Positions 1-64,000 are shown, counted from the first letter of the stretch. The stretch: DNA of 64,000 nt from Actinomycetes bacterium (GCA_021796455.1 JAKACA010000001.1:8110-72109); one strand, 5' to 3'. Translations and numbers: made by a program. Notes: generated from the sequence alone by a model not told the origin.

Positions 1-729
1 GCGGGGCCGGACAACCATCTGGTCGATGTCGACATGGCTCGGCCTGGTCGCGATGAAGGCGATGCACTCGGCGATGTCGGTGGCAGTGAGCGCCGTCACA
101 CCCCGGTAGACCGCGGCGGCACGCTCCGCGTCGCCGCCGAAGCGCACGAGCGAGAAGTCGGTCTCGACCATGCCGGGGTCGATCTCGCTCACCCGGACGG
201 GTTTGCCGAGCAGCTCCATTCGCAATACATCGCTCAGAGCCCGCAGCGCTGCCTTCGCCGCGTTGTACCCAGCGCCGCCAGGATAGGGCTCGAAGGCCGC
301 GATCGAGCCGACATTTACGATGATGGCGTCCCCAGAGGCGATAAGGCCAGGAAGGAGCGCCCTCGTCATACGGAGGGTGCCGAGAACGTTGGAGTCGTAC
401 ATCTGCAGCCACTTGGACTCGTCTGCTTCGGCAATCGGGTCGAGCCCGAGGGCGCCGCCGGCGTTGTTGACCAAGAGGCGACAGCGGCCCACCTCCCGGC
501 AGAAAGCCTCGACGGACCTTGGCGCCGTGACGTCGAGGAACAGTGCCCGGGCACCCGGGCCGAGGTCGTCCGCGATCTGCTCTATCGCATCGGTGCGGCG
601 TGCTCCGAGCACGACCTCAAAGCCGGCGGCGGAGAGCGCGCGAGCCGTAGCTTCGCCGATCCCGGAGGACGCTCCGGTGACTACTGCGGTTCCCCTTCCT
701 GCCGAGGCACTAGGTTCGTCGCCTCCCAT
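1..729 (-). CDS. short-chain dehydrogenase/reductase (SDR) family oxidoreductase, C-terminal end cut by window edge
   Basis: My own reverse-strand translation from ATG (complement of 727-729) gives MGGDEPSASAGRGTAVVTGASSGIGEATARAL... It carries the TGxxxGIG cofactor motif, NNAG and catalytic YxxxK (YNAAK). The frame stays open to position 1, so it is missing from the ORF track. Track ORFs 34..903 and 320..874 are its antisense shadows. Confidence 0.85.
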   Translation of the reverse strand, partial: MGGDEPSASAGRGTAVVTGASSGIGEATARALSAAGFEVVLGARRTDAIEQIADDLGPGARALFLDVTAPRSVEAFCREVGRCRLLVNNAGGALGLDPIAEADESKWLQMYDSNVLGTLRMTRALLPGLIASGDAIIVNVGSIAAFEPYPGGAGYNAAKAALRALSDVLRMELLGKPVRVSEIDPGMVETDFSLVRFGGDAERAAAVYRGVTALTATDIAECIAFIATRPSHVDIDQMVVRPR

Positions 730-732
730 CTG

Positions 733-1755
733 TCACCGGTCCTCCTCGAAGTCCGCGTCACCGTTGTCGTCCTCGTGCTCGCCGCGCGAATCGAGCCAGC
801 TCGAGATACGGTCGAACGCTGTCTGCACGCCGCCGCCCGCGCGGTCCACGAGCGCGGAGAAACGCTTCTTGTAGTGAGCAAAAGCAGCTTCGAACTCCTC
901 TGAGGGAGGAGGCTCCTGACCGCGCTGGACATAGGCGCCCGAGCGGATCCTGTCGTAGTCGCCCGCAGCGACCCATCCGATGAGCTCCTTCACGCGGCGC
1001 ACTGGCAGCGGGTGGGTCGATCCTATGTCGCGCCAGAACCGTTGGTAGCGAGCGAAGTGACTTGCCTCCTCCTCGTACTCGGTGGCTTGGCGTATGAACG
1101 CGTCGAGGTTGAGGCCCTTCACGGGGCCACCGGCTACGCGCATGAGCGTGCGGCAGGGGAGAAGCGGGTCTGCAGTTACGAGGGCGCTCGCGCGGTCAGC
1201 CGTCAGCTCGGCCATGCGCGACCACTCGAGCAGCGCGTAGTAGAGCGCCCGCAGTGGCAGCCCCGCGAGGAACTGCCCGCGGAGCACGCCTGTGAGTATC
1301 CGCTTCGTCAGCTCGAGAGTGGTCGTGAGTCCCACGTGATCGGCGAGGACGTGTCCCATCTCGTGAGCGAGCACCGAGGTGAGCTCGTCCTCCTCGAAGT
1401 CGGCGATGAGGCCCGACATGACGAGCGTGACCGGCTCGTGCGTGCCGACCGTGAGCGCCTGGGAGACGGGCTGTTGGGTGACGTAGAGAGCAGGGCAGCG
1501 ATCGATGTCGAGCACGCTCGCACAGCGTTGCTGGATCGCCCACGCAGCTGGCATCTGGTCTTCACCGAGACGGACCGCGTTGCCGAGAAGCAGCTGTCGG
1601 AACCGGCTCTCGGACTGGAGCTCCGAGAGCTTCTTGATGACGGTGTCGAGCATCGGGACGGCTCGCAGCGCGGCCGACGCAGCCCGGTCGGCAGGATGGG
1701 CGAAAGCCTGGGCGCTGATGTTCGGGTACTTGAGGGCCGGTTCGATCGCCGTCAT
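733..1755 (-). CDS. M48 family zinc metallopeptidase
   Basis: 340-aa ORF with the HExxH zinc site in LAHEMGHVLADH. Its stop lies 3 nt upstream of the SDR start. Confidence 0.85.
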   Translation of the reverse strand: MTAIEPALKYPNISAQAFAHPADRAASAALRAVPMLDTVIKKLSELQSESRFRQLLLGNAVRLGEDQMPAAWAIQQRCASVLDIDRCPALYVTQQPVSQALTVGTHEPVTLVMSGLIADFEEDELTSVLAHEMGHVLADHVGLTTTLELTKRILTGVLRGQFLAGLPLRALYYALLEWSRMAELTADRASALVTADPLLPCRTLMRVAGGPVKGLNLDAFIRQATEYEEEASHFARYQRFWRDIGSTHPLPVRRVKELIGWVAAGDYDRIRSGAYVQRGQEPPPSEEFEAAFAHYKKRFSALVDRAGGGVQTAFDRISSWLDSRGEHEDDNGDADFEEDR

Positions 1756-1877
1756 GGCGGGCTCCTTCTTGGCGGTCGCATCAGGCTAGCTCCAGGAGTG
1801 GGGCTCGTACTTGGCATCTCCGCTCTCGCCCAACAGGCTCTCCGATCTCGGAGTCTCGGTCGGTACCGGACCGGCGT

Positions 1878-1907
1878 CCTACCGGGGCCTACCGAGGCCT
1901 ACCGAGG
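1878..1907. repeat. 10-bp tandem repeat CCTACCG(G/A)GG x3 spanning the MFS stop codon
   Basis: Read directly: CCTACCGGGG CCTACCGAGG CCTACCGAGG. The CTA of the third unit (1899-1901) is the MFS TAG stop. Confidence 0.9.
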
Positions 1908-3677
1908 CGCTTCGGGCGCGCTCGTATCGGCGGCCGACGCCGAGTCATCCCGCGGCGGCGCGGCACTGTCGCCTCCGCCGTGATGCCGGACTCCCGGCAG
2001 CACGTGGGCGATCACGGCAGGCTTGTCTATGAACGGGTCTGCTATCAGCCTGGCCATCTCTCGTCGCCAGGAAGAGCGAGCCCGGGCCGCCTCTACGGTG
2101 TCGGGATGCACGAAACGGGTGACCGCGGGGGCCCCAGTGCCCCGATGGAAGGCCCGAGCCTGCTCCTCGATGGCGGCGTCGGCTTCGCTGTAATGCTCGC
2201 GCTGGAGCATGTAGCGGTCCCAGGACGAGACTATGAAGGTCTCGACGAAGCGCCCGTGGCTCGTCACGTCCTCGAAGATGCCCCACCGTGACGCTCCGAG
2301 CCTGCGCCGCACGATCCGGAGCTGCTCCATCACCTCGAGGAACTCCTCGACGTCCTCCTCCTCGAGCTGGTACTCGACCAGCACGAGCACGGGACCGTCC
2401 TCGGGATCGACGTGGTCCCCGACGACGAGCGGCGGCCTGACCCTCATCTCCTGGATCCGCCCGTCGACGACGGGCAAGCCGTAGCGAGGGATCAGGAGCA
2501 GGCCGGGCAGGAAAAGCGCCGCGTCGATCAGCAGGGCCGTGCGCAGCGGAAGTAGCGTGGCCAGCACCCCGAAGGCGAGTCCGCCGAGCGCGAACGGGGT
2601 CTGCTGCACGAGGTAGTAGATCGCCAGCAGCCGGGTCCGCACCCACTCGGGAGCCGAGTCTCGGGTCGCGATCGTGAGAACGGTGGTCACCCACACCCAC
2701 GACGCGCCCGTGGCTATGAGCGCTGGAACGGCGACGAGCACCTTCGGAAATACCGTGAGGGTCGCGACCGCCCCGGCATTTATGACGGTGGCGAGCGCCA
2801 CGAGGACGTCCAGGTGGAGCATGCCGTGTAGCCGCGGCAGCAAGAGCGACGCGAACAGGGCCCCGAGCCCACCGAGAGCCAGGTAGAGCCCGTAGGTGAC
2901 CGGTGTCGCGTGGAGGTAGCGAGTCGCCAGCAGGGGCAGCAGCGTGCCGAGTGCGACGGCTGGCGTCACATATAGGGCTGTCCGGGCGGCGATCGCTCGG
3001 AGACCCGGTGTGTAGTAGAAGAAACGCCAGCCCGCCGAGATCGCTCCGATCGTCTTCTCGGTGACGCCGCTGCCGAGAGTCGAGAGACGTAGATCGCTCC
3101 GTCCCCGCCAGATCACGAGAAAGGCAAGAAGGGGCAGGAGAAGGAAGCTACAGACGGAGAAGAAGGCTGAGCTTCCCACGGTGTGGAGCACGTATCCACC
3201 GAGAACTGGCCCTACGACCTGCCCCACGTTGCTCTGGAAGCTGTCAAGGCTGAGAGCGACAGGTACGAGCCGAGCCGGGACGAGCCCGCTGACGGTCGCC
3301 CACCAGGAAGGCGAGGACGTGCCGATCGACAATCCGACCCCGCAAAGCCCGATCAGGAGCGTGCCCGGGGTGAGAGCTCCCGTCTCCGATACGAGCGCGA
3401 GAAACAGAGCTGAACCAAGGAGCACCACCTTCGCGAACAGGATCACGACCCTTCGGTCCCGGGCGTCCGCTGCAGCCCCCGAGAGCGAAGCAGAGACGAG
3501 CCCGGTAACAGAGACCACAACCGACACAAGGGATATGAGAACCGGCGCGCGCGTAAGGGTCTCCATCACGAACCCGCTCACGAGCGTGAGCATCCAGACC
3601 GAGGTGTTCGAGAAGACGGCAGTGGCTTCGAGCCAGCGGAAGGCTCGGCTGTCCAGGGCCTCCCGGAAGCGCTTCAT
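1899..3677 (-). CDS. MFS transporter fused to a C-terminal soluble domain of about 190 aa
   Basis: 592 aa. The first ~400 aa are a series of hydrophobic helices typical of MFS (EntS/MFS_3-like). The tail (VLVLVEYQLEEEDVEEFLEVMEQLRIVRRRLGASRWGIFEDV...) is hydrophilic and looks like a small alpha/beta domain. Confidence 0.8.
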   Translation of the reverse strand: MKRFREALDSRAFRWLEATAVFSNTSVWMLTLVSGFVMETLTRAPVLISLVSVVVSVTGLVSASLSGAAADARDRRVVILFAKVVLLGSALFLALVSETGALTPGTLLIGLCGVGLSIGTSSPSWWATVSGLVPARLVPVALSLDSFQSNVGQVVGPVLGGYVLHTVGSSAFFSVCSFLLLPLLAFLVIWRGRSDLRLSTLGSGVTEKTIGAISAGWRFFYYTPGLRAIAARTALYVTPAVALGTLLPLLATRYLHATPVTYGLYLALGGLGALFASLLLPRLHGMLHLDVLVALATVINAGAVATLTVFPKVLVAVPALIATGASWVWVTTVLTIATRDSAPEWVRTRLLAIYYLVQQTPFALGGLAFGVLATLLPLRTALLIDAALFLPGLLLIPRYGLPVVDGRIQEMRVRPPLVVGDHVDPEDGPVLVLVEYQLEEEDVEEFLEVMEQLRIVRRRLGASRWGIFEDVTSHGRFVETFIVSSWDRYMLQREHYSEADAAIEEQARAFHRGTGAPAVTRFVHPDTVEAARARSSWRREMARLIADPFIDKPAVIAHVLPGVRHHGGGDSAAPPRDDSASAADTSAPEAPR

Positions 3678-3730
3678 TGCGAGAGCTTTGCACTGCGAGA
3701 AAGCCGACGCGGCGGAGCCGTCTGCCCCTC

Positions 3731-3736
3731 TACAAT
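3731..3736 (+). promoter_or_regulatory. candidate -10 hexamer TACAAT in the MFS / secreted-protein divergent spacer
   Basis: TACAAT sits in the locally AT-richer 198-bp spacer, about 140 nt upstream of the 3876 start. No -35 element was evaluated. Confidence 0.2.
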
Positions 3737-3875
3737 ACGCGACATAACGGACATTATCGGCGTTGCTTTGGAAGTGGGCGCCGCGCGATAAGGTCGTCCT
3801 GCTCTCTGGCCGTGCGAGAGCTGACAGCGATCATTGGCAAGCGGGCCGGCTTGTGTCGAAGTCCCCGGAGGAAAC

Positions 3876-4700
3876 ATGAAATCTTCAACGGCATCCCGGT
3901 ACGTTGCTGTCGTCGCTATGACAGCTGGTCTGGGAGCCCTCGCGGTCCCTTCGAGCTCCGCGGCCGGCGTCGGGGCGAGACTGCACTCGACGGCGCCGGC
4001 TTTGAGCTACACGCTCTTCGGCTGGAACGGAAGAGGCGTGTCGGCTCCGGTGGTTCTGAGCGGCGCCTTCAGCGGCGCTCCGAGTGGTGCACGCGCGCGG
4101 CTGCTTTCCGAGACCTTCCCGTTCACAGGCAACAAGAGACCGGATCAGATCGAGACCCTCGTGGTCTCGGCCGATGGATCAGCACCGTTCTCGTTCTCTG
4201 TGCAGCCAGAGATAGCGACGAAGTATTTCGTCGACCTCCTCGGTCCGGGTAATTCCCTCGACAACAGCTTCGAGCTGCGCACCGTCTATGTCACCTCGCG
4301 GTGGTCTCTCGTGCCCCTGGCTTTCGCCTGCAGGTCTGGCACATGCCGCGCCTCTATGCAGCTGCTGCGGTTTCTTCCGGCGGGCGTGCACAAGTACGAG
4401 TTGACAAAGCCGTACTATGACTACCTCGGGGTGTCGTTTGCCAAAGGCTCACTGCCGCCGGCTCCAAAGTACCTCTTCCTCCAGCACTCCTGGTCCACAA
4501 GCCGTACATCGGCAGTTCCAAACGTGGCTGGGGAGTTCGAGACCACGTTCCACTACTCCTTCCGTCTCGACGAGCCTCACTACCGCTATACAAGCTATGC
4601 TTGCACTATCGACACCGAGTCGAAGGACGGGTTCGGCCTTCCGGGGCGAAGCGTGTGCGGCTCGGTGAAAGTGCCGGCCAACGAGGGTTATCTGGGCTGA
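3876..4700 (+). CDS. secreted hypothetical protein (signal peptide, several Cys)
   Basis: I moved the start to ATG 3876, which follows GGAGGAAAC. The N-terminus MKSSTASRYVAVVAMTAGLGALAVPSSSAAG looks like a Sec signal peptide. No family recognised. Confidence 0.65.
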   Translation: MKSSTASRYVAVVAMTAGLGALAVPSSSAAGVGARLHSTAPALSYTLFGWNGRGVSAPVVLSGAFSGAPSGARARLLSETFPFTGNKRPDQIETLVVSADGSAPFSFSVQPEIATKYFVDLLGPGNSLDNSFELRTVYVTSRWSLVPLAFACRSGTCRASMQLLRFLPAGVHKYELTKPYYDYLGVSFAKGSLPPAPKYLFLQHSWSTSRTSAVPNVAGEFETTFHYSFRLDEPHYRYTSYACTIDTESKDGFGLPGRSVCGSVKVPANEGYLG

Positions 4701-4767
4701 GTGCTGTCGCCGATGAGCCCTTCGAGGTGACTGCGCCCCCGCGTGGGGCCGATCCCGGTCTGCCCTG

Positions 4768-5442
4768 CTAAGTGGGACTGCTCGTCGGGTACAGGTGCTC
4801 GACCTGACCTTGGCGTGCGACGACGACCTCGCTGACGAGACGAGGTGGGAACAGACCGTGCTCGACGACTCCGGCGGTTGCGGCCAGACGACAAGCCAAC
4901 GCGTGTGGATCTTCGATCTCGCCGGTGTAGTCGGCAAGCACGCCGCCGTCGGGGGTGGGAGGGGCGCTGCGGAGCTTGCAGGCTGCGTCGGATCCGATGG
5001 AGCGCCGGGTCGCCTCCAGGCCGAAACCCAGCAGCTCCAGGGGCACCGGCCCTGTGAGCCGGTCCACGAGCTTGTCAGAAGAGACGATGACGACGAATCG
5101 CTCGGCGGCACAGGCAACGATCTTTTCTCGTGTGTGAGCTCCCCCGCCTCCCTTGATGAGCCAGAAGTCAGGCGCGACCTGGTCGGCTCCGTCGATAGCG
5201 ATGTCCAGCCGCGCGAGGTGGTCGAAGGGCGCCACCGCGAGGCCGAGGCCGCGCGCGAGCGCCGCGGTGGTTGGTGAGGTGGCCACGCAGACGACGTCGA
5301 GTCGCCTGGCGGCTAGCACAGGAAGCAGGTGGCTCACCGTCGATCCTGTGCCGAGGCCGACCCGCATGTGGTCATCGACTAGGAGGGCCGCCGCCTCGGC
5401 CGCCAGTCGCTTCTCCTGGTCGATCCCGTCGGCGGGGTGCAT
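4768..5442 (-). CDS. rpiA: ribose-5-phosphate isomerase A
   Basis: Motifs GLGTGSTV, IDGADQV and LIKGGGGAHTREKIV. 224 aa. Confidence 0.93.
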   Translation of the reverse strand: MHPADGIDQEKRLAAEAAALLVDDHMRVGLGTGSTVSHLLPVLAARRLDVVCVATSPTTAALARGLGLAVAPFDHLARLDIAIDGADQVAPDFWLIKGGGGAHTREKIVACAAERFVVIVSSDKLVDRLTGPVPLELLGFGLEATRRSIGSDAACKLRSAPPTPDGGVLADYTGEIEDPHALACRLAATAGVVEHGLFPPRLVSEVVVARQGQVEHLYPTSSPT

Positions 5443-5474
5443 CTCTTGAGCCTACTTCGGGCAGGATCTCGGAA

Positions 5475-6368
5475 ATGAACCTGCGCCCGCTCTCCGGCCG
5501 CGCATCTAGATGGGCGCGCCGCTCCTCCACGCTAGCGCGCCTCACCCTGGCCGAGACGGTACGTGATCGCATCACGACGATCGCGGGAAGCTTGGCGTTC
5601 CATTGGTTCCTCGCCATCTTCCCAGCCGCAGTGGCTCTGATCGGCTTTGCCGGCGTGTTCGGCCTCTCCCCCTCCGCTCTGCACGGCATATTGCACGGCG
5701 CGAGCACTCTCATGCCGTCCCAGACCTCGCATATCCTCTCGCAGGCCCTGCAGCACCGGACGCCCAAGGAAGCGGGCCAGCTCGAGCTCGTCTTCGGCGT
5801 TCTCGTGGCACTGTGGAGCGCCACCGAGGCGATGGCAGCTCTCCAGATCGGCCTTGACGTGGCTTTCGAGGTGGACAGGGGCCGGGGGTACCTGGGCAGG
5901 CGGGCAATGGCGGTACCCCTGCTCGCTGCGACCCTGCTGCTCGGTGCTTCCGCGTCGGCCCTTCTTGTTCTCGGGGATCCTATCCGTTCGCTCCTGCCCG
6001 CCAACTTCGCCCTCGTCAAGCCTGCTGCGACGGTCGCCTGGGACGTCTTGCGGTGGGGCGGAGCTCTTGTCCTCGTCATGTTGCTGCTCTCGGTGTACTA
6101 CTCCATCGGACCGCGAAGGACCCGTCGCAGGTGGCACTTCGTGACACCCGGCAGCGTGGTGGCCACCCTTGGCTGGCTGGGCACCTCGACGGCGTTCTCC
6201 TTCTACCTGAAAGACTTTGGCCATGAGACTCGCACCTACGGTGCGTTCGCGGATGTCGCGGTACTGCTCCTTTGGCTCTATCTCACTGGCTTGGCGGTCC
6301 TCATCGGGGCCGAGGTGAACTGTGAGGTGGAGCGCCTCGAGGTCGCGTCCGGCAATGCGGAGCCCTAG
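5475..6368 (+). CDS. YihY/BrkB (ribonuclease BN-like) family membrane protein
   Basis: GSLAFHWFLAIFPAAVALIGF and a multi-helix body ending ...LIGAEVN. Start trimmed to ATG 5475, because the track start at 5271 overlaps rpiA with an Arg/Pro-rich shadow sequence. Confidence 0.8.
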   Translation: MNLRPLSGRASRWARRSSTLARLTLAETVRDRITTIAGSLAFHWFLAIFPAAVALIGFAGVFGLSPSALHGILHGASTLMPSQTSHILSQALQHRTPKEAGQLELVFGVLVALWSATEAMAALQIGLDVAFEVDRGRGYLGRRAMAVPLLAATLLLGASASALLVLGDPIRSLLPANFALVKPAATVAWDVLRWGGALVLVMLLLSVYYSIGPRRTRRRWHFVTPGSVVATLGWLGTSTAFSFYLKDFGHETRTYGAFADVAVLLLWLYLTGLAVLIGAEVNCEVERLEVASGNAEP

Positions 6369-6379
6369 CCTTGGGCGCG

Positions 6380-7786
6380 ATGAAGCGGACCGCATCGCTG
6401 GCAGAGCGGCTTGCATTGGTCGTCGGCGCGGACGGCGTGCTCAGCGGTGACGGCGTGCCAGGCGAGCTCGCTCACGACGAGGGTCTTTCGTCCGTGCCGA
6501 GAGCACCGGTCGCTGTCGTGATGCCTTCGACTGCCGCGCAGGTCGTCGAGATCGTGGCCGTGGCCCGAGAGCTCGGAGCACCGATCACGGCGCGAGGCAG
6601 TGGCACGGGACTGTCCGGCGGTTGCGTGCCGAGCCCCGGCGGCTTCGTCGTCTCGTTCGCGCGCATGAACAGGATCCTCGAGATCGACGATGCGAACCAT
6701 GTGGCGGTGGCGCAGCCGGGTGTCACGCTTGCCGAGCTCGAAGACGCAATCGAGCCAAGGGACCTCATGTACCCGGTGTATCCCGGGGAGCAGAGCGCAT
6801 CGCTCGGCGGCACCGTCAACACCAATGCAGGCGGCATGCGGGCAGTTCGCTACGGCGTGACTCGCAACAACGTCCTCGGGCTCGAAATGGTGCTCGGCAC
6901 CGGTGAGCTCGTCCGATCAGGCGGCAAGCACGTCAAATCGTCCACCGGCTATGACCTCACCCAGCTCGTGATCGGATCGGAGGGAACTCTTGGCCTCGTC
7001 ACAGAGGTGACTGCACGGCTCCGACCGTCGCTGCGGCACCGAGCGACGGTGCTTGCACCCTTTGCCTCCTTGGAGCTGCTCGCCGCTGCTGTTCCCCCGG
7101 TCCTGGCGAGCGGGCTCGATCCCGCGATCCTCGAGTACATAGACACTCTGACGATGAGCTCGATCACCTCGAGCGGCGATTTCGGGCTAGGCGTCTCCCT
7201 GGAGGTCGCCTCGAGCACGAGTGCCTATCTCCTCGTGATGCTCGAGCAGGTCAGCTCGACCCGCGTGTCCCAGGACGTGGAGGAGCTAGGGCATATCCTC
7301 TCGAAGGCCGGGGCGATAGATGTCTTTGCGCTCCCCGGTCGGGCCGCGGCATCACTCATAGCTGCGCGAGAGCGGGCCTTCTATACTGCCAAGGCTGCGG
7401 GCGCGCACGAGATAGTCGATGTCGTCGTTCCAAGAGACCGCCTCGCCGTCTACCTCGAGGCGGCCGGCCGGCTCGCGGCAGTCCATGGTTGTCTCTGCGT
7501 TGGCTGCGGCCACGCAGGAGACGGCAACATCCACCTTTCGGTGTTCCAGCCAGACGCCGAGATCCGGGAGGGGTTTCTTGTCGCGCTGTTCCGCACCGCC
7601 ATGGACCTGGGTGGCGCCATATCTGGAGAGCACGGCATCGGCACCGCGAAAAAGGAGGCGTTCCTGCATCTCGAAGATGCGTCCCGCATCGCGGTCATGA
7701 GAAGGATCAAGGCCGTCTTCGACCCGCTCGGGATCTTGAACCCCGACAAGGTTCTCGGCCCTGATCCGGGAGGCGCTGGCGCGTGA
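6380..7786 (+). CDS. FAD-linked oxidase (GlcD-like FAD-binding oxidoreductase)
   Basis: FAD_binding_4-like N-terminal part (VVMPSTAAQVVEIVAVARELGAPITARGSGTGLSGG) and a C-terminal GEHGIGTAKKEAFL motif. The start could also be TTG 6371. Confidence 0.85.
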   Translation: MKRTASLAERLALVVGADGVLSGDGVPGELAHDEGLSSVPRAPVAVVMPSTAAQVVEIVAVARELGAPITARGSGTGLSGGCVPSPGGFVVSFARMNRILEIDDANHVAVAQPGVTLAELEDAIEPRDLMYPVYPGEQSASLGGTVNTNAGGMRAVRYGVTRNNVLGLEMVLGTGELVRSGGKHVKSSTGYDLTQLVIGSEGTLGLVTEVTARLRPSLRHRATVLAPFASLELLAAAVPPVLASGLDPAILEYIDTLTMSSITSSGDFGLGVSLEVASSTSAYLLVMLEQVSSTRVSQDVEELGHILSKAGAIDVFALPGRAAASLIAARERAFYTAKAAGAHEIVDVVVPRDRLAVYLEAAGRLAAVHGCLCVGCGHAGDGNIHLSVFQPDAEIREGFLVALFRTAMDLGGAISGEHGIGTAKKEAFLHLEDASRIAVMRRIKAVFDPLGILNPDKVLGPDPGGAGA

Positions 7787-9369
7787 AGGGAGCCGAGGTC
7801 CTGCTCAACTCCCTTGCAGCCTCAGGCGTCGACGCCTGTTTCATGAATCCTGGCACCTCCGAGATGCACCTTGTAGCCAGTCTTGACTCCGTAACGGCCG
7901 TCAGGGCGATCCTGGCGTTGTTCGAAGGCGTCGTCACCGGGGCGGCCGACGGCTTTGGTCGCATGGCGGACCGTCCCGCCGCGACCGTGCTGCATCTCGG
8001 CCCCGGCCTCGCCAACGGCCTCGCCAACCTGCACAATGCCCGCCGAGCCAAGTCGCCTGTAGTCAACCTCGTCGGTGACCACGCCTCGTACCACAAGCGG
8101 TTCGACCCTCCCTTGGAGTCCGATATCGAGAGCCTTGCACGGCCTGTGTCTGGTTGGTACCGCCGGACGAGGCGCCCGGAGGATATCGACCTTGACGTGC
8201 GCGACGCTGTCTCCGCGTCGCTAGGGCCGCCCCGCCAGGTCGCGACTCTCGTGGTCGGTGCGGATGCTTCGTGGCTCGAGGCCGGCCCGCCTCGCGCTCG
8301 AGCTGCCCGTGAGGAGCTCCCGCGACCCCTTGGCCGGCCCAGCCAGGTCAGCGACGAGGTCCTCGCGAGCGCCGCTGCCGTGCTGCGCTCTGGCGAGCCT
8401 GCCGCCTTGCTGCTTGGCGGCTCTGCCCTGCGCGAGCCTGGCCTTGTCGCTGCCAGCCGCATATGTGAGCACGCGGGGGCTGCACTCTTGGCCGAGCCAC
8501 TGCCAGGGAGGCTCGAGCGTGGAGCAGGCCTCCCTGCGCCGCAGCGGCTCGCATATTTCGGGGAGATCGCCATGGCCCAGATGGCGGGACTCGAGCATCT
8601 CGTCCTCGTCGACGCCTCCGCGCCGGTCTCTCCCTTTGCCTACCCGGACAGACCGAGCGACCTCGTACCACAGGGTTGCCAGGTGCACGTGCTGGCCGGC
8701 GACAGGAACGACGCTGTCGGAGCGCTCGAGGCGCTGGCCGAGCTCGTCGGTGCCCCCCTCGGTGCCTCGAGGGTGGTCGTCGCCTCGCGACCAGAGTTTC
8801 CACTCGGGCCCCTCACCCCGGAGAGCCTCGCGGCGGCGCTCGGAGCGCTGCTGCCAGAGAACGCGATCGTGTCCGACGAGACGATCACCTCTGGCATCTA
8901 TCTTCCAGGCGCGACGGCCGGCGCTCCGAGACATGACCTGCTCTCGCTCAGCGGGAATGCGATCGGCCAGGGACTACCTCTTGCGATCGGGGCAGCCGTT
9001 GCCTGTCCCGATCGGCCTGTGCTCGCTCTCGAAGCTGATGGCAGTGCCATGTACACCATCCAGGCTCTGTGGACCCAAGCGCGCGAAGAGCTCAACATCA
9101 CCAATGTCATCTTCGACAACGGCTCCTATGCGATATTGAACATCGAGCTCGCGCGTGTCGGGGCCGGGACCACACTGCCCGGACCGGTCGCCCGTTCGAT
9201 GCTGGAGCTCGACCGCCCTGCCATCGACTTTGTCGCCATCTCGGAGGGCCTCGGCGTTCCGGCGAGCCGAGTGACCACAGCCGAGGCGTTCACCAAGGCA
9301 CTTTCCCAGGCTTTTGCTGAGGCCGGGCCGCATCTCATCCACGCGCTGCTTCCGCGTGATGGCCACTAG
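7783..9369 (+). CDS. thiamine-pyrophosphate-binding enzyme, acetolactate-synthase-large-subunit family
   Basis: The N-terminus (GAEVLLNSLAASGVDACFMNPGTSEMHL) and the C-terminal TPP fold (GQGLPLAIGAA...EADGSAMYTIQALWT) fit this family. GTGA overlap with the upstream oxidase. Confidence 0.85.
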   Translation: MKGAEVLLNSLAASGVDACFMNPGTSEMHLVASLDSVTAVRAILALFEGVVTGAADGFGRMADRPAATVLHLGPGLANGLANLHNARRAKSPVVNLVGDHASYHKRFDPPLESDIESLARPVSGWYRRTRRPEDIDLDVRDAVSASLGPPRQVATLVVGADASWLEAGPPRARAAREELPRPLGRPSQVSDEVLASAAAVLRSGEPAALLLGGSALREPGLVAASRICEHAGAALLAEPLPGRLERGAGLPAPQRLAYFGEIAMAQMAGLEHLVLVDASAPVSPFAYPDRPSDLVPQGCQVHVLAGDRNDAVGALEALAELVGAPLGASRVVVASRPEFPLGPLTPESLAAALGALLPENAIVSDETITSGIYLPGATAGAPRHDLLSLSGNAIGQGLPLAIGAAVACPDRPVLALEADGSAMYTIQALWTQAREELNITNVIFDNGSYAILNIELARVGAGTTLPGPVARSMLELDRPAIDFVAISEGLGVPASRVTTAEAFTKALSQAFAEAGPHLIHALLPRDGH

Positions 9370-9441
9370 CGACAGGAAATCGAGCCGTCAAGGGGTCCTC
9401 GTGACATCGCGAGGTCGCAGAGGCTGTAGCTTTGGCCGGTC

Positions 9442-11073
9442 ATGTCACACCGCATGGATGTAGAGCTCACGAGCACCCGCGACGACGAGACCTTCACCTG
9501 GCGGGTCGCTGGAGCCCTGCAACCCCGGGGAGTTGTCGCGGCGACCTTGCTGCCCAAGGGTGCCAAGGTCGGCGACGTCGTTCGTGTCGAGGCTGAGGTC
9601 GAGATCGACGGGATCACGGTTGTTCAGGTGCTGCCTGCCAAGGACAAGCAGGTGCCCTCTGGCCGTATCGAGATCCTCGGGACGAGAAAGCCAGTTGCGG
9701 GCGTCACCACTGCGCTTGCCGGACCGCAGGAACGCCGACGCGAGAGCCGCTTCTTCCGGGACGGCGACGACCCAAGGCAGGCACGCCCGGGGGGCGACCG
9801 GCGTCCACGCCGTGACGGGCCCGCGGACAGCCGTGCCAAGTCCCCCTCGTCAGAGGGCGACGCCCGCGGCGGCGAGCCAGCCGCCAGGGATCTGAAGGAT
9901 CGCACGGAGAGCGATCGTGCTGCGCCAGGTTCATCCTCAAGGCCAAGGCCGCGCTCGGATCGACCGATGAGCAAGGTCGCCTCCGCAAGGAGGGACCTTG
10001 GGGCGCGCAAGCCTGAGATCCCGGCCAAGCCGGTGTCTCGGGGACCAAGGCGCGAGGATGCTCCCCTGCCGCGTTCGGCGGGAGGCACCAGCTCGGGACG
10101 CGCGGTGCGGCCACCTCGCCCGGCGCGTGAAGCCGAGAAGGCGGGGCGCCCCAGTCGTGGCCCCGTCCGTCTCGAGGCTGGTACGAGGCACCGCGACGAG
10201 CTGATGGCGAGACTGCCGCCTGAACAGCGGGTCATCGCCGACCGTCTCGCGGCCGGCGGACTTCCCGCGATGCGCAAGGCGATCGCCGACGAGCAAGAGC
10301 GCGCCCTTCTCGAGGGGCGCCCTGCGGTCGCGGCCGACTCGATACTGGCTCTGGCCGAGGAGCTGCAGCCCGAACTGAAGGCCGCCATGTGGATGGATCG
10401 GGCCGAGGCAGCTCTCGCCAACCTCGATGAGCTGGGACTTCGTGACCTGCGCGCCACTGTCGTGGCTGCTGCTCCGAGAGACGACAGTGGCCGCGATCTG
10501 GAGCGGCAGCTGCGCGAGGGTCTCGAAAGGCGCGTCACCAAGCTCCGCGCTGACTGGGAGGAGCACCTCACCCAGTCCCTCGCAGAAGGAAGGGTCCTGC
10601 AGGCCCTCCGCCTGTCTGCCAGGCCACCGGAACCGACGGCGCGGTTCCCTGCCGCACTGATCGAGCGTCTGGTCAACCAGGTCGGAGCGGCGATGTCCGC
10701 GGAGACCCCCCCGGATCGCTGGATAGCGCTTCTCGACGCTGTGGTTGCGTGCCCCGTTAGGCGCCAGATCAAGCCGGCTGGGATTCCCGAGGATCCCTCT
10801 GGATCAGTCCACCGCAAGGCCCGAGAGGCGGCGGGTCGCGTTCCCGCGCTCGCGACCATGCTCGGCATGGCGATGCCCCCGCCGCCCAAGCCGCTGCCAG
10901 GCGAGAGGGTGACGAGGCCCCATCCCCCTCGTGCCCCGCGCCCCCTTCGTCCTACCCGACCGGGCGCAGGCAAGCCACCCACGGGTGGCGATGCCGGAGC
11001 TGCGGCGTCCTCGCCTGACAAAGGCGCTGTCCTCGAGCCGTCTGCGGGTCCGCCGCAAGGCGGCGCCCCTTAG
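9442..11073 (+). CDS. hypothetical protein with a small N-terminal domain, a long Arg/Pro/Ser-rich disordered centre and a helical C-terminal domain
   Basis: 543-aa ORF. The ordered-looking ends (MDVELTSTRDDETFTWRVAG...; DELMARLPPEQRVIADRLAAGGLPAMRKAIADEQERALLEG...) favour this strand over the antisense 465-aa ORF. Confidence 0.6.
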   Translation: MSHRMDVELTSTRDDETFTWRVAGALQPRGVVAATLLPKGAKVGDVVRVEAEVEIDGITVVQVLPAKDKQVPSGRIEILGTRKPVAGVTTALAGPQERRRESRFFRDGDDPRQARPGGDRRPRRDGPADSRAKSPSSEGDARGGEPAARDLKDRTESDRAAPGSSSRPRPRSDRPMSKVASARRDLGARKPEIPAKPVSRGPRREDAPLPRSAGGTSSGRAVRPPRPAREAEKAGRPSRGPVRLEAGTRHRDELMARLPPEQRVIADRLAAGGLPAMRKAIADEQERALLEGRPAVAADSILALAEELQPELKAAMWMDRAEAALANLDELGLRDLRATVVAAAPRDDSGRDLERQLREGLERRVTKLRADWEEHLTQSLAEGRVLQALRLSARPPEPTARFPAALIERLVNQVGAAMSAETPPDRWIALLDAVVACPVRRQIKPAGIPEDPSGSVHRKAREAAGRVPALATMLGMAMPPPPKPLPGERVTRPHPPRAPRPLRPTRPGAGKPPTGGDAGAAASSPDKGAVLEPSAGPPQGGAP

Positions 11074-11552
11074 TCCCGAGGGGGTCCGAGGCGCCGGGTC
11101 ATCACGATGAGGCGAGCGGAGAAGCCCGCGCTCTCGAGCAGGTTCTTTGCTTCCCGGTTGCCGGGCAAGGCATACGCGTCCAAGTCGTGCGCACCGCCAT
11201 CTCGTGCCCAGCACGAGATCAGCTCGGCGAGCGAGGCACCGACCCCGAGCTCCCGGAAAGAGGTATCTACCCAGAGGAACTCGAGGCGGGCCAGCGTCCC
11301 GGCACCGCTCAGTGACTCGACACGAGCCAGCGCAATGCCCGACGGCACCTCGTCGACCGTACCGACGGCCACGCAGGAGTCGGGGTCGGAGAGATACCGA
11401 TCGAGCGTCTCCTCGACCGGCAGGGTGACGCCCTCCCTAGCAAGGAACAACCGGCCCCCGCGTTCCCCCGCGATCGCAGCAGATCCTTCGGTGACCAGCT
11501 GCACGGCCGCCGGGACGTCGTGGACGGTGGCGATGCGTGCCTTCACGAGCAC
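11070..11552 (-). CDS. GNAT family N-acetyltransferase
   Basis: 160 aa with an acetyl-CoA-binding-like segment (LWVDTSFRELGVGASLAE) and a C-terminal NREAKNLLESAGF. Confidence 0.8.
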   Translation of the reverse strand: MLVKARIATVHDVPAAVQLVTEGSAAIAGERGGRLFLAREGVTLPVEETLDRYLSDPDSCVAVGTVDEVPSGIALARVESLSGAGTLARLEFLWVDTSFRELGVGASLAELISCWARDGGAHDLDAYALPGNREAKNLLESAGFSARLIVMTRRLGPPRD

Positions 11553-11614
11553 AGGAGCTGTCCCATGGCATGCAGTGCCTTTACCAAGGCGTCAGGTGAC
11601 GCGATGCGCTCAGG

Positions 11615-12199
11615 CTATGGAGCCGAGCGCGGCGCACGGTCGGAGCTGAGCTGAGCGATGCGGTGCAAGATCGTACGACGGCCACGCGTGGAGAGCTCGT
11701 AGAGGCGGACATCTTCTAGCTCCTCGGGCCGAAGCGAGCTGAGGCGCTGCACGACCTGGGATGCCGCAAGGGTGTCGTATCGCGGGATCGCGAGCGATGC
11801 AACCTTTCCCGCGGGGCTCCCCTGCGCCCCCGACGGGCGCAGCCGGGAGCCTGTCACGGCTCGGTTGCTGGCCGGCACCTGGGGGTCGTCTCGTGGGAGC
11901 TCCTTGCGGGCGCCGTCCACGTGCTCAGCGCCGCCCGCTGCGTGGCTCGGGCCCTCGTTCGGGTGCCGGACGACGCCGTCGCGCCGAGATGTGCTGTTGA
12001 CCAGCTTCTCGATCTCCCGCTTGCCCTGTTCTACAGCCATCCTGCCAATGACTCGAGCAACGCTTATCTGCCCCGAGGCGCGCCCCCTGCCCTTGTCAGT
12101 GAGGCGGGGGATCTCTTCGGCGATTGAGACTGCCAGACCGATAGGGGCATACACTCCGTAGTCCCAGAGCAGGTCCGACAGCGATCGTTCGTCAGCCAT
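11615..12199 (-). CDS. conserved hypothetical protein
   Basis: 194 aa. The N-terminus is YAPIGLAVSIAEEIPRLTDKGR. The C-terminal segment IPRYDTLAASQVVQRLSSLRPEELEDVRLYELSTRGRRTILHRIAQL looks like a widespread actinobacterial domain that I cannot name with confidence. Confidence 0.6.
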   Translation of the reverse strand: MADERSLSDLLWDYGVYAPIGLAVSIAEEIPRLTDKGRGRASGQISVARVIGRMAVEQGKREIEKLVNSTSRRDGVVRHPNEGPSHAAGGAEHVDGARKELPRDDPQVPASNRAVTGSRLRPSGAQGSPAGKVASLAIPRYDTLAASQVVQRLSSLRPEELEDVRLYELSTRGRRTILHRIAQLSSDRAPRSAP

Positions 12200-12224
12200 G
12201 CGACGACGCTAGCGGTGCGCCGGC

Positions 12225-12812
12225 TCAGACGCAGTCGCGGCAGAGAAGGCGCGCCTCATCGGCGAGCTGCGTCTCGCTCTTGACCAGGAAGCAAGAGCGG
12301 CATACGAACTCGCCGGGCTGCTTGGGCAGCACTCGGAGCGTGCCGTCTCCGCGCTCATCTGGGTCGGTCGGCTCGTCCTCGTCCTCGTCGTCGTCAGCCT
12401 CGTCGTCTTCTACGACGAGGCGCTCCTTCAAGATCACGTCGAGGCTCGCCTCGACGTCGTCGTCGTCGAGCTCGTCCTCGTCCTCGTCGGTAGCACCCTC
12501 GTCGGCCTCGACGATGGTCGCAACCGGCACCACGACAACCTCGAGGTCGTCGACTTCGAGGTCGTCGACTTCGAGGTCGTCGTCGAGGGGGTCATCGTCG
12601 AGGGGGTCATCGTCGAGGTCGTCGTCGCCAACCAAGCCAATCTCGCCACCAAGCTCGTCCTCGTCGAGAAGGTCCTCGTCGCTCAGATCCTCGAGGTCGA
12701 CTTCGGGGCCGTCCCCGAGGTCGTCACCATCTGAGACGTCTGGGTCGCCCACGACCTCGATATCGATGTCCTTTGGCATTCGTTCCTCGATCTGCTCTCG
12801 TCTCATGTCCAC
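12225..12812 (-). CDS. DUF4193-type acidic protein with a C-terminal CxxC...CxxC zinc ribbon
   Basis: The C-terminus LRVLPKQPGEFVCRSCFLVKSETQLADEARLLCRDCV matches my memory of the DUF4193 signature. The body is extremely Asp/Glu-rich. Start is GTG 12812 or ATG 12806. Confidence 0.8.
   Translation of the reverse strand: MDMRREQIEERMPKDIDIEVVGDPDVSDGDDLGDGPEVDLEDLSDEDLLDEDELGGEIGLVGDDDLDDDPLDDDPLDDDLEVDDLEVDDLEVVVVPVATIVEADEGATDEDEDELDDDDVEASLDVILKERLVVEDDEADDDEDEDEPTDPDERGDGTLRVLPKQPGEFVCRSCFLVKSETQLADEARLLCRDCV
12541..12615. repeat. in-frame 15-bp tandem repeats inside the DUF4193 gene
   Basis: TCGAGGTCGTCGACT x2 plus one variant, then AGGGGGTCATCGTCG x2. On the coding strand these give DDLEV and DDPLD peptide repeats. 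Confidence 0.9.
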
Positions 12813-13184
12813 AGTCGGCGTCGTCTGGCAGCTTCACCACTCGTGCCGAAGCGCGGACTATAGGCCAACACACGGGGGGGCCGGGCTGTTCCCGAGAAAA
12901 TGCTCAGCCTGGATCCGCCAGTCGCTTTCCGCCTCTACCCGGGTGAGCATCCGAAGCGGGGAAATTACGAGGCGGGAGGACCCAGAGCAACTTTGGGGCC
13001 ACCACGTCGCCCCCGCCCGGCGACTGCCGGCATCAGGTTCCGGCATTGGCGTTCTCTACTCGTCTGCTCTAGGGTCCCCACCGCTCGCAAGCCCCCCCGA
13101 CGACTCTTGGACCGTCTCCGACGGATCGGGCCGTGCCCCCGAGACAAAGGGACCCAGTAGTTATGCATGTTTCGTGGTTCACAG
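12813..13184 (-). other. 372-bp non-coding region (long leader or ncRNA candidate) between the ThyX-like stop and the DUF4193 start
   Basis: No convincing ORF on either strand; the track ORFs here are low-complexity Arg/Pro shadows. It holds adjacent hairpins at 13006-13045, a G7 run (12874-12880), a C7 run (13092-13098) and a GGGTCCC/GGGACCC long-range complement (13072-13078 / 13149-13155). Confidence 0.5.
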
Positions 13185-14831
13185 TCAAGACCAGTTGTGG
13201 TGGTCCGGCCCGCCCGGCGTCGACACCGCCCGCAGCTTGGCGCGCGAGACGGCGCGTTGCTCGGCACCAAGGCGGCCTAGCTCGGCGTCTTTATGGTCGA
13301 CGAAGCTCATGGCCGACGCGACAGCACGGTGACCCGCGACGTCGGCTATCAGGCGGTGCATCTCCTGGGCGACCCTGCGGTAAGTGGGGTGACCCTGGCT
13401 CGAGGAGCGGAGCTCGAGTATGTGCATTGCCTCCCGTGCGTTCATCTGCATCGTAAATCGGATGTTGTACGCGAGCGCCACGGCGTAGCTGCACATCTCG
13501 GGGAAGTGCCCGGCCAGCGCGTCGTGGAGGGCTCTCGAACGCTCGAGGGACTCAGCGTACTCGTCCTCCAGGCCGGCTTCGCTCACGACCTCCGGAATGT
13601 CGTAGCCGAGGTCCGTGCCGAGTGGCTGCCACTCGATGCTGAGCATCCTGTGGCGTTGCAGGTCGCGGAACGCTCCGTAGTCGGCGACGATCTCGAATCG
13701 GTACTCAGTCCGCTCGAAGGCTCTTCCGGGTCGATGTCGGCGGTTGCTGCGCATGCCCACGTAGGTGGCAAGGAGGGCGGCCCTCTGCTCGCCGGAGAGG
13801 GCCCTAATGCGTCGTGACAGCTCTTCGTCGCTCAGGTTTGTCTGGCTGTAGCAGATTGCCGCGACAATCTTGTCCTCGCCGGCAGGGTCGAAGTCCGTCA
13901 GTGTGACCCGCACACCGGGCTGGGGAGCTTCCGGCGGCCACAAGCCACGAACGGCTTCGCGCGTGTCGCTCTCGGTCGCTTCCAGGTAGTCGGTCCATGC
14001 GCCACCGCGCGCTGGGAGGTCGACTCGGGTGAGGAACGACGGGATGACTTTTCTCAGCTCTTCCAGCATCATGGCGGCGTAGCGGCGGGCTTCGGGAAGC
14101 GGGTTCGAGCGCATGCGGAGCAGCAGGCGCTCGTAGCTCTGACCGGTGCCGTAAATGCCGACGTTGGAGAGCGAGCCTGCCGGCAGGAGACCCCGGAGCG
14201 CGTCGAGCGACGCAGCCCGGACTGCCTGGCGGTGCACCCTGGGCGAGACGCCCGCAGGCGGGGGCGAGCTCCGGCCGAGGTGCGCTTGGATCTTTGGAAG
14301 CAGCTGTCCATATGTGTCGAACATGCGATCCATCTCCCCGACATATCGAGCGCCGACGGGAGAGTCGAGTATGGCGGGCTCACGTGCGTATCTGTAGTGG
14401 CCAGAGTCGAGCCGCAGGTCGTAAGGGATGTACCGCGTCGACTGCTCGAGGTATGACATCAGTCGGCCACGCTCGAGCACCTTGGTCAGGACATTCGAGG
14501 CCTGCTCGCAAGCGACGTGGACGCCTCCGAGCTGGGCGACCGAGTCGTCACCGTACTCGCTGAACACACGCGCGTAGAGCTGCTCGGCCCGCTTGAGCCC
14601 GACAGTGGCGTCGAGCGTGGCGTCCCCGGCTATATCAAGCTCGTCGACGAACTCGTCGAGGAAGAGCCTGCGCAGGCTCTTGGGCGACCGCGAATAGCGA
14701 GAGAAGAGAGCCCCTTTCACAACCTCGGGGAGGTTGATGAGGGCAAAGACGGGTCCCTCGAGGTTCGTGAAGTATCGCGAGAGGACGCTTCTCTCCTCAG
14801 GGCTGAAGGACTCGGGTGCCGTTGTCGACAT
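13185..14831 (-). CDS. ThyX-like (flavin-dependent thymidylate synthase family) protein with duplicated Thy1-type halves
   Basis: 548 aa. The C-terminal half carries FRDLQRHRMLS (the RHR..S ThyX signature). The N-terminal half carries RLMSYLEQSTRY, which resembles the S....S.RY part of the signature. Confidence 0.75.
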   Translation of the reverse strand: MSTTAPESFSPEERSVLSRYFTNLEGPVFALINLPEVVKGALFSRYSRSPKSLRRLFLDEFVDELDIAGDATLDATVGLKRAEQLYARVFSEYGDDSVAQLGGVHVACEQASNVLTKVLERGRLMSYLEQSTRYIPYDLRLDSGHYRYAREPAILDSPVGARYVGEMDRMFDTYGQLLPKIQAHLGRSSPPPAGVSPRVHRQAVRAASLDALRGLLPAGSLSNVGIYGTGQSYERLLLRMRSNPLPEARRYAAMMLEELRKVIPSFLTRVDLPARGGAWTDYLEATESDTREAVRGLWPPEAPQPGVRVTLTDFDPAGEDKIVAAICYSQTNLSDEELSRRIRALSGEQRAALLATYVGMRSNRRHRPGRAFERTEYRFEIVADYGAFRDLQRHRMLSIEWQPLGTDLGYDIPEVVSEAGLEDEYAESLERSRALHDALAGHFPEMCSYAVALAYNIRFTMQMNAREAMHILELRSSSQGHPTYRRVAQEMHRLIADVAGHRAVASAMSFVDHKDAELGRLGAEQRAVSRAKLRAVSTPGGPDHHNWS

Positions 14832-14843
14832 GCCTGCTTGAGA

Positions 14844-16991
14844 CTAGGAGGTCGGAGTGCCGACAGCGTGGATGGTCCCGTCGGCTTCCTCCACTGTCAC
14901 CGCTGAGGAAGCGGCTACTATTCCGCGCCGCAGACGGCCAGTGGCGCTCTTTGCCGCTGCGCGGACGGACGCGTCCGGTGCGACTTCGGCCAGCTGTCTT
15001 AGCAGGTCGATGACCTGCTTCATGTTGCGTACGAAGTCGCCGCCCGTCATGGCGCGGCGGCGCGTATGGGCGCCACGGTTCCCGCCGCCGCGCGCGGGAA
15101 CGCCGTCGAGCACTCGTCGCAGATCTCGGCCGCGCGCCCAATCTCGGGTCACGGTTGCAAAGCCGACGTCGAGGCCGCGGGTCACGGGAAGCGCGAGCGC
15201 CCGCTCCGCGTCGCCCAGCTCATTGGACAGCTCGGCGATTGCCTCCAGGGCAGAGGCGATTGGACCTGGGGGCGCGGGCGGGGCGCTCTCGCGCTCGCGC
15301 CGCGCCTCGAAGCAGAACGCCGATACCACCGCGGCGAGGGAGGCCGGCTCCAGCCCGTTGAGGATCCCGGCTCGCAGCGTCTCACCTATGAGGAGATCGG
15401 CCTCGTGGTAGATGCCCGCCAACATCTCGCCGGCCGGTGTCACCGACCAGCCGCTCAAGTAGGACCGTGCCGACAGGACCTCCAGCACAGCGTCGAGCTG
15501 GTGCCCCAGGTCGTCGTCAGAGAGGTACTGAGCGAAGGACGAGGTGACAACCCTGTATGCCTCGGCCCGGTCGTAGCGGTGCACGAGGCTGATGGCGAGG
15601 TTGTAGGTAGGCCGGAACGACGAGCTGAGCTCACGGCCAGGTGCACCTGCAAGGCGCGCGACATCGTCAAAGGTGTGGAACGGCGAGGCGAGCACGATCG
15701 CGTAGCCAACATCGTCTATTCCCCGTCGTCCAGCTCTCCCGGTGAGCTGGGTGTACTCACCCGGTGTGAGCTCGGCATGCCCGGCGCCCCCGTACTTGGT
15801 GAGATCTTCGATGACAACTGAGCGCGCCGGCATGTTGATCCCGAGAGAGAGCGTCTCGGTGGCGAAGACGACCTTTATGAGTGCCTCCGTGAAGCATGCC
15901 TCTACCGTCTCGCGAAATGGAGGCACCATGCCTGCGTGGTGGGAGGCGATCCCGGCCTCGAGTGCTGCCACGAAGCGCCCATAGCCGAGGACGGCAAGGT
16001 CATCGTCAGAGAGTGCCTCCACGTGGGTCTCGGCGATCTCGCGGATCTGATTTCGCTCCGCCGCTGTCGTCAGTCTTAGACCGTCATCGAGACTGTGCCG
16101 GACAGCATCGTCGCAGCCCGATCGCGAGAAGACGAAGTAGATCGCCGGCAGCAGGGAGGCTTTCTCCAGTCGCTCGACCATCTCAGCGCGCCGTGGGCGG
16201 TACGTGAGGGTCGTGCGGCGGTGATCGGGACGCGGCGTAGCCAGCGGGCGCGGCCGGCTCCCGCGGGCGTGCTGGGCGTGGCGGCGCAAGAGGGCATCCA
16301 GGTCGATTGCGCGGCGGTTCGGCTTGCCGTCGACGAAGGTCGGCAAGAGCTCGACGCGCCCGGAAGAGCGATCCCCGATGGCGAACATGTCCGTGAGCTC
16401 GATCGATCGGTGGTCCTCGTTCACGATCGCGGTGTCGCCTCGTACGTGGCTGAGCCACGACGCCAGATCCTTGGCATTGCTCACGGTGGCAGAGAGGCAC
16501 ACGAGAGTCACGTCGCGGGGAGCCCCGAGGATCACCTCCTCCCACACGCCGCCGCGGTACCTGTTCTCGAGGTAGTGCACCTCGTCCAGTACGACGTAGC
16601 CGAGCGAGGCCAGGCTCGAGCGCTCCGAGTGGATCATGTTTCGCAGCACCTCGGTCGTCATGACGACGACACTTGCCGCGGGGTTTATCGAGTTGTCGCC
16701 CGTGAGCAGTCCCACCCTCTCGGCTCCGTGTGCCTTACGGAGGTCGGCGTACTTCTGGTTCGACAGCGCCTTGATCGGAGTTGTGTAGTAGGCCTTGGTC
16801 CCCTCCGCCAGCGCGAGGTGGACAGCGTAGTCTGCAACCACGGTCTTGCCCGACCCGGTAGGTGCCGAAACGAGCACTGACCGCCCCGCGTCGAGGGCGT
16901 CTAGAGCTTCGAGCTGGAACCTGTCCAGCGAATAGTCACGCGTGGCCAGAAAGCTCGCCCGGGCGGCAGTCGCGGCCGAGGCCGTGGTCAC
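14844..16991 (-). CDS. helY: Ski2-like DEAD/DEAH-box RNA helicase (HelY-like)
   Basis: Walker A APTGSGKT, DEVH box (VVLDEVHYL), helicase C motifs (TGRAGRRG), and a C-terminal DSHCT-like segment. GTGA overlap with the tatC stop. Its position next to tatC matches mycobacterial helY. Confidence 0.85.
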   Translation of the reverse strand: MTTASAATAARASFLATRDYSLDRFQLEALDALDAGRSVLVSAPTGSGKTVVADYAVHLALAEGTKAYYTTPIKALSNQKYADLRKAHGAERVGLLTGDNSINPAASVVVMTTEVLRNMIHSERSSLASLGYVVLDEVHYLENRYRGGVWEEVILGAPRDVTLVCLSATVSNAKDLASWLSHVRGDTAIVNEDHRSIELTDMFAIGDRSSGRVELLPTFVDGKPNRRAIDLDALLRRHAQHARGSRPRPLATPRPDHRRTTLTYRPRRAEMVERLEKASLLPAIYFVFSRSGCDDAVRHSLDDGLRLTTAAERNQIREIAETHVEALSDDDLAVLGYGRFVAALEAGIASHHAGMVPPFRETVEACFTEALIKVVFATETLSLGINMPARSVVIEDLTKYGGAGHAELTPGEYTQLTGRAGRRGIDDVGYAIVLASPFHTFDDVARLAGAPGRELSSSFRPTYNLAISLVHRYDRAEAYRVVTSSFAQYLSDDDLGHQLDAVLEVLSARSYLSGWSVTPAGEMLAGIYHEADLLIGETLRAGILNGLEPASLAAVVSAFCFEARRERESAPPAPPGPIASALEAIAELSNELGDAERALALPVTRGLDVGFATVTRDWARGRDLRRVLDGVPARGGGNRGAHTRRRAMTGGDFVRNMKQVIDLLRQLAEVAPDASVRAAAKSATGRLRRGIVAASSAVTVEEADGTIHAVGTPTS

Positions 16992-17743
16992 TTACCGAGC
17001 AGCCTGCCGACGAGAATCGAGCCTTCGTAGAAGGCCGCGAGTGGGACCACGAGCGCGAGCATCGAGAAGGGGTCCGAGCTCGGGGTGATGAAGGCCGAGA
17101 AGATCACGATCCCGAGGAAGGCGAAGCGGCGGACGCGTCGCAGTGCGGCGGGCTTCACGACACCTGCGAGCTCGAGTCCGACGAGCACGGCCGGAAACTC
17201 AAAGGCGATCCCGAAGATCACTATGAGCAGAGTGATCAGGCCTATGTAGCTCTGGATGGACACGGCCGGGCTGACCCCCGGGCCGCTCTGCGCGAGGAGC
17301 CACGTAAGACCATGGGGGTAGATGATGTAGGCCGTCGCGCCACCGAGGAAGAAAAGTGTCACCGTGGCGATGACGAAGGGGAGGGCATAACGCCGCTCGT
17401 TGGCTTTGAGGCCCGGCGTCACGAATTGCCAGAGCTGCCACAGAATGACAGGCAGACCGAGGATGATGCCGCCATATGCACATACGTTGAGCCGGGTCGT
17501 GAAACCCTGGAGCGGCGCTAGGTTCGTGAGAGTGCAGGAGACGTGAGTCTCACTGCGGCAGGCGATCTTGTAGGGCTTCTCCAGGAATATGAGGATCGGG
17601 TTGTAGAGCAGGTAGCAGACGATCGCTCCACCCACGAAGGCGAGAACCGAGATGATGAGACGCCTGCGCAGCTCACTCAGGTGCTCGAGGAGCGTCATGG
17701 AATCGGACGAGGAGCTCGCGGCCTTGCTCAAGGTCCTAGACAT
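16988..17743 (-). CDS. tatC: twin-arginine translocase subunit TatC
   Basis: N-terminal MTLLEHLSELRRRLI and a body with six hydrophobic segments. 251 aa. Confidence 0.92.
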   Translation of the reverse strand: MSRTLSKAASSSSDSMTLLEHLSELRRRLIISVLAFVGGAIVCYLLYNPILIFLEKPYKIACRSETHVSCTLTNLAPLQGFTTRLNVCAYGGIILGLPVILWQLWQFVTPGLKANERRYALPFVIATVTLFFLGGATAYIIYPHGLTWLLAQSGPGVSPAVSIQSYIGLITLLIVIFGIAFEFPAVLVGLELAGVVKPAALRRVRRFAFLGIVIFSAFITPSSDPFSMLALVVPLAAFYEGSILVGRLLGK

Positions 17744-17794
17744 TGGTCACCCCGATCCCCTATGTGCCCGGGCTCGCAGCCTTGCGCGGCGATC

Positions 17795-18394
17795 TCAGTT
17801 CCAGCTCGGCTCATCGAAGGAGATCGACGCCTCGATGCCGAGTGGGCCAGATGCGACCGAGGACGGAACCGGCGCGAGGTTAGCGCCGCTGCCATAGCCT
17901 GGCCATGCGGTCCCCACCGACTGCCAGCCGGCTGGAATGTCGCTGTGCTCGGTCGCCGGAGCGTAGCCGGCTCCGTGCCACTCCGGCGTGCCGTAGGAGA
18001 GGCGGCCACCGCTCCCGTCCGTCGCCGCGCGGTCCCTTGGACTACCGCCAAGGCCGAGAAGATCTTCGTTGCTCTCATCGAGCGCCCCGAGCATCGGTGG
18101 ACCGGTGATCGGCGACGCTGCTGCTGCCCTGGCTTCACCGCCCTCGGCCGAGCTGCTCACCATCATCCCGGTCAGGTAGCCCGCGATACCTCGAGCCGGC
18201 ATCGTGGGGATCTTCGGCAGGTCGAGATCCGGCATCGCGGTCCGAACCTCGTTCTCGAGTCGCTCGCGTAGCTTCGTGAGCTCGCGCCAGAGCCCGCCGA
18301 GCTGCCGTGCGGCTTTCGGCAGCCGCTCGGGCCCGAGGATGATCACGGCTACGAGCAGGACGATGAGTATCTTGGCGGGATCGAGTCCACCCAT
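17795..18394 (-). CDS. twin-arginine translocase TatA/TatB family protein (TatB-like)
   Basis: N-terminal helix plus hinge (ILIVLLVAVIILGPERLPKAARQLG). The GPERLP form and the 199-aa length look more like TatB than TatA. Confidence 0.8.
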   Translation of the reverse strand: MGGLDPAKILIVLLVAVIILGPERLPKAARQLGGLWRELTKLRERLENEVRTAMPDLDLPKIPTMPARGIAGYLTGMMVSSSAEGGEARAAAASPITGPPMLGALDESNEDLLGLGGSPRDRAATDGSGGRLSYGTPEWHGAGYAPATEHSDIPAGWQSVGTAWPGYGSGANLAPVPSSVASGPLGIEASISFDEPSWN

Positions 18395-18428
18395 GACGCC
18401 AGACTACTGCCCGTCGGGCTCCGCAATG

Positions 18429-19013
18429 CTACGGGACGATGAAGGCGGGGCTTCCGTGGCGCCACACGATGAGGAACACGCGCCCGATGATCGTGCTTCT
18501 CGGAATCGGGCCCCAGTCGCGGCTGTCGTAGGAGTTGCTGCGGTTGTCACCCATCATGAAGTAGTAGCCCTGCGGGATTTTCTGTTTCGAGATCGGCTGT
18601 CCTAGGACGGTTCCCTTTGGGAGCCATGGCTCTGCGAGCGGCTTCCCGTTGATGTACACGGTGTTGCCTTTGGACCAGATCGTCTCTCCCGGCAAGCCGA
18701 TGATCCGCTTGACGAGATCCTCGTTGAGCGGGCCCTCGAGATCGTGCTTTGGGTGGTCGAACACGACGATAGCGCCGCGAGGCAGGCTGAAGCCGAGCTT
18801 CTGCACGAGGATCCTGTCTCCTACCTGGAGAGTCGGATACATCGAGCCACTCGGCACATAGAACGTCTGGACGACGAAGAGCCGCAGTAGCACCGACGCG
18901 ATCACTGCTGCGACGATCACGACGAGCCAGCTGACAATCCAGTGGTGGCGCCTCGTCCCGCGGCGGCGTTTCGAGCGCGCCTCGACAGGGAGGGCGTCAG
19001 TGTCTGTGCTCAT
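18429..19013 (-). CDS. lepB: signal peptidase I
   Basis: S26 boxes SGSMYPTL (catalytic Ser), VKRIIGLPGE (Lys) and GDNRSNSYDSR. Confidence 0.92.
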   Translation of the reverse strand: MSTDTDALPVEARSKRRRGTRRHHWIVSWLVVIVAAVIASVLLRLFVVQTFYVPSGSMYPTLQVGDRILVQKLGFSLPRGAIVVFDHPKHDLEGPLNEDLVKRIIGLPGETIWSKGNTVYINGKPLAEPWLPKGTVLGQPISKQKIPQGYYFMMGDNRSNSYDSRDWGPIPRSTIIGRVFLIVWRHGSPAFIVP

Positions 19014-19046
19014 GCGGGGTGAGACTACCTGAGCGTCACCGCGCGC

Positions 19047-20414
19047 TCAGATCGCCTCGATGAGGCGCTCCACCCGCTCGTCATGCGAGCGGAACGGGTC
19101 CTTCAAAAGGACGGTCCGCTGGGTCTGGTCGTTCAGCTTGAGGTGCACCCAGTCAACGGTGAAGTCACGACGCTTCTCCTTTGCCCGGCGGATGAACTCG
19201 CCCCTGAGCCGCGCCCTTGTCGTTTCGGGAGGGTGGTCCATCGCGTTGGAGATCACGTCGTCGGTCACTATGCGCTCGGTGCCGCCTTGGCGCTGCAAGA
19301 GGTAGAAGATCCCCCGGTGTCGGTCGACGTCGTGGTACTGGAGGTCGAGCAGAGCCACGCGCGGATGACCAAGAGGCAGCTGGTGACGCTCCCTGAACGC
19401 CTCGACGAGGCGGTGCTTCATGACCCAGTCGCACTCGCGGTCCAGGCTGAGGGGATCGGTCTCTATGCCCTCGATGCAGTGACGCCACATCCCGAGCGCC
19501 TTCAGCTCGAGGGGGGGCAACCCGCGCTGCTCCTCGTAGCGGATCGCACGGCCAAGATACTCCTTTTGGATGTCGAGAGCGCTTGCCTCCCGCCCGTTGG
19601 CGAGGCGGACAAGGCGGCGGCAGGTGATGTCGTGGCTGATCTCGCGGATGGCACGTATCGGGTCTTCCAGGGTGAGGTCACGCAGGACCACCCCTGGCTC
19701 TTCCAGCATGCGCAGTAGAATCGCCGTGGTCCCGACCTTGAGGAAAGTCGCGTACTCACTCATGTTCGAGTCACCGACGATGACATGCAGGCGGCGGAAC
19801 CTCTCAGCATCCGCGTGCGGCTCGTCACGGGTGTTGATTATCGGTCGACTCCGGGTAGTGGCAGACGAGACTCCCTCCCAGATGTGCTCCGCACGCTGCG
19901 AGAGGCAGAACATCGCACCGCGCGCGGTCTGGAGGACCTTGCCCGCGCCGGCGTAGATCTGGCGACTTACGAAGAAGGGTATCAACACCTGCGCATAATG
20001 GCCGAAGTCGTCACGCCGTCCCGTCAGGTAATTCTCGTGACACCCGTAGGAGTTGCCAGCGGAGTCGGTGTTGTTCTTGAACAGGTAGACGACCCCGCGG
20101 ATGCCCTCGTCACGAAGCCGCGCTTCGGCTGAGCGGACAAGCCCTTCGAGGATCCGCTCCCCTGCCTTGTCGTGAGCTACGAGATCCTCGATGGAGTCGC
20201 ACTCCGGCGTCGCATACTCGGGGTGGCTGCCGACGTCGAGGTACAGGCGGGCACCGTTTTCCAAAAAGACGTTGCTGGATCTGCCCCAGCTGACGACGCG
20301 CCGGAAGAGGTAGCGGGCAACCTCGTCAGGGCTGAGGCGGCGCTGGCCTCTCAGGGTGCATGTGACGCCGTACTCGTTCTCGAGCCCGAATATGCGTCGA
20401 TCCATCCTGTCCAA
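19047..20414 (-). CDS. pafA: Pup--protein ligase PafA
   Basis: 455 aa with N-terminal [12 protein letters not shown]. It is a paralogue of the 497-aa Dop at 22925-24418. The shorter length and its position downstream of prcA fit PafA. Confidence 0.88.
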
Positions 20415-20523
20415 CCGTAGTGGCCTGCTGGCTCCTGCCGACCGCTCGGCGGGTGCGGCAACGTCGCGGACGACGGCACGAGCCGTGCGAAGTAACCTTC
20501 GCGACGTGCCTGCTCTCGGCCGG

Positions 20524-20985
20524 ATGTGCTACCTGACGACGGTTGTGGGCTCCTTCCATGGACGGCTTCTGGCCGCGCGGCTCGGCGCGGAGGGCGTGAC
20601 CGTCGTGCTTCAGGGCGCCACCGACGGACCGTACCCGATCACTGGCGCCGTAGACGTGCTGGTCCCAGAGCGAGAGCTCGACCTTGCGCGAGAGATCCTG
20701 CTCGGTGACTCCGTGGACGACATCTTCAGACTCCGCGGCATGGAGGTTCCGGGCGCTTTCGGTGTTGGAGAAGACCGTGCTGGAGGCTACTGCGGGAATC
20801 GCACTGCCGCAGACGAGCCGACCGGTCGGGAAGGATCCGCGGCCGGGCTCGCCGGCCTGCAGTCGCGCGCCCCGGCGGTCGAGGGCTGGCATCGCCGCTC
20901 CCTCCGTGCGGTGCCGGCCGCCCTCGTCGTGCTCGTCTCGATGATGTTGGTGCTCGCCGGTTGCGTGGCAGCGGCGGTGCGCTGA
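20524..20985 (+). CDS. hypothetical membrane-anchored protein with a DUF2007-like N-terminal domain
   Basis: From ATG 20524: [31 protein letters not shown]...[17 protein letters not shown] resembles the small DUF2007 fold. There is a C-terminal TM helix ([20 protein letters not shown]). It lies on the opposite strand to the flanking pafA and prcA. Confidence 0.45.
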
Positions 20986-21009
20986 CCTAGCCGGTGCGCT
21001 GACCTAGCC
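20976..21009. repeat. perfect 17-bp tandem duplication GGTGCGCTGACCTAGCC x2
   Basis: Read directly at 20976-20992 and 20993-21009. Copy 1 contains the TGA stop of the + strand ORF. Copy 2 contains the CTA (TAG) stop of prcA. Confidence 0.95.
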
Positions 21010-21822
21010 GCCGGTCGGTGGATCGTCTCGCGCCGGCTCTGGTTGCTGGTCGGCGCCGCCTGCAGGAGCGGGCTCGTCGGCGGCCCGGACCAACTGGCCC
21101 TCCTGGCCGTCGTGCGAGGATGTACCCGAGACCGCGGCGGCTGCCGGCCCGAGGAGCTGCTCGAGATCTTTGTTCGAGAGGCGCCGGAATGTCCGCCGGC
21201 CGTTGCCCTGCTCGAGCACCGCCGCTTCAAGGTCAGCCGGCGCGAGTGTCCGGTCAGGTCCAGCCAGCGCGGCCACACAGTTGCGCACCGCCTCGGCCAG
21301 TGGCCACCCGCCCCGGTAGGAGGAGCTGAGCCTCTCGATGATCGTGGCCGAGTCTCCGCCAAGCACCGTGAAGTCGACCTCGTCGACCACCGTACCGTCG
21401 TAGGCGATGTGATAGAGCTGATGCTCGTCGCCGTCGGCGTCCAGCTCTGCGACGAGTATCTCCACCTCGAGCGGCTTCATCTCGTGCGTGAACACCTGGC
21501 CCAGGAACTGGGCATAGAGGTTGGCGAGAGATCGGGCGTCGACATCTTCGCGCGAGTAGGTGAACCCCTTCGTGTCTGCATGGCGGACACCGGCCACTCT
21601 CAGCTGGTCGAACTCGTTGTAGCGGCCCGCGCCGGCGAACGCCACTCGATCGTAGATCTCGCTTATCTTGTGCAGGGTCCGCGACGGGTTCTCGGCCACG
21701 ATCAGGACTCCGGTGCCGTACAGGGCTGCCACGAGCGACCGGCCGCGCGCGATCCCCTTTTGCGCGTACTCGGCGCGGTCCTTCATCACCTGTTCTGGCG
21801 CCACGTAGTACGGCATGGTCAT
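21004..21822 (-). CDS. prcA: proteasome alpha subunit
   Basis: [33 protein letters not shown]. 272 aa with a Pro/Ala-rich tail. ATGA-type overlap with the prcB stop. Confidence 0.93.
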
Positions 21823-22721
21823 GATCGCGCACCTCTTCCCGGCCGTTCCAGCGTGGTCAGCAGAGCGGTGAAGCGCTCTGCGACGTCCTCGTCGGGCAAC
21901 CTCTGGTACCCGTCCTGGTCGACCACCGCCACTACCGGGTAGATGCCCCGAAGCGGATCGGGGCCACCTGTCGCGGAGTCTTCGTCGGCCGCCTGGTAGA
22001 GCGCTTTGACGGCAAGCTCCACGGCCTCATGGCTGTCGAGCCCGTCTCGGTACCCCAGCTTCACCGTCGTGCGGGCGTCGCGACCACCAGAGCCGGTCGC
22101 ATGGTACTCGAGCTCCTCGTAACGCCCCCCGGCGAGATCGTAGGAGAATATGCGCCCAAGCCTGCGGCGAGTGTCATAGCCCGCGAAGAGAGGTACGACC
22201 CCGAGTCCCTCCATCGCCATCGGCAAGTTGGCCCTCACCATCTGGGCGAGCTGGTTGGCCTTTCCTTCGAGCGAGAGCGTGAGGCCCTCCACCTTCTCGT
22301 AGTGCTCGAGCTGGGTCTGGAAGAGCCGCACCATGTCGATCGCAGGTCCAGCGGCGCCCGCGATGCCCACCGCAGAGAATCGGTCGGCTGGGAACACCTT
22401 CTCGATCCCTCGATGAGCTATCGAGTAGCCCTCGGTCGCGCGGCGGTCGCCTGCGACGACGACACCACCACCAAAGCGGAGCGCCACGATCGTCGTACCG
22501 TGGGCCACTCCAGCCATATGCGCGTTTCCGGTTTGCACAGCAGTGCCGGAAACGGTCCGTTCGTGCCCGACAGAGCCGGCACGTCTTGTCTCGCTCCGTC
22601 CTTCGTCGGGCACCGAGACTCGGCGCAGCATGTCCAGGAAGCTCGGCCCGGGATCGGCCCCGGCAGGGAAGAGGGGAAGGCTCATTGGGGCGAAGGCTAT
22701 CGCCGCGTCATCACTGCCCAC
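21819..22721 (-). CDS. prcB: proteasome beta subunit (with propeptide)
   Basis: The active-site Thr context [11 protein letters not shown] follows a ~63-75 aa propeptide. Start is GTG 22721 (overlapping the pup stop) or ATG 22685. Confidence 0.93.
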
Positions 22722-22911
22722 CCTTTTGGACGTAGTTGCGCACGAATTCCTCTGCGTTGTCCTCCAGGACCTCGTCTATCTCATCGAGGAGATCATCGAT
22801 CTCGGCCTTCAGGCGCTCGCCGCGCTCGCTCGCGGCCGCCGTCTCGGCCTCGTCGGCTACAGCCTCCTCGCGACTTTGGGGTTGCTTGCGCTTCTGCTCT
22901 CGTTCAGCCAT
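22711..22911 (-). CDS. pup: prokaryotic ubiquitin-like protein Pup
   Basis: 66 aa, acidic and helical, ending ...[15 protein letters not shown] terminus requires deamidation by Dop. Confidence 0.95.
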
Positions 22912-22924
22912 CTGCCTGTACCTC

Positions 22925-24418
22925 CTAGGACCCCAGCCGCCTCAGCAGCTCAGCGGGGCTCTCACAACCATCGAACAGGGTATCGACATGGCGAGCCGTT
23001 CCTTTGAGAGGCTCCATCATCGGAACCCGGCGCAGGGGCGCCTCTCCGATGTCGAACACCACCGAGTCCCAGTTGGCGGCCACGACGCTCGACGCGAAGA
23101 GCGACAGACACCGGCCGCGAAAGTACGCCCTCGTCGTCGCCGGCGGCTCTGTCACCGCCGTCTCGACCTCTGCGATACCGACGAGACGCTGCATGTCGAG
23201 CCGAGCGAACAACGACTTCGCGGGCCGCAGGTCGTGATATTGAAGGTCGAGGACGGCAAGGCGCGGATCGCTCCACTTGAGACCATGGCGATCCCGGTAG
23301 CCCTCGACGATCCGCCGCTTCGCGACCCAGTCGAGCTGGTTGGCAAGAGAGTCGGGATCCACCTCGAGGCCCTGCAGGACCTGTTCCCATAGCTCGAGCA
23401 CCATGGCCCCGACATCGGAGCTCTCGCCGAGGCACTCGAGACCACGCTCCTCAGCGTACTTACGTGCCAAGCCGTAGAGCTCCCACTGAAGCTCCACCGC
23501 TGTCAGGTGCTCGCCCGAGGAAAGCTCGAGGAGAGCGCCGAGCTCAGGGTCGCGGGAGACGGCCCTTATCGAGGACACCGGGCTGGCGAGGCTCAGGTCG
23601 CGCCCGGCGTGAAAGTCGTCTTCGATCATGGCGAGCACCAGCGCCGTCGTGCCCACCTTCAGGAACGTTGCCACCTCGGAGAGGTTCGCGTCCCCGACGA
23701 TGACGTGGAGGCGCCGGTACTTCTGCGGATCGGCATGGGGTTCGTCCCGGGTGTTGACGATCGGTCGCTTGAGCGTTGTCTCGAGTCCGACTTCCTCCTC
23801 GAAGAAGTCGGCCCGTTGGCTGATCTGAAAGTGGGCAGGGTGCTCCTTGTCGCCCGACTCCTGCCCCACCTTTCCCGCTCCGCAGTAGACCTGTCGAGTG
23901 ACGAGGTGGGGAGTGACCCGCTGCACGATCCGGGAAAAGGGCGTCGCGCGATCGAGCAGGTAGTTCTCATGACAGCCGTAGGAGTTGCCCTTGCCGTCGC
24001 TGTTGTTCTTGTGGACGAGTATCTCCTCGCCAGGCGGCAGGAAACGCCGTGCCGCCTCCAGCGACCGCCTGAGGATAACCTCGCCGGCGCGATCGTGGCA
24101 CAGCAGCTCGAGCGCGTTGGAGCACTCCGGGGTCGAGTACTCCGGGTGGGCGTGGTCCACGTAGTAGCGCGCGCCGTTCGTGAGCACCGCGTTGACGAGG
24201 TGGGTCTCAACTTCGGGTGGCGTCGAGGAGTCGCGTGCGAAACCCCTGGCATCTCTCTGTGGCGATTCGTCCTCGAAGTCCCAGCCGATCTTGCGCTCGA
24301 GGCGAGCGACATAGGAATTGATGAGCAGGGACGACGCGGTCGTAGGGCTGACCTCGTCGCCCGAGACCACGAGAATGCCGTACTCGGTCTCGATGCCGCA
24401 CACCTTGGCAATAGCCAC
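22925..24418 (-). CDS. dop: Pup deamidase/depupylase Dop
   Basis: 497 aa with N-terminal KVCGIETEYGI, lying immediately upstream of pup as in mycobacteria. Paralogue of PafA. Confidence 0.88.
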   Translation of the reverse strand: MAIAKVCGIETEYGILVVSGDEVSPTTASSLLINSYVARLERKIGWDFEDESPQRDARGFARDSSTPPEVETHLVNAVLTNGARYYVDHAHPEYSTPECSNALELLCHDRAGEVILRRSLEAARRFLPPGEEILVHKNNSDGKGNSYGCHENYLLDRATPFSRIVQRVTPHLVTRQVYCGAGKVGQESGDKEHPAHFQISQRADFFEEEVGLETTLKRPIVNTRDEPHADPQKYRRLHVIVGDANLSEVATFLKVGTTALVLAMIEDDFHAGRDLSLASPVSSIRAVSRDPELGALLELSSGEHLTAVELQWELYGLARKYAEERGLECLGESSDVGAMVLELWEQVLQGLEVDPDSLANQLDWVAKRRIVEGYRDRHGLKWSDPRLAVLDLQYHDLRPAKSLFARLDMQRLVGIAEVETAVTEPPATTRAYFRGRCLSLFASSVVAANWDSVVFDIGEAPLRRVPMMEPLKGTARHVDTLFDGCESPAELLRRLGS

Positions 24419-24452
24419 GCTCGGACGCTACCCCACTGCGCGCGCCGACACG

Positions 24453-24471
24453 TCGCACCGGTGCTGCGACG
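24453..24471 (-). terminator. intercistronic hairpin between mpa and dop (possible attenuator or terminator, no U-tract)
   Basis: GTCGCA-N7-TGCGAC, a 6-bp stem, in the 122-nt mpa-dop spacer. Confidence 0.2.
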
Positions 24472-24540
24472 CCGCTTCGGCCAGAGATCGAGTCGTTGTC
24501 ACGAGAGCCATCTCGAGGTGGCGCAGGGGGTCGGCACCGC

Positions 24541-26292
24541 TCAGAGGTACTGGCCGGTGCCCACTCGCTCGATGGCCCGACCGCCCTCTTCGCTCTCGCC
24601 ATGGGAGATAAGGGTCCGCACATAGACGATCCTCTCCCCCTTCTTGCCGGAGATCTTCGCCCAGTCGTCGGGGTTGGTCGTGTTCGGCAAATCCTCGTTC
24701 TCTTTGTACTCCTGCTTGATGGATTCGAGGAGGTCCGCAAGGCGGATACCCCGTCCGGTACCCTCGATCGCTCTCTTGATCGCGAGCTTCTTGGCCCGAC
24801 GGACTATGTTCTCGATCATCGCTCCTGACGAGAAGTCCTTGAAATAGAGGATCTCCTTGTCCCCGTTCTGGTACGTCACCTCGAGGAAACGGTTCTCGGG
24901 CTCGGACCGGTACATCTCGCGCACGGTGAGCTCGATCATGGCCTTCACGGCTTTGTCAGGGGCGCCGCCGCCATAGGTCGCGACGTCGTCGACCTCGAGC
25001 GGGAGATCTGCAGTGAGGTAGCGGGCGAAGATCTGCTCGGCGGAGGATTCGTCGGGTCGCTCGATCTTTATCTTCACGTCGAGGCGCCCGGGACGCAGGA
25101 TCGCGGGGTCGATGAGGTCTTCGCGGTTGGAGGCTCCGATCACGATGACGTTGCGCAGCGTCTCGACTCCGTCGATCTCGGCCAGCAGCTGCGGCACGAC
25201 GGTCGACTCCATGTCCGAGCTGATGCCACTGCCGCGCGTCCGAAAGAGCGAGTCCATCTCGTCGAAGAAGACGATGACAGGTACGCCTTCCTCCGCCTTC
25301 TCGCGAGCTCTTTGGAAGACGAGGCGTATCTGGCGCTCGGTCTCCCCCACATACTTGTTGAGCAGCTCGGGACCTTTGATGTTGAGGAAATAGCTCCGGG
25401 AATTCTCGTTGCCAGCCAGCTCGGACACCTTCTTGGCCAGGGAGTTCGCGACCGCCTTCGCGATCAGGGTCTTGCCGCAGCCGGGTGGGCCGTAGAGCAG
25501 GATGCCCTTCGGGGCAGGTAGCCGGTACTCGGCGAAAAGGTCGCGGTGCAGATAGGGAAGCTCGACCGCGTCGGTAATCGCTTCGATCTGGGCGTCGAGG
25601 CCACCGATGTCGGAGTAGGTGACGTCGGGAACCTCCTCAAGGACTATCTCTTCTATCTCGGGCCGCGGAAGCTTCTCGAGAAGGAGTCCGGAGCGAGGGT
25701 CCATGAGGACGGAGTCGCCCGCGCGCAGCTTCGTGCCGGCGAGGTACTCGGAGATCTCGGCCACCCTCTCCTCGTCGGCTCTGCCCACGCAGAGCGCTCG
25801 TCGTCCATCTCCGAGCACCTCGGAGATCGTGACGACCTCCCCGCCCGAGTCCTGATCGCGCGCCATGATGACGTTGAGCGACTCGTTGAGCACGACCTCC
25901 TGACCCTTTCGGAGCTCGCTCGGGTCGAGCTCTGGATGCAACGAGACGCGCATCTTCCGACCGCTCGAGAATACGTCGACCGTGCCGTCATCGTTGCCTT
26001 GCAGGTACGTCCCGTAGGCGGCCGGGGGTTGCGTGAGCTTCTCGACCTCCTCCCGTAAGGCCGCGATGTGCTCCTTTGCCTGTTGCAGGGTGAAGGTCAG
26101 CTTCTCGTTCTGCGAGGCAGCATGGCTCAGCTGACCCTTAGTCTCGAGCAGCCGCTCTTCGAGTGAACGCACCCGCTGGGGGGCGTCGTGCAGCCGCCGG
26201 CGCAGCTCTGCGACCTCCTCCTCGGCGAGCTGCGCTCGCCCCATCAGCTCCGCCAGCATCTGATCGTGTCTCGTGTCGTCCGTGTCGCTCAT
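24541..26292 (-). CDS. mpa: proteasome-associated AAA ATPase Mpa/ARC
   Basis: N-terminal coiled coil, Walker A GPPGCGKT, Walker B IVFFDEMD, and a C-terminal ...GTGQYL proteasome-docking motif. 583 aa. Confidence 0.95.
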
Positions 26293-26559
26293 GGTCTTGG
26301 CACCTCCTCCGGCCGCTCACCGCCCCGCCACTGAAGGAAGCTACACCGGCGGGCGGGCGGAGCGAGCGTCTGGACCGGTCTGTCAGCGAACAGCGCTGCC
26401 GAATCGCTCGGCTGCCAGATGTGGTCGTCGCCCTGCGCCACTCCTAGACTAAGTTCTTCGAAACCAAGTGCCCGCGCAATGCGTGCTCGCCGAGTGGCTT
26501 TAGCTGCCCTAGTTGCTGCAAGCTCACATAGCAACCCGCCCGAAGGAGAGGCTGCCCCG

Positions 26560-26799
26560 ATGAAGGTGTGGATTGACCAGGATCTGTGCACTGGCGATGG
26601 CCTCTGCGAAGAGATCTGCCCGTCTGTCTTCACTCTGCTAGACGACGGCCTCGCGTACGTGAAGCAGGGTGGCGATGTGCTCAACAGCCCGGGCGGGTCG
26701 GCCCAGATGGCAGAAGTCGCCTCGGACATGGAAGATGCCGTCACCGAGGCCGCCGAGGAGTGTCCCGGTGAGTGCATATTCATCGTGACCGGGGAGTGA
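26560..26799 (+). CDS. small ferredoxin (single-cluster CxxDxxC...CP type)
   Basis: ATG 26560 follows GAAGGAGAG. The product MKVWIDQDLCTGDGLCEEICPSVF...ECPGECIFIV is 79 aa. Confidence 0.85.
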   Translation: MKVWIDQDLCTGDGLCEEICPSVFTLLDDGLAYVKQGGDVLNSPGGSAQMAEVASDMEDAVTEAAEECPGECIFIVTGE

Positions 26800-27697
26800 C
26801 GATCTCCTCGTTCGCGGCCCGCTCTGGCTGACTCGGCTCGCCGGAGCCGGCGCTCTCCGGGTGGCTCGCTGCTTCGGCATCGCCCTCGTCGTAGTCCGTG
26901 CGAGGGCGGTTCAACAAGCGCGCTGTCGTGATGAAGCCGGTGTGAGCGACCATCTTTTGGTCGGGTCGGACGGATCGCCCTTCTATATGCCAGGTCCTGC
27001 GAAGGATCTCGAACGTCTCCTCGAGGCCGAAGGAGCTACGGGCAAGCGCCGCTCTCAACTCGGCGGTCTGGTTGATCGACGGCAGGTAGGCGCACAGGAT
27101 CCCACCGCGCTTCAAAGCCGCCTCGGCGTGGGGCACCACGCGCCAAGGCTCGGGGAGATCGAGGACGATCCGGTCGAAGCCTGACTCGGAGATGCCGTCG
27201 TATATGTCGCGCCTGTGTATCTGGTGGGAGAGCCCTGGGCCGAGCGTGGCGGCGACGTTTGCCGTCGCGACAGCCGCGAAGTCGTCACGGATCTCGTAAC
27301 CGACGAGACGGGCTCCGGCTCTGAGCAGCGTCATGGAAAGAGCGCCCGAGCCGACGCCGGCCTCGAGAACTCTCGCGCCGGGATAGATGTCGGCTGCCAT
27401 GAGTATCGCCCCTAGATCTTTCGGGTATATGACTTGAGCATCCCTCGGCATGTTCAAGACCACGTCACCAAGAGTCGGGCGGACGGCTAGGTACCGGGCA
27501 TTGGGGGCCTTGCTGTCGCCACTTCGAGACGCCTTCACCTCGCTGCCCTCGGTCGCGCCGATGATCGCGTCGTGGGAGACGACTCCCGCGTGGGAGTGGA
27601 AGCTGTGCCCCGACACCAGGCGCACGAGGTACCGCCTGCCCTTGCGGTCCACGAGCAGTGCTCGCTCGCCCTCGACGAACTGCTCAGGATCAGCCAT
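26780..27697 (-). CDS. trmI: tRNA (adenine-N1)-methyltransferase (TrmI/GCD14 family)
   Basis: SAM motif VLEAGVGSGALS and an N-terminal GERALLVDRKGRRYLVRL...FHSHAGVVSHD domain. Its position next to mpa matches Rv2118c. Confidence 0.88.
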   Translation of the reverse strand: MADPEQFVEGERALLVDRKGRRYLVRLVSGHSFHSHAGVVSHDAIIGATEGSEVKASRSGDSKAPNARYLAVRPTLGDVVLNMPRDAQVIYPKDLGAILMAADIYPGARVLEAGVGSGALSMTLLRAGARLVGYEIRDDFAAVATANVAATLGPGLSHQIHRRDIYDGISESGFDRIVLDLPEPWRVVPHAEAALKRGGILCAYLPSINQTAELRAALARSSFGLEETFEILRRTWHIEGRSVRPDQKMVAHTGFITTARLLNRPRTDYDEGDAEAASHPESAGSGEPSQPERAANEEIVTPRSR

Positions 27698-28028
27698 CGC
27701 CGCCCGCGGCGCCCCCTGCGAGGCTCACGGGCGCCCGTTTGCGCTCAGAGCGCACTTCGCGGCGGATTCTGCGCGCCCTCGACCGGTCGGCTCTTGCCAG
27801 CCTCCTGGCTTTGCGGCCAAATGGCGGCGCTGGCGTGCTGGTCACGGTGATCGTCTCTCCAACCCGGATCCGCTCCCGCACTACTCGCTGGGCCGGGCTT
27901 CGCGAGAGGAATCGTACGAGCCAGGCAGCCGCTCCGACTGCGAGCCATACTCCATTGCCACCGAGCAGCCCGTCTCTTACACCTCGCCGGACGAGATCTC
28001 TCGTAACGCGCTGCAGCAGCCGTCGCAC
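27690..28028 (-). CDS. small hypothetical membrane protein
   Basis: 112 aa with one hydrophobic helix (GVWLAVGAAAWLVRFL) and a basic tail. 8-nt overlap with the trmI start. Confidence 0.45.
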   Translation of the reverse strand: MRRLLQRVTRDLVRRGVRDGLLGGNGVWLAVGAAAWLVRFLSRSPAQRVVRERIRVGETITVTSTPAPPFGRKARRLARADRSRARRIRREVRSERKRAPVSLAGGAAGGDG

Positions 28029-28051
28029 CGTTGCCCCTGGCCCTCTCGGCT

Positions 28052-28255
28052 TCAGACGCGCCGAATCTCGAGGATCGGCGCCTCCTTGCGTCCGCGACGC
28101 CGTCCAAGCAGGTACACCGCGGCCACAAGGACGGCGCCCGAGACAGCGGCGTAACCGAGCACCGGTGCTGCCGCCTCACCCGCGCTCGAGACCACCGATC
28201 CACGAAGCTCCCGCAGCTTTGTCTCGAGATCGCCGAGGGTGACGCGCCCGGTCAT
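28052..28255 (-). CDS. small hypothetical membrane protein
   Basis: Start trimmed to ATG 28255, an ATGA overlap with the upstream gene. MTGRVTLGDLETKLRELRGS... is followed by one TM helix. 67 aa. Confidence 0.45.
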   Translation of the reverse strand: MTGRVTLGDLETKLRELRGSVVSSAGEAAAPVLGYAAVSGAVLVAAVYLLGRRRGRKEAPILEIRRV

Positions 28256-28623
28256 CGTGGCTCCATCCGGTTCGCCACTGACTCGGCGGCACGGACAGTT
28301 GAGGCGGGGCGCGGACCGCGCAGCACGAGGCCGGCCCCGAGCGCGAGAACGAGAACGCCGGCGACAACCGTCAAACCGTAGGGAGCCCACGACAGGTCAC
28401 CGCGAAAGGTCGTCCCTGTCTCGGTCTCAAGTACTCTGAGCAGGCCTATCAAACCGAACACCGCGCCAAGGCCGAACATGACCGCCGCCGCGCCGCCGTA
28501 AGCAAGGCTCCGACCCATTGTCTTGAGCGGGCCGATCGTCTCTTGGAGGACGTAACGTTTCAAGAGGTCGATCAACTCCGCCACGTCCGAAGTCGCGTGC
28601 TTGGAGTCTGGCATCGGGCTCAA
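28252..28623 (-). CDS. Holin-X / phage-holin-superfamily-III-like membrane protein
   Basis: 123 aa. An amphipathic N-terminus (VAELIDLLKRYVLQETIGPLK) is followed by two TM helices, an architecture I associate with the actinobacterial Holin-X family. Confidence 0.55.
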   Translation of the reverse strand: MSPMPDSKHATSDVAELIDLLKRYVLQETIGPLKTMGRSLAYGGAAAVMFGLGAVFGLIGLLRVLETETGTTFRGDLSWAPYGLTVVAGVLVLALGAGLVLRGPRPASTVRAAESVANRMEPR

Positions 28624-28659
28624 GCTATCAGCCTCGTAGCGGGATCAGGTACGGGGCCC

Positions 28660-29283
28660 TCACTTCTCAAGCGCCGCCTTGAAGAAGGCACGGAGGTGGT
28701 TGAGCCGCCGCTCGAGCTCTGCCGGAGCCATCGGGTCGCGCTCGAGCAGGGCCTCGAGAAAGGGAATGTCGGAGAAGTAGGTTGCCAGGGCCCCATAGCC
28801 AGTAAGAACCAGCTGTTCAGGGTCGTGCGCGCGGAAGCGACCGTCAGCGATCTGGCGCTCGAAGAAACCCACCGCGCGCTCGAGCATCGGCCGTACCGCG
28901 ACACCGAATTCGCCAGCCAGGCGATCGCCACCTTCGAGAGCTTCCCGGCGGACCAGGCGGACGAACTGCGGGTTCTCGGCAAAGAAGTGGAACCCCGCTG
29001 TTATCACACGGTCAACCTGCTCCCATCCGTCTCGCGGCAGGTCTGTCGCTTCGTTGACCCTTGTGAGCCAGTCCGCGAACGCCGCCTCCAGCACCTCTCT
29101 GTAGAGAGCGTCCTTCGAAGCAAAGTGGTGGAGAAGGCTCGGGCGCCGGATACCTACGGCCTCGGCGATGTCGTTCAGGGAAGTGCCGTCGTAGCCGTGC
29201 TCAGCGAAGCACTCCGTGGCTGCTCGTAAGATCGCATCGCGTGTGGAGCCGGGCGCGCTCGGCCGATCTTCGACGTCAGTCAC
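28660..29283 (-). CDS. TetR family transcriptional regulator
   Basis: Start trimmed to GTG 29283. The HTH is [48 protein letters not shown]. The track's 156-aa N-terminal extension overlaps the carrier-protein gene and is low-complexity. Confidence 0.88.
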
Positions 29284-29503
29284 TTTTGTGACGCTATCAG
29301 CAAGGCTAGTCGGCCCACCGGGGACGAGGCGGGCACAGTCCGCGGCGGGCGAGCACGTGAGGCGTCCGAGCGCGCTCAACTGAGGTGCCCTCGGGCCTCG
29401 CCGTCTCGGGACGCGCTCGTCGGGACGCTCTGGTACGGTCGCCTTCGAGCATGCGTGCCACAAGGGCGCGGGAACGTGAGCTGCCGACACATGGAGGGAC
29501 TCG
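29284..29503. promoter_or_regulatory. divergent TetR / carrier-protein control region with a 9-bp direct repeat
   Basis: TCGGGACGC occurs at 29406-29414 and 29420-29428 (14-bp spacing). A GGAGGG Shine-Dalgarno sits 6 nt before GTG 29504. An operator role is inferred only. Confidence 0.35.
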
Positions 29504-29767
29504 GTGTTTGACGACGACGAGGTGGTCGAGTTCCTAGTGGGGGTTACCGGCCTCGAGCGAGCGGACCTCGGGAGCAGCTTGTCCCTCCTCGATCTCGGTC
29601 TCAGCTCGTTTCGAGTGATGCAGACGCTCATGCAGATCGAGGAGACCTTCGGAATCGAGCTCTCCGACGAGGAAGTCGTCAGGTTTGCTTCGGCGCCGGC
29701 GGAGATCCTTGCTTCGCTCGTGGAAAAACGCGCCCGGGGCTCCAGCGCCACAGATCATGACCGATGA
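29504..29767 (+). CDS. stand-alone acyl/peptidyl carrier protein
   Basis: 87 aa. [33 protein letters not shown] has the carrier-protein helix II context, with Ser at the phosphopantetheine position. Confidence 0.75.
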
Positions 29768-31280
29768 CACGCTGGACCTGCTGGGACTGATTGGCCGCCA
29801 CGCGGCTTCGAACCCGGGCCGCGAGGCAGTCACAGATTTGAACCGCAGGCTCACCTATGGAGAGCTTCACAGCGAGGTGCGAGCAGTCGCCGGCCACCTC
29901 TGCGACGCCGGAGTCGAAGAGGGCGACCGTGTCGCGCTCGGCATGGGCAACTCCGTGGATTTCGTCGTCGCGGCTCTTGCGTGCGCGTGGGTGGGCGCGA
30001 TCTTTGTGCCCATCGCGAGCGGCGATCCCCCGGCGCGCCTGAGGCTTGTTCTCGAAAGCTGCGAGCCGCGCGCGGTGCTGTCACCACCGGACGTCTTAGG
30101 TCCCGGCGCCTTCCTCCGGATCACCATGGACGACGCCAGGCGGTCCAGCCGCCCATGCCCGCCGCCGCTGCCCGCGCGGGACCGACCGGCGTACTGCATC
30201 TACACCTCGGGCACCACGGGGTCGCCGAAAGGCGTCGTCACCGGCCAGGCGGCCTTTGCCGCGGCGACATCGCTCGTGATCGACGCGATGGGCATCCATG
30301 AGGCGACGCGCGCTCTTTGTGTCTCGCCTGTCCATTTCGTCGGGTCATTTGCCACTGTCTTCCCGATCATCGCCGCAGGTGGGACGCTCGTCATACCACC
30401 GAGGGATCAGCTCTTTTTGCCGCGGATGTTCTTTCGCGTCCTTGCCAGCGAGGAGATCACCCACACCAGCTTTTCTCCGACCTACCTGCGACTGCTGCTC
30501 GGGAGCGCGCAAGTCGAGCAGCTGGCTGCGAGCTCGCTCGTCACGATGGGTCTCGGCGGGGAGAGCCTCACGGTCGGGGACCTGCGCTCGCTCTTTCGCG
30601 CCGCGCCGGATCTCGCTGTGTTCAACCGCTATGGACAGACGGAGACGACCGGTATCGTCACCGCATGGCCGGTGCACCCCGAGAGCCTTTCGGGCAACGG
30701 CAGCGTGCCGATCGGGCGGCCCTCCAAGGGGAACTCCTTTCTCATCGTGGGCGACGATGGTTGTGTGATCGACGCGGCCGGTGAGGTGGGCGAGCTTTAC
30801 GTCGGTGGTCACCAGCTCATGGCCGGGTACTGGCGCGATCCTGAGCTCACGGCAGCCGTCCTTCGCGACGACGTCGTTGCTGGAGCGACCCTGTATAGAA
30901 CGGGCGACCTCGTATATCGCGATGATGCCGGCGTGTACTTTCTCGTCGGCCGCCGAGACCGGATGGTGAAAAGGTCCGGCGTCCGCATCTCCTTGTCGGA
31001 GGTGGCAGCCGCGCTGTGCGATCTCGAACCGGTCTCGGCCGCTGTGTGCACCCCATATGACGACGACGGCCAGCTCGCGATCGCGGCGTTCGTGACGACG
31101 CGTGGACACGCAAGCGGTCGCGACATCCGCCTGGCAGCTTCAGCGGTGCTGCCGGCGACTATGCTCCCCGATCGCGTGGAGATCGTGGACGTTTTGCCGA
31201 TGACCTCGGGAAGCAAGGTCGACGAGCGGGTCCTGCTGGCTGGTGCCGGCCTCACGCTTGCCCGCGAGGTAGTCACCTGA
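29757..31280 (+). CDS. stand-alone NRPS-type adenylation enzyme (AMP-binding)
   Basis: Core motifs LTYGEL, YCIYTSGTTGSPKGV, NRYGQTETT, GELYVGGHQLMAGYW, YRTGDL, GRRDRMVKRSGVRISLSEV and SGSKVDE. The start at ATG 29757 overlaps the carrier-protein gene by 11 nt. Confidence 0.88.
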   Translation: MTDDTLDLLGLIGRHAASNPGREAVTDLNRRLTYGELHSEVRAVAGHLCDAGVEEGDRVALGMGNSVDFVVAALACAWVGAIFVPIASGDPPARLRLVLESCEPRAVLSPPDVLGPGAFLRITMDDARRSSRPCPPPLPARDRPAYCIYTSGTTGSPKGVVTGQAAFAAATSLVIDAMGIHEATRALCVSPVHFVGSFATVFPIIAAGGTLVIPPRDQLFLPRMFFRVLASEEITHTSFSPTYLRLLLGSAQVEQLAASSLVTMGLGGESLTVGDLRSLFRAAPDLAVFNRYGQTETTGIVTAWPVHPESLSGNGSVPIGRPSKGNSFLIVGDDGCVIDAAGEVGELYVGGHQLMAGYWRDPELTAAVLRDDVVAGATLYRTGDLVYRDDAGVYFLVGRRDRMVKRSGVRISLSEVAAALCDLEPVSAAVCTPYDDDGQLAIAAFVTTRGHASGRDIRLAASAVLPATMLPDRVEIVDVLPMTSGSKVDERVLLAGAGLTLAREVVT

Positions 31281-31295
31281 GGTCACCTGCCAGTT

Positions 31296-32447
31296 GTGCT
31301 TGGCACGGCCGTGGTTCGTGTGGAGGTAGTCATCACAGGACTTGAGTGGCGTGACGCCGCGAGCGACGGAGCACCCCAGCGCCGGTTCTTCCAGAGCGGC
31401 CCGGCGGTGCGTCTGCATGCAAACGAGCACCCCTACCCGCCTCCCCCGGAGGTGCTCTCGGCAATCGCCGAGTGGTCGTTCGAGGCTAACTGCTACCCGT
31501 TCGGTAACGAGGACCCGCTCGTGCGCATGATCGCCGAGAGGGCCGAGGTCCGGCCCGATCAGATCCTGCTCGCGGCAGGATCGAACGAGCTTCTCTACCG
31601 GGCGATCGCGTCTCTTGGGGGGCCGCGCGCCGAGGTCGTCATCCCTTCGCCGTCGTATCCGACTTTCGCCGCCGCGCCAGGCGCGTCCTCCGCGCGGGTC
31701 GTACCAGTGCCCCTGCTCAGCACCGGAGCGTGCGACGCGGACGGACTCTTGTCAGCCGTCACCGAGCGCACAACCTGTGTCGTCGTCTGCAACCCCAACA
31801 ATCCCACCGGCGCGGCGATGCCCTCGGGTGCGCTCGAGGGCCTCGTGAGGGATTTGCCAGCGAGCGTCCTTGTAATCGTGGACGAGGCCTACTACGAGTA
31901 CACCGAGGCGTTCGCTTGCCGCGCTCGGGGTGCGCTCGACCTCTTCTCGTCGGGCCGCTCAATTCTGGTCACCCGGACCTTCTCGAAGTTCTTCGCTCTG
32001 GCCGGCGTCCGGCTCGGCTACGGCATCGTGCCGAGCGCGGATCTGGCCGCCGATCTTCGAGCCCACATCGGTCCCAACGCAGTGAGCGCCCTTGCCCTTC
32101 GAGCCGGGCAGGCGGCTCTCCGGGCCGAGCAGATCTATCTCGAGCGTCTGCGCGAGCAGAAGCAGGAGCGGCTCCGCCTTTGGCAGGGCCTTGCAGAGCT
32201 GGGATTGAAGCCCATGCCGACGGAGACGAACTTCGTGTGCTGCGAAGAACCCGACCCCGAGACTTCCTCCTGGCTGGCCTCAAAAGGCGTCAACGTGAGA
32301 AGCGGCGACTCGATAAGCGCTCCAGGGCACCTCCGGATCACTGTCGGCAGCCCGGAGAGCAACGAGCAGGTCATCGCGCTGCTGGCCGAGCGCGTCGTTG
32401 GGCAAAGCGCCACCAAGCGCGAGTCTCGGCATCGAGAGCCGGATTAG
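31296..32447 (+). CDS. class II PLP aminotransferase (histidinol-phosphate aminotransferase-like)
   Basis: LHANEHPYPPPPEV, VVCNPNNPTG and TRTFSKFFALAGVRLGYG (Schiff-base Lys). 383 aa. Confidence 0.85.
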   Translation: MLGTAVVRVEVVITGLEWRDAASDGAPQRRFFQSGPAVRLHANEHPYPPPPEVLSAIAEWSFEANCYPFGNEDPLVRMIAERAEVRPDQILLAAGSNELLYRAIASLGGPRAEVVIPSPSYPTFAAAPGASSARVVPVPLLSTGACDADGLLSAVTERTTCVVVCNPNNPTGAAMPSGALEGLVRDLPASVLVIVDEAYYEYTEAFACRARGALDLFSSGRSILVTRTFSKFFALAGVRLGYGIVPSADLAADLRAHIGPNAVSALALRAGQAALRAEQIYLERLREQKQERLRLWQGLAELGLKPMPTETNFVCCEEPDPETSSWLASKGVNVRSGDSISAPGHLRITVGSPESNEQVIALLAERVVGQSATKRESRHREPD

Positions 32448-32457
32448 GCTCGATCCC

Positions 32458-34503
32458 GTGCCCAGCGCCCCTAGTGCCAATTCCCCTAGTGCCAATTCCC
32501 CTAGTGCCAGTGCCCCTGGTGACAGCGACATCGAGCAGCGCGGCATAAATGTCGTTCGTGGCTTTGCCATGGACGCCCCGCAGCGAGCGAGCTCCGGCCA
32601 CCCCGGCACGGCGATGGCCCTCGCGCCGCTTGCCCACGTGCTTTTCACCCGCGTGATGAGCTATGACGCGGGCGCTCCCCTCTGGGCCGATCGTGATCGC
32701 TTCGTGCTGTCCAACGGCCACGCGTCGATACTCCAGTACTCGATGCTCTACCTGACGGGCTACGGCCTCACACTCGATGATCTCCGAGAGTTCAGGCAGT
32801 TCGGGTCCCGCACTCCTGGCCATCCCGAGGTCCACCACAGCGAGGGGATCGAGGTGACGACGGGACCACTTGGGCAGGGTTTCGCTCAGGGGGTCGGCCT
32901 CGGCATCGCGGAACGGTACCTGCGTCATCGCTTCGGTCCAGGCATCTGCGATCACCATACATTCGTCCTGTGTGGCGACGGTGACCTCATGGAGGGAGTG
33001 AGCCACGAGGCGGCCTCTCTTGCCGGGCACCTCGGCCTTGGGCGGCTCGTCTATGTGTTCGACGACAACCACATCACGATCGATGGCGCCACCGAGCTCG
33101 CAACCAACGACGACGTCGGCGCGAGGTTCGAAGCCTACGGCTGGCATGTTGTGCACCTCGGCGAGGCGGCCAACGACCTCGACGCCATCGAGTCGGGCCT
33201 GCGCGAGGGGATGGCAGAGGCCGACCGGCCGAGTCTTGTCATCCTGAGGAGCCATATCGGCTGGCCATCTCCCCACCGCACGGACACCAAGGAGGCCCAT
33301 GGCGATCCGCTCGGGGCCGAGGAGATCCGTGAGACCAAGGCAGTGCTCGGTCTGCCTGTCGACGCGGACTTCTACTCTCCCGACGATGTCGTCGAGTACT
33401 ACCGGAGGGCGGGTCGCCGCGGAGCCAGCACGCGCGCAGAGTGGGAGCGGCGCCTGTCACGCCTCGACGTCACCGAGCGGGCAGCCTATGACTTGTGCAT
33501 GAAGGGGGGCGGTGCAGCTGGGTGGGCCGCAGGTCTGCCGACCTTCGACGCAGGGACGAAGATGGCGACACGCAGGGCCGTCAACGTCTGCCTGAACGCG
33601 ACCGCCGACTCCCTGCCCGGTCTTGTCGCGGGCTCAGCCGACCTCACGGGCAACACCGGCGTCCATTTGAGCGCGGGTGAGGTGCAGGACCGCTCCCACC
33701 AAGGGGGCAATCAGGTGCATTTCGGCATCCGCGAGTTCGCCATGGCGGCGGTGATGAACGGGATGGCGCTCCACGGCGGCACGCTGCCTGTGGGTGGGAC
33801 ATTCTTCGTCTTCAGTGACTACGCACGGCCGGCTATCCGCCTCGCCGCCCTGTCGCGCGCGCACGTCATCTACTTCTTCACTCACGACTCGATTGGGCTC
33901 GGAGAAGATGGTCCGACGCACCAGCCGATCGAGCATCTCGCGTCGTTGCGCGCGATGCCCGGACTCAGGCTCTTGCGACCAGCAGACGCGAACGAGTGTG
34001 CCGCTGCCTGGCAGATCGCAGTCGAATCCGATGGCCCGACCGCGATAGTGCTGAGCCGGCAGGACCTGCCGGTCCTGGAGGGCACGGCCGAGAGGAGCCG
34101 TGGTGGAGTCGCCCGCGGTGCGTACGTTCTGTCGGATCCGCGCGACGGCTCGGAGCCTGACATCGTGCTCCTCGGTACCGGCAGCGAGGTGCAGCACTGT
34201 GTGGCCGCGTCCGCCGCGCTCGCGTCCGAGGGCGTCGGGGCGCAGGTCGTATCCTTCCCGTCGTGGGACCTCTTCGAGAGCCAGGACGCCGCCTACCGAG
34301 CCACTGTTCTCCCACCAGGCACGCCGTGCCTCGCAGTTGAGGCTGGGGCTTCTCTCGGATGGGACAGGTACGCTCAGGCAACGGTGACTATCGATCGCTT
34401 CGGAGCCTCGGCTCCGGGTGCGACGAACATGGAGAAGTTCGGTTTCACGGGCGCGAACGTCGCCGACAAGGCACGTGAGCTCCTCGCAGCGAGACGAGTC
34501 TAG
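32458..34503 (+). CDS. tkt: transketolase
   Basis: SSGHPGTAMALAPLAHVLF, the TPP motif CGDGDLMEGVSHEA, and GEDGPTHQPIEHLASLR. Start placed at GTG 32458, the first in-frame start after the upstream stop. The N-terminus then contains the PSANS repeats. Confidence 0.93.
   Translation: MPSAPSANSPSANSPSASAPGDSDIEQRGINVVRGFAMDAPQRASSGHPGTAMALAPLAHVLFTRVMSYDAGAPLWADRDRFVLSNGHASILQYSMLYLTGYGLTLDDLREFRQFGSRTPGHPEVHHSEGIEVTTGPLGQGFAQGVGLGIAERYLRHRFGPGICDHHTFVLCGDGDLMEGVSHEAASLAGHLGLGRLVYVFDDNHITIDGATELATNDDVGARFEAYGWHVVHLGEAANDLDAIESGLREGMAEADRPSLVILRSHIGWPSPHRTDTKEAHGDPLGAEEIRETKAVLGLPVDADFYSPDDVVEYYRRAGRRGASTRAEWERRLSRLDVTERAAYDLCMKGGGAAGWAAGLPTFDAGTKMATRRAVNVCLNATADSLPGLVAGSADLTGNTGVHLSAGEVQDRSHQGGNQVHFGIREFAMAAVMNGMALHGGTLPVGGTFFVFSDYARPAIRLAALSRAHVIYFFTHDSIGLGEDGPTHQPIEHLASLRAMPGLRLLRPADANECAAAWQIAVESDGPTAIVLSRQDLPVLEGTAERSRGGVARGAYVLSDPRDGSEPDIVLLGTGSEVQHCVAASAALASEGVGAQVVSFPSWDLFESQDAAYRATVLPPGTPCLAVEAGASLGWDRYAQATVTIDRFGASAPGATNMEKFGFTGANVADKARELLAARRV
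32468..32527. repeat. 15-bp tandem repeat CCCCTAGTGCCAATT (2 perfect + 2 decaying copies)
   Basis: Read directly. Perfect copies lie at 32468-32482 and 32483-32497. Variants follow: CCCCTAGTGCCAGTG, then CCCCTGGTGACAGCG. In the tkt frame they encode PSANS-PSANS-PSASA-PGDSD. Confidence 0.95.
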
Positions 34504-34584
34504 AACCCTGAGCCACAGATCGCGGCGAGCCTTTGACCTTCTGCTCGAGCGCTCGCGGCGAACCAAGACACCCGAGGAGGCACC

Positions 34585-35718
34585 GTGACCAAGCTGCACG
34601 ATCTGTACACCAAAGGTGGCCAGAGCCCATGGATCGATAATCTGAAACGGTCCTATCTCACCTCGGGGCACCTCGCGGAGCTGATCGGACAAGGGGTGAG
34701 GGGTCTCACTTCGAATCCTACGATCATGGCCAAGGCGATCGAAGGCGGTGCCGAGTACGACCGGCAGTTCGAGGAGTCGATGACGCGGCACAACGACGTG
34801 AACGGCGCGTACTGGGATCTCGTTGTAACAGATGTCGTCGATGCGCTGGAGATGTTCTCCGCGCTCTACGAGGCCAGTGACAGGGGCGATGGCTTCGTGT
34901 CGATCGAGGTGGCACCTGGACTCGCGCGAGACACCGCCGGGACGATCTCAGCCGCGCGCGAGCTTCACCAGCGCATCGCGAGGCCGAACGTCCTTGTGAA
35001 GATCCCGGCCACGGCCGAGGGTCTTCCTGCGATCCGGCAGATGATCAGCGAGGGTCGGAGCATCAACGTGACGCTGATCTTCTCGATCGAGCGTTACGAG
35101 GAGGTAATCGAGGCATACCAGTCCGGGCTCGAGGAGCTGGTGGCCGCGGGAGGAGACCCCGCCTTGGTCGCGTCGGTCGCCTCTTTCTTCGTCAGCCGGG
35201 TGGACACCGAGACAGATCGCCGTCTCGAGGCGGTCGCGGCCCTACGCGCTCGCTCGCGGGTCGCGGACAAGGCGCTCGCGCTCCGTGGCAAGGCTGCAGT
35301 CGCCCAGGCGCGACTGGCCTATGAGACCTTCGAGCGGCTCTTCAGCGGGCAGCGCTGGGAGCAGCTGGCAGGAAGGGGTGCACGGCCACAACGGCCCCTT
35401 TGGGCATCGACCTCCACGAAGAACCCCAAATATCCGGACCTCGCATATGTGGACACCCTTGTGGCCCCCCATACGGTGAACACCATGCCGGAGGAGACGC
35501 TCGAGTGCGTGCTCGACCACGGCAAGGTGTCTGTCATGGGCGGTGCTGAACTGGACGATGCGAAGGGGGTCCTTTACGACCTCGCCGATGTCGGGGTAGA
35601 TCTGGAGGATGTGGCCCGCCTCCTCGAAGAGGAAGGCGTCGCCTCGTTCGCGAAGTCATTCGACGGCCTCATCGAGAAGTTGACGGACAAGGCCGCCAAC
35701 CTTGCCGGGCACTCCTGA
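34585..35718 (+). CDS. tal: transaldolase (long actinobacterial type)
   Basis: GAGGAGG lies 4 nt before GTG 34585. Motifs GQSPWIDNLKR and the active-site context NVLVKIPAT. 377 aa. Confidence 0.93.
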   Translation: MTKLHDLYTKGGQSPWIDNLKRSYLTSGHLAELIGQGVRGLTSNPTIMAKAIEGGAEYDRQFEESMTRHNDVNGAYWDLVVTDVVDALEMFSALYEASDRGDGFVSIEVAPGLARDTAGTISAARELHQRIARPNVLVKIPATAEGLPAIRQMISEGRSINVTLIFSIERYEEVIEAYQSGLEELVAAGGDPALVASVASFFVSRVDTETDRRLEAVAALRARSRVADKALALRGKAAVAQARLAYETFERLFSGQRWEQLAGRGARPQRPLWASTSTKNPKYPDLAYVDTLVAPHTVNTMPEETLECVLDHGKVSVMGGAELDDAKGVLYDLADVGVDLEDVARLLEEEGVASFAKSFDGLIEKLTDKAANLAGHS

Positions 35719-35727
35719 GACGGGAGC

Positions 35728-36414
35728 GTGAGCAAGCTGCGCGAGCCTCCAAGCGGTGAGCTGCGCGAGGTTCGCGACGTTCCGGAAGCCTTCGCTGAGC
35801 TGGTCGCGACCGAGTTCCTGGCGGCAAGGACACGACGGGAGGGCCGTTTCTCCATGGCCGTCTCCGGCGGCGACACCGCGAGGGCGTGCTACGAGCGGCT
35901 TGCGATGGATTCCTCGATCGACTGGTCGTCTGTCGACTTGTTCCTCGGCGACGAGCGGTGTGTGCCCGCTGACGATGTCGCCGCTAACCAGAGACTGGTG
36001 CGCGAATCCCTTGTCGTGCCGACCGGCGGGGTCGCGCGCCTGACCCCGATGTGCTGCGATGACCCTGCTGCCTACGCCGCGACGATCGCTCGTCTCGGCG
36101 AGATAGATCTCGTCCATCTCGGTCTTGGGCCCGACGGTCACACGGCGTCGCTGTTCCCAGGGTCTGCCGCTCTCGAGGCCCCGGGCGAGGCACTCGTTCT
36201 GGCGTCAGAGGATCCGACGGGGCGCAACCCCTACCCACGGATGACCCTGACTCTTCCCGCGATCGCTCTCGGCCGCCTCGTGGTGTTCACGGTCGCGGGG
36301 CCAACCAAGCACGGCGCGCTCGAGCGCATTCTCGGGGGAGAAGATCTGCCGGCCGCTCGCGTCCGCGCCGCGCGCGTCATCTGGCTCTGCGACCGGGGAG
36401 CCATGCAAGGCTGA
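35728..36414 (+). CDS. pgl: 6-phosphogluconolactonase
   Basis: FSMAVSGGDTA and HLGLGPDGHTASLFPGS. 228 aa. Confidence 0.9.
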   Translation: MSKLREPPSGELREVRDVPEAFAELVATEFLAARTRREGRFSMAVSGGDTARACYERLAMDSSIDWSSVDLFLGDERCVPADDVAANQRLVRESLVVPTGGVARLTPMCCDDPAAYAATIARLGEIDLVHLGLGPDGHTASLFPGSAALEAPGEALVLASEDPTGRNPYPRMTLTLPAIALGRLVVFTVAGPTKHGALERILGGEDLPAARVRAARVIWLCDRGAMQG

Positions 36415-36505
36415 AGGCGCTCCGTGCGCTCCAGCTGAGGGGGGCTCGAGCGCGTGGCGGCCGGCTCCGCCACCTCACGCCGTTCTGCCAATAGCATTCG
36501 CCGCG

Positions 36506-38511
36506 GTGAACGACACGAAGCCCACCTCGCGCGATCCCGGCCCTGCGCGGCCCGATGTGGTGATCGAGGCAGTCGAACCACTCGTCGACTGTGGGCGCTT
36601 TCCGGCAAAGGCGGTCGTGGGAGACACCTTCGTCGTCACTGCCGATGTCTTCTGCCATGGGCACAGTCCTGTCCGGGCCCTCCTGCGACACCGGCGCGCA
36701 GGGTCCCGTAACTGGTCGGAGTCGCCCATGGACAGCCTCGGCAACGACGTGTTCACCGGCGTGCTCGTACCTACGGTCGCTGGCCCGCTCGAGGTCGAGG
36801 TCGCGGCTGAGATCGATGAGCTCGCGCGATGGCTGCGCGATGCACAGGCCCTGCTCGGTGCGGGAAGCTCGGACCAGCTTGACATCGATCGCTGCTCGCA
36901 GCTCGTGGCAGAGGCGGCAGGAAGCCTTGCGCGAGGACAAGGCGCCGAGGCGGCGCAGGCGGCTCGTGGTCTGCACGAGATCGCCGAGAAGATGAGAGCT
37001 GCCCCGTCCGCGCTCGTTTCGGCGGAGCTGGCTCTCGCCGGGACGGACCTGTGGGGAGCCGCCCTTTTCCGGCGTCCCATCAACGACGGGGCCACCGCGG
37101 CGAAATACAGGTTCCGGGTCGTCGCGGCCTCGCAGAGGGCCGCCTTTTCCACCTGGTACGAGCTCTTTCCCCGCTCCGCCAGCCCCGAAGAGCGCCGCCC
37201 GGGCACATTGGCGGACGTAACCGATCGGCTTGCCTATGTTGCCGAGCTTGGTTTCGACGTCCTCTACCTGCCGCCGATTCACCCGATAGGGGTGACTGCG
37301 AGGAAAGGGAGGGACAACACGAGCCCGGCTGGGCCGCTCGACGTGGGCAGCCCTTGGGCCATTGGTCACGCGGGCGGCGGGCATGAAGAGGTGGCTGCCG
37401 AGCTCGGAACCCTCGGCGACTTCGCCCGGCTCGTCACCGAGGCTTCGGCACGCGGGATCGACGTCGCGATGGACCTGGCGTTCCAGTGCTCGCCGGATCA
37501 TCCGTGGGTGACCGAGCATCCCGACTGGTTCCGTCACCGCAGTGACGGGACCATCGAATGTGCGGAGAACCCGCCAAAGCGCTACGAGGACATCTACCCG
37601 CTTGACTTCCAAACGCGCGATCGCGACGGTCTGTGGCGGGCGTTGCACCATGTCACCAAGACCTGGGCGGACCGCGGGATCAGGATATTTCGCGTGGACA
37701 ACCCCCACACGAAGCCATTCGCGTTCTGGGAGTGGCTGATCGCTGAGACCAAGCGCGAGTACCCCGACACGGTGTTCCTCTCGGAGGCGTTCACCCGCCC
37801 CAAGGTCATGCACCGCTTGGCCAAGGTTGGATTCGACCAGTCATACACCTACTTCACCTGGCGATACGCCAAGGCAGAGCTCACGGAGTATTTCGAGGAG
37901 CTAACAGGTAGTCCTGGGCGGGCATACTTCCGCCCCAACGTCTGGCCGAACACACCTGACATCCTTGCCGTCAGTCTCCAGCACGGCGGACGCGCCTCGT
38001 TCATTGCCCGGCTGGTCCTCGCGGGTGGGCTATGTGCCAATTACGGCATCTACGGACCGGTGTTCGAGCTCATGTGGGACAAGCCCGTTGTGGAGGGAAG
38101 CGAAGAGTACCTCCACTCCGAGAAGTACGAGGTCCATCACCACGATCTCGATGACCCAAAGAGCCTGCGGGACGTCATTGCCAGGTTGAACTTGGCTCGC
38201 CGCTCACATCGGGCCCTGCAACGGGACGGCGATCTTGCCTTCCTCGAGGTCGACAACGATCAGATCATCGCGTGGTGCAAGCAGGACAAGTCCAGCTCTG
38301 ACGTTGTGATCGGAGTCGTCAATCTCGATCCACACTGGGTGCAGTCAGGGTTCGTGGCCCTCGACCTCACAGCTCTCGGGCTTGGGGCGGGCTCCAGCGT
38401 CCCGCTTCGCGACATCCTCAGCGACACGTCCTACGTCTGGCAAGCGGGGCGCAACTACGTGCGGCTCGACCCGGCTGTCATACCTGCCCACCTCCTGGTA
38501 CTGGAAAGACC

Positions 38512-38515
<4 letters not shown>
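36506..38515 (+). CDS. glgE: alpha-1,4-glucan:maltose-1-phosphate maltosyltransferase
   Basis: N-terminal [36 protein letters not shown] plus the GH13 core ([19 protein letters not shown]). 669 aa. Confidence 0.92.
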
Positions 38516-41930
<3,415 letters not shown>

Positions 41931-41934
<4 letters not shown>

Positions 41935-44090
41935 AGGCGTCGAAGTCTCGGACTCCTCTCCATCTGCTGGCCGCGGCGCGCGGAGTTGCAGTGTCATACA
42001 CCGACGGTCTCGGGAGGCAAAGGACGGTATCTCCCGAGACGCTCGTCGCGGTACTTTCGGCTCTTGGCGAGCCGATCGAGCGGCCTGCCGACGCCGAGCA
42101 ATGTCTCGCCCGTCGAGCTGGCTCGCCCGCCGTGCTGCCGAGCGCGACTGTCGCCTGGGACGGCCGCCTGGACGCGACGGTCCGGAGCCGCCTACGCGAG
42201 GTTGCCACCGGGCGTGCTCAAGCCCCCAGCCTCGAGCTGGAGAATGGCTTGGACGCGACGGGACTTCTCTCCAGCGATTCGGGGCGGCAGGAGCGATCGC
42301 TGCCCTACGGGGTCCATCACGCACGTGTCGGGGAGGTTGTGATGTTCGTGATATCGGCGCCGTCGCGCCCGAGGCCTCTCGAGCCGGCCTCCTGGGGCGT
42401 CTTCGCACCCACATATTCCCTCTGGGAGCAGAGCCTTGACCACGTCGGCGATCTGAGCTGTCTCTCACGCCTCGGCAAGTTCGCCGGCGGACTGGGCGCC
42501 AGCTATATGTCGACCCTGCCGCTTCTTGCCGCCCCTTTCGGCGTCGACTCCTCGGAGTCCGCCAGCAGTCCGTACTCTCCCTTGTCACGCATGTGGTGGA
42601 ACGAGGCTTATCTCGACGTTTCGGGCTACGGGCTGCCCGGCTCCGGGGCCGGCTGTGCGAGCACGGCTGTCGCGCCCCCCACAGCTCGGAGCTCGAAGGC
42701 GGGCGGGAGATCGGCACCGGGGTCGGCACGGGGATCGACTAGAGGTGCCAGGGTACATGCCGACCTGCCTGGCGCGGCCGCCCGGGTGCAGCGGGCCATC
42801 GAGCGGCTGCTCGCGACGGCGCATCCGGCAGATGGTCCCAGGAAGGCGGAGTTCGAGGAGTTCCTGCGGGACCGCCCCGACGTGTCCCGCTACGGGGCAT
42901 TTCGCGCGGCAGTGGCCGAGAGGGGACTTGACCGCGACCGCTGGCCAAGAAAGTGGGCGGCGGGACGCATCGAGCCCGGCCGAGACGTCGCACCGAGTGA
43001 GGTGGACCTCCATGTGTGCGCGCAGTGGCTGACGGACTCCCAGATCGCACGGGCGGCGACATCGATGGCGTCGACCGGCTGCCGACTCATGCTCGACTTG
43101 CCGATCGGCTGCCGTCCCGACGGCTACGACACCTGGGCATACCCATCTTCCTTCGCAGGGAGCTCAGGGGGGAGTCGAGGTGCCGGGACCGTTACCGTCG
43201 GCGCCCCCCCGGACCGCTTTTTCAGCGAGGGGCAGGAGTGGGGTTTTCTCCCCCTTGACCCCGAGGCCGAGCGCCGGGCGGGCTACCCCGTCGTGCGCGC
43301 TTCATTGCGGCATTTGCTCAGGCATGCCGGGGCGGTGCGAATAGACCATGTCCTCGGCTTCCAGCGGCTCTGGTGGATTCCCGCGGGTCTCAGAGCCTGT
43401 GAGGGGACCTATGTGAGCTACCAGACTGACGAGATGATCGCGTTGGCCTGTCTCGAGGCCTGGCGCCGGGACGCGGCGCTAATCGGTGAGGACCTCGGTA
43501 CCGTCGACCCGTCCTTGCGCCGCACGATCGACGACCATGGCATTGCCGGAATGAGCGTCGCGATCTTCGACCTGGAGGAGAGCCCTGGGACGCCTTTGCT
43601 CCCGCGGGCAGGTTCGTGTGCTCTCGTCGACACTCACGACACCGCGACCTTCGCCGGGTTTCTCGAGGGAGATGACATACGCGAGCGTGTCGAGCTCGGG
43701 CTCCTCGACGAGGATGCGGCTGCGTCCGCGTTGCACGAGCGCGCATTGGCACGGCGAACGATCTCGGCCCGTCTCGGCGGCTCCGGTCCCGAGGGCGACG
43801 ATCCCGAGGTGCTGCACTCAGCCGTCCTCGAAGAGCTGGGACAGTCCGAGGCCGCTCTCGTGATCGTCGCGTTAGAAGATCTCCTCGGTGAGCGCGAGCC
43901 CCAGAACGTACCGGGGACGGTGGACGGGCGCGCGAACTTCTCCCGCCTCATGGCCGAGCCGCTCGAGGTGATAGAGACCCGAACTGCCGTGCTCGAGCCG
44001 CTCTGGCGCCTGGACAGAGCGCGTCGAGCTGCCCGAAGCCGCGCGGTAGAGTCCGTCGGAGGGGCCGACACGGAGAAGGTGGCCAGGTGA
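41931..44090 (+). CDS. malQ: 4-alpha-glucanotransferase (amylomaltase, GH77)
   Basis: [23 protein letters not shown]-terminus, [28 protein letters not shown] and [15 protein letters not shown]. The TTG start overlaps the treS-pep2 stop (TTGA). Confidence 0.88.
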
Positions 44091-46051
44091 CGACACCGGC
44101 GCAGGAGGGAGGATCTTCGGCGCGGGCCGGTTCGCTCGTCGACTGCGATGCCCTCTACCTGTTCAACGAGGGTCGCCAGTTCCAGCTCTATGACCATCTG
44201 GGTGGCCACGTTATTGCCGGTGGGGCTCGCTTCTCGGTCTGGGCACCGAATGCCGAGTCGGTGTCTGTGGTGCACGACGGGAACGGCTGGACGGCAGGAG
44301 TCGATGTCCTTCACCCGCAAGGCAGCTCCGGCGTATGGGCCGGCGACGTGCCCGGAATGCAAGTCGGGATGACCTACAAGTACGCCATCGCAGCGCGCGG
44401 CGCTTTTTCGCGGGACAAAGCCGATCCTCTCGCCTTTGGAGCCGAGATCCCGCCGCGCAGTGCCTCGGTGCTCACGGACCTGAGCTACGAGTGGGCTGAC
44501 CGGCAATGGATGACGGCGCGCGCCGAGCTGGACGTCGCTGGCGCACCTGTGTCGATCTACGAGGTCCACCTGGGATCGTGGCGACGTAACCGCGACGGCG
44601 CCTTCCTCACCTACCTGGAGCTTGCGGAGCCGCTGGCCGAGCACGTGATCCAGCATGGGTTCACCCATGTCGAGCTGCTTCCGGTAATGGAGCACCCGTA
44701 TTACGGATCGTGGGGCTACCAGACGAGCAGCTACTTCGCTCCAACCGCGCGCTTCGGCCATCCAACTGGCCTCATGGGGTTGATAGACCACCTCCACCAG
44801 CGCGGGATAGGCGTCATTCTTGACTGGGTGCCCTCCCACTTTGCCACGGACGCCTTCGCTCTTGGCGAGTTCGACGGGACACACCTGTACGAGCACGAGG
44901 ATCCACGGCTCCGTATCCACCCTGACTGGGGCAGCTACGAGTTCAATTACTCGCGTCACGAGGTCCGGTCCTTCCTCGTCTCGAGCGCGTGGTTCTGGCT
45001 GGACCGCTATCACGCGGATGGGCTGAGAGTCGATGCAGTCGCGTCCATGCTCTATCTCGACTACTCACGTGCCGAGGGCGAGTGGGTCGCCAACCGCTAC
45101 GGCGGGCGCGAGAACTTCGACGCAGTCTCCTTCATCCAGGTCTGCAACGAGTCATGCCGGGAGAGGTTCCCTGGTGCGGTGATGATCGCAGAGGAGTCGA
45201 CGTCCTGGCCGGGGGTGTCCATGGAGACAGCAACCGGTGGCCTCGGCTACTCGATGAAGTGGGACATGGGGTGGATGCACGACACCTTGAAGCATCTCGA
45301 GCGGGATCCTGTCCACCGCAAGTACCACTATGACGAGCTCACCTTCAGGGGTCTGTACGCGTTCAGCGAGCACTTCGTGCTGCCGCTGTCCCATGACGAG
45401 GTAGTCCACGGCAAGGGCTCGCTCGCGACCAAGATGCCTGGCGATGACTGGCAGAGACGAGCCAACCTCCGGCTTCTCTTTGCGCTTCAGTGGCTTGCGC
45501 CGGGCAAGAAGCTCCTCTTCATGGGCGACGAGCTCGCGACCTGGAGGGAGTGGAGCCATGAGGGCGAGCTCGAATGGAGCCTGCTCGACCATCCCGATCA
45601 CGCGGCCATCGCTCATCTTGTAGCTGACCTCAACCACCTCTATCGCGAGCTTGAAGCTCTGCACGGAGACTTCGAGCCGACTGGGTTTCGCTGGATCATC
45701 GCCGACGACCGCGCCAACGACGTTCTGGCATGGTGCCGCTCGGCTCCCGAGACCGGCTCACAGCCCGCCCGCGATGCGGTGGCAGTGTTCAACTTGACTC
45801 CGGTGGTACGCGAGCAGTACCGCATCGGGGTTCCGCGAGCGGGCAGTTGGCTGGAGCTCTGCAACACGGACGCGATCGAGTACGGCGGAAGTGGAAGCGG
45901 CAACCCGGGCGGGACCGAGGCCGAGCCCCTGCCCTTCCACGGGTACCCCCAGAGCATCGAGCTGAGGCTGCCACCCCTGGGGGCCATCCTGCTCGGACAA
46001 GAGACAGTGGCGGGGCCGAGCAGCCCGCGCTGGCCGGATCAGTGGCGATAA
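44087..46051 (+). CDS. glgB: 1,4-alpha-glucan branching enzyme
   Basis: ILDWVPSHF, DGLRVDAVASMLY, VMIAEESTSW and LPLSHDEVVHGKGS. GTGA overlap with malQ. 654 aa. Confidence 0.93.
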   Translation: MTTPAQEGGSSARAGSLVDCDALYLFNEGRQFQLYDHLGGHVIAGGARFSVWAPNAESVSVVHDGNGWTAGVDVLHPQGSSGVWAGDVPGMQVGMTYKYAIAARGAFSRDKADPLAFGAEIPPRSASVLTDLSYEWADRQWMTARAELDVAGAPVSIYEVHLGSWRRNRDGAFLTYLELAEPLAEHVIQHGFTHVELLPVMEHPYYGSWGYQTSSYFAPTARFGHPTGLMGLIDHLHQRGIGVILDWVPSHFATDAFALGEFDGTHLYEHEDPRLRIHPDWGSYEFNYSRHEVRSFLVSSAWFWLDRYHADGLRVDAVASMLYLDYSRAEGEWVANRYGGRENFDAVSFIQVCNESCRERFPGAVMIAEESTSWPGVSMETATGGLGYSMKWDMGWMHDTLKHLERDPVHRKYHYDELTFRGLYAFSEHFVLPLSHDEVVHGKGSLATKMPGDDWQRRANLRLLFALQWLAPGKKLLFMGDELATWREWSHEGELEWSLLDHPDHAAIAHLVADLNHLYRELEALHGDFEPTGFRWIIADDRANDVLAWCRSAPETGSQPARDAVAVFNLTPVVREQYRIGVPRAGSWLELCNTDAIEYGGSGSGNPGGTEAEPLPFHGYPQSIELRLPPLGAILLGQETVAGPSSPRWPDQWR

Positions 46052-48219
46052 GGACCTGGACCGCCCAAGGGGAGCGGTCTGTGGGCGAGCAGCACGACCG
46101 AGCGTGCCCCGACGCGCAGGTGGTCGCCCGCGCCGAGCGGTGAGCTCGATCCAGGCTCGGAGAAGAACGGATCGCTGTCACGAGAGGTGTCGATCACCGG
46201 GATCCATGACTCGGCGAAGCGGCCGTCGGGCACAATGAATTCCAGGCTTCCCCAGAACGCGTTGAGGACCAGGAAGAAGCTATCGGACGGCCCCCCCCCA
46301 CGATCTCGCTCGTCGCCGTGCGGGCTGCTCACGTCGGCTCCGCCGCCGTTGAGGAAGACCCCGACGCAGCGGGCGAAGCTCACGTTCCAGTCGGCTTCCG
46401 ACATCTCCTCGCCGCTCGGAGAGAACCAGGCGATATCGCTCGCGCCGGCGCCGTGCAGCGGCTTGCCCTGGAACCACCGGCGCCGCCGGAACACCGGGTG
46501 GCGGTGGCGCAGGGCGGCGACTCGCCGCACGAAGTCGAGAAGATCCCGATCGCCGTGGCTCCAGTCGATCCAGGAGATCTCGTTGTCCTGACAGTAAGCG
46601 TTGTTGTTGCCGGACTGGGTGCGGCCGATCTCGTCTCCGGCAAGGATCATGGGTACGCCCTGAGACAACAGCAGTGTCACGTAAAAGTTGCGCTGCTGGC
46701 GCCGGCGGATCGTGCGCACCTCGGCATCTTCGCTGGGACCCTCGACTCCACAGTTCCAGGAGCGGTTGTCGTCGGTGCCGTCACGGTTGTCCTCGAGGTT
46801 GGCCTCATTGTGCTTCTGCTCGTAGCTGACGAGATCTGCGAGGGTGAAGCCGTCGTGGCAGGTGACGAAGTTGATGCTGGCCCAGGGCTTCCGACCGGTG
46901 TGCTCGTAGAGGTCAGAGCTGCCCGTCAGGCGGGACGCGAGCTCGGGAAGCTTCTGGTCCCGGCCTCGCCAGTAGTCGCGGACGCAGTCTCGGTACTTGC
47001 CATTCCATTCCGACCACAACGACGGAAAGTTGCCTACCTGGTACCCGCCTTCACCTACGTCCCACGGCTCGGCGATGAGCTTCACCTGGCTGATCACCGG
47101 ATCTTGCTGAATGATGTCGAAGAAGGCGGAGAGGCGGTCCACCTCGTGAAGCGTCCGTGCGAGCGTGGCCGCGAGGTCGAAGCGGAATCCGTCGACGTGC
47201 ATCTCTGTCACCCAGTAGCGCAAGCTGTCCATCAGCAGCTGCAAGACGTGGGGGTGCCGAACATTTAGCGTATTGCCCGTGCCGGTGTAGTCGACATAGC
47301 GGCGGAGGTCGTGTGGATCCAACCGGTAGTAGGCCGGGTTGTCGATGCCCTTGAACGACAGGGTGGGGCCGGAGTGATTTCCCTCTGCAGTGTGGTTGTA
47401 GACGACGTCGAGGAGCACTTCGATCCCCGCAGAGTGCATGGTCTTCACGAGCTGCTTGAACTCCTGGACCTGCTGGCCCAGCTCCCCTGCCGCGGAGTAC
47501 TCGTTGTGCGGAGCGAGATAGCAGATCGAGTTGTAACCCCAGTAGTTGCGCAGCCCCCGCTCGACGAGATGGGCGTCGTGGACGAACTGGTGAACGGGTT
47601 GCAGCTCCACCGCTGTCACGCCGAGCGAGAGGAGGTGCTCGAGAACTGCCCCGGTGGAAAGCCCCGCGTAGGTGCCGCGGATCTGTGGAGGTACTGCCGG
47701 GTGCAATGCAGTGAAACCCTTCACGTGCAACTCATAGACCACTGTCTTGTACCAGGGGGTCTCCGGCGGGCGGTCGTTGCCCCAGTCAAAGTACGGGCTG
47801 ATCACGACGTTCTTCGGCATCGAGGCGGCACTGTCGGCTCGACTGATTCGCATCTCGTCCGCGTGCTGGTGCCCATAGAGCGAGCGGTTCCATTTCACGC
47901 CGCCTTCGACAGCTTTGCCGTAAGGATCGAGGAGAAGCTTGCCGGAGTTGCACCGCTGGCCCTGCGCGGGCCGCCACGGGCCGTGCACCCTGAAGCCGTA
48001 GCGCTGACCCGGACCGACGCCCGCCATATATCCGTGGCGCACGTGAGCGGTCTCCTCGGGGAGGAGGAACCGGGTCTCCCGCCCCCACTCGTCGAACAGG
48101 CATACCTCCACCTGCTCGGCGAGCCCGGAGAACACAGAGAAGTTCGTGCCGATACCGTCGTAAGTCGCGCCGAGAGGGTACGGGCGACCGCCGGACAGCT
48201 CGACTCGCTGCCTTTGCAT
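46039..48219 (-). CDS. glgX: glycogen debranching enzyme
   Basis: YWGYNS, DGFRFDLA, LIAEPWD and NFVTCHDGFTL. 726 aa. Its 3' end overlaps the glgB 3' end by 13 nt. Confidence 0.93.
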   Translation of the reverse strand: MQRQRVELSGGRPYPLGATYDGIGTNFSVFSGLAEQVEVCLFDEWGRETRFLLPEETAHVRHGYMAGVGPGQRYGFRVHGPWRPAQGQRCNSGKLLLDPYGKAVEGGVKWNRSLYGHQHADEMRISRADSAASMPKNVVISPYFDWGNDRPPETPWYKTVVYELHVKGFTALHPAVPPQIRGTYAGLSTGAVLEHLLSLGVTAVELQPVHQFVHDAHLVERGLRNYWGYNSICYLAPHNEYSAAGELGQQVQEFKQLVKTMHSAGIEVLLDVVYNHTAEGNHSGPTLSFKGIDNPAYYRLDPHDLRRYVDYTGTGNTLNVRHPHVLQLLMDSLRYWVTEMHVDGFRFDLAATLARTLHEVDRLSAFFDIIQQDPVISQVKLIAEPWDVGEGGYQVGNFPSLWSEWNGKYRDCVRDYWRGRDQKLPELASRLTGSSDLYEHTGRKPWASINFVTCHDGFTLADLVSYEQKHNEANLEDNRDGTDDNRSWNCGVEGPSEDAEVRTIRRRQQRNFYVTLLLSQGVPMILAGDEIGRTQSGNNNAYCQDNEISWIDWSHGDRDLLDFVRRVAALRHRHPVFRRRRWFQGKPLHGAGASDIAWFSPSGEEMSEADWNVSFARCVGVFLNGGGADVSSPHGDERDRGGGPSDSFFLVLNAFWGSLEFIVPDGRFAESWIPVIDTSRDSDPFFSEPGSSSPLGAGDHLRVGARSVVLLAHRPLPLGGPGPYRH

Positions 48220-48265
48220 CGGGTCAGACTAGTTCGACCGGCGAAAAGCGCCGTAGGGTATCCTC

Positions 48266-50593
48266 GTGACCGCTTCCTTTTCCGTACCTCGAAGCTGCGC
48301 CCAAAGCGACGCCGATCTGCTCAGAACCCCGCTGGAAGAGCTCATGGGCGAGGCGAGGCGCATTCGTGACGCCGCGTACGGCACGAGAGTGACCTTCTCA
48401 CCGAAGGTTTTCATCCCGCTCACCATGCTCTGCCGCGACCGTTGCGGGTACTGCACTTTCTCCAAGCCTCCGGCCAGGATATCTGCTCCCTACCTCGATC
48501 TGGAGGCGGTTCTCGCCCTCGCGCGCGACGCCGCGGCGGCGGGCTGCCACGAGGCCCTTTTCACCCTAGGGGAGAGACCCGAGGACCGCTATCCGGCGGC
48601 GGGCAGCTGGCTGCAGGCCGCGGGCTTCTCCTCCACGATCGAATACCTCGCGGAAGCCGCCCGGATCGTGCGCGACGAGACGGGCCTGCTCCCCCACACG
48701 AACGCGGGTGCCCTGTCCGAGTCGGAGCTCGCGATGCTGCGGCCGGTGACCGCGAGCCAGGGGATGATGGTCGAGTCCCTGAACCCGCACCTGGCCTGCC
48801 ACCGGGGCTCGCCCGACAAGACGCCGCAGCGGCGACTGGCGACCTTGGAGGCAGCCGGCCGGCTGCGTATACCCTTCACAACGGGGATCCTCGTCGGGAT
48901 CGGAGATTCGCGCGAGGACCGCATCATGGCCCTGCGGGCTATCGCCGACTTGCACCAGACCTACGGCCACGTGCAAGAGGTGATAGTGCAGAACTTCCTG
49001 CCGAAAGCCGGCACTGCTATGCACCTCAGCGCGCCCTGTCCGTCCGACGAGCACCTCTGGGCCGTCGCCGTGGCACGGATCCTCCTCCCGCCGGAGGTCC
49101 ACATCCAGGCGCCACCCAACCTGACAGAAGACTTCTCTGCTCTCCTTGCGGCCGGTATCGATGATTGGGGGGGTGTCTCACCAGTTACGGCTGATCACGT
49201 CAATCCCGAGCGGGCCTGGCCGACGCTTCAGAGCCTGGAGGCGGTGACGAACGAGCACGGTCACGAGCTCGCCCCTCGACTTGCGCTGCATCCGAGGTGG
49301 GCGGGTGAGCCAGTGAAGTGGCTCGACGAGTCCATGCGGTTCAGCGTTCTCGACCGCTCCGACGCCGAGGGCCTTGCGCGCGACTGCGACTGGTCCGCGG
49401 GAGCAGATGCACCGCCACCCATGCTTCTCGGCTATTCGGCGCTCGTCATCTCGCGCGGCCGGCCCGCGGGCCGGCGACGGTCTCCTGTCGCAGCGGTGCT
49501 CGCGGGCGTGCTGTCCGGCGACGAGGTGGGCGAGGAGGAGATCGTCACGCTCTTCTCTGCCCGTGGCAGTGAGGTGCGCTCTGTCGCCGAGGTCGCCGAT
49601 CAGCTCCGGCGCGAGGCGGTGGGCGACGTAGTCACATTCGTTGCCAACCGAAATATCAACTACACCAACGTGTGCACGTTCAAGTGCCGCTTCTGCGCCT
49701 TCTCGAAGGGGCCTCTCTCGCTCAACCTGCGGGGAGCGCCCTACTTGCTCGATCTCGCCGACATCACCGAGCGCGTCGCAGAGGCGGAGAGCCTCGGCGC
49801 GACCGAAGTCTGCCTGCAAGGTGGCATCCACCCGAGCTTCGACGGCAGCTACTACCTGGAGGTACTTGATGCGGTACGCGCCGCATCGGAGAAGATCCAC
49901 ATCCACGCCTTCACGGCGCTCGAGGTGCACGAGGGTGCCCGTCGCCTCGGCGAGGACGTCGAGAGCTACCTGCGCCGCCTGAAGGCCGCCGGACTGAAGA
50001 CCTTGCCCGGCACAGCTGCCGAGATACTCGACGACGAGATCCGGGCCGTGCTGTGCCCTGACAAGATCGGCACTGACCGATGGCTCGAGATTCACCGCAT
50101 CGCCCACGAAGTGGGTCTCTTCTCCAACGTGACGATCATGTTCGGTGCAGTCGAGTCTCCGGCATCATGGGCTCGCCACCTAGTGCGCACCCGAGACCTT
50201 CAGCTCGTGACCCACGGGTTCACAGAGTTCGTGCCCCTTCCTTTCGTTCATATGGCTGCCCCTCTCTACCTGCGGCGTCGGGCCCGCCGAGGGCCCACCT
50301 TCCGCGAGGCACTTCTCATGCACGCCGTGGGTCGCATCGCCTATCGAGGTGCCATCGACAACGTGCAGGCGAGCTGGGTGAAGATGGGAGTCGCTGGAGC
50401 GCGCCAGCTGTTGCAGGCCGGCTGCAACGACCTCGGTGGCACCCTCATAGACGAGAACATCTCGAGGGCGGCCGGGGCATCACACGGTCAGATGATGGAT
50501 CGGGAGGGTTTCTTGGACATCGTCGAACCACTCGGTCGTCCCCTGGAGCAGCGCACGACGTTGTACGGCCGCGTCGCGAGCGCGCAGGTCTGA
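48266..50593 (+). CDS. fbiC: bifunctional FO synthase (CofG/CofH fusion) for coenzyme F420 biosynthesis
   Basis: Two radical-SAM CxxxCxxC sites (CRDRCGYC and CTFKCRFC) in the two halves of a 775-aa protein. Confidence 0.92.
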   Translation: MTASFSVPRSCAQSDADLLRTPLEELMGEARRIRDAAYGTRVTFSPKVFIPLTMLCRDRCGYCTFSKPPARISAPYLDLEAVLALARDAAAAGCHEALFTLGERPEDRYPAAGSWLQAAGFSSTIEYLAEAARIVRDETGLLPHTNAGALSESELAMLRPVTASQGMMVESLNPHLACHRGSPDKTPQRRLATLEAAGRLRIPFTTGILVGIGDSREDRIMALRAIADLHQTYGHVQEVIVQNFLPKAGTAMHLSAPCPSDEHLWAVAVARILLPPEVHIQAPPNLTEDFSALLAAGIDDWGGVSPVTADHVNPERAWPTLQSLEAVTNEHGHELAPRLALHPRWAGEPVKWLDESMRFSVLDRSDAEGLARDCDWSAGADAPPPMLLGYSALVISRGRPAGRRRSPVAAVLAGVLSGDEVGEEEIVTLFSARGSEVRSVAEVADQLRREAVGDVVTFVANRNINYTNVCTFKCRFCAFSKGPLSLNLRGAPYLLDLADITERVAEAESLGATEVCLQGGIHPSFDGSYYLEVLDAVRAASEKIHIHAFTALEVHEGARRLGEDVESYLRRLKAAGLKTLPGTAAEILDDEIRAVLCPDKIGTDRWLEIHRIAHEVGLFSNVTIMFGAVESPASWARHLVRTRDLQLVTHGFTEFVPLPFVHMAAPLYLRRRARRGPTFREALLMHAVGRIAYRGAIDNVQASWVKMGVAGARQLLQAGCNDLGGTLIDENISRAAGASHGQMMDREGFLDIVEPLGRPLEQRTTLYGRVASAQV

Positions 50594-51636
50594 TGGGCTC
50601 GGTGTCGCCCGCCGGTGATTCCGAGCGTCTCGTCGGGGAGCTCCTCGATCAAGCCGGGGCACAGGGCAACAGGGATCTGCTGCGAGAGCTGCTCGAGGCC
50701 GCCCTCGAGCTGAGCGATGGGGTGCCAAGCCGCCTCGATCTCAAGATCGCGACGGCGGCTCTGGCGGAGATGGGGCGGGCCTTCCACCTCTTCGCCCCGT
50801 TTCGAGGCATTCCCAAGCTCACAATGTTCGGATCTGCGCGTACCCATGGATCGGATCCGCTCTACGCGCAGGCCAAGGAGCTCGCTTCGCGTCTTGCCTC
50901 GGAGGGCTGGCTCATAGTCACCGGAGCCGGCCCGGGAATAATGGCAGCCGGCCACGAAGGAGCCGGTCCCGAGATGTCGCTCGGGGTCGATATCCGGCTG
51001 CCGTTCGAATCGGTGTCTCACCCGGAGTTAGCGGCCGAGGGACGTCTCGTCGAGATGAAGTACTTCTTCACTCGCAAGCTGATGCTCATGAAAGAGTCGG
51101 CCGCGTTCGCGGTCCTGCCTGGCGGGTTCGGAACCCTTGACGAGTGCTTCGAGCTGCTCACCTTGCTACAAACGGGCAAGGCCGAGCCGGCTCCTATCGT
51201 CCTGCTCGATATCCCCGGTGAGCCCTACTGGGAGGCCTGGGAGGCCTTCGTAGGGGGTGAAGTCATACGTCGCGGCCTCGCGAGTACGACCGATTCCGCG
51301 TTCTACCGGATCACCGATGACGTAGAGGCGGCCGTGCAGGAGATACTCGGCTTCTACCGCAATTACCACTCACGACGCTTTGTCGGTCCTACCATGGTCG
51401 TACGCCTCCGGACGGCGCCGAGCCCGGCTGAGCTGGAGATGCTCAACGAGAGCTTCTCCGACGTCTGCTCGACGAAGGGGATCTGGATCACCGAGCCGCT
51501 CGGACCGGAGAGATCGGATCACGAGTACCTCGAGCTTCCGAGAATCGCTCTCGAGCTCGATCTCCGCCACCAGGGCCGATTGCGGGAGCTCATCGACACT
51601 CTCAATCGCTGTACGGGCAATGTCGGGGCCCTCTAG
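50593..51636 (+). CDS. LOG-family (TIGR00730-type, lysine-decarboxylase-like) protein, long form
   Basis: The ATG at 50593 overlaps the fbiC stop (TGATG). Motifs TGAGPGIMAAGHEGA and PGGFGTLDECFE. 347 aa, with N- and C-terminal extensions. The track's longer ORF (from 50080) overlaps fbiC and is rejected. Confidence 0.82.
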   Translation: MGSVSPAGDSERLVGELLDQAGAQGNRDLLRELLEAALELSDGVPSRLDLKIATAALAEMGRAFHLFAPFRGIPKLTMFGSARTHGSDPLYAQAKELASRLASEGWLIVTGAGPGIMAAGHEGAGPEMSLGVDIRLPFESVSHPELAAEGRLVEMKYFFTRKLMLMKESAAFAVLPGGFGTLDECFELLTLLQTGKAEPAPIVLLDIPGEPYWEAWEAFVGGEVIRRGLASTTDSAFYRITDDVEAAVQEILGFYRNYHSRRFVGPTMVVRLRTAPSPAELEMLNESFSDVCSTKGIWITEPLGPERSDHEYLELPRIALELDLRHQGRLRELIDTLNRCTGNVGAL

Positions 51637-51645
51637 GCAAGCGCT

Positions 51646-51897
51646 TCAGTCGCTCTCGCCGGCGGACGAGCCGTCACCGCCGCCGGCGGCAGCGGCCTGT
51701 TCGAGCAGCCGGGCCGCCTTGGCGACAGAGGACCGCGCGCGATTGACGAGGCGCTCCCGTTGGGTCGCGGCAGCTGCTGCAGAGGTGGAACCATCTCGCA
51801 GCGCGTCGCGCAGCAGGTCCATCGCGTGCTCAGCCAGTCGATCGTCGATCTGCTCAAGCTCCCCCGCCAGCTCACGGAGGCGATCAGTGACAGCCAC
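51646..51897 (-). CDS. small helical hypothetical protein
   Basis: 83 aa. GTG 51897 lies 4 nt after GGGGGA and 15 nt after the acyl-CoA ligase stop. Sequence MAVTDRLRELAGELEQIDDRLAEHAMDLLRDAL... is coiled-coil-like. No family recognised. Confidence 0.4.
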   Translation of the reverse strand: MAVTDRLRELAGELEQIDDRLAEHAMDLLRDALRDGSTSAAAAATQRERLVNRARSSVAKAARLLEQAAAAGGGDGSSAGESD

Positions 51898-51912
51898 TGT
51901 TCCCCCGAGCCC

Positions 51913-53544
51913 TCAGCTTCGATCCTGCGGACGGTCCGTCGACACCACGTCGAGGTTGCCTTCGGCATAACGGGCCCTCAGGACCTTCTTGTCGAACTTC
52001 CCGACGCTCGTCTTCGGAACCTCGTCGATGAAGGACCAGCGGTCTGGAACCCAGAAGCGAGCGACACGACCTTCCAGGAAGCCCTCCAGCTCGCTCGGCG
52101 AGATGTCAGCACCCTCGTTGAGCACAACACAGGCGAGCGGTCGCTCGTCCCACCGCGCGTCGGGGACAGCGACGACGGCCGCCTCGAAGACATCGGGGTG
52201 AGCCATGAGGGCGTTCTCGAGCTCGACCGAGGAGATCCACTCGCCACCGGTCTTTATGACGTCCTTGGTCCGGTCGGTGATGTCGAGATAGCCAAGGGCG
52301 TCGAGCGTGCCCACGTCGCCTGTCCTCAGCCAGCCGTCATGGAAGCGATCCGTGCTCGTATCTGCGAAGTAGGAGCCAGTCACCCAGGGCCCACGCACCT
52401 CGAACTCGCCGATGGTGCTGCCATCTCGAGCGGCGACGTTGCCCTGGATGTCCACGACACGTGCCTCGACGCCGAAGACGACACGGCCCGTCTTCCGGCG
52501 GTATGTCCACGCTTCCTCCCCGGTCGCGCCGCGAGGGGGCACGGCGACTGCGCCAAGTGGGCTCGTCTCGGTCATGCCCCAGGCCTGGATGACCGGAACC
52601 CCGTAGAGCTCGTCGAATGCACGCATGAGAGACTCCGGCACCGCGGCGCCACCGCAGACAATCGTCCTGAAAGATGAGAGATCCGAGCCGTGGGCCTGGG
52701 CGTAGCGCAGCACCTCGTTCCAGATGGTCGGCACCGCGGCGGCCACCGTGGGCCTCTCCGCCTCGATAATCCGAACGAGCGGCTCAGCCTGGAGAAATTG
52801 GCGCGGCATGATGAGATCGGCCCCTGCCAGCCATGCTGCGTAAGGGAGTCCCCAGGCGTTGGCATGGAACTGAGGCACGACCACAAGGGCCCGGTCCGAG
52901 CTCGAGATGCCAATCGTCGCCGTCGAAGTGCTGGCGAGCGAGTGGAGGTACGTCGAGCGGTGGCTGTAGGCGACACCCTTCGGGTTGCCGGTGGTGCCGC
53001 TCGTGTAGCACATCCCTGCTGCCTGGCGCTCGTCGAGCACGGGCCAGTCGTAACGCGGCTCACCCCGCTCGAGCAGCTCCTCATACGACATGGTCGCCCC
53101 GAGGCAGGAGGTATCTCCTTCTCCCACGACGACTACCTGCTCGACGCTTGGGCACTCGTCTAGGACCCGGCTGAGAGCGGGTGCGAGGGTGGCGTCGCAG
53201 ATGATGACGCGATCGCCTGCATGATCGATCACATAGCGCAGCTGTTCAGGAAAGAGCCTCACGTTAAGGGTGTGAAGAACGGCACCCATGGACGGAATGG
53301 CCAGGTATGCCTCGAGATGCTCTTGGTGGTTGAAGCAGAAGGTACCGACCCGATCGCCGTTGCCGATGCCGAGCGAGGCGAGGCCGGACGCGAGCCGCTC
53401 GGCGTTGAGCGCCACCTCGGAGAAGCTCCCTCGCCGGAAGGAACTTCCGTCGTAGGTCGCGACCTCGCTCCTGCCGTGCACCTGCTTGCCGTGCCGAAGG
53501 ATCTCGCGGACGAGTAGAGGGGCTTCCTGCATGGTGCTTTGCAC
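51913..53544 (-). CDS. fatty-acid--CoA ligase (AMP-dependent synthetase)
   Basis: MCYTSGTTGNPKGVAYSHRS, GWLRTGDVG and a C-terminal KTSVGKFDKKVLR. GAGGAGG lies 5 nt upstream of GTG 53544. Confidence 0.9.
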   Translation of the reverse strand: MQSTMQEAPLLVREILRHGKQVHGRSEVATYDGSSFRRGSFSEVALNAERLASGLASLGIGNGDRVGTFCFNHQEHLEAYLAIPSMGAVLHTLNVRLFPEQLRYVIDHAGDRVIICDATLAPALSRVLDECPSVEQVVVVGEGDTSCLGATMSYEELLERGEPRYDWPVLDERQAAGMCYTSGTTGNPKGVAYSHRSTYLHSLASTSTATIGISSSDRALVVVPQFHANAWGLPYAAWLAGADLIMPRQFLQAEPLVRIIEAERPTVAAAVPTIWNEVLRYAQAHGSDLSSFRTIVCGGAAVPESLMRAFDELYGVPVIQAWGMTETSPLGAVAVPPRGATGEEAWTYRRKTGRVVFGVEARVVDIQGNVAARDGSTIGEFEVRGPWVTGSYFADTSTDRFHDGWLRTGDVGTLDALGYLDITDRTKDVIKTGGEWISSVELENALMAHPDVFEAAVVAVPDARWDERPLACVVLNEGADISPSELEGFLEGRVARFWVPDRWSFIDEVPKTSVGKFDKKVLRARYAEGNLDVVSTDRPQDRS

Positions 53545-53719
53545 TTTGACCTCCTCGAAGCTCCGGGGGGACTCGCGGCAACACTAGACCGAGCGCCTGC
53601 ACCGGCATCTACCGCCGACGCGGCGCCGCCGATTCTCATATCACCTTATGTGACGCAGCACTCACGCGTCGTGCGAAGATCGTTGAGTCCAGACCTATGA
53701 CGAGACCCCAGGTAGGCTG

Positions 53720-56700
53720 TTGTCACTGATGACACCGGGGCATGAGGGGTACGCGGCGGGAGATCTCGCGAGGCACATGCCCTCCGCGGTCTGGTCGCGC
53801 GCGGACACTGGTGCGTCGGCAGCCCTCGCGTCTCTGCTCGTGCGCACTCGCTCATCGCTCGGCGGCGTGCACGGGCCGAGCGAGCCGTTCGCGCGGGCCG
53901 CGGCGGGAACAGGCGAGTCCCTCGCGGGAGCTTGCTTGCTGTGGATGATCGATGAGACCGGCCGTGAGCTGCTTCTGAATGCGGCTTGCGACGCGGATCC
54001 GAACCGGCTGGCCGTGATCGCCGGCGCGCTCGCGCGAGCGCGCCACAGCGTGGGCGATCCGCATTTTGCAACCGCGATGCTTTCACCCGGGCCGTACACC
54101 ATCGACCCGGTGAGGTGGGGAGATCTGACTGGGTGGCAAGACCAGCAGGCTTGGGAGCCGCTCACGCGCCTTGGCCCGGCTGCTCTCACGATCATCGCTC
54201 TCAGGGTGCGCGACACCACTCCCGGCCTGATTGCTCTCTTGACAGAGTCTTCCCTCCCCGGCTTGGCCCGTGCTCAGGTAGCACAGCTCGAGCTGCTCGC
54301 GGACCGCTTGGCGCAGGCTCTCGAGGGCCCACCTGCGCCCGAGAACCGACAGGCCCCCGAGAGCCCACCGGCTCCTGGGGCGCGGCCGGCCTCCGACGGC
54401 CTGCCGATCTCAGGCAACCCAGCGACTCGAACCGATTCCGACCCGGATCGAGAGCTCGTGGATCGGAGCCGGTATAGCGCGGGTGTTGTCTCGCTGCTGT
54501 CGGATGTCGGCGCTGTGCTGGTAGTGGCCTGCGATGGTGCGGGCACGATCCTTGAGATGGAAGGGGGTCTCCGCTCCGAGCTTTACCGAGGCAGGGGTCC
54601 AGTTGTCGGCGAGCGATTTCTTGACCTGTTTCGTGACCACCGGGACCTCACTGATCTCGCGTCGAGGGCCCTAGGCGGAGAGCACGTCCGGGCTGCGCAG
54701 GTCAGATTCGGCGCGCTCACTCTCGAGGCCTGGGCGACTCCTCTCGGAGGCGGTGATGGCCGTTCCCCCGGCTTTGCCGCCGTATTCGTCGATGCCTCCG
54801 CCCGCGTGACTGCCGAGCAGGCCGTCGTCTCCGCAGCTCGCCGGCAGGCGGCCCTGGTCGCGCAGATTGGCGATGTCGTCCTCGTGATCTCGGCCGAGGG
54901 CAAGCTCCAGTACGCAAACCCCGCGACCGAGAGGATGCTCGGCTATCAATGGCGGACAGGTGACGGCATCGACATCTTGTCGCTGGTCCACCCAGAGGAC
55001 CGCGACCGCTGCCGGAATGAGATCGAGGACGCGAAAAGGCGTCCGGGGACGCAGGAGGCGAGCGAGTTTCGCTTACGCCATGCCGACGGGAGCTACCGCT
55101 CTGTCCGCTCGGTCACCGACAACCGCCTCGACGACGATGCAGTAGCCGGACTGGTCCTGACCCTTCGAGACGTCACCGACGATTACGTCGTGCCGCCGGC
55201 AGCCGTGAGCCAACGGACAGAGCGCCCGGGTGCGCTGGCCGATCTCGGACGCTGGGCGCTCGCGGGCCTCGACTACCCGGACCTCGTCGCAGATGCTGTG
55301 AAGGTCCTGGTGGCGCAGTCGAGTGCTGACTTCGTCCACGTCTTCGATGCGCTGCCCGATGCCGACTTCATCACGCTTTCGGCAACCAACGGCGAGAGTG
55401 ACGCTTCAGGTGAGCTTCTCTCCGCCGACCCGACGTCGTCCCCGGCGAGTTTTGCTCTTGTCACCCAGCAGACGGTTGTGTCCGACGACCTCTCGACGGA
55501 GCAGCGGTTCGAGGTGCCCGAGCTGTGGACGAGTGCCGGGGCAGTCTCGCTCGTGGAGGTTCCGATTCCCGGTGCCGACATGCCAGTCGGTGTCATCGGA
55601 GTCAGCTCGGGCCAAAGGCAAGCGTTCGCCTCCGACGACGTCAATTTTGTCGAGGCGGTGGCGAACGTGCTCGCAGCGGCAAGAGCGCGTAGCCGCGCCG
55701 AGGACGCGATCCGCCAGCAGGCCCTGAGGGATCCACTGACGGGTCTACCCAACCGTCTGGTGCTGGCCGATCACGTCAATGTCGCTAATGCCGGCAGTCC
55801 GAGCCTGACAGCCATGAGTGGCGCGGAGAGAACCGTCTTCGTCCTTGACATTGACCGTTTCAAGGAGATCAACGACACCCTCGGCCATGCGGTCGGCGAT
55901 GTCGTCCTGCTAGAGGTCTCGCGAAGGCTGGAGCGCCTCGGTGAGCCGATCGAGCTGGTTGCCCGCCTCGGGGGGGACGAGTTCGCCCTGGTCGCGCGCG
56001 CGGGCGTGCCCGAGGACGAGAGCCTGTCGGCACGCAACGACGAAGACAGGCTGGCCGCCAACATCCTCTCTACCCTTGGCGAGTCCATCGAGGTCGGTGG
56101 CGTCAATCTTCGGCTCCGGTGCAGTGTCGGCATCGCCTCGGCCGACATCGACCGCGAAGGCACTCCGCTCGGAATACCGGCGCTGCTCAGGCGAGCCGAG
56201 GCGGCGATGTACCAAGCCAAGAGCGAGCACCAGGGAGTGCGCCGGTACAGCGACGAGCTGGAGCGCTCGAGTCTCTCCCGCCTTGCGCTTGCGAGCGAGC
56301 TTGCAGAAGCGATAGACCAGGGACACCTTCGGCTCGACTACCAGCCCAAGGTGCGCTGCGCAGACGGAGGCATCACCGGCGTCGAGGCCCTCGTGCGATG
56401 GCAGCACCCGACGAGGGGCCTTCTGCTCCCCGACGTCTTCGTGCCCCTCGCCGAGCAGACAGGGATCATCCGAGAGCTCACGAGCTGGGTGCTGCTCCGA
56501 GCACTGGCCGAGTGCGCCGCCTGGCATCGCGCCGGTTACGCGATACCGGTGGCAGTCAACCTTTCGGCCGGGACGGTTCACGATCCGGCGCTGCTCGATG
56601 CAGTCATCTCGGCCACGTCACGGGCCGGCCTGCCGCCTGCCGCGATCGAGCTCGAGATCACAGAGAGCGCCGTGATGCGAGATCCGGCAGGCGCGCTGCG

Positions 56701-57160
56701 ATCCTTGGAGGCGCTCACGTCGCGAGGCGTGCGATTCTCTCTCGACGACTTCGGGACGGGCTACTCGTCGCTCGGCTATCTCCAGCGGCTGCCGGTCTCC
56801 TCGGTGAAGGTGGACAAGTCCTTTGTCACTCCGCTTGGCAAGGGCAACGACGCTGTCGCCGGGGCGATCGTGCGGGCGATCGTCGAGCTCGGTCACAGCT
56901 TGAACCTCGACGTCATCGCCGAGGGTGTCGACTCGGCGATCGGCCAGTCGGCGGTTACGGCGCTTGGGTGCGACGCGATGCAGGGTTTCTTCATCGCGCG
57001 GCCTATGGAGCCGCTGGCCCTGCAGTCGTGGATCTCCGGGCGCGGCCTTCGCGGCGACCGGAGCCAGACGGGGGGAGCACTCCAGGCTCCCGGGCGTCTC
57101 GAGCCAGGCGGCTCAGCGCAGGGCCAGCTGCCCGGGGACTATGGGCTGGGGCAACGCTGA
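53720..57160 (+). CDS. multi-sensor diguanylate cyclase/phosphodiesterase (GAF/PAS - GGDEF - EAL)
   Basis: RLGGDEFALV (GGDEF), EALVRWQHP, and DDFGTGYSSLGYLQRLP (EAL domain). A PAS-like block (GKLQYANPATERMLGY) and GAF-like blocks fill the ~690 aa before the GGDEF domain. The exact start is uncertain (TTG 53720 or ATG 53729). Confidence 0.88.
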   Translation: MSLMTPGHEGYAAGDLARHMPSAVWSRADTGASAALASLLVRTRSSLGGVHGPSEPFARAAAGTGESLAGACLLWMIDETGRELLLNAACDADPNRLAVIAGALARARHSVGDPHFATAMLSPGPYTIDPVRWGDLTGWQDQQAWEPLTRLGPAALTIIALRVRDTTPGLIALLTESSLPGLARAQVAQLELLADRLAQALEGPPAPENRQAPESPPAPGARPASDGLPISGNPATRTDSDPDRELVDRSRYSAGVVSLLSDVGAVLVVACDGAGTILEMEGGLRSELYRGRGPVVGERFLDLFRDHRDLTDLASRALGGEHVRAAQVRFGALTLEAWATPLGGGDGRSPGFAAVFVDASARVTAEQAVVSAARRQAALVAQIGDVVLVISAEGKLQYANPATERMLGYQWRTGDGIDILSLVHPEDRDRCRNEIEDAKRRPGTQEASEFRLRHADGSYRSVRSVTDNRLDDDAVAGLVLTLRDVTDDYVVPPAAVSQRTERPGALADLGRWALAGLDYPDLVADAVKVLVAQSSADFVHVFDALPDADFITLSATNGESDASGELLSADPTSSPASFALVTQQTVVSDDLSTEQRFEVPELWTSAGAVSLVEVPIPGADMPVGVIGVSSGQRQAFASDDVNFVEAVANVLAAARARSRAEDAIRQQALRDPLTGLPNRLVLADHVNVANAGSPSLTAMSGAERTVFVLDIDRFKEINDTLGHAVGDVVLLEVSRRLERLGEPIELVARLGGDEFALVARAGVPEDESLSARNDEDRLAANILSTLGESIEVGGVNLRLRCSVGIASADIDREGTPLGIPALLRRAEAAMYQAKSEHQGVRRYSDELERSSLSRLALASELAEAIDQGHLRLDYQPKVRCADGGITGVEALVRWQHPTRGLLLPDVFVPLAEQTGIIRELTSWVLLRALAECAAWHRAGYAIPVAVNLSAGTVHDPALLDAVISATSRAGLPPAAIELEITESAVMRDPAGALRSLEALTSRGVRFSLDDFGTGYSSLGYLQRLPVSSVKVDKSFVTPLGKGNDAVAGAIVRAIVELGHSLNLDVIAEGVDSAIGQSAVTALGCDAMQGFFIARPMEPLALQSWISGRGLRGDRSQTGGALQAPGRLEPGGSAQGQLPGDYGLGQR

Positions 57161-58714
57161 AGTGCCCATGAGATAGCGGTCGACCGCGGCAGCGACTGAA
57201 CGTCCCTCGGCGATCGCCCACACTATAAGGCTTTGGCCCCGCGCCATGTCCCCGCAGGCAAAGACCGCCTCGACGTTTGTCATGAACTCTGGCCCCACGG
57301 CTACGTTGCCCCGCTCATCGAGACCGAGACCGAGCTCCGCGACGACTCCGTCGCGCTCGGGCCCCGAGAAACCCATCGCGAGCAGCACGAGGTCGGCCGG
57401 CAGCTCGTACTCGCTGCCTTCCAGAGGTGTCAGCTGGGGCCGCCCGTCCACGACCCGCTGCGCGACGCGCTGAAGACGCAATGCCTGGACATGGCCGCGA
57501 AGACCGTTGCCGGGCGCGGTCTCGGCTCGGTCCGCGTCGGCGACGCCGAGGACCTCCACAGCGGTGACGGCAAATACTCGCTCGCCCCCTTCTTCATGTG
57601 CCGCCGATGTCCGCAAGATAACCGGCCAGGTCGGCCAGGGGTTGTCGGCCGCGCGCGAAGACGGTGGTGCCGGCAGAATTTCGAGCTGGTGAACGCTGGC
57701 GGCACCCTGTCGGTGCGCTGTGCCGAGGCAGTCGGCACCGGTGTCACCGCCTCCGATGATGACGACGTGCTTGCCGTTCGCTGTGATGGGGCTCGCCTGC
57801 AGGCTTCCTTCGCATACCTGGTTGCACGGTTTCAGGTACTCCATCGCGAAGTGGACGCCGTCAAGCGTGCGGCCCGGCACGAGCAGATCTCGTGGCCGGG
57901 TCGCCCCGCAGGCGAGCACGACCGCATCGAACTCGCGAGCCAGATCTGCCGCGGCAACCACCGTCGCATCGGGCGCCGCGGCGCCCTGGCCCTCACCGGG
58001 ATTGCTGGACTTGCCGGACTTGTCGGGCTTGTCGGGCTCGCCGGCTCGGGAGGCCGCGGCGGCGCCGACGCCTACCATTGTCCGAGTCCGAAACTCGGTC
58101 CCTTCGGCCCTCATCTGCGCGATGCGCCTATCGAGCACCGCCTTCTCCATCTTGAACTCAGGTATGCCATAGCGCAACAGACCCCCCACCCGTTCGGCTC
58201 GCTCGAAGACGACGACTCCGTGGCCCGCGCGCGTGAGCTGCTGCGCAGCCGCCAGCCCCGCTGGCCCGGAACCGACTATCGCCACCCGCTTAGAAGTGAC
58301 AGCGCGTGCGACCCTCGGCTCCAGCCGTCGCGTGGCCCAGTTGGCGATCTCGAGCTCCATCTGCTTTATGGTCACCGGCTCGTCGTTGATGCCAAGTACG
58401 CAGGACCCCTCGCACGGCGCCGGGCAGAGCCGCCCAGTGAACTCGGGGAAGTTGTTCGTGGCCTCGAGGCGCGCTGCGGCGTCGCCGGGCCTTGCTCGGT
58501 AGACGAGGTCGTTCCACTCCGGGATGAGGTTCCCAAGGGGACAGCCCTCGTGGCAGAACGGGATGCCGCAGTCCATGCACCGCGCCGCCTGCTCGATCAC
58601 CTGCCCAGGGCTGAAGGGCTCGTAGATCTCACGCCAGTCCTTGATGCGCAGGTGAACGGGCCGACGATCGGGACCGAGGCGGCCGATGCGAAGGAATCCC
58701 CGCGGATCAGCCAT
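57113..58714 (-). CDS. gltD: glutamate synthase small subunit (NADPH)
   Basis: Fe-S Cys cluster [17 protein letters not shown] and dinucleotide motifs [14 protein letters not shown] and [13 protein letters not shown]. 533 aa. Confidence 0.93.
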
Positions 58715-61700
58715 GCGCAGCCTGCATGATCGCCTCGTCGACTGCGTCTCCAGATCGAAGAGCTGCGCGCGTAGCCGAGAGAACCCGGCGGTAGTCGACC
58801 GGCATGACCTTGATCATGGCCGGCATCGTGGTTGCCGCGGACGCGAGCAGGCGGCTCGCGAGAGAGGAGCTCGTGAGCCGGTGGTGGCGCTCGAGAAGGT
58901 TGACGACGAGGCTCCAGTCATCCTCGTCAAGCTCTTCGAGGGCCACCATCTCGAGGTTGCAGCGACGCTCGAGGGCGCGATCGGGGTCGTAGACGTACGC
59001 GACGCCCCCCGACATTCCCGCCGCGAAGTTGCGACCTGTCGGTCCGAGCACGAGCACCGTCCCTCCCGTCATGTACTCACATGCATGGTCGCCGACTCCC
59101 TCGACGACGGCAGTCGCGCCAGAGTTGCGAACACAGAAGCGCTCCCCTACCTGGCCACGTATCATCGCCTCGCCCCCCGTCGCTCCGTAGAGGACGACGT
59201 TGCCCGCGATCACCTGTTCTTCGGCGGGCGACGGCGACGCCGCATGGGGATACGCGACGATCCGGCCGCCGGACAGGCCCTTGCCCAGGTAGTCGTTGGC
59301 ATCGCCGATGAGCCGGAGCGTGATGCCCCGTGGCAGGAATGCGCCGAAGCTCTGCCCGGCCGAGCCGGCGAGAGTGATGTCGATAGTGCCATCTTCGAGG
59401 CCCCGGCTGCCATAGCGCCTCGTCACCTCATAACCGAGCATGGTGCCGACGCTTCGGTGGATGTTGCGCACGGAAAACGAGGCCTGCACCGGCCTGCCCG
59501 TGGTGATCGCGTCCTTCGCAGCTGCTATGAGCTGGTGATCGAGGGCGTTCTCGAGCCCGTGGTCCTGGCCACGCGTGCAGCTCAGGGAGACGGAGCCTGC
59601 TCGTGATCGGCTCCCGGCACCGTGTGAGAGCAGTGGCCCGAGATCGAGCTTGTGGGCCTTCCAGTACTGCTCTACTGCATCGGTGACCTCCAGGCATTCG
59701 ACGTGTCCGACCGCATCACCGAGGGAGGAGAAGCCAAGAGATGCCAGGATCTCGCGGACTTCGGTGGCTATGTACTCGAAGAAGGTCTCGACGAATTCCG
59801 GGCGACCGCTGAAGCGCTTGCGCAGCTCCGGGTTCTGGGTCGCGATCCCGACCGGGCACGTGTCGAGGTGGCAGACGCGCATCATCACGCACCCGGACAC
59901 CACAAGTGGTGCGGTCGCGAAGCCGAACTCCTCGGCTCCGAGGAGGGCGGCGATGACGACATCGCGCCCGGTCTTGAGCTGGCCGTCGACCTGGACGACG
60001 ATGCGATCGCGAAGGCCGTTGCGAAGCAGCGTCTGCTGGGTCTCGGCAAGCCCCAGCTCCCAGGGGACGCCGGCGTGCTTGAGCGAGGTGAGGGGAGCAG
60101 CACCGGTTCCACCGTCGTGACCGGAGATGAGAACGACATCGGCGTGGGCTTTCGCGACGCCTGCGGCCACCGTCCCGACACCCAGCTCTGATACGAGCTT
60201 GACGTGCACCCGCGCGGCCGGGTTGGCATTCTTCAGGTCGTAGATGAGCTGTGCGATGTCCTCGATCGAGTAGATGTCGTGATGCGGTGGCGGAGAGATC
60301 AAACCCACACCAGGTGTCGAGTTCCTCGTCCGGGCTATCCACGGGTACACCTTGTGGCCTGGCAGCTGTCCCCCCTCCCCCGGCTTCGCGCCCTGGGAGA
60401 TCTTGATCTGCAGATCGTCGGCGTTGACGAGGTACTCGCTCGTGACGCCGAAACGACCCGAGGCCACCTGCTTCACGGCTGAGCGCCGAGAGTCGCCGTT
60501 GGGATCAGCCACGTATCGATCGGGATCCTCTCCCCCCTCTCCGGTGTTCGAGCGGGCACCGAGGCGGTTCATGGCGACGGCAAGGGTCTCGTGAGCCTCG
60601 GACGATATGGATCCATACGACATCGCACCAGTTGAAAAACGCCGCAGGATCTCCGGGACAGCCTCGACTGCATCGAGCGCTATCGGTTGCCTTGCTGTCG
60701 TGCGGAATCTGAGCAGGCCGCGCAACGTCGCGAGCCTGGTCGCCTGATCGTCGACCAGGCGCGTGTACTCCTTGAAGATATCGTAACGACGAGAGCGCGT
60801 GGAATGCTGCAGCTTGTGAACCGTGCGCGGGTTGAAGAGGTGGTACTCCCCGTCACGTCTCCACTGATAGTCGCCCCCCACGCCGAGCTCGGCGCTGCCG
60901 GGGACCGTAGCTCTTTCGCCGAATGCGTCTGCGTGCCTCCTTGCGACCTCGGCGGCGATCTCCTCGAGGCCGATTCCCCCGAGGGGAGAGGGTGTCCCGG
61001 TGAAGTACTGCTCGACCACGGACTTGGAGAGGCCCACGGCCTCGAACACCTGCGCGCCGGTGTAGGAGGCTTTCGTCGAGATGCCCATCTTGGACATCAC
61101 CTTGAGGATGCCCTTCGAGCTCGCCTTCACGTAGTTGTGCAGCGCCTGGCGCTCAGTCAAACCGACGACGACGCCGTCGCGGACCATCTCCGATATGGAG
61201 TCGAAAGCCAGATACGGGTTGACGGCCGCGGCGCCGTACCCGATGAGAAGCGCCAGATGATGGACTTCTCGGGCGTCGCCGCTCTCGACCACGAGGGCGG
61301 CCCGTGTGCGCTCGCGCGATCTCACGAGGTGGTTGTGCACAGCAGCCGTAAGGAGGAGCGAAGGGATGGGCGCGAGCTCCGAGCTCGAATGTCGATCCGA
61401 CAGGACGATGATGTTCGTTCCAAGGGCGATCGCTTCCGACACCTGCGAGCAGACCTTGTCGATGGCAGCCTTGAGGCCGGGGCTCCCTGCGGACACCGGC
61501 CACAGCCCGTCGACGGCGAAAGCGGAGAAACCCGCGGCACCACCAGGCTCGCCGACATAGAGGAGCTTCGCCAGCTCGTCGTTGTCGAGAACCGGCGACT
61601 CCACCGTGATCTGGCGACAGTTGGCCGGCCCCGGATCCAAGAGGTTTGCCTCCGGTCCAAGGGTCGAGCGGAGCGACGTGACGAGCTCCTCTCGGATGGC

Positions 61701-63311
61701 GTCCAGCGGCGGGTTCGTCACCTGGGCGAAAAGTTGGGAGAAGTAGTCGTACAGCAGCCGCGGTCGCTCGGACAGGACCGCGATGGGGGTGTCGGTGCCC
61801 ATCGAGCCGATTGGCTCCGCCCCGCTCATCGCCATCGGAGCCAGGATCAGCCGGAGATCCTCGAAAGTCAGCCCGAACAGCTTCTGATGGCGGACAACCG
61901 AAGCGTGCTTGGGCGTGAGCATCTGCCTGGGCGGGAGCTCGGCGATTGGGATCAGACCGTCGTGGACCCACTTCGCGTAGGGCTGCTCGCTTGCGAGCGA
62001 GGCTTTCACCTCGCTGTCGTCGACGATCCGTCCCTCGACGGTGTCGACGAGGAACATCCGCCCGGGCTTGAGACGGCCACGCTCGACGATACGACTTGGG
62101 TCTATGTCGAGCACCCCTACCTCGGAGGCGAGCACGACCAGTCCGTCGTCGGTCACCCAGTAGCGGGCGGGCCGCAGCCCGTTACGGTCCAGGATCGCCC
62201 CGACGATCCGCCCATCGCTGAATGCGACGGCGGCGGGCCCGTCCCATGGCTCCATCAGACAGGAGTGGTACTCGTAGAAGGCTCGCCGCGCCTCGTCGAG
62301 CTCGCCGTGGTTCTCCCAGGCCTCCGGGATCATCATCAAGACCGCGTGGGGCAGGGACCGACCACACAGATGAAGCAGCTCGAGGACTTCGTCAAAGGAG
62401 CTCGAATCACTCCCGCCCGGCGTGATGATCGGGAGGATCCTCTCGATGTCGCCAGGGATGAGCCTGCTTGCGAGCATCGACTCGCGAGCCTGCATCCAGT
62501 TGCGGTTCCCCTTGAGGGTATTGATCTCCCCGTTGTGGGCGACCAGGCGGTAGGGGTGGGCGAGCGGCCAGGCGGGGAAGGTGTTGGTGGAGAAGCGAGA
62601 GTGCACGAGCGCGATGGCGCTCTCGAGCCTCTCGTCGCAAAGGTCGGGAAAGAAACCCCTCAGCTGGTCCGTCGCGAGCATTCCCTTGTAGACGAAGGTC
62701 CGTGACGACAGGGACGGGAAGTAGAGATCCGTGACACTGTGCTCGGCCCGCTTGCGCAGGACGAATAGCCGCCGCTCGAGCTCGAGCGGCGTGTCCATGT
62801 CACGAGGGCCCTCTTTGGAGAGCCCGACAAAGACCTGCGCGAAGCCTGGAGCCACCTCCCGGGCGCTCTTGCCGGCGAGCTCGATACGGGTTGGGACATC
62901 ACGCCAAAAAAGGACCTCGAGCCCCTCGCTCTGGGCAAGGCGGTCGAAAGCTGCGACTGCCTTGGCGGCCTGACTTGAGTCTCTCGGCAGGAACGCCAGC
63001 CCTGATCCGTACTCGCCTCGTGGCGGGAGCTCGATCCCGATATCTGCAGCAAGCGAGCGAAACAGGAGATCCGGCATCTGCAAGAGGATTCCTGCTCCGT
63101 CACCGGTCTCCGCGTCGGCTCCGAAGGCACCTCGGTGCGCGAGGTTCTCGAGGGCCGTGAGGCCGTAGTCGACGACCTGGTGGCTGGGGCCCCGGCGGAT
63201 GTCGGCCACGAAGGCGATCCCACACGCGTCGTGGTCGTTCGCGGGGTCGTACAGGCCCGAGGGCTCAGCGCGCAGGTCCAATTCGTCCCTCTTCGTCAGT
63301 CGGCCGGTCAC
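58707..63311 (-). CDS. gltB: glutamate synthase large subunit
   Basis: 1534 aa. N-terminal amidotransferase Cys in [12 protein letters not shown], an FMN/Fe-S central domain, and a C-terminal GxxGG repeat domain ([11 protein letters not shown]..., [15 protein letters not shown]). 8-nt overlap with gltD. Confidence 0.95.
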
Positions 63312-63412
63312 TCTACCGGTCCGGTGCCACCCGGGACGTCGTCGGCCCTGCTGGGTAGTTGAATGTTACATGCTCGGCAGGCTCTGAGAAGCCGCGTGCC
63401 ACGCCACTGCGG

Positions 63413-64000
63413 TCAGCCTGGGTTGGTCGGTAGGCGCCTTGGAGCGCCGAACGACCAGAGCACCTCCGGTACCGCGACCTCTCCGCTGCTGTCCTGGTAG
63501 GTCTCCATGAGCGCGATCAGCCACCGGGCGGTCATCGCGGTCCCGTTCAGGGTGTGAACGAGCGCGAGCTTGCCGCCGCCCTTTCCGTCACCACCGCTTC
63601 GGTAGCGGACGTTCAGCCTCCGTGCCTGGTAGTCGGTCGTGTTCGAGCACGACGTGATCTCGCGGTACCGCTCCTGACTCGGTATCCAGGCCTCGATGTC
63701 GTACTTCTTCGCAGCCGACGGCCCGAGGTCGCCAGCCGCGGTGCAGACGACCCGATATGACAGCCCCAGAGCCTGTACGAGCTCTTCTTCGATGCCGAGG
63801 AGGCGCTCATGCAGGTCTGCCGACTCTCCAGGCAGCGAGTACGCAAACATCTCGACCTTGTCGAACTGGTGCACCCGGAAGATACCCCGGGTGTCGCGCC
63901 CCGCCGCCCCGGCTTCGCGACGAAAGCAAGTCGAGTAAGCCGCGTACAGGCGCGGGAGATCGTCCTCGTCGAGGATCTCGCCCTGATGGAACCCCGCCAG
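63413..64000 (-). CDS. serS: seryl-tRNA synthetase, N-terminal part outside the window
   Basis: Reverse translation to the window edge gives ...YSTCFRREAGAAGRDTRGIFRVHQFDKVEMF... (class II motif 2), and then TLNGTAMTARWLIALMETYQ. Confidence 0.9.
   Translation of the reverse strand: MAGFHQGEILDEDDLPRLYAAYSTCFRREAGAAGRDTRGIFRVHQFDKVEMFAYSLPGESADLHERLLGIEEELVQALGLSYRVVCTAAGDLGPSAAKKYDIEAWIPSQERYREITSCSNTTDYQARRLNVRYRSGGDGKGGGKLALVHTLNGTAMTARWLIALMETYQDSSGEVAVPEVLWSFGAPRRLPTNPG

Follow-up and report, generated by a model that had tools for sequence, protein, structure and literature searches.

Which acid is loaded onto a small carrier protein when the NRPS-type adenylation (A) enzyme encoded beside it lacks the residue that holds an amino group, and which enzymes use the loaded carrier? 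This question is raised by three plus-strand genes in an uncultured Acidimicrobiaceae genome, which lie in the 64-kb stretch of DNA analysed here (the window) and are preceded by a divergent TetR gene. HMM scans and a check of the sequence recovered all features that an earlier interpretation of the DNA (the sequence-only reading) had described, at the following positions:

28660..29289, minus strand, TetR-family regulator (PF00440, E=5e-18; TetR_C_29, E=9e-13)
29290..29503, no strand, divergent spacer with the direct repeat TCGGGACGC x2 (copies at 29406-29414 and 29420-29428)
29504..29767, plus strand, free-standing carrier protein of the 'PCP2' type, 87 aa (PF00550, E=7e-9)
29757..31280, plus strand, free-standing NRPS-type A enzyme, 507 aa (PF00501, E=1e-72)
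31296..32447, plus strand, HisC-family PLP aminotransferase, 383 aa (PF00155, E=1e-47)
32458..34503, plus strand, transketolase tkt, context only (gene calls and Pfam)

Organization and conservation of the cassette

The carrier and A genes overlap by 11 nt, and a gap of 15 nt separates the A stop codon from the GTG start of the aminotransferase gene at 31296 (other candidate starts are at 31311 and 31320). The aminotransferase stop is followed after 10 nt by tkt, downstream of which are tal, pgl and glgE, whereas the opposite flank consists of trmI and three small ORFs; the gene calls agree with the earlier description of trmI and small membrane proteins facing tkt. The ORFs scanned and the gene calls covering window positions 19757-41280 contain no condensation, thioesterase, reductase, KS or MBOAT domain, in line with the reported lack of such genes and of a DltB-like gene, and the cassette has no KR gene. 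Moreover, tblastn searches with the partner proteins of related loci gave no match in the 64-kb window.

The small ORF had been named a carrier protein, with the PF00550 HMM set beforehand as the test that could refute it; it scores 36.2 bits, above the Pfam gathering threshold of 20.8. The predicted phosphopantetheine site is Ser35 in LGLSSF (codon 29606-29608), which aligns with the TS of homologs. Its best NCBIfam match, PRK07081, reaches 27 bits and is below the cutoff of 72. The protein shares 56% identity with the carrier encoded directly upstream of the A gene in locus L009.

Related loci encode A enzymes with either Val, as in the window, or Asp at position 235, and are termed Val-type and Asp-type. 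Every Val-type locus examined (L001-L006, L008/L009, L012-L018 and L099) has the carrier gene directly upstream of the A gene and the aminotransferase gene directly downstream; among the 70-plus Asp-type loci examined, none showed the latter arrangement. An Asp-type clade, L027/L044/L081, forms the sister group of the Val clade, and two of its members (L027 and L044) have much of the Val-type gene set without the aminotransferase. In sister Acidimicrobiaceae, the cassette lies beside genes for an Sfp-type PPTase, a second carrier of the PRK07081 type (93 bits against a cutoff of 72) with its own AcpS, a fused double α/β-hydrolase, MetA/MetY-like proteins and a flavoprotein. The hydrolase fusion, second carrier, PPTases, MetA/MetY and flavoprotein are common to Val-type and sister Asp-type loci. 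In addition, L027, L044 and L103 carry a PRK07080 aaRS-like ligase (402 bits against a cutoff of 357), and some related Asp-type loci adjoin polysaccharide genes. Members of the family are frequent in Acidimicrobiaceae of soil and peat, and one is found in the cultured Mycobacterium sp. E787; the cassette is an uncommon branch of this widespread family, whose members would otherwise load amino acids.

The sequence-only reading had described the cassette as an orphan. This holds for the 64-kb window, where the tblastn searches found no PPTase, second carrier, hydrolase or other partner gene, but several Acidimicrobiaceae lineages have kept the cassette as a module, and it is not an isolated orphan. 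Outside the window's lineage, the PPTase, second carrier, hydrolase fusion and other partners lie within about 10 kb of it. In the window's lineage the three genes are relocated beside tkt, and the aminotransferase/tkt junction is also present in L012 and L016.

The TetR protein comprises 210 aa from a GTG at 29289, or 239 aa in an alternative gene call that extends to 29379, and contains both the N-terminal HTH and the TetR C-terminal domain (PF00440, 65 bits; PF17938, 48.9 bits). It is 98.6% identical in L012, with a dN/dS of 0.02, and its gene is the first of a minus-strand string of small membrane-protein ORFs. The divergent TetR gene had been grouped with the three-gene cassette; it is indeed present here, but was found at no Val-type locus examined in another lineage, and is thus outside the conserved module. 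The repeat in the divergent spacer is likewise present, although the spacer measures 214 bp instead of the 220 bp given earlier, or 124 bp with the 239-aa call. No sigma-70-like promoter match was detected in the spacer. We found no support for the two TCGGGACGC copies as an operator; they are only partly kept in L012 and L016, the 86%-identical relatives.

The three cassette genes are under purifying selection, with dN/dS values of 0.09-0.20 across about 14% protein divergence (0.09-0.13 for the carrier, 0.19-0.20 for the A enzyme and 0.18 for the aminotransferase), similar to those of tkt, tal and trmI. The absence of partner genes from the window might suggest a functionless remnant of a larger cluster, stranded beside tkt by a rearrangement, as might the MAG contig L005, where an IS element lies directly upstream and the carrier is called at only 76 aa. 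Such a remnant is very improbable in the light of dN/dS values comparable to those of the neighbouring housekeeping genes, of three ORFs that are intact including their catalytic motifs, and of an arrangement shared by at least three species-level lineages (the window, L012 and L016).

Substrate signature of the adenylation enzyme

The A enzyme consists of AMP-binding and AMP-binding_C domains only, with a PF00501 score of 245 bits against a cutoff of 29.9 and a TIGR01733 score of 295 bits against a cutoff of 317.4. Its closest solved relatives are the NRPS A domains of LgrA, TycA and GrsA. The domain scan found neither a pseudo-Asub element nor a KR domain in the 507 residues.

HMMER alignments pair HFVGS of the query with FDGS and FDIS of the two LgrA A domains, which confirms the earlier by-eye assignment of Val to the Asp235 position; BLASTP against a GrsA fragment of approximate sequence placed Val at the same position. 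This residue is Val195 (codon 30339-30341). The 10-residue specificity code reads V G A S G G R G I K, in which Arg291 (codon 30627-30629) occupies position 322 and Lys487 (codon 31215-31217) corresponds to K517. In addition, the A5 motif YGPTE is changed to YGQTE. The query segment NRYGQTE pairs with NGYGPTE of LgrA, and Gln294 (codon 30636-30638), preceded by Gly293, takes the position of the A5 Pro, which is numbered 485 in chain 6mfy_A and corresponds to LgrA P483, given the offset of 2 in a second LgrA entry.

Among 121 family members, only two invariant columns split the 12 closest from the 109 others, namely D235 to V and A5 P to Q, and each change occurs only together with the other. 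Asp235 is retained in the 109 more distant relatives. G236, G301, R322 and K517 are invariant, and the other code residues are almost the same as in the Asp-type sisters. The invariant Arg322 amid a Gly/Ala/Ser-lined pocket may point to a substrate whose side chain is anionic or polar; to our knowledge, the remainder of the code matches no characterised code.

Two determinants of keto-acid selection have been described, a hydrophobic residue at Asp235 and Gly-Met in place of Gly-Pro, where G414-M415 of StsA corresponds to P483 of LgrA (PMC11253843, PMC7923214, PMC13643306). A hydrophobic residue replacing Asp235 is one criterion of α-keto-acid A domains (PMC11253843, PMC13643306, PMC10316625). 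At this position the A enzyme has not the Asp of amino-acid-activating NRPS domains but Val195, a hydrophobic residue as in keto-acid domains. The non-amino (2-oxo) acid proposed by the sequence-only reading gains a second, independent marker in Gln294, which always accompanies Val among the 121 members, although Gln differs from the Met that follows the A5 Gly in characterised keto-acid domains, and the lack of KR and pseudo-Asub also speaks against a 2-oxo substrate.

The same Gln, together with a code that recalls no characterised one, would suit an A enzyme that activates another non-amino acid (2-hydroxy, aryl or aliphatic), with the aminotransferase acting on a different intermediate such as the released product or a distant precursor. 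Hydroxy-acid-activating domains also have aliphatic residues at 235, and McyG has Val there yet accepts Phe and phenylpropanoids (PMC11253843). However, G236, G301, R322 and K517 are as in the Asp-type sisters, and in keto-acid domains the code characteristically remains the one for the cognate amino acid (PMC10949194). As an amino/oxo pair would best fit the strict co-occurrence with a transaminase, we regard another class of substrate as improbable.

Aminotransferase and proposed 2-oxo-acid loading

The aminotransferase has intact NPNNPTG, VDEAY and LRITVG motifs and its PLP lysine at Lys231 (codon 31986-31988). Its best solved relatives are HisC enzymes, which bears out its earlier description as HisC-like. 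Its assignment as a histidinol-phosphate aminotransferase was not supported, as the TIGR01141 hisC score of 234 bits is below the equivalog cutoff of 276.55 (~276.6), the neighbour is an A enzyme instead of his genes, and the clade is limited to Val-type loci. Members of this clade (at least 59% identity) were found solely beside Val/Gln-type A genes, so that the Val235/Gly-Gln signature co-varies perfectly with the aminotransferase gene, and the link between the two enzymes drawn by the sequence-only reading stands. The nearest relatives outside the clade share 42-51% identity and occur in unrelated contexts.

With moderate confidence, we propose that the products of the three plus-strand genes together load the carrier protein with a 2-oxo acid instead of an amino acid. 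The A enzyme would activate a carboxylic acid in which a 2-oxo group replaces the α-amino group, and would pass it to the phosphopantetheine arm at Ser35 of the adjacent carrier. The HisC-like aminotransferase would interconvert the amino and oxo forms of the same carbon skeleton. Most likely, a free amino acid would be deaminated to supply the 2-oxo acid; the same logic operates in the pairs of an aminotransferase and an A-T-TE quinone or furanone synthetase; in quinone synthetase pathways, an aromatic amino acid is deaminated and the keto acid is then adenylated (PMC10316625). The sequence would fit either direction, and the conserved Arg residues of the aminotransferase would be needed for the Glu/2-oxoglutarate co-substrate both ways.

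The loaded carrier would be used by enzymes encoded elsewhere in the genome. The PPTase, second carrier and double hydrolase near the cassette in other lineages allow plausible receivers of the acyl-carrier to be named; candidate users are the fused double α/β-hydrolase, the PRK07081-type carrier with AcpS and the Sfp-type PPTase. More distant Asp-type relatives and published neighbourhoods tie these partners to cell-surface glycan genes. We infer the 2-oxo substrate class, the direction of transamination and the acceptor as parts of the best explanation.

Alternatively, the A enzyme may load a 2-oxo acid of primary metabolism, which the aminotransferase then converts into the L-aminoacyl-S-carrier, the same product as that of the Asp235-type sisters. 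Because Val-type and Asp-type loci share their downstream partner genes, an unchanged product is the parsimonious reading, and the A and aminotransferase genes show tight or translational coupling, with the 15-nt gap here and a 4-nt overlap in L014. PLP enzymes acting on carrier-tethered substrates include the MycA aminotransferase domain, BtrK and VinO. The related exosortase-A cassette of the TIGRFAMs presumably also combines a ligase, an ACP and a PLP decarboxylase; matches here were limited to the ligase and hydrolase models. However, we know of no HisC-type enzyme that carries out α-transamination of a 2-oxoacyl thioester in trans, and such thioesters are labile. It would also take a special reason, for example amino acid scarcity, for the A enzyme to change twice and a further gene to be acquired while the product stays the same. 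On balance, on-carrier transamination appears possible but rather unlikely.

It is unlikely that the D235V and A5 Pro-to-Gln switch, together with a HisC-type recruit aminating a carrier-bound 2-oxoacyl thioester, feeds an amino acid:[carrier protein] ligase/double-hydrolase system. If it does, on-carrier amination would yield an aminoacyl-S-carrier by a route not described before, and the system fed by the cassette may decorate a cell-surface glycan.

Should the cassette load a 2-oxo acid as we propose, it would be a clean natural example of an A enzyme going from an amino acid to its own 2-oxo acid. The two switched positions are the same two identified by structural work, and the switch coincides with the gain of a dedicated aminotransferase. 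Such a switch would be useful for predicting and engineering A-enzyme specificity, and the three cassette proteins, all small and soluble, would make a simple in-vitro system.

Comparison with known systems

The A enzyme resembles the α-keto-acid A domains of depsipeptide synthetases (StsA/CesA, Vlm, HctE/F, CrpD, ClyF and the Dol15D KAL domain) in having a hydrophobic residue for Asp235, a lost A5 Pro and a remaining code near that of amino-acid-activating relatives. Compared to these domains, which are accompanied by KR and pseudo-Asub and have Met at A5, it is free-standing with a separate carrier, lacks a C domain, KR and pseudo-Asub, and has Gln at A5 and a dedicated aminotransferase.

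The A-T-TE quinone and furanone synthetases are paired with aminotransferases in TdiA/TdiD, AtrA/AtrD and RalA/RalD. Their likeness to the cassette lies in Val at code position 1, the proposed carrier loading without a C domain, and a clustered class I/II aminotransferase, which in those pathways yields the 2-oxo acid (PMC10316625). However, these synthetases have fused A, T and TE domains and act on aromatic substrates in Claisen-type dimerisation, whereas the cassette proteins are separate, the A enzyme has no T or TE, and its pocket combines Arg322 with small residues. With no thioesterase in the scanned ORFs and gene calls, the sole α/β-hydrolase candidates are separate genes in sister genomes.

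Sister loci also share parts with the aaRS-like amino acid:[carrier protein] ligase system (Mocibob et al. 2010; NCBIfam PRK07080 ligase and PRK07081 carrier), namely the PRK07081-type carrier, the PRK07080 ligase of L027, L044 and L103, and a Rossmann-type flavoprotein that matches the published neighbourhoods. The window differs in having neither a ligase, the L103 ligase giving no tblastn match in it, nor a PRK07081-grade carrier (27 bits against 72), and loading would be performed by an NRPS-type A enzyme, probably with a 2-oxo acid. The exosortase-A (PEP-CTERM type 1) cassette has a similar parts list of an adenylating enzyme (AMP-ligase TIGR03098), a small carrier (ACP), a PLP enzyme (decarboxylase) and two α/β-hydrolases (hydrolases 1 and 2). 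The sister-locus hydrolase fusion matches TIGR03101 and TIGR03100 (exosortase-A-associated hydrolases 2 and 1), but at 73-97 bits against cutoffs of 168-203. The PLP enzyme here is a HisC-type transaminase, not an Orn/DAP-type decarboxylase, and there is no exosortase context. The A enzyme is not the exosortase-A-associated ligase, as it scores 184.6 bits with TIGR03098 against a cutoff of 592 and has a HisC-type neighbour. The cassette would connect NRPS-type free-standing A enzymes to the aaRS-like ligase system and to exosortase-type paired hydrolases.

DltA/DltC likewise combine a free-standing A enzyme with a small dedicated carrier; the cassette differs from them in lacking DltB (MBOAT), DltD and the amino-binding Asp. 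Assignment of the A enzyme to DltA was rejected, given 203-210 bits with TIGR01734/PRK04813 against cutoffs of 476-560 and no MBOAT gene. Many members of the family are annotated as DltA by JGI.

Genes of the locus and the substrate signature of the A enzyme

Profile searches confirmed the domains that a sequence-only reading had assigned to the four genes of the locus, including the identification of the small ORF as a carrier:

28660-29289, minus strand: TetR regulator (PF00440 and TetR_C_29)
29504-29767: carrier protein of 87 aa (PF00550, E=7e-9)
29757-31280: free-standing adenylation (A) enzyme of 507 aa (PF00501, E=1e-72), overlapping the carrier gene by 11 nt
31296-32447: HisC-family aminotransferase (PF00155, E=1e-47), starting 15 nt past the stop of the A gene

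The A enzyme is of the NRPS type, with LgrA, TycA and GrsA as its best solved relatives and a TIGR01733 score of 295 bits, slightly below the cutoff of 317. The aminotransferase has all PLP motifs intact and scores 234 bits with the hisC equivalog model (cutoff 276.6). Upstream of the cassette lie minus-strand genes comprising the pup-proteasome genes, trmI and three small ORFs, and on the other side tkt starts 10 nt past the aminotransferase stop, followed by tal, pgl and glgE. The same contig is present in uncultured Acidimicrobiales/Acidimicrobiaceae MAGs, such as GCA_027407775.1, GCA_028067515.1 and GCA_054609955.1. In a Pfam scan, the other ORFs of the window proved to be housekeeping genes or otherwise unrelated, and no condensation, thioesterase, reductase, KS or MBOAT domain was found among them, in agreement with the initial reading, and no carrier gene was detected in the window outside the cassette. 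A second AMP-binding enzyme (51913-53544, minus strand; PF00501 and AMP-binding_C) shares just 27% identity with the cassette A enzyme and looks like an ordinary acyl-CoA synthetase. In addition, long ORFs run on both strands at 9442-11073 (plus, 543 aa; minus, 209 aa), neither of which has a Pfam match.

HMMER alignment placed the HFVGS segment of the A enzyme on FDGS and FDIS of the two A domains of LgrA, so that Val195 occupies the position of Asp235, and BLASTP against a GrsA fragment also put Val at this position; the proposed replacement of Asp235 by Val is thus borne out. The ten-residue code reads V G A S G G R G I K at positions 235, 236, 239, 278, 299, 301, 322, 330, 331 and 517, where the residues given for 299 and 301 are those of both HMMER alignments to LgrA, the BLASTP alignment to the GrsA fragment shifting these two positions by three residues. 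In an alignment of the A enzyme and its 120 best homologs, Val is found at position 235 in 12/12 of the closest sequences (at least 61% identity), and Asp in all other 109 (at most 55% identity). Only one further invariant column divides the two groups, namely the Pro of the A5 motif, which changes from YGPTE to YGQTE (Gln294); the groups are hereafter termed Val-type (Val/Gln) and Asp-type (Asp/Pro). This position corresponds to the Pro of LgrA NGYGPTE, which is numbered 485 in chain 6mfy_A and, given the offset of 2 in a second LgrA entry, is LgrA P483. According to published work, the counterpart of P483 in the keto-acid domain StsA is Met415, and there the backbone carbonyl of Gly414-Met415 contacts the 2-oxo group (PMC11253843; PMC7923214; PMC13643306). 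Keto-acid domains carry a hydrophobic residue in place of Asp235, and the rest of their code is that of the cognate amino acid (PMC11253843; PMC7923214; PMC13643306; PMC10949194). Since Val235 and the loss of the A5 Pro are accompanied by an otherwise shared code, with G236, G301, R322 and K517 common to both groups, the Val/Gln signature points to the 2-oxo analogue of the amino acid activated by the Asp-type relatives as the probable substrate.

A D-alanylation system of the DltA/DltC type was rejected, as DltA models gave 203-210 bits against cutoffs of 476-560, DltB and DltD are absent, and Asp235 is missing.

Val-type and Asp-type loci and their partner genes

Neighbourhoods of related loci (L numbers) were compared through exact-protein look-ups and a tblastn census with partner proteins. 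The order carrier-A enzyme-aminotransferase is kept in every Val-type locus examined (the window, L001-L006, L008/L009, L012-L018 and L099); a cassette-type aminotransferase lies beside the A gene in none of the more than 70 Asp-type loci examined. Aminotransferase homologs of at least 59% identity are all on Val-type contigs, and the next relatives (42-51%) are situated in unrelated contexts. A housekeeping HisC was accordingly rejected, its score being below the equivalog cutoff and its clade confined to sites beside Val-type A genes. In a neighbour-joining tree, the Val-type A enzymes form one clade, the sister of which is a small Asp-type clade (L027, L044 and L081). L027 and L044 have much of the Val-type gene set in common: a similar carrier immediately precedes the A gene, and MetA, MetY, the flavoprotein, a second carrier and the fused hydrolase are also present. 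In the tblastn census one PPTase match is missing from each, and the aminotransferase is absent from both. Given this clade structure and the confinement of the aminotransferase to Val-type loci, the D235V and Pro-to-Gln substitutions and the gain of the aminotransferase look like a single evolutionary event.

A scan of one genome per GTDB species yielded 320 matches, and Val-type enzymes account for 3 loci among the best 80 of these 320. A metagenome scan with Val/Gln-specific patterns found 3 loci only, one of them already known, indicating either rarity of the variant or its poor representation in metagenomes. One Acidimicrobiaceae contig (CAVXNB010000008.1) carries both types about 65 kb apart, the Val-type triad L017 and the separate Asp-type A gene L081, the latter adjoining a gene resembling asparagine synthetase (N-terminal sequence only) and that of a 1023-aa protein.

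Although the cassette had been described as an orphan, the other Val-type lineages keep the triad within about 10 kb of a recurrent set of genes:

Sfp-type PPTase
Second carrier with a neighbouring AcpS-type PPTase (NCBIfam PRK07081, 93 bits, cutoff 72)
Double alpha/beta-hydrolase of 560-600 aa (exosortase-A-associated hydrolase 2 and hydrolase 1 models, sub-threshold at 73-97 bits)
MetA-like and MetY-like genes
NAD_binding_9 flavoprotein of about 600 aa

Among homologs of the hydrolase at L009:12937-14703, P0290 is fused to a PP-binding domain and P0279 (879 aa) to GT4 glycosyltransferase domains, which hints that the double hydrolase might act on carrier-bound groups and in glycan synthesis.

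The PRK07081 model, which the second carrier matches, describes the carrier used by the aaRS-like amino acid:[carrier protein] ligases. Characterised ligases of this kind reportedly come from Bradyrhizobium and Agrobacterium. In L103, a related locus, a PRK07080 ligase (402 bits, cutoff 357) is encoded at 11806-12702 on the minus strand, between the hydrolase and AcpS, and a member of the ligase family lies directly downstream of the second carrier in the Asp-type sisters (L027:17317-18201 and L044:19743-20627). These Acidimicrobiaceae ligases, clear members of their family, adjoin PRK07081-type carriers, AcpS and the double alpha/beta-hydrolase. L103 differs at 2355-5066 (plus strand), where the Sfp, carrier, A enzyme and aminotransferase genes of other lineages are replaced by an 85-aa ORF and one of 903 aa that encodes an ATP-grasp protein and, over residues 359-434, also matches TnpB-like sequence. 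The activation module of this type of cluster may be exchangeable.

The canonical Asp-type locus, widespread in Acidimicrobiaceae and also found in the culturable Mycobacterium sp. E787, runs from an alkanesulfonate-monooxygenase-like LLM gene through ATP-grasp, MetA-like, MetY-like, flavoprotein, Amidohydro_3 and A enzyme genes to GNAT. The aaRS-like ligase system still lacks an established biological role (PMC9437257); one published study of gene neighbourhoods predicted that it aminoacylates a cell-surface amino sugar and that the Rossmann-type redox enzyme modifies the aminoacyl group (PMC2922099). Consistent with this prediction, some Asp-type loci (Jatrophihabitantaceae, L010/L021) are inside polysaccharide clusters that also encode a flippase, a priming transferase and glycosyltransferases. 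By descent, the cassette belongs to this widespread, functionally unexplained carrier-protein system.

Proposed activity of the cassette

The cassette probably joins an A enzyme of the keto-acid type to an aminotransferase in a supplying or a partnering role. Val235, Gln294 and the co-occurrence of the aminotransferase agree with the 2-oxo acid class suggested by the sequence-only reading; its picture of an isolated cassette gives way to the sister loci with their partners. On balance, and with little more than even confidence, we propose that the A enzyme would adenylate a 2-oxo acid and load the neighbouring carrier with it at Ser35, and that the aminotransferase would interconvert this skeleton between its oxo and amino forms.

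The aminotransferase might act at either of two stages. In a supply role, it would convert a free amino acid to the 2-oxo acid, and the carrier would then hold a 2-oxoacyl group, as in the precedent of an aminotransferase paired with the A-T-TE quinone and furanone synthetases (PMC10316625). It is also possible that the tethered 2-oxoacyl group is aminated on the carrier, giving the aminoacyl-S-carrier that the Asp-type sisters make directly, which fits the downstream partners common to Val-type and Asp-type loci. Literature searches on on-carrier alpha-transamination and on the exosortase cassette found nothing relevant. In both cases alike, the aminotransferase would need its conserved substrate-binding Arg residues for the Glu/2-oxoglutarate co-substrate. 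Because direct precedent exists for it, the supply role appears slightly preferable. As to the substrate itself, the invariant Arg322 of the A enzyme amid Gly, Ala and Ser pocket residues suggests that its side chain may be anionic or polar.

The window's own lineage

In the window and in L012 and L016, its relatives at 86% identity, the triad sits between the TetR gene and tkt, having moved out of the partner-gene neighbourhood. A tblastn search of the 64-kb window with 29 partner proteins found no partner gene, the matches being limited to the cassette's own three genes and one FadD-like gene with no relation to them; the hydrolase homologs P0243 and P0248 belong to assemblies other than that of the window. 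The three cassette genes are not decaying: in comparisons with L012 and L016, the carrier has a dN/dS of 0.09-0.13, the A enzyme one of 0.19-0.20 and the aminotransferase one of 0.18, compared to 0.11-0.14 for tkt and tal and 0.27 for trmI. A functional tie to the adjacent transketolase was rejected, since tkt adjoins the cassette only in these three loci and is not near the other Val-type loci.

Shortly past the aminotransferase stop, a 15-nt tandem repeat, CCCCTAGTGCCAATT, occurs in 3.6 copies at 32468-32521, within the called N-terminus of tkt. It is absent from L012 and L016 as an in-frame 45-nt indel, which leaves the true tkt start, and the coding or intergenic nature of this segment, uncertain. 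On a GCA_021839045.1 contig with an identical A protein (L005:4693-7025), the genes immediately upstream encode a DDE_Tnp_1 transposase and a DUF6788 protein, the carrier call is just 76 aa long, and helicase and SSB genes take the place of the TetR/trmI side, reflecting either a strain-level rearrangement or an assembly join.

The direct repeat TCGGGACGC, noted twice in the 214-bp spacer between the TetR and carrier genes, is real and conserved only in part among relatives, and its reading as an operator was set aside on that account. The TetR gene is the first in its own minus-strand string of small membrane-protein ORFs, and the tblastn census showed it to be absent from all Val-type loci outside the window lineage. 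The TetR protein of the window shares 98.6% identity with that of L012 (dN/dS 0.02), compared to 85-92% identity for all neighbouring genes, a constraint that is unusually strong for a local regulator.
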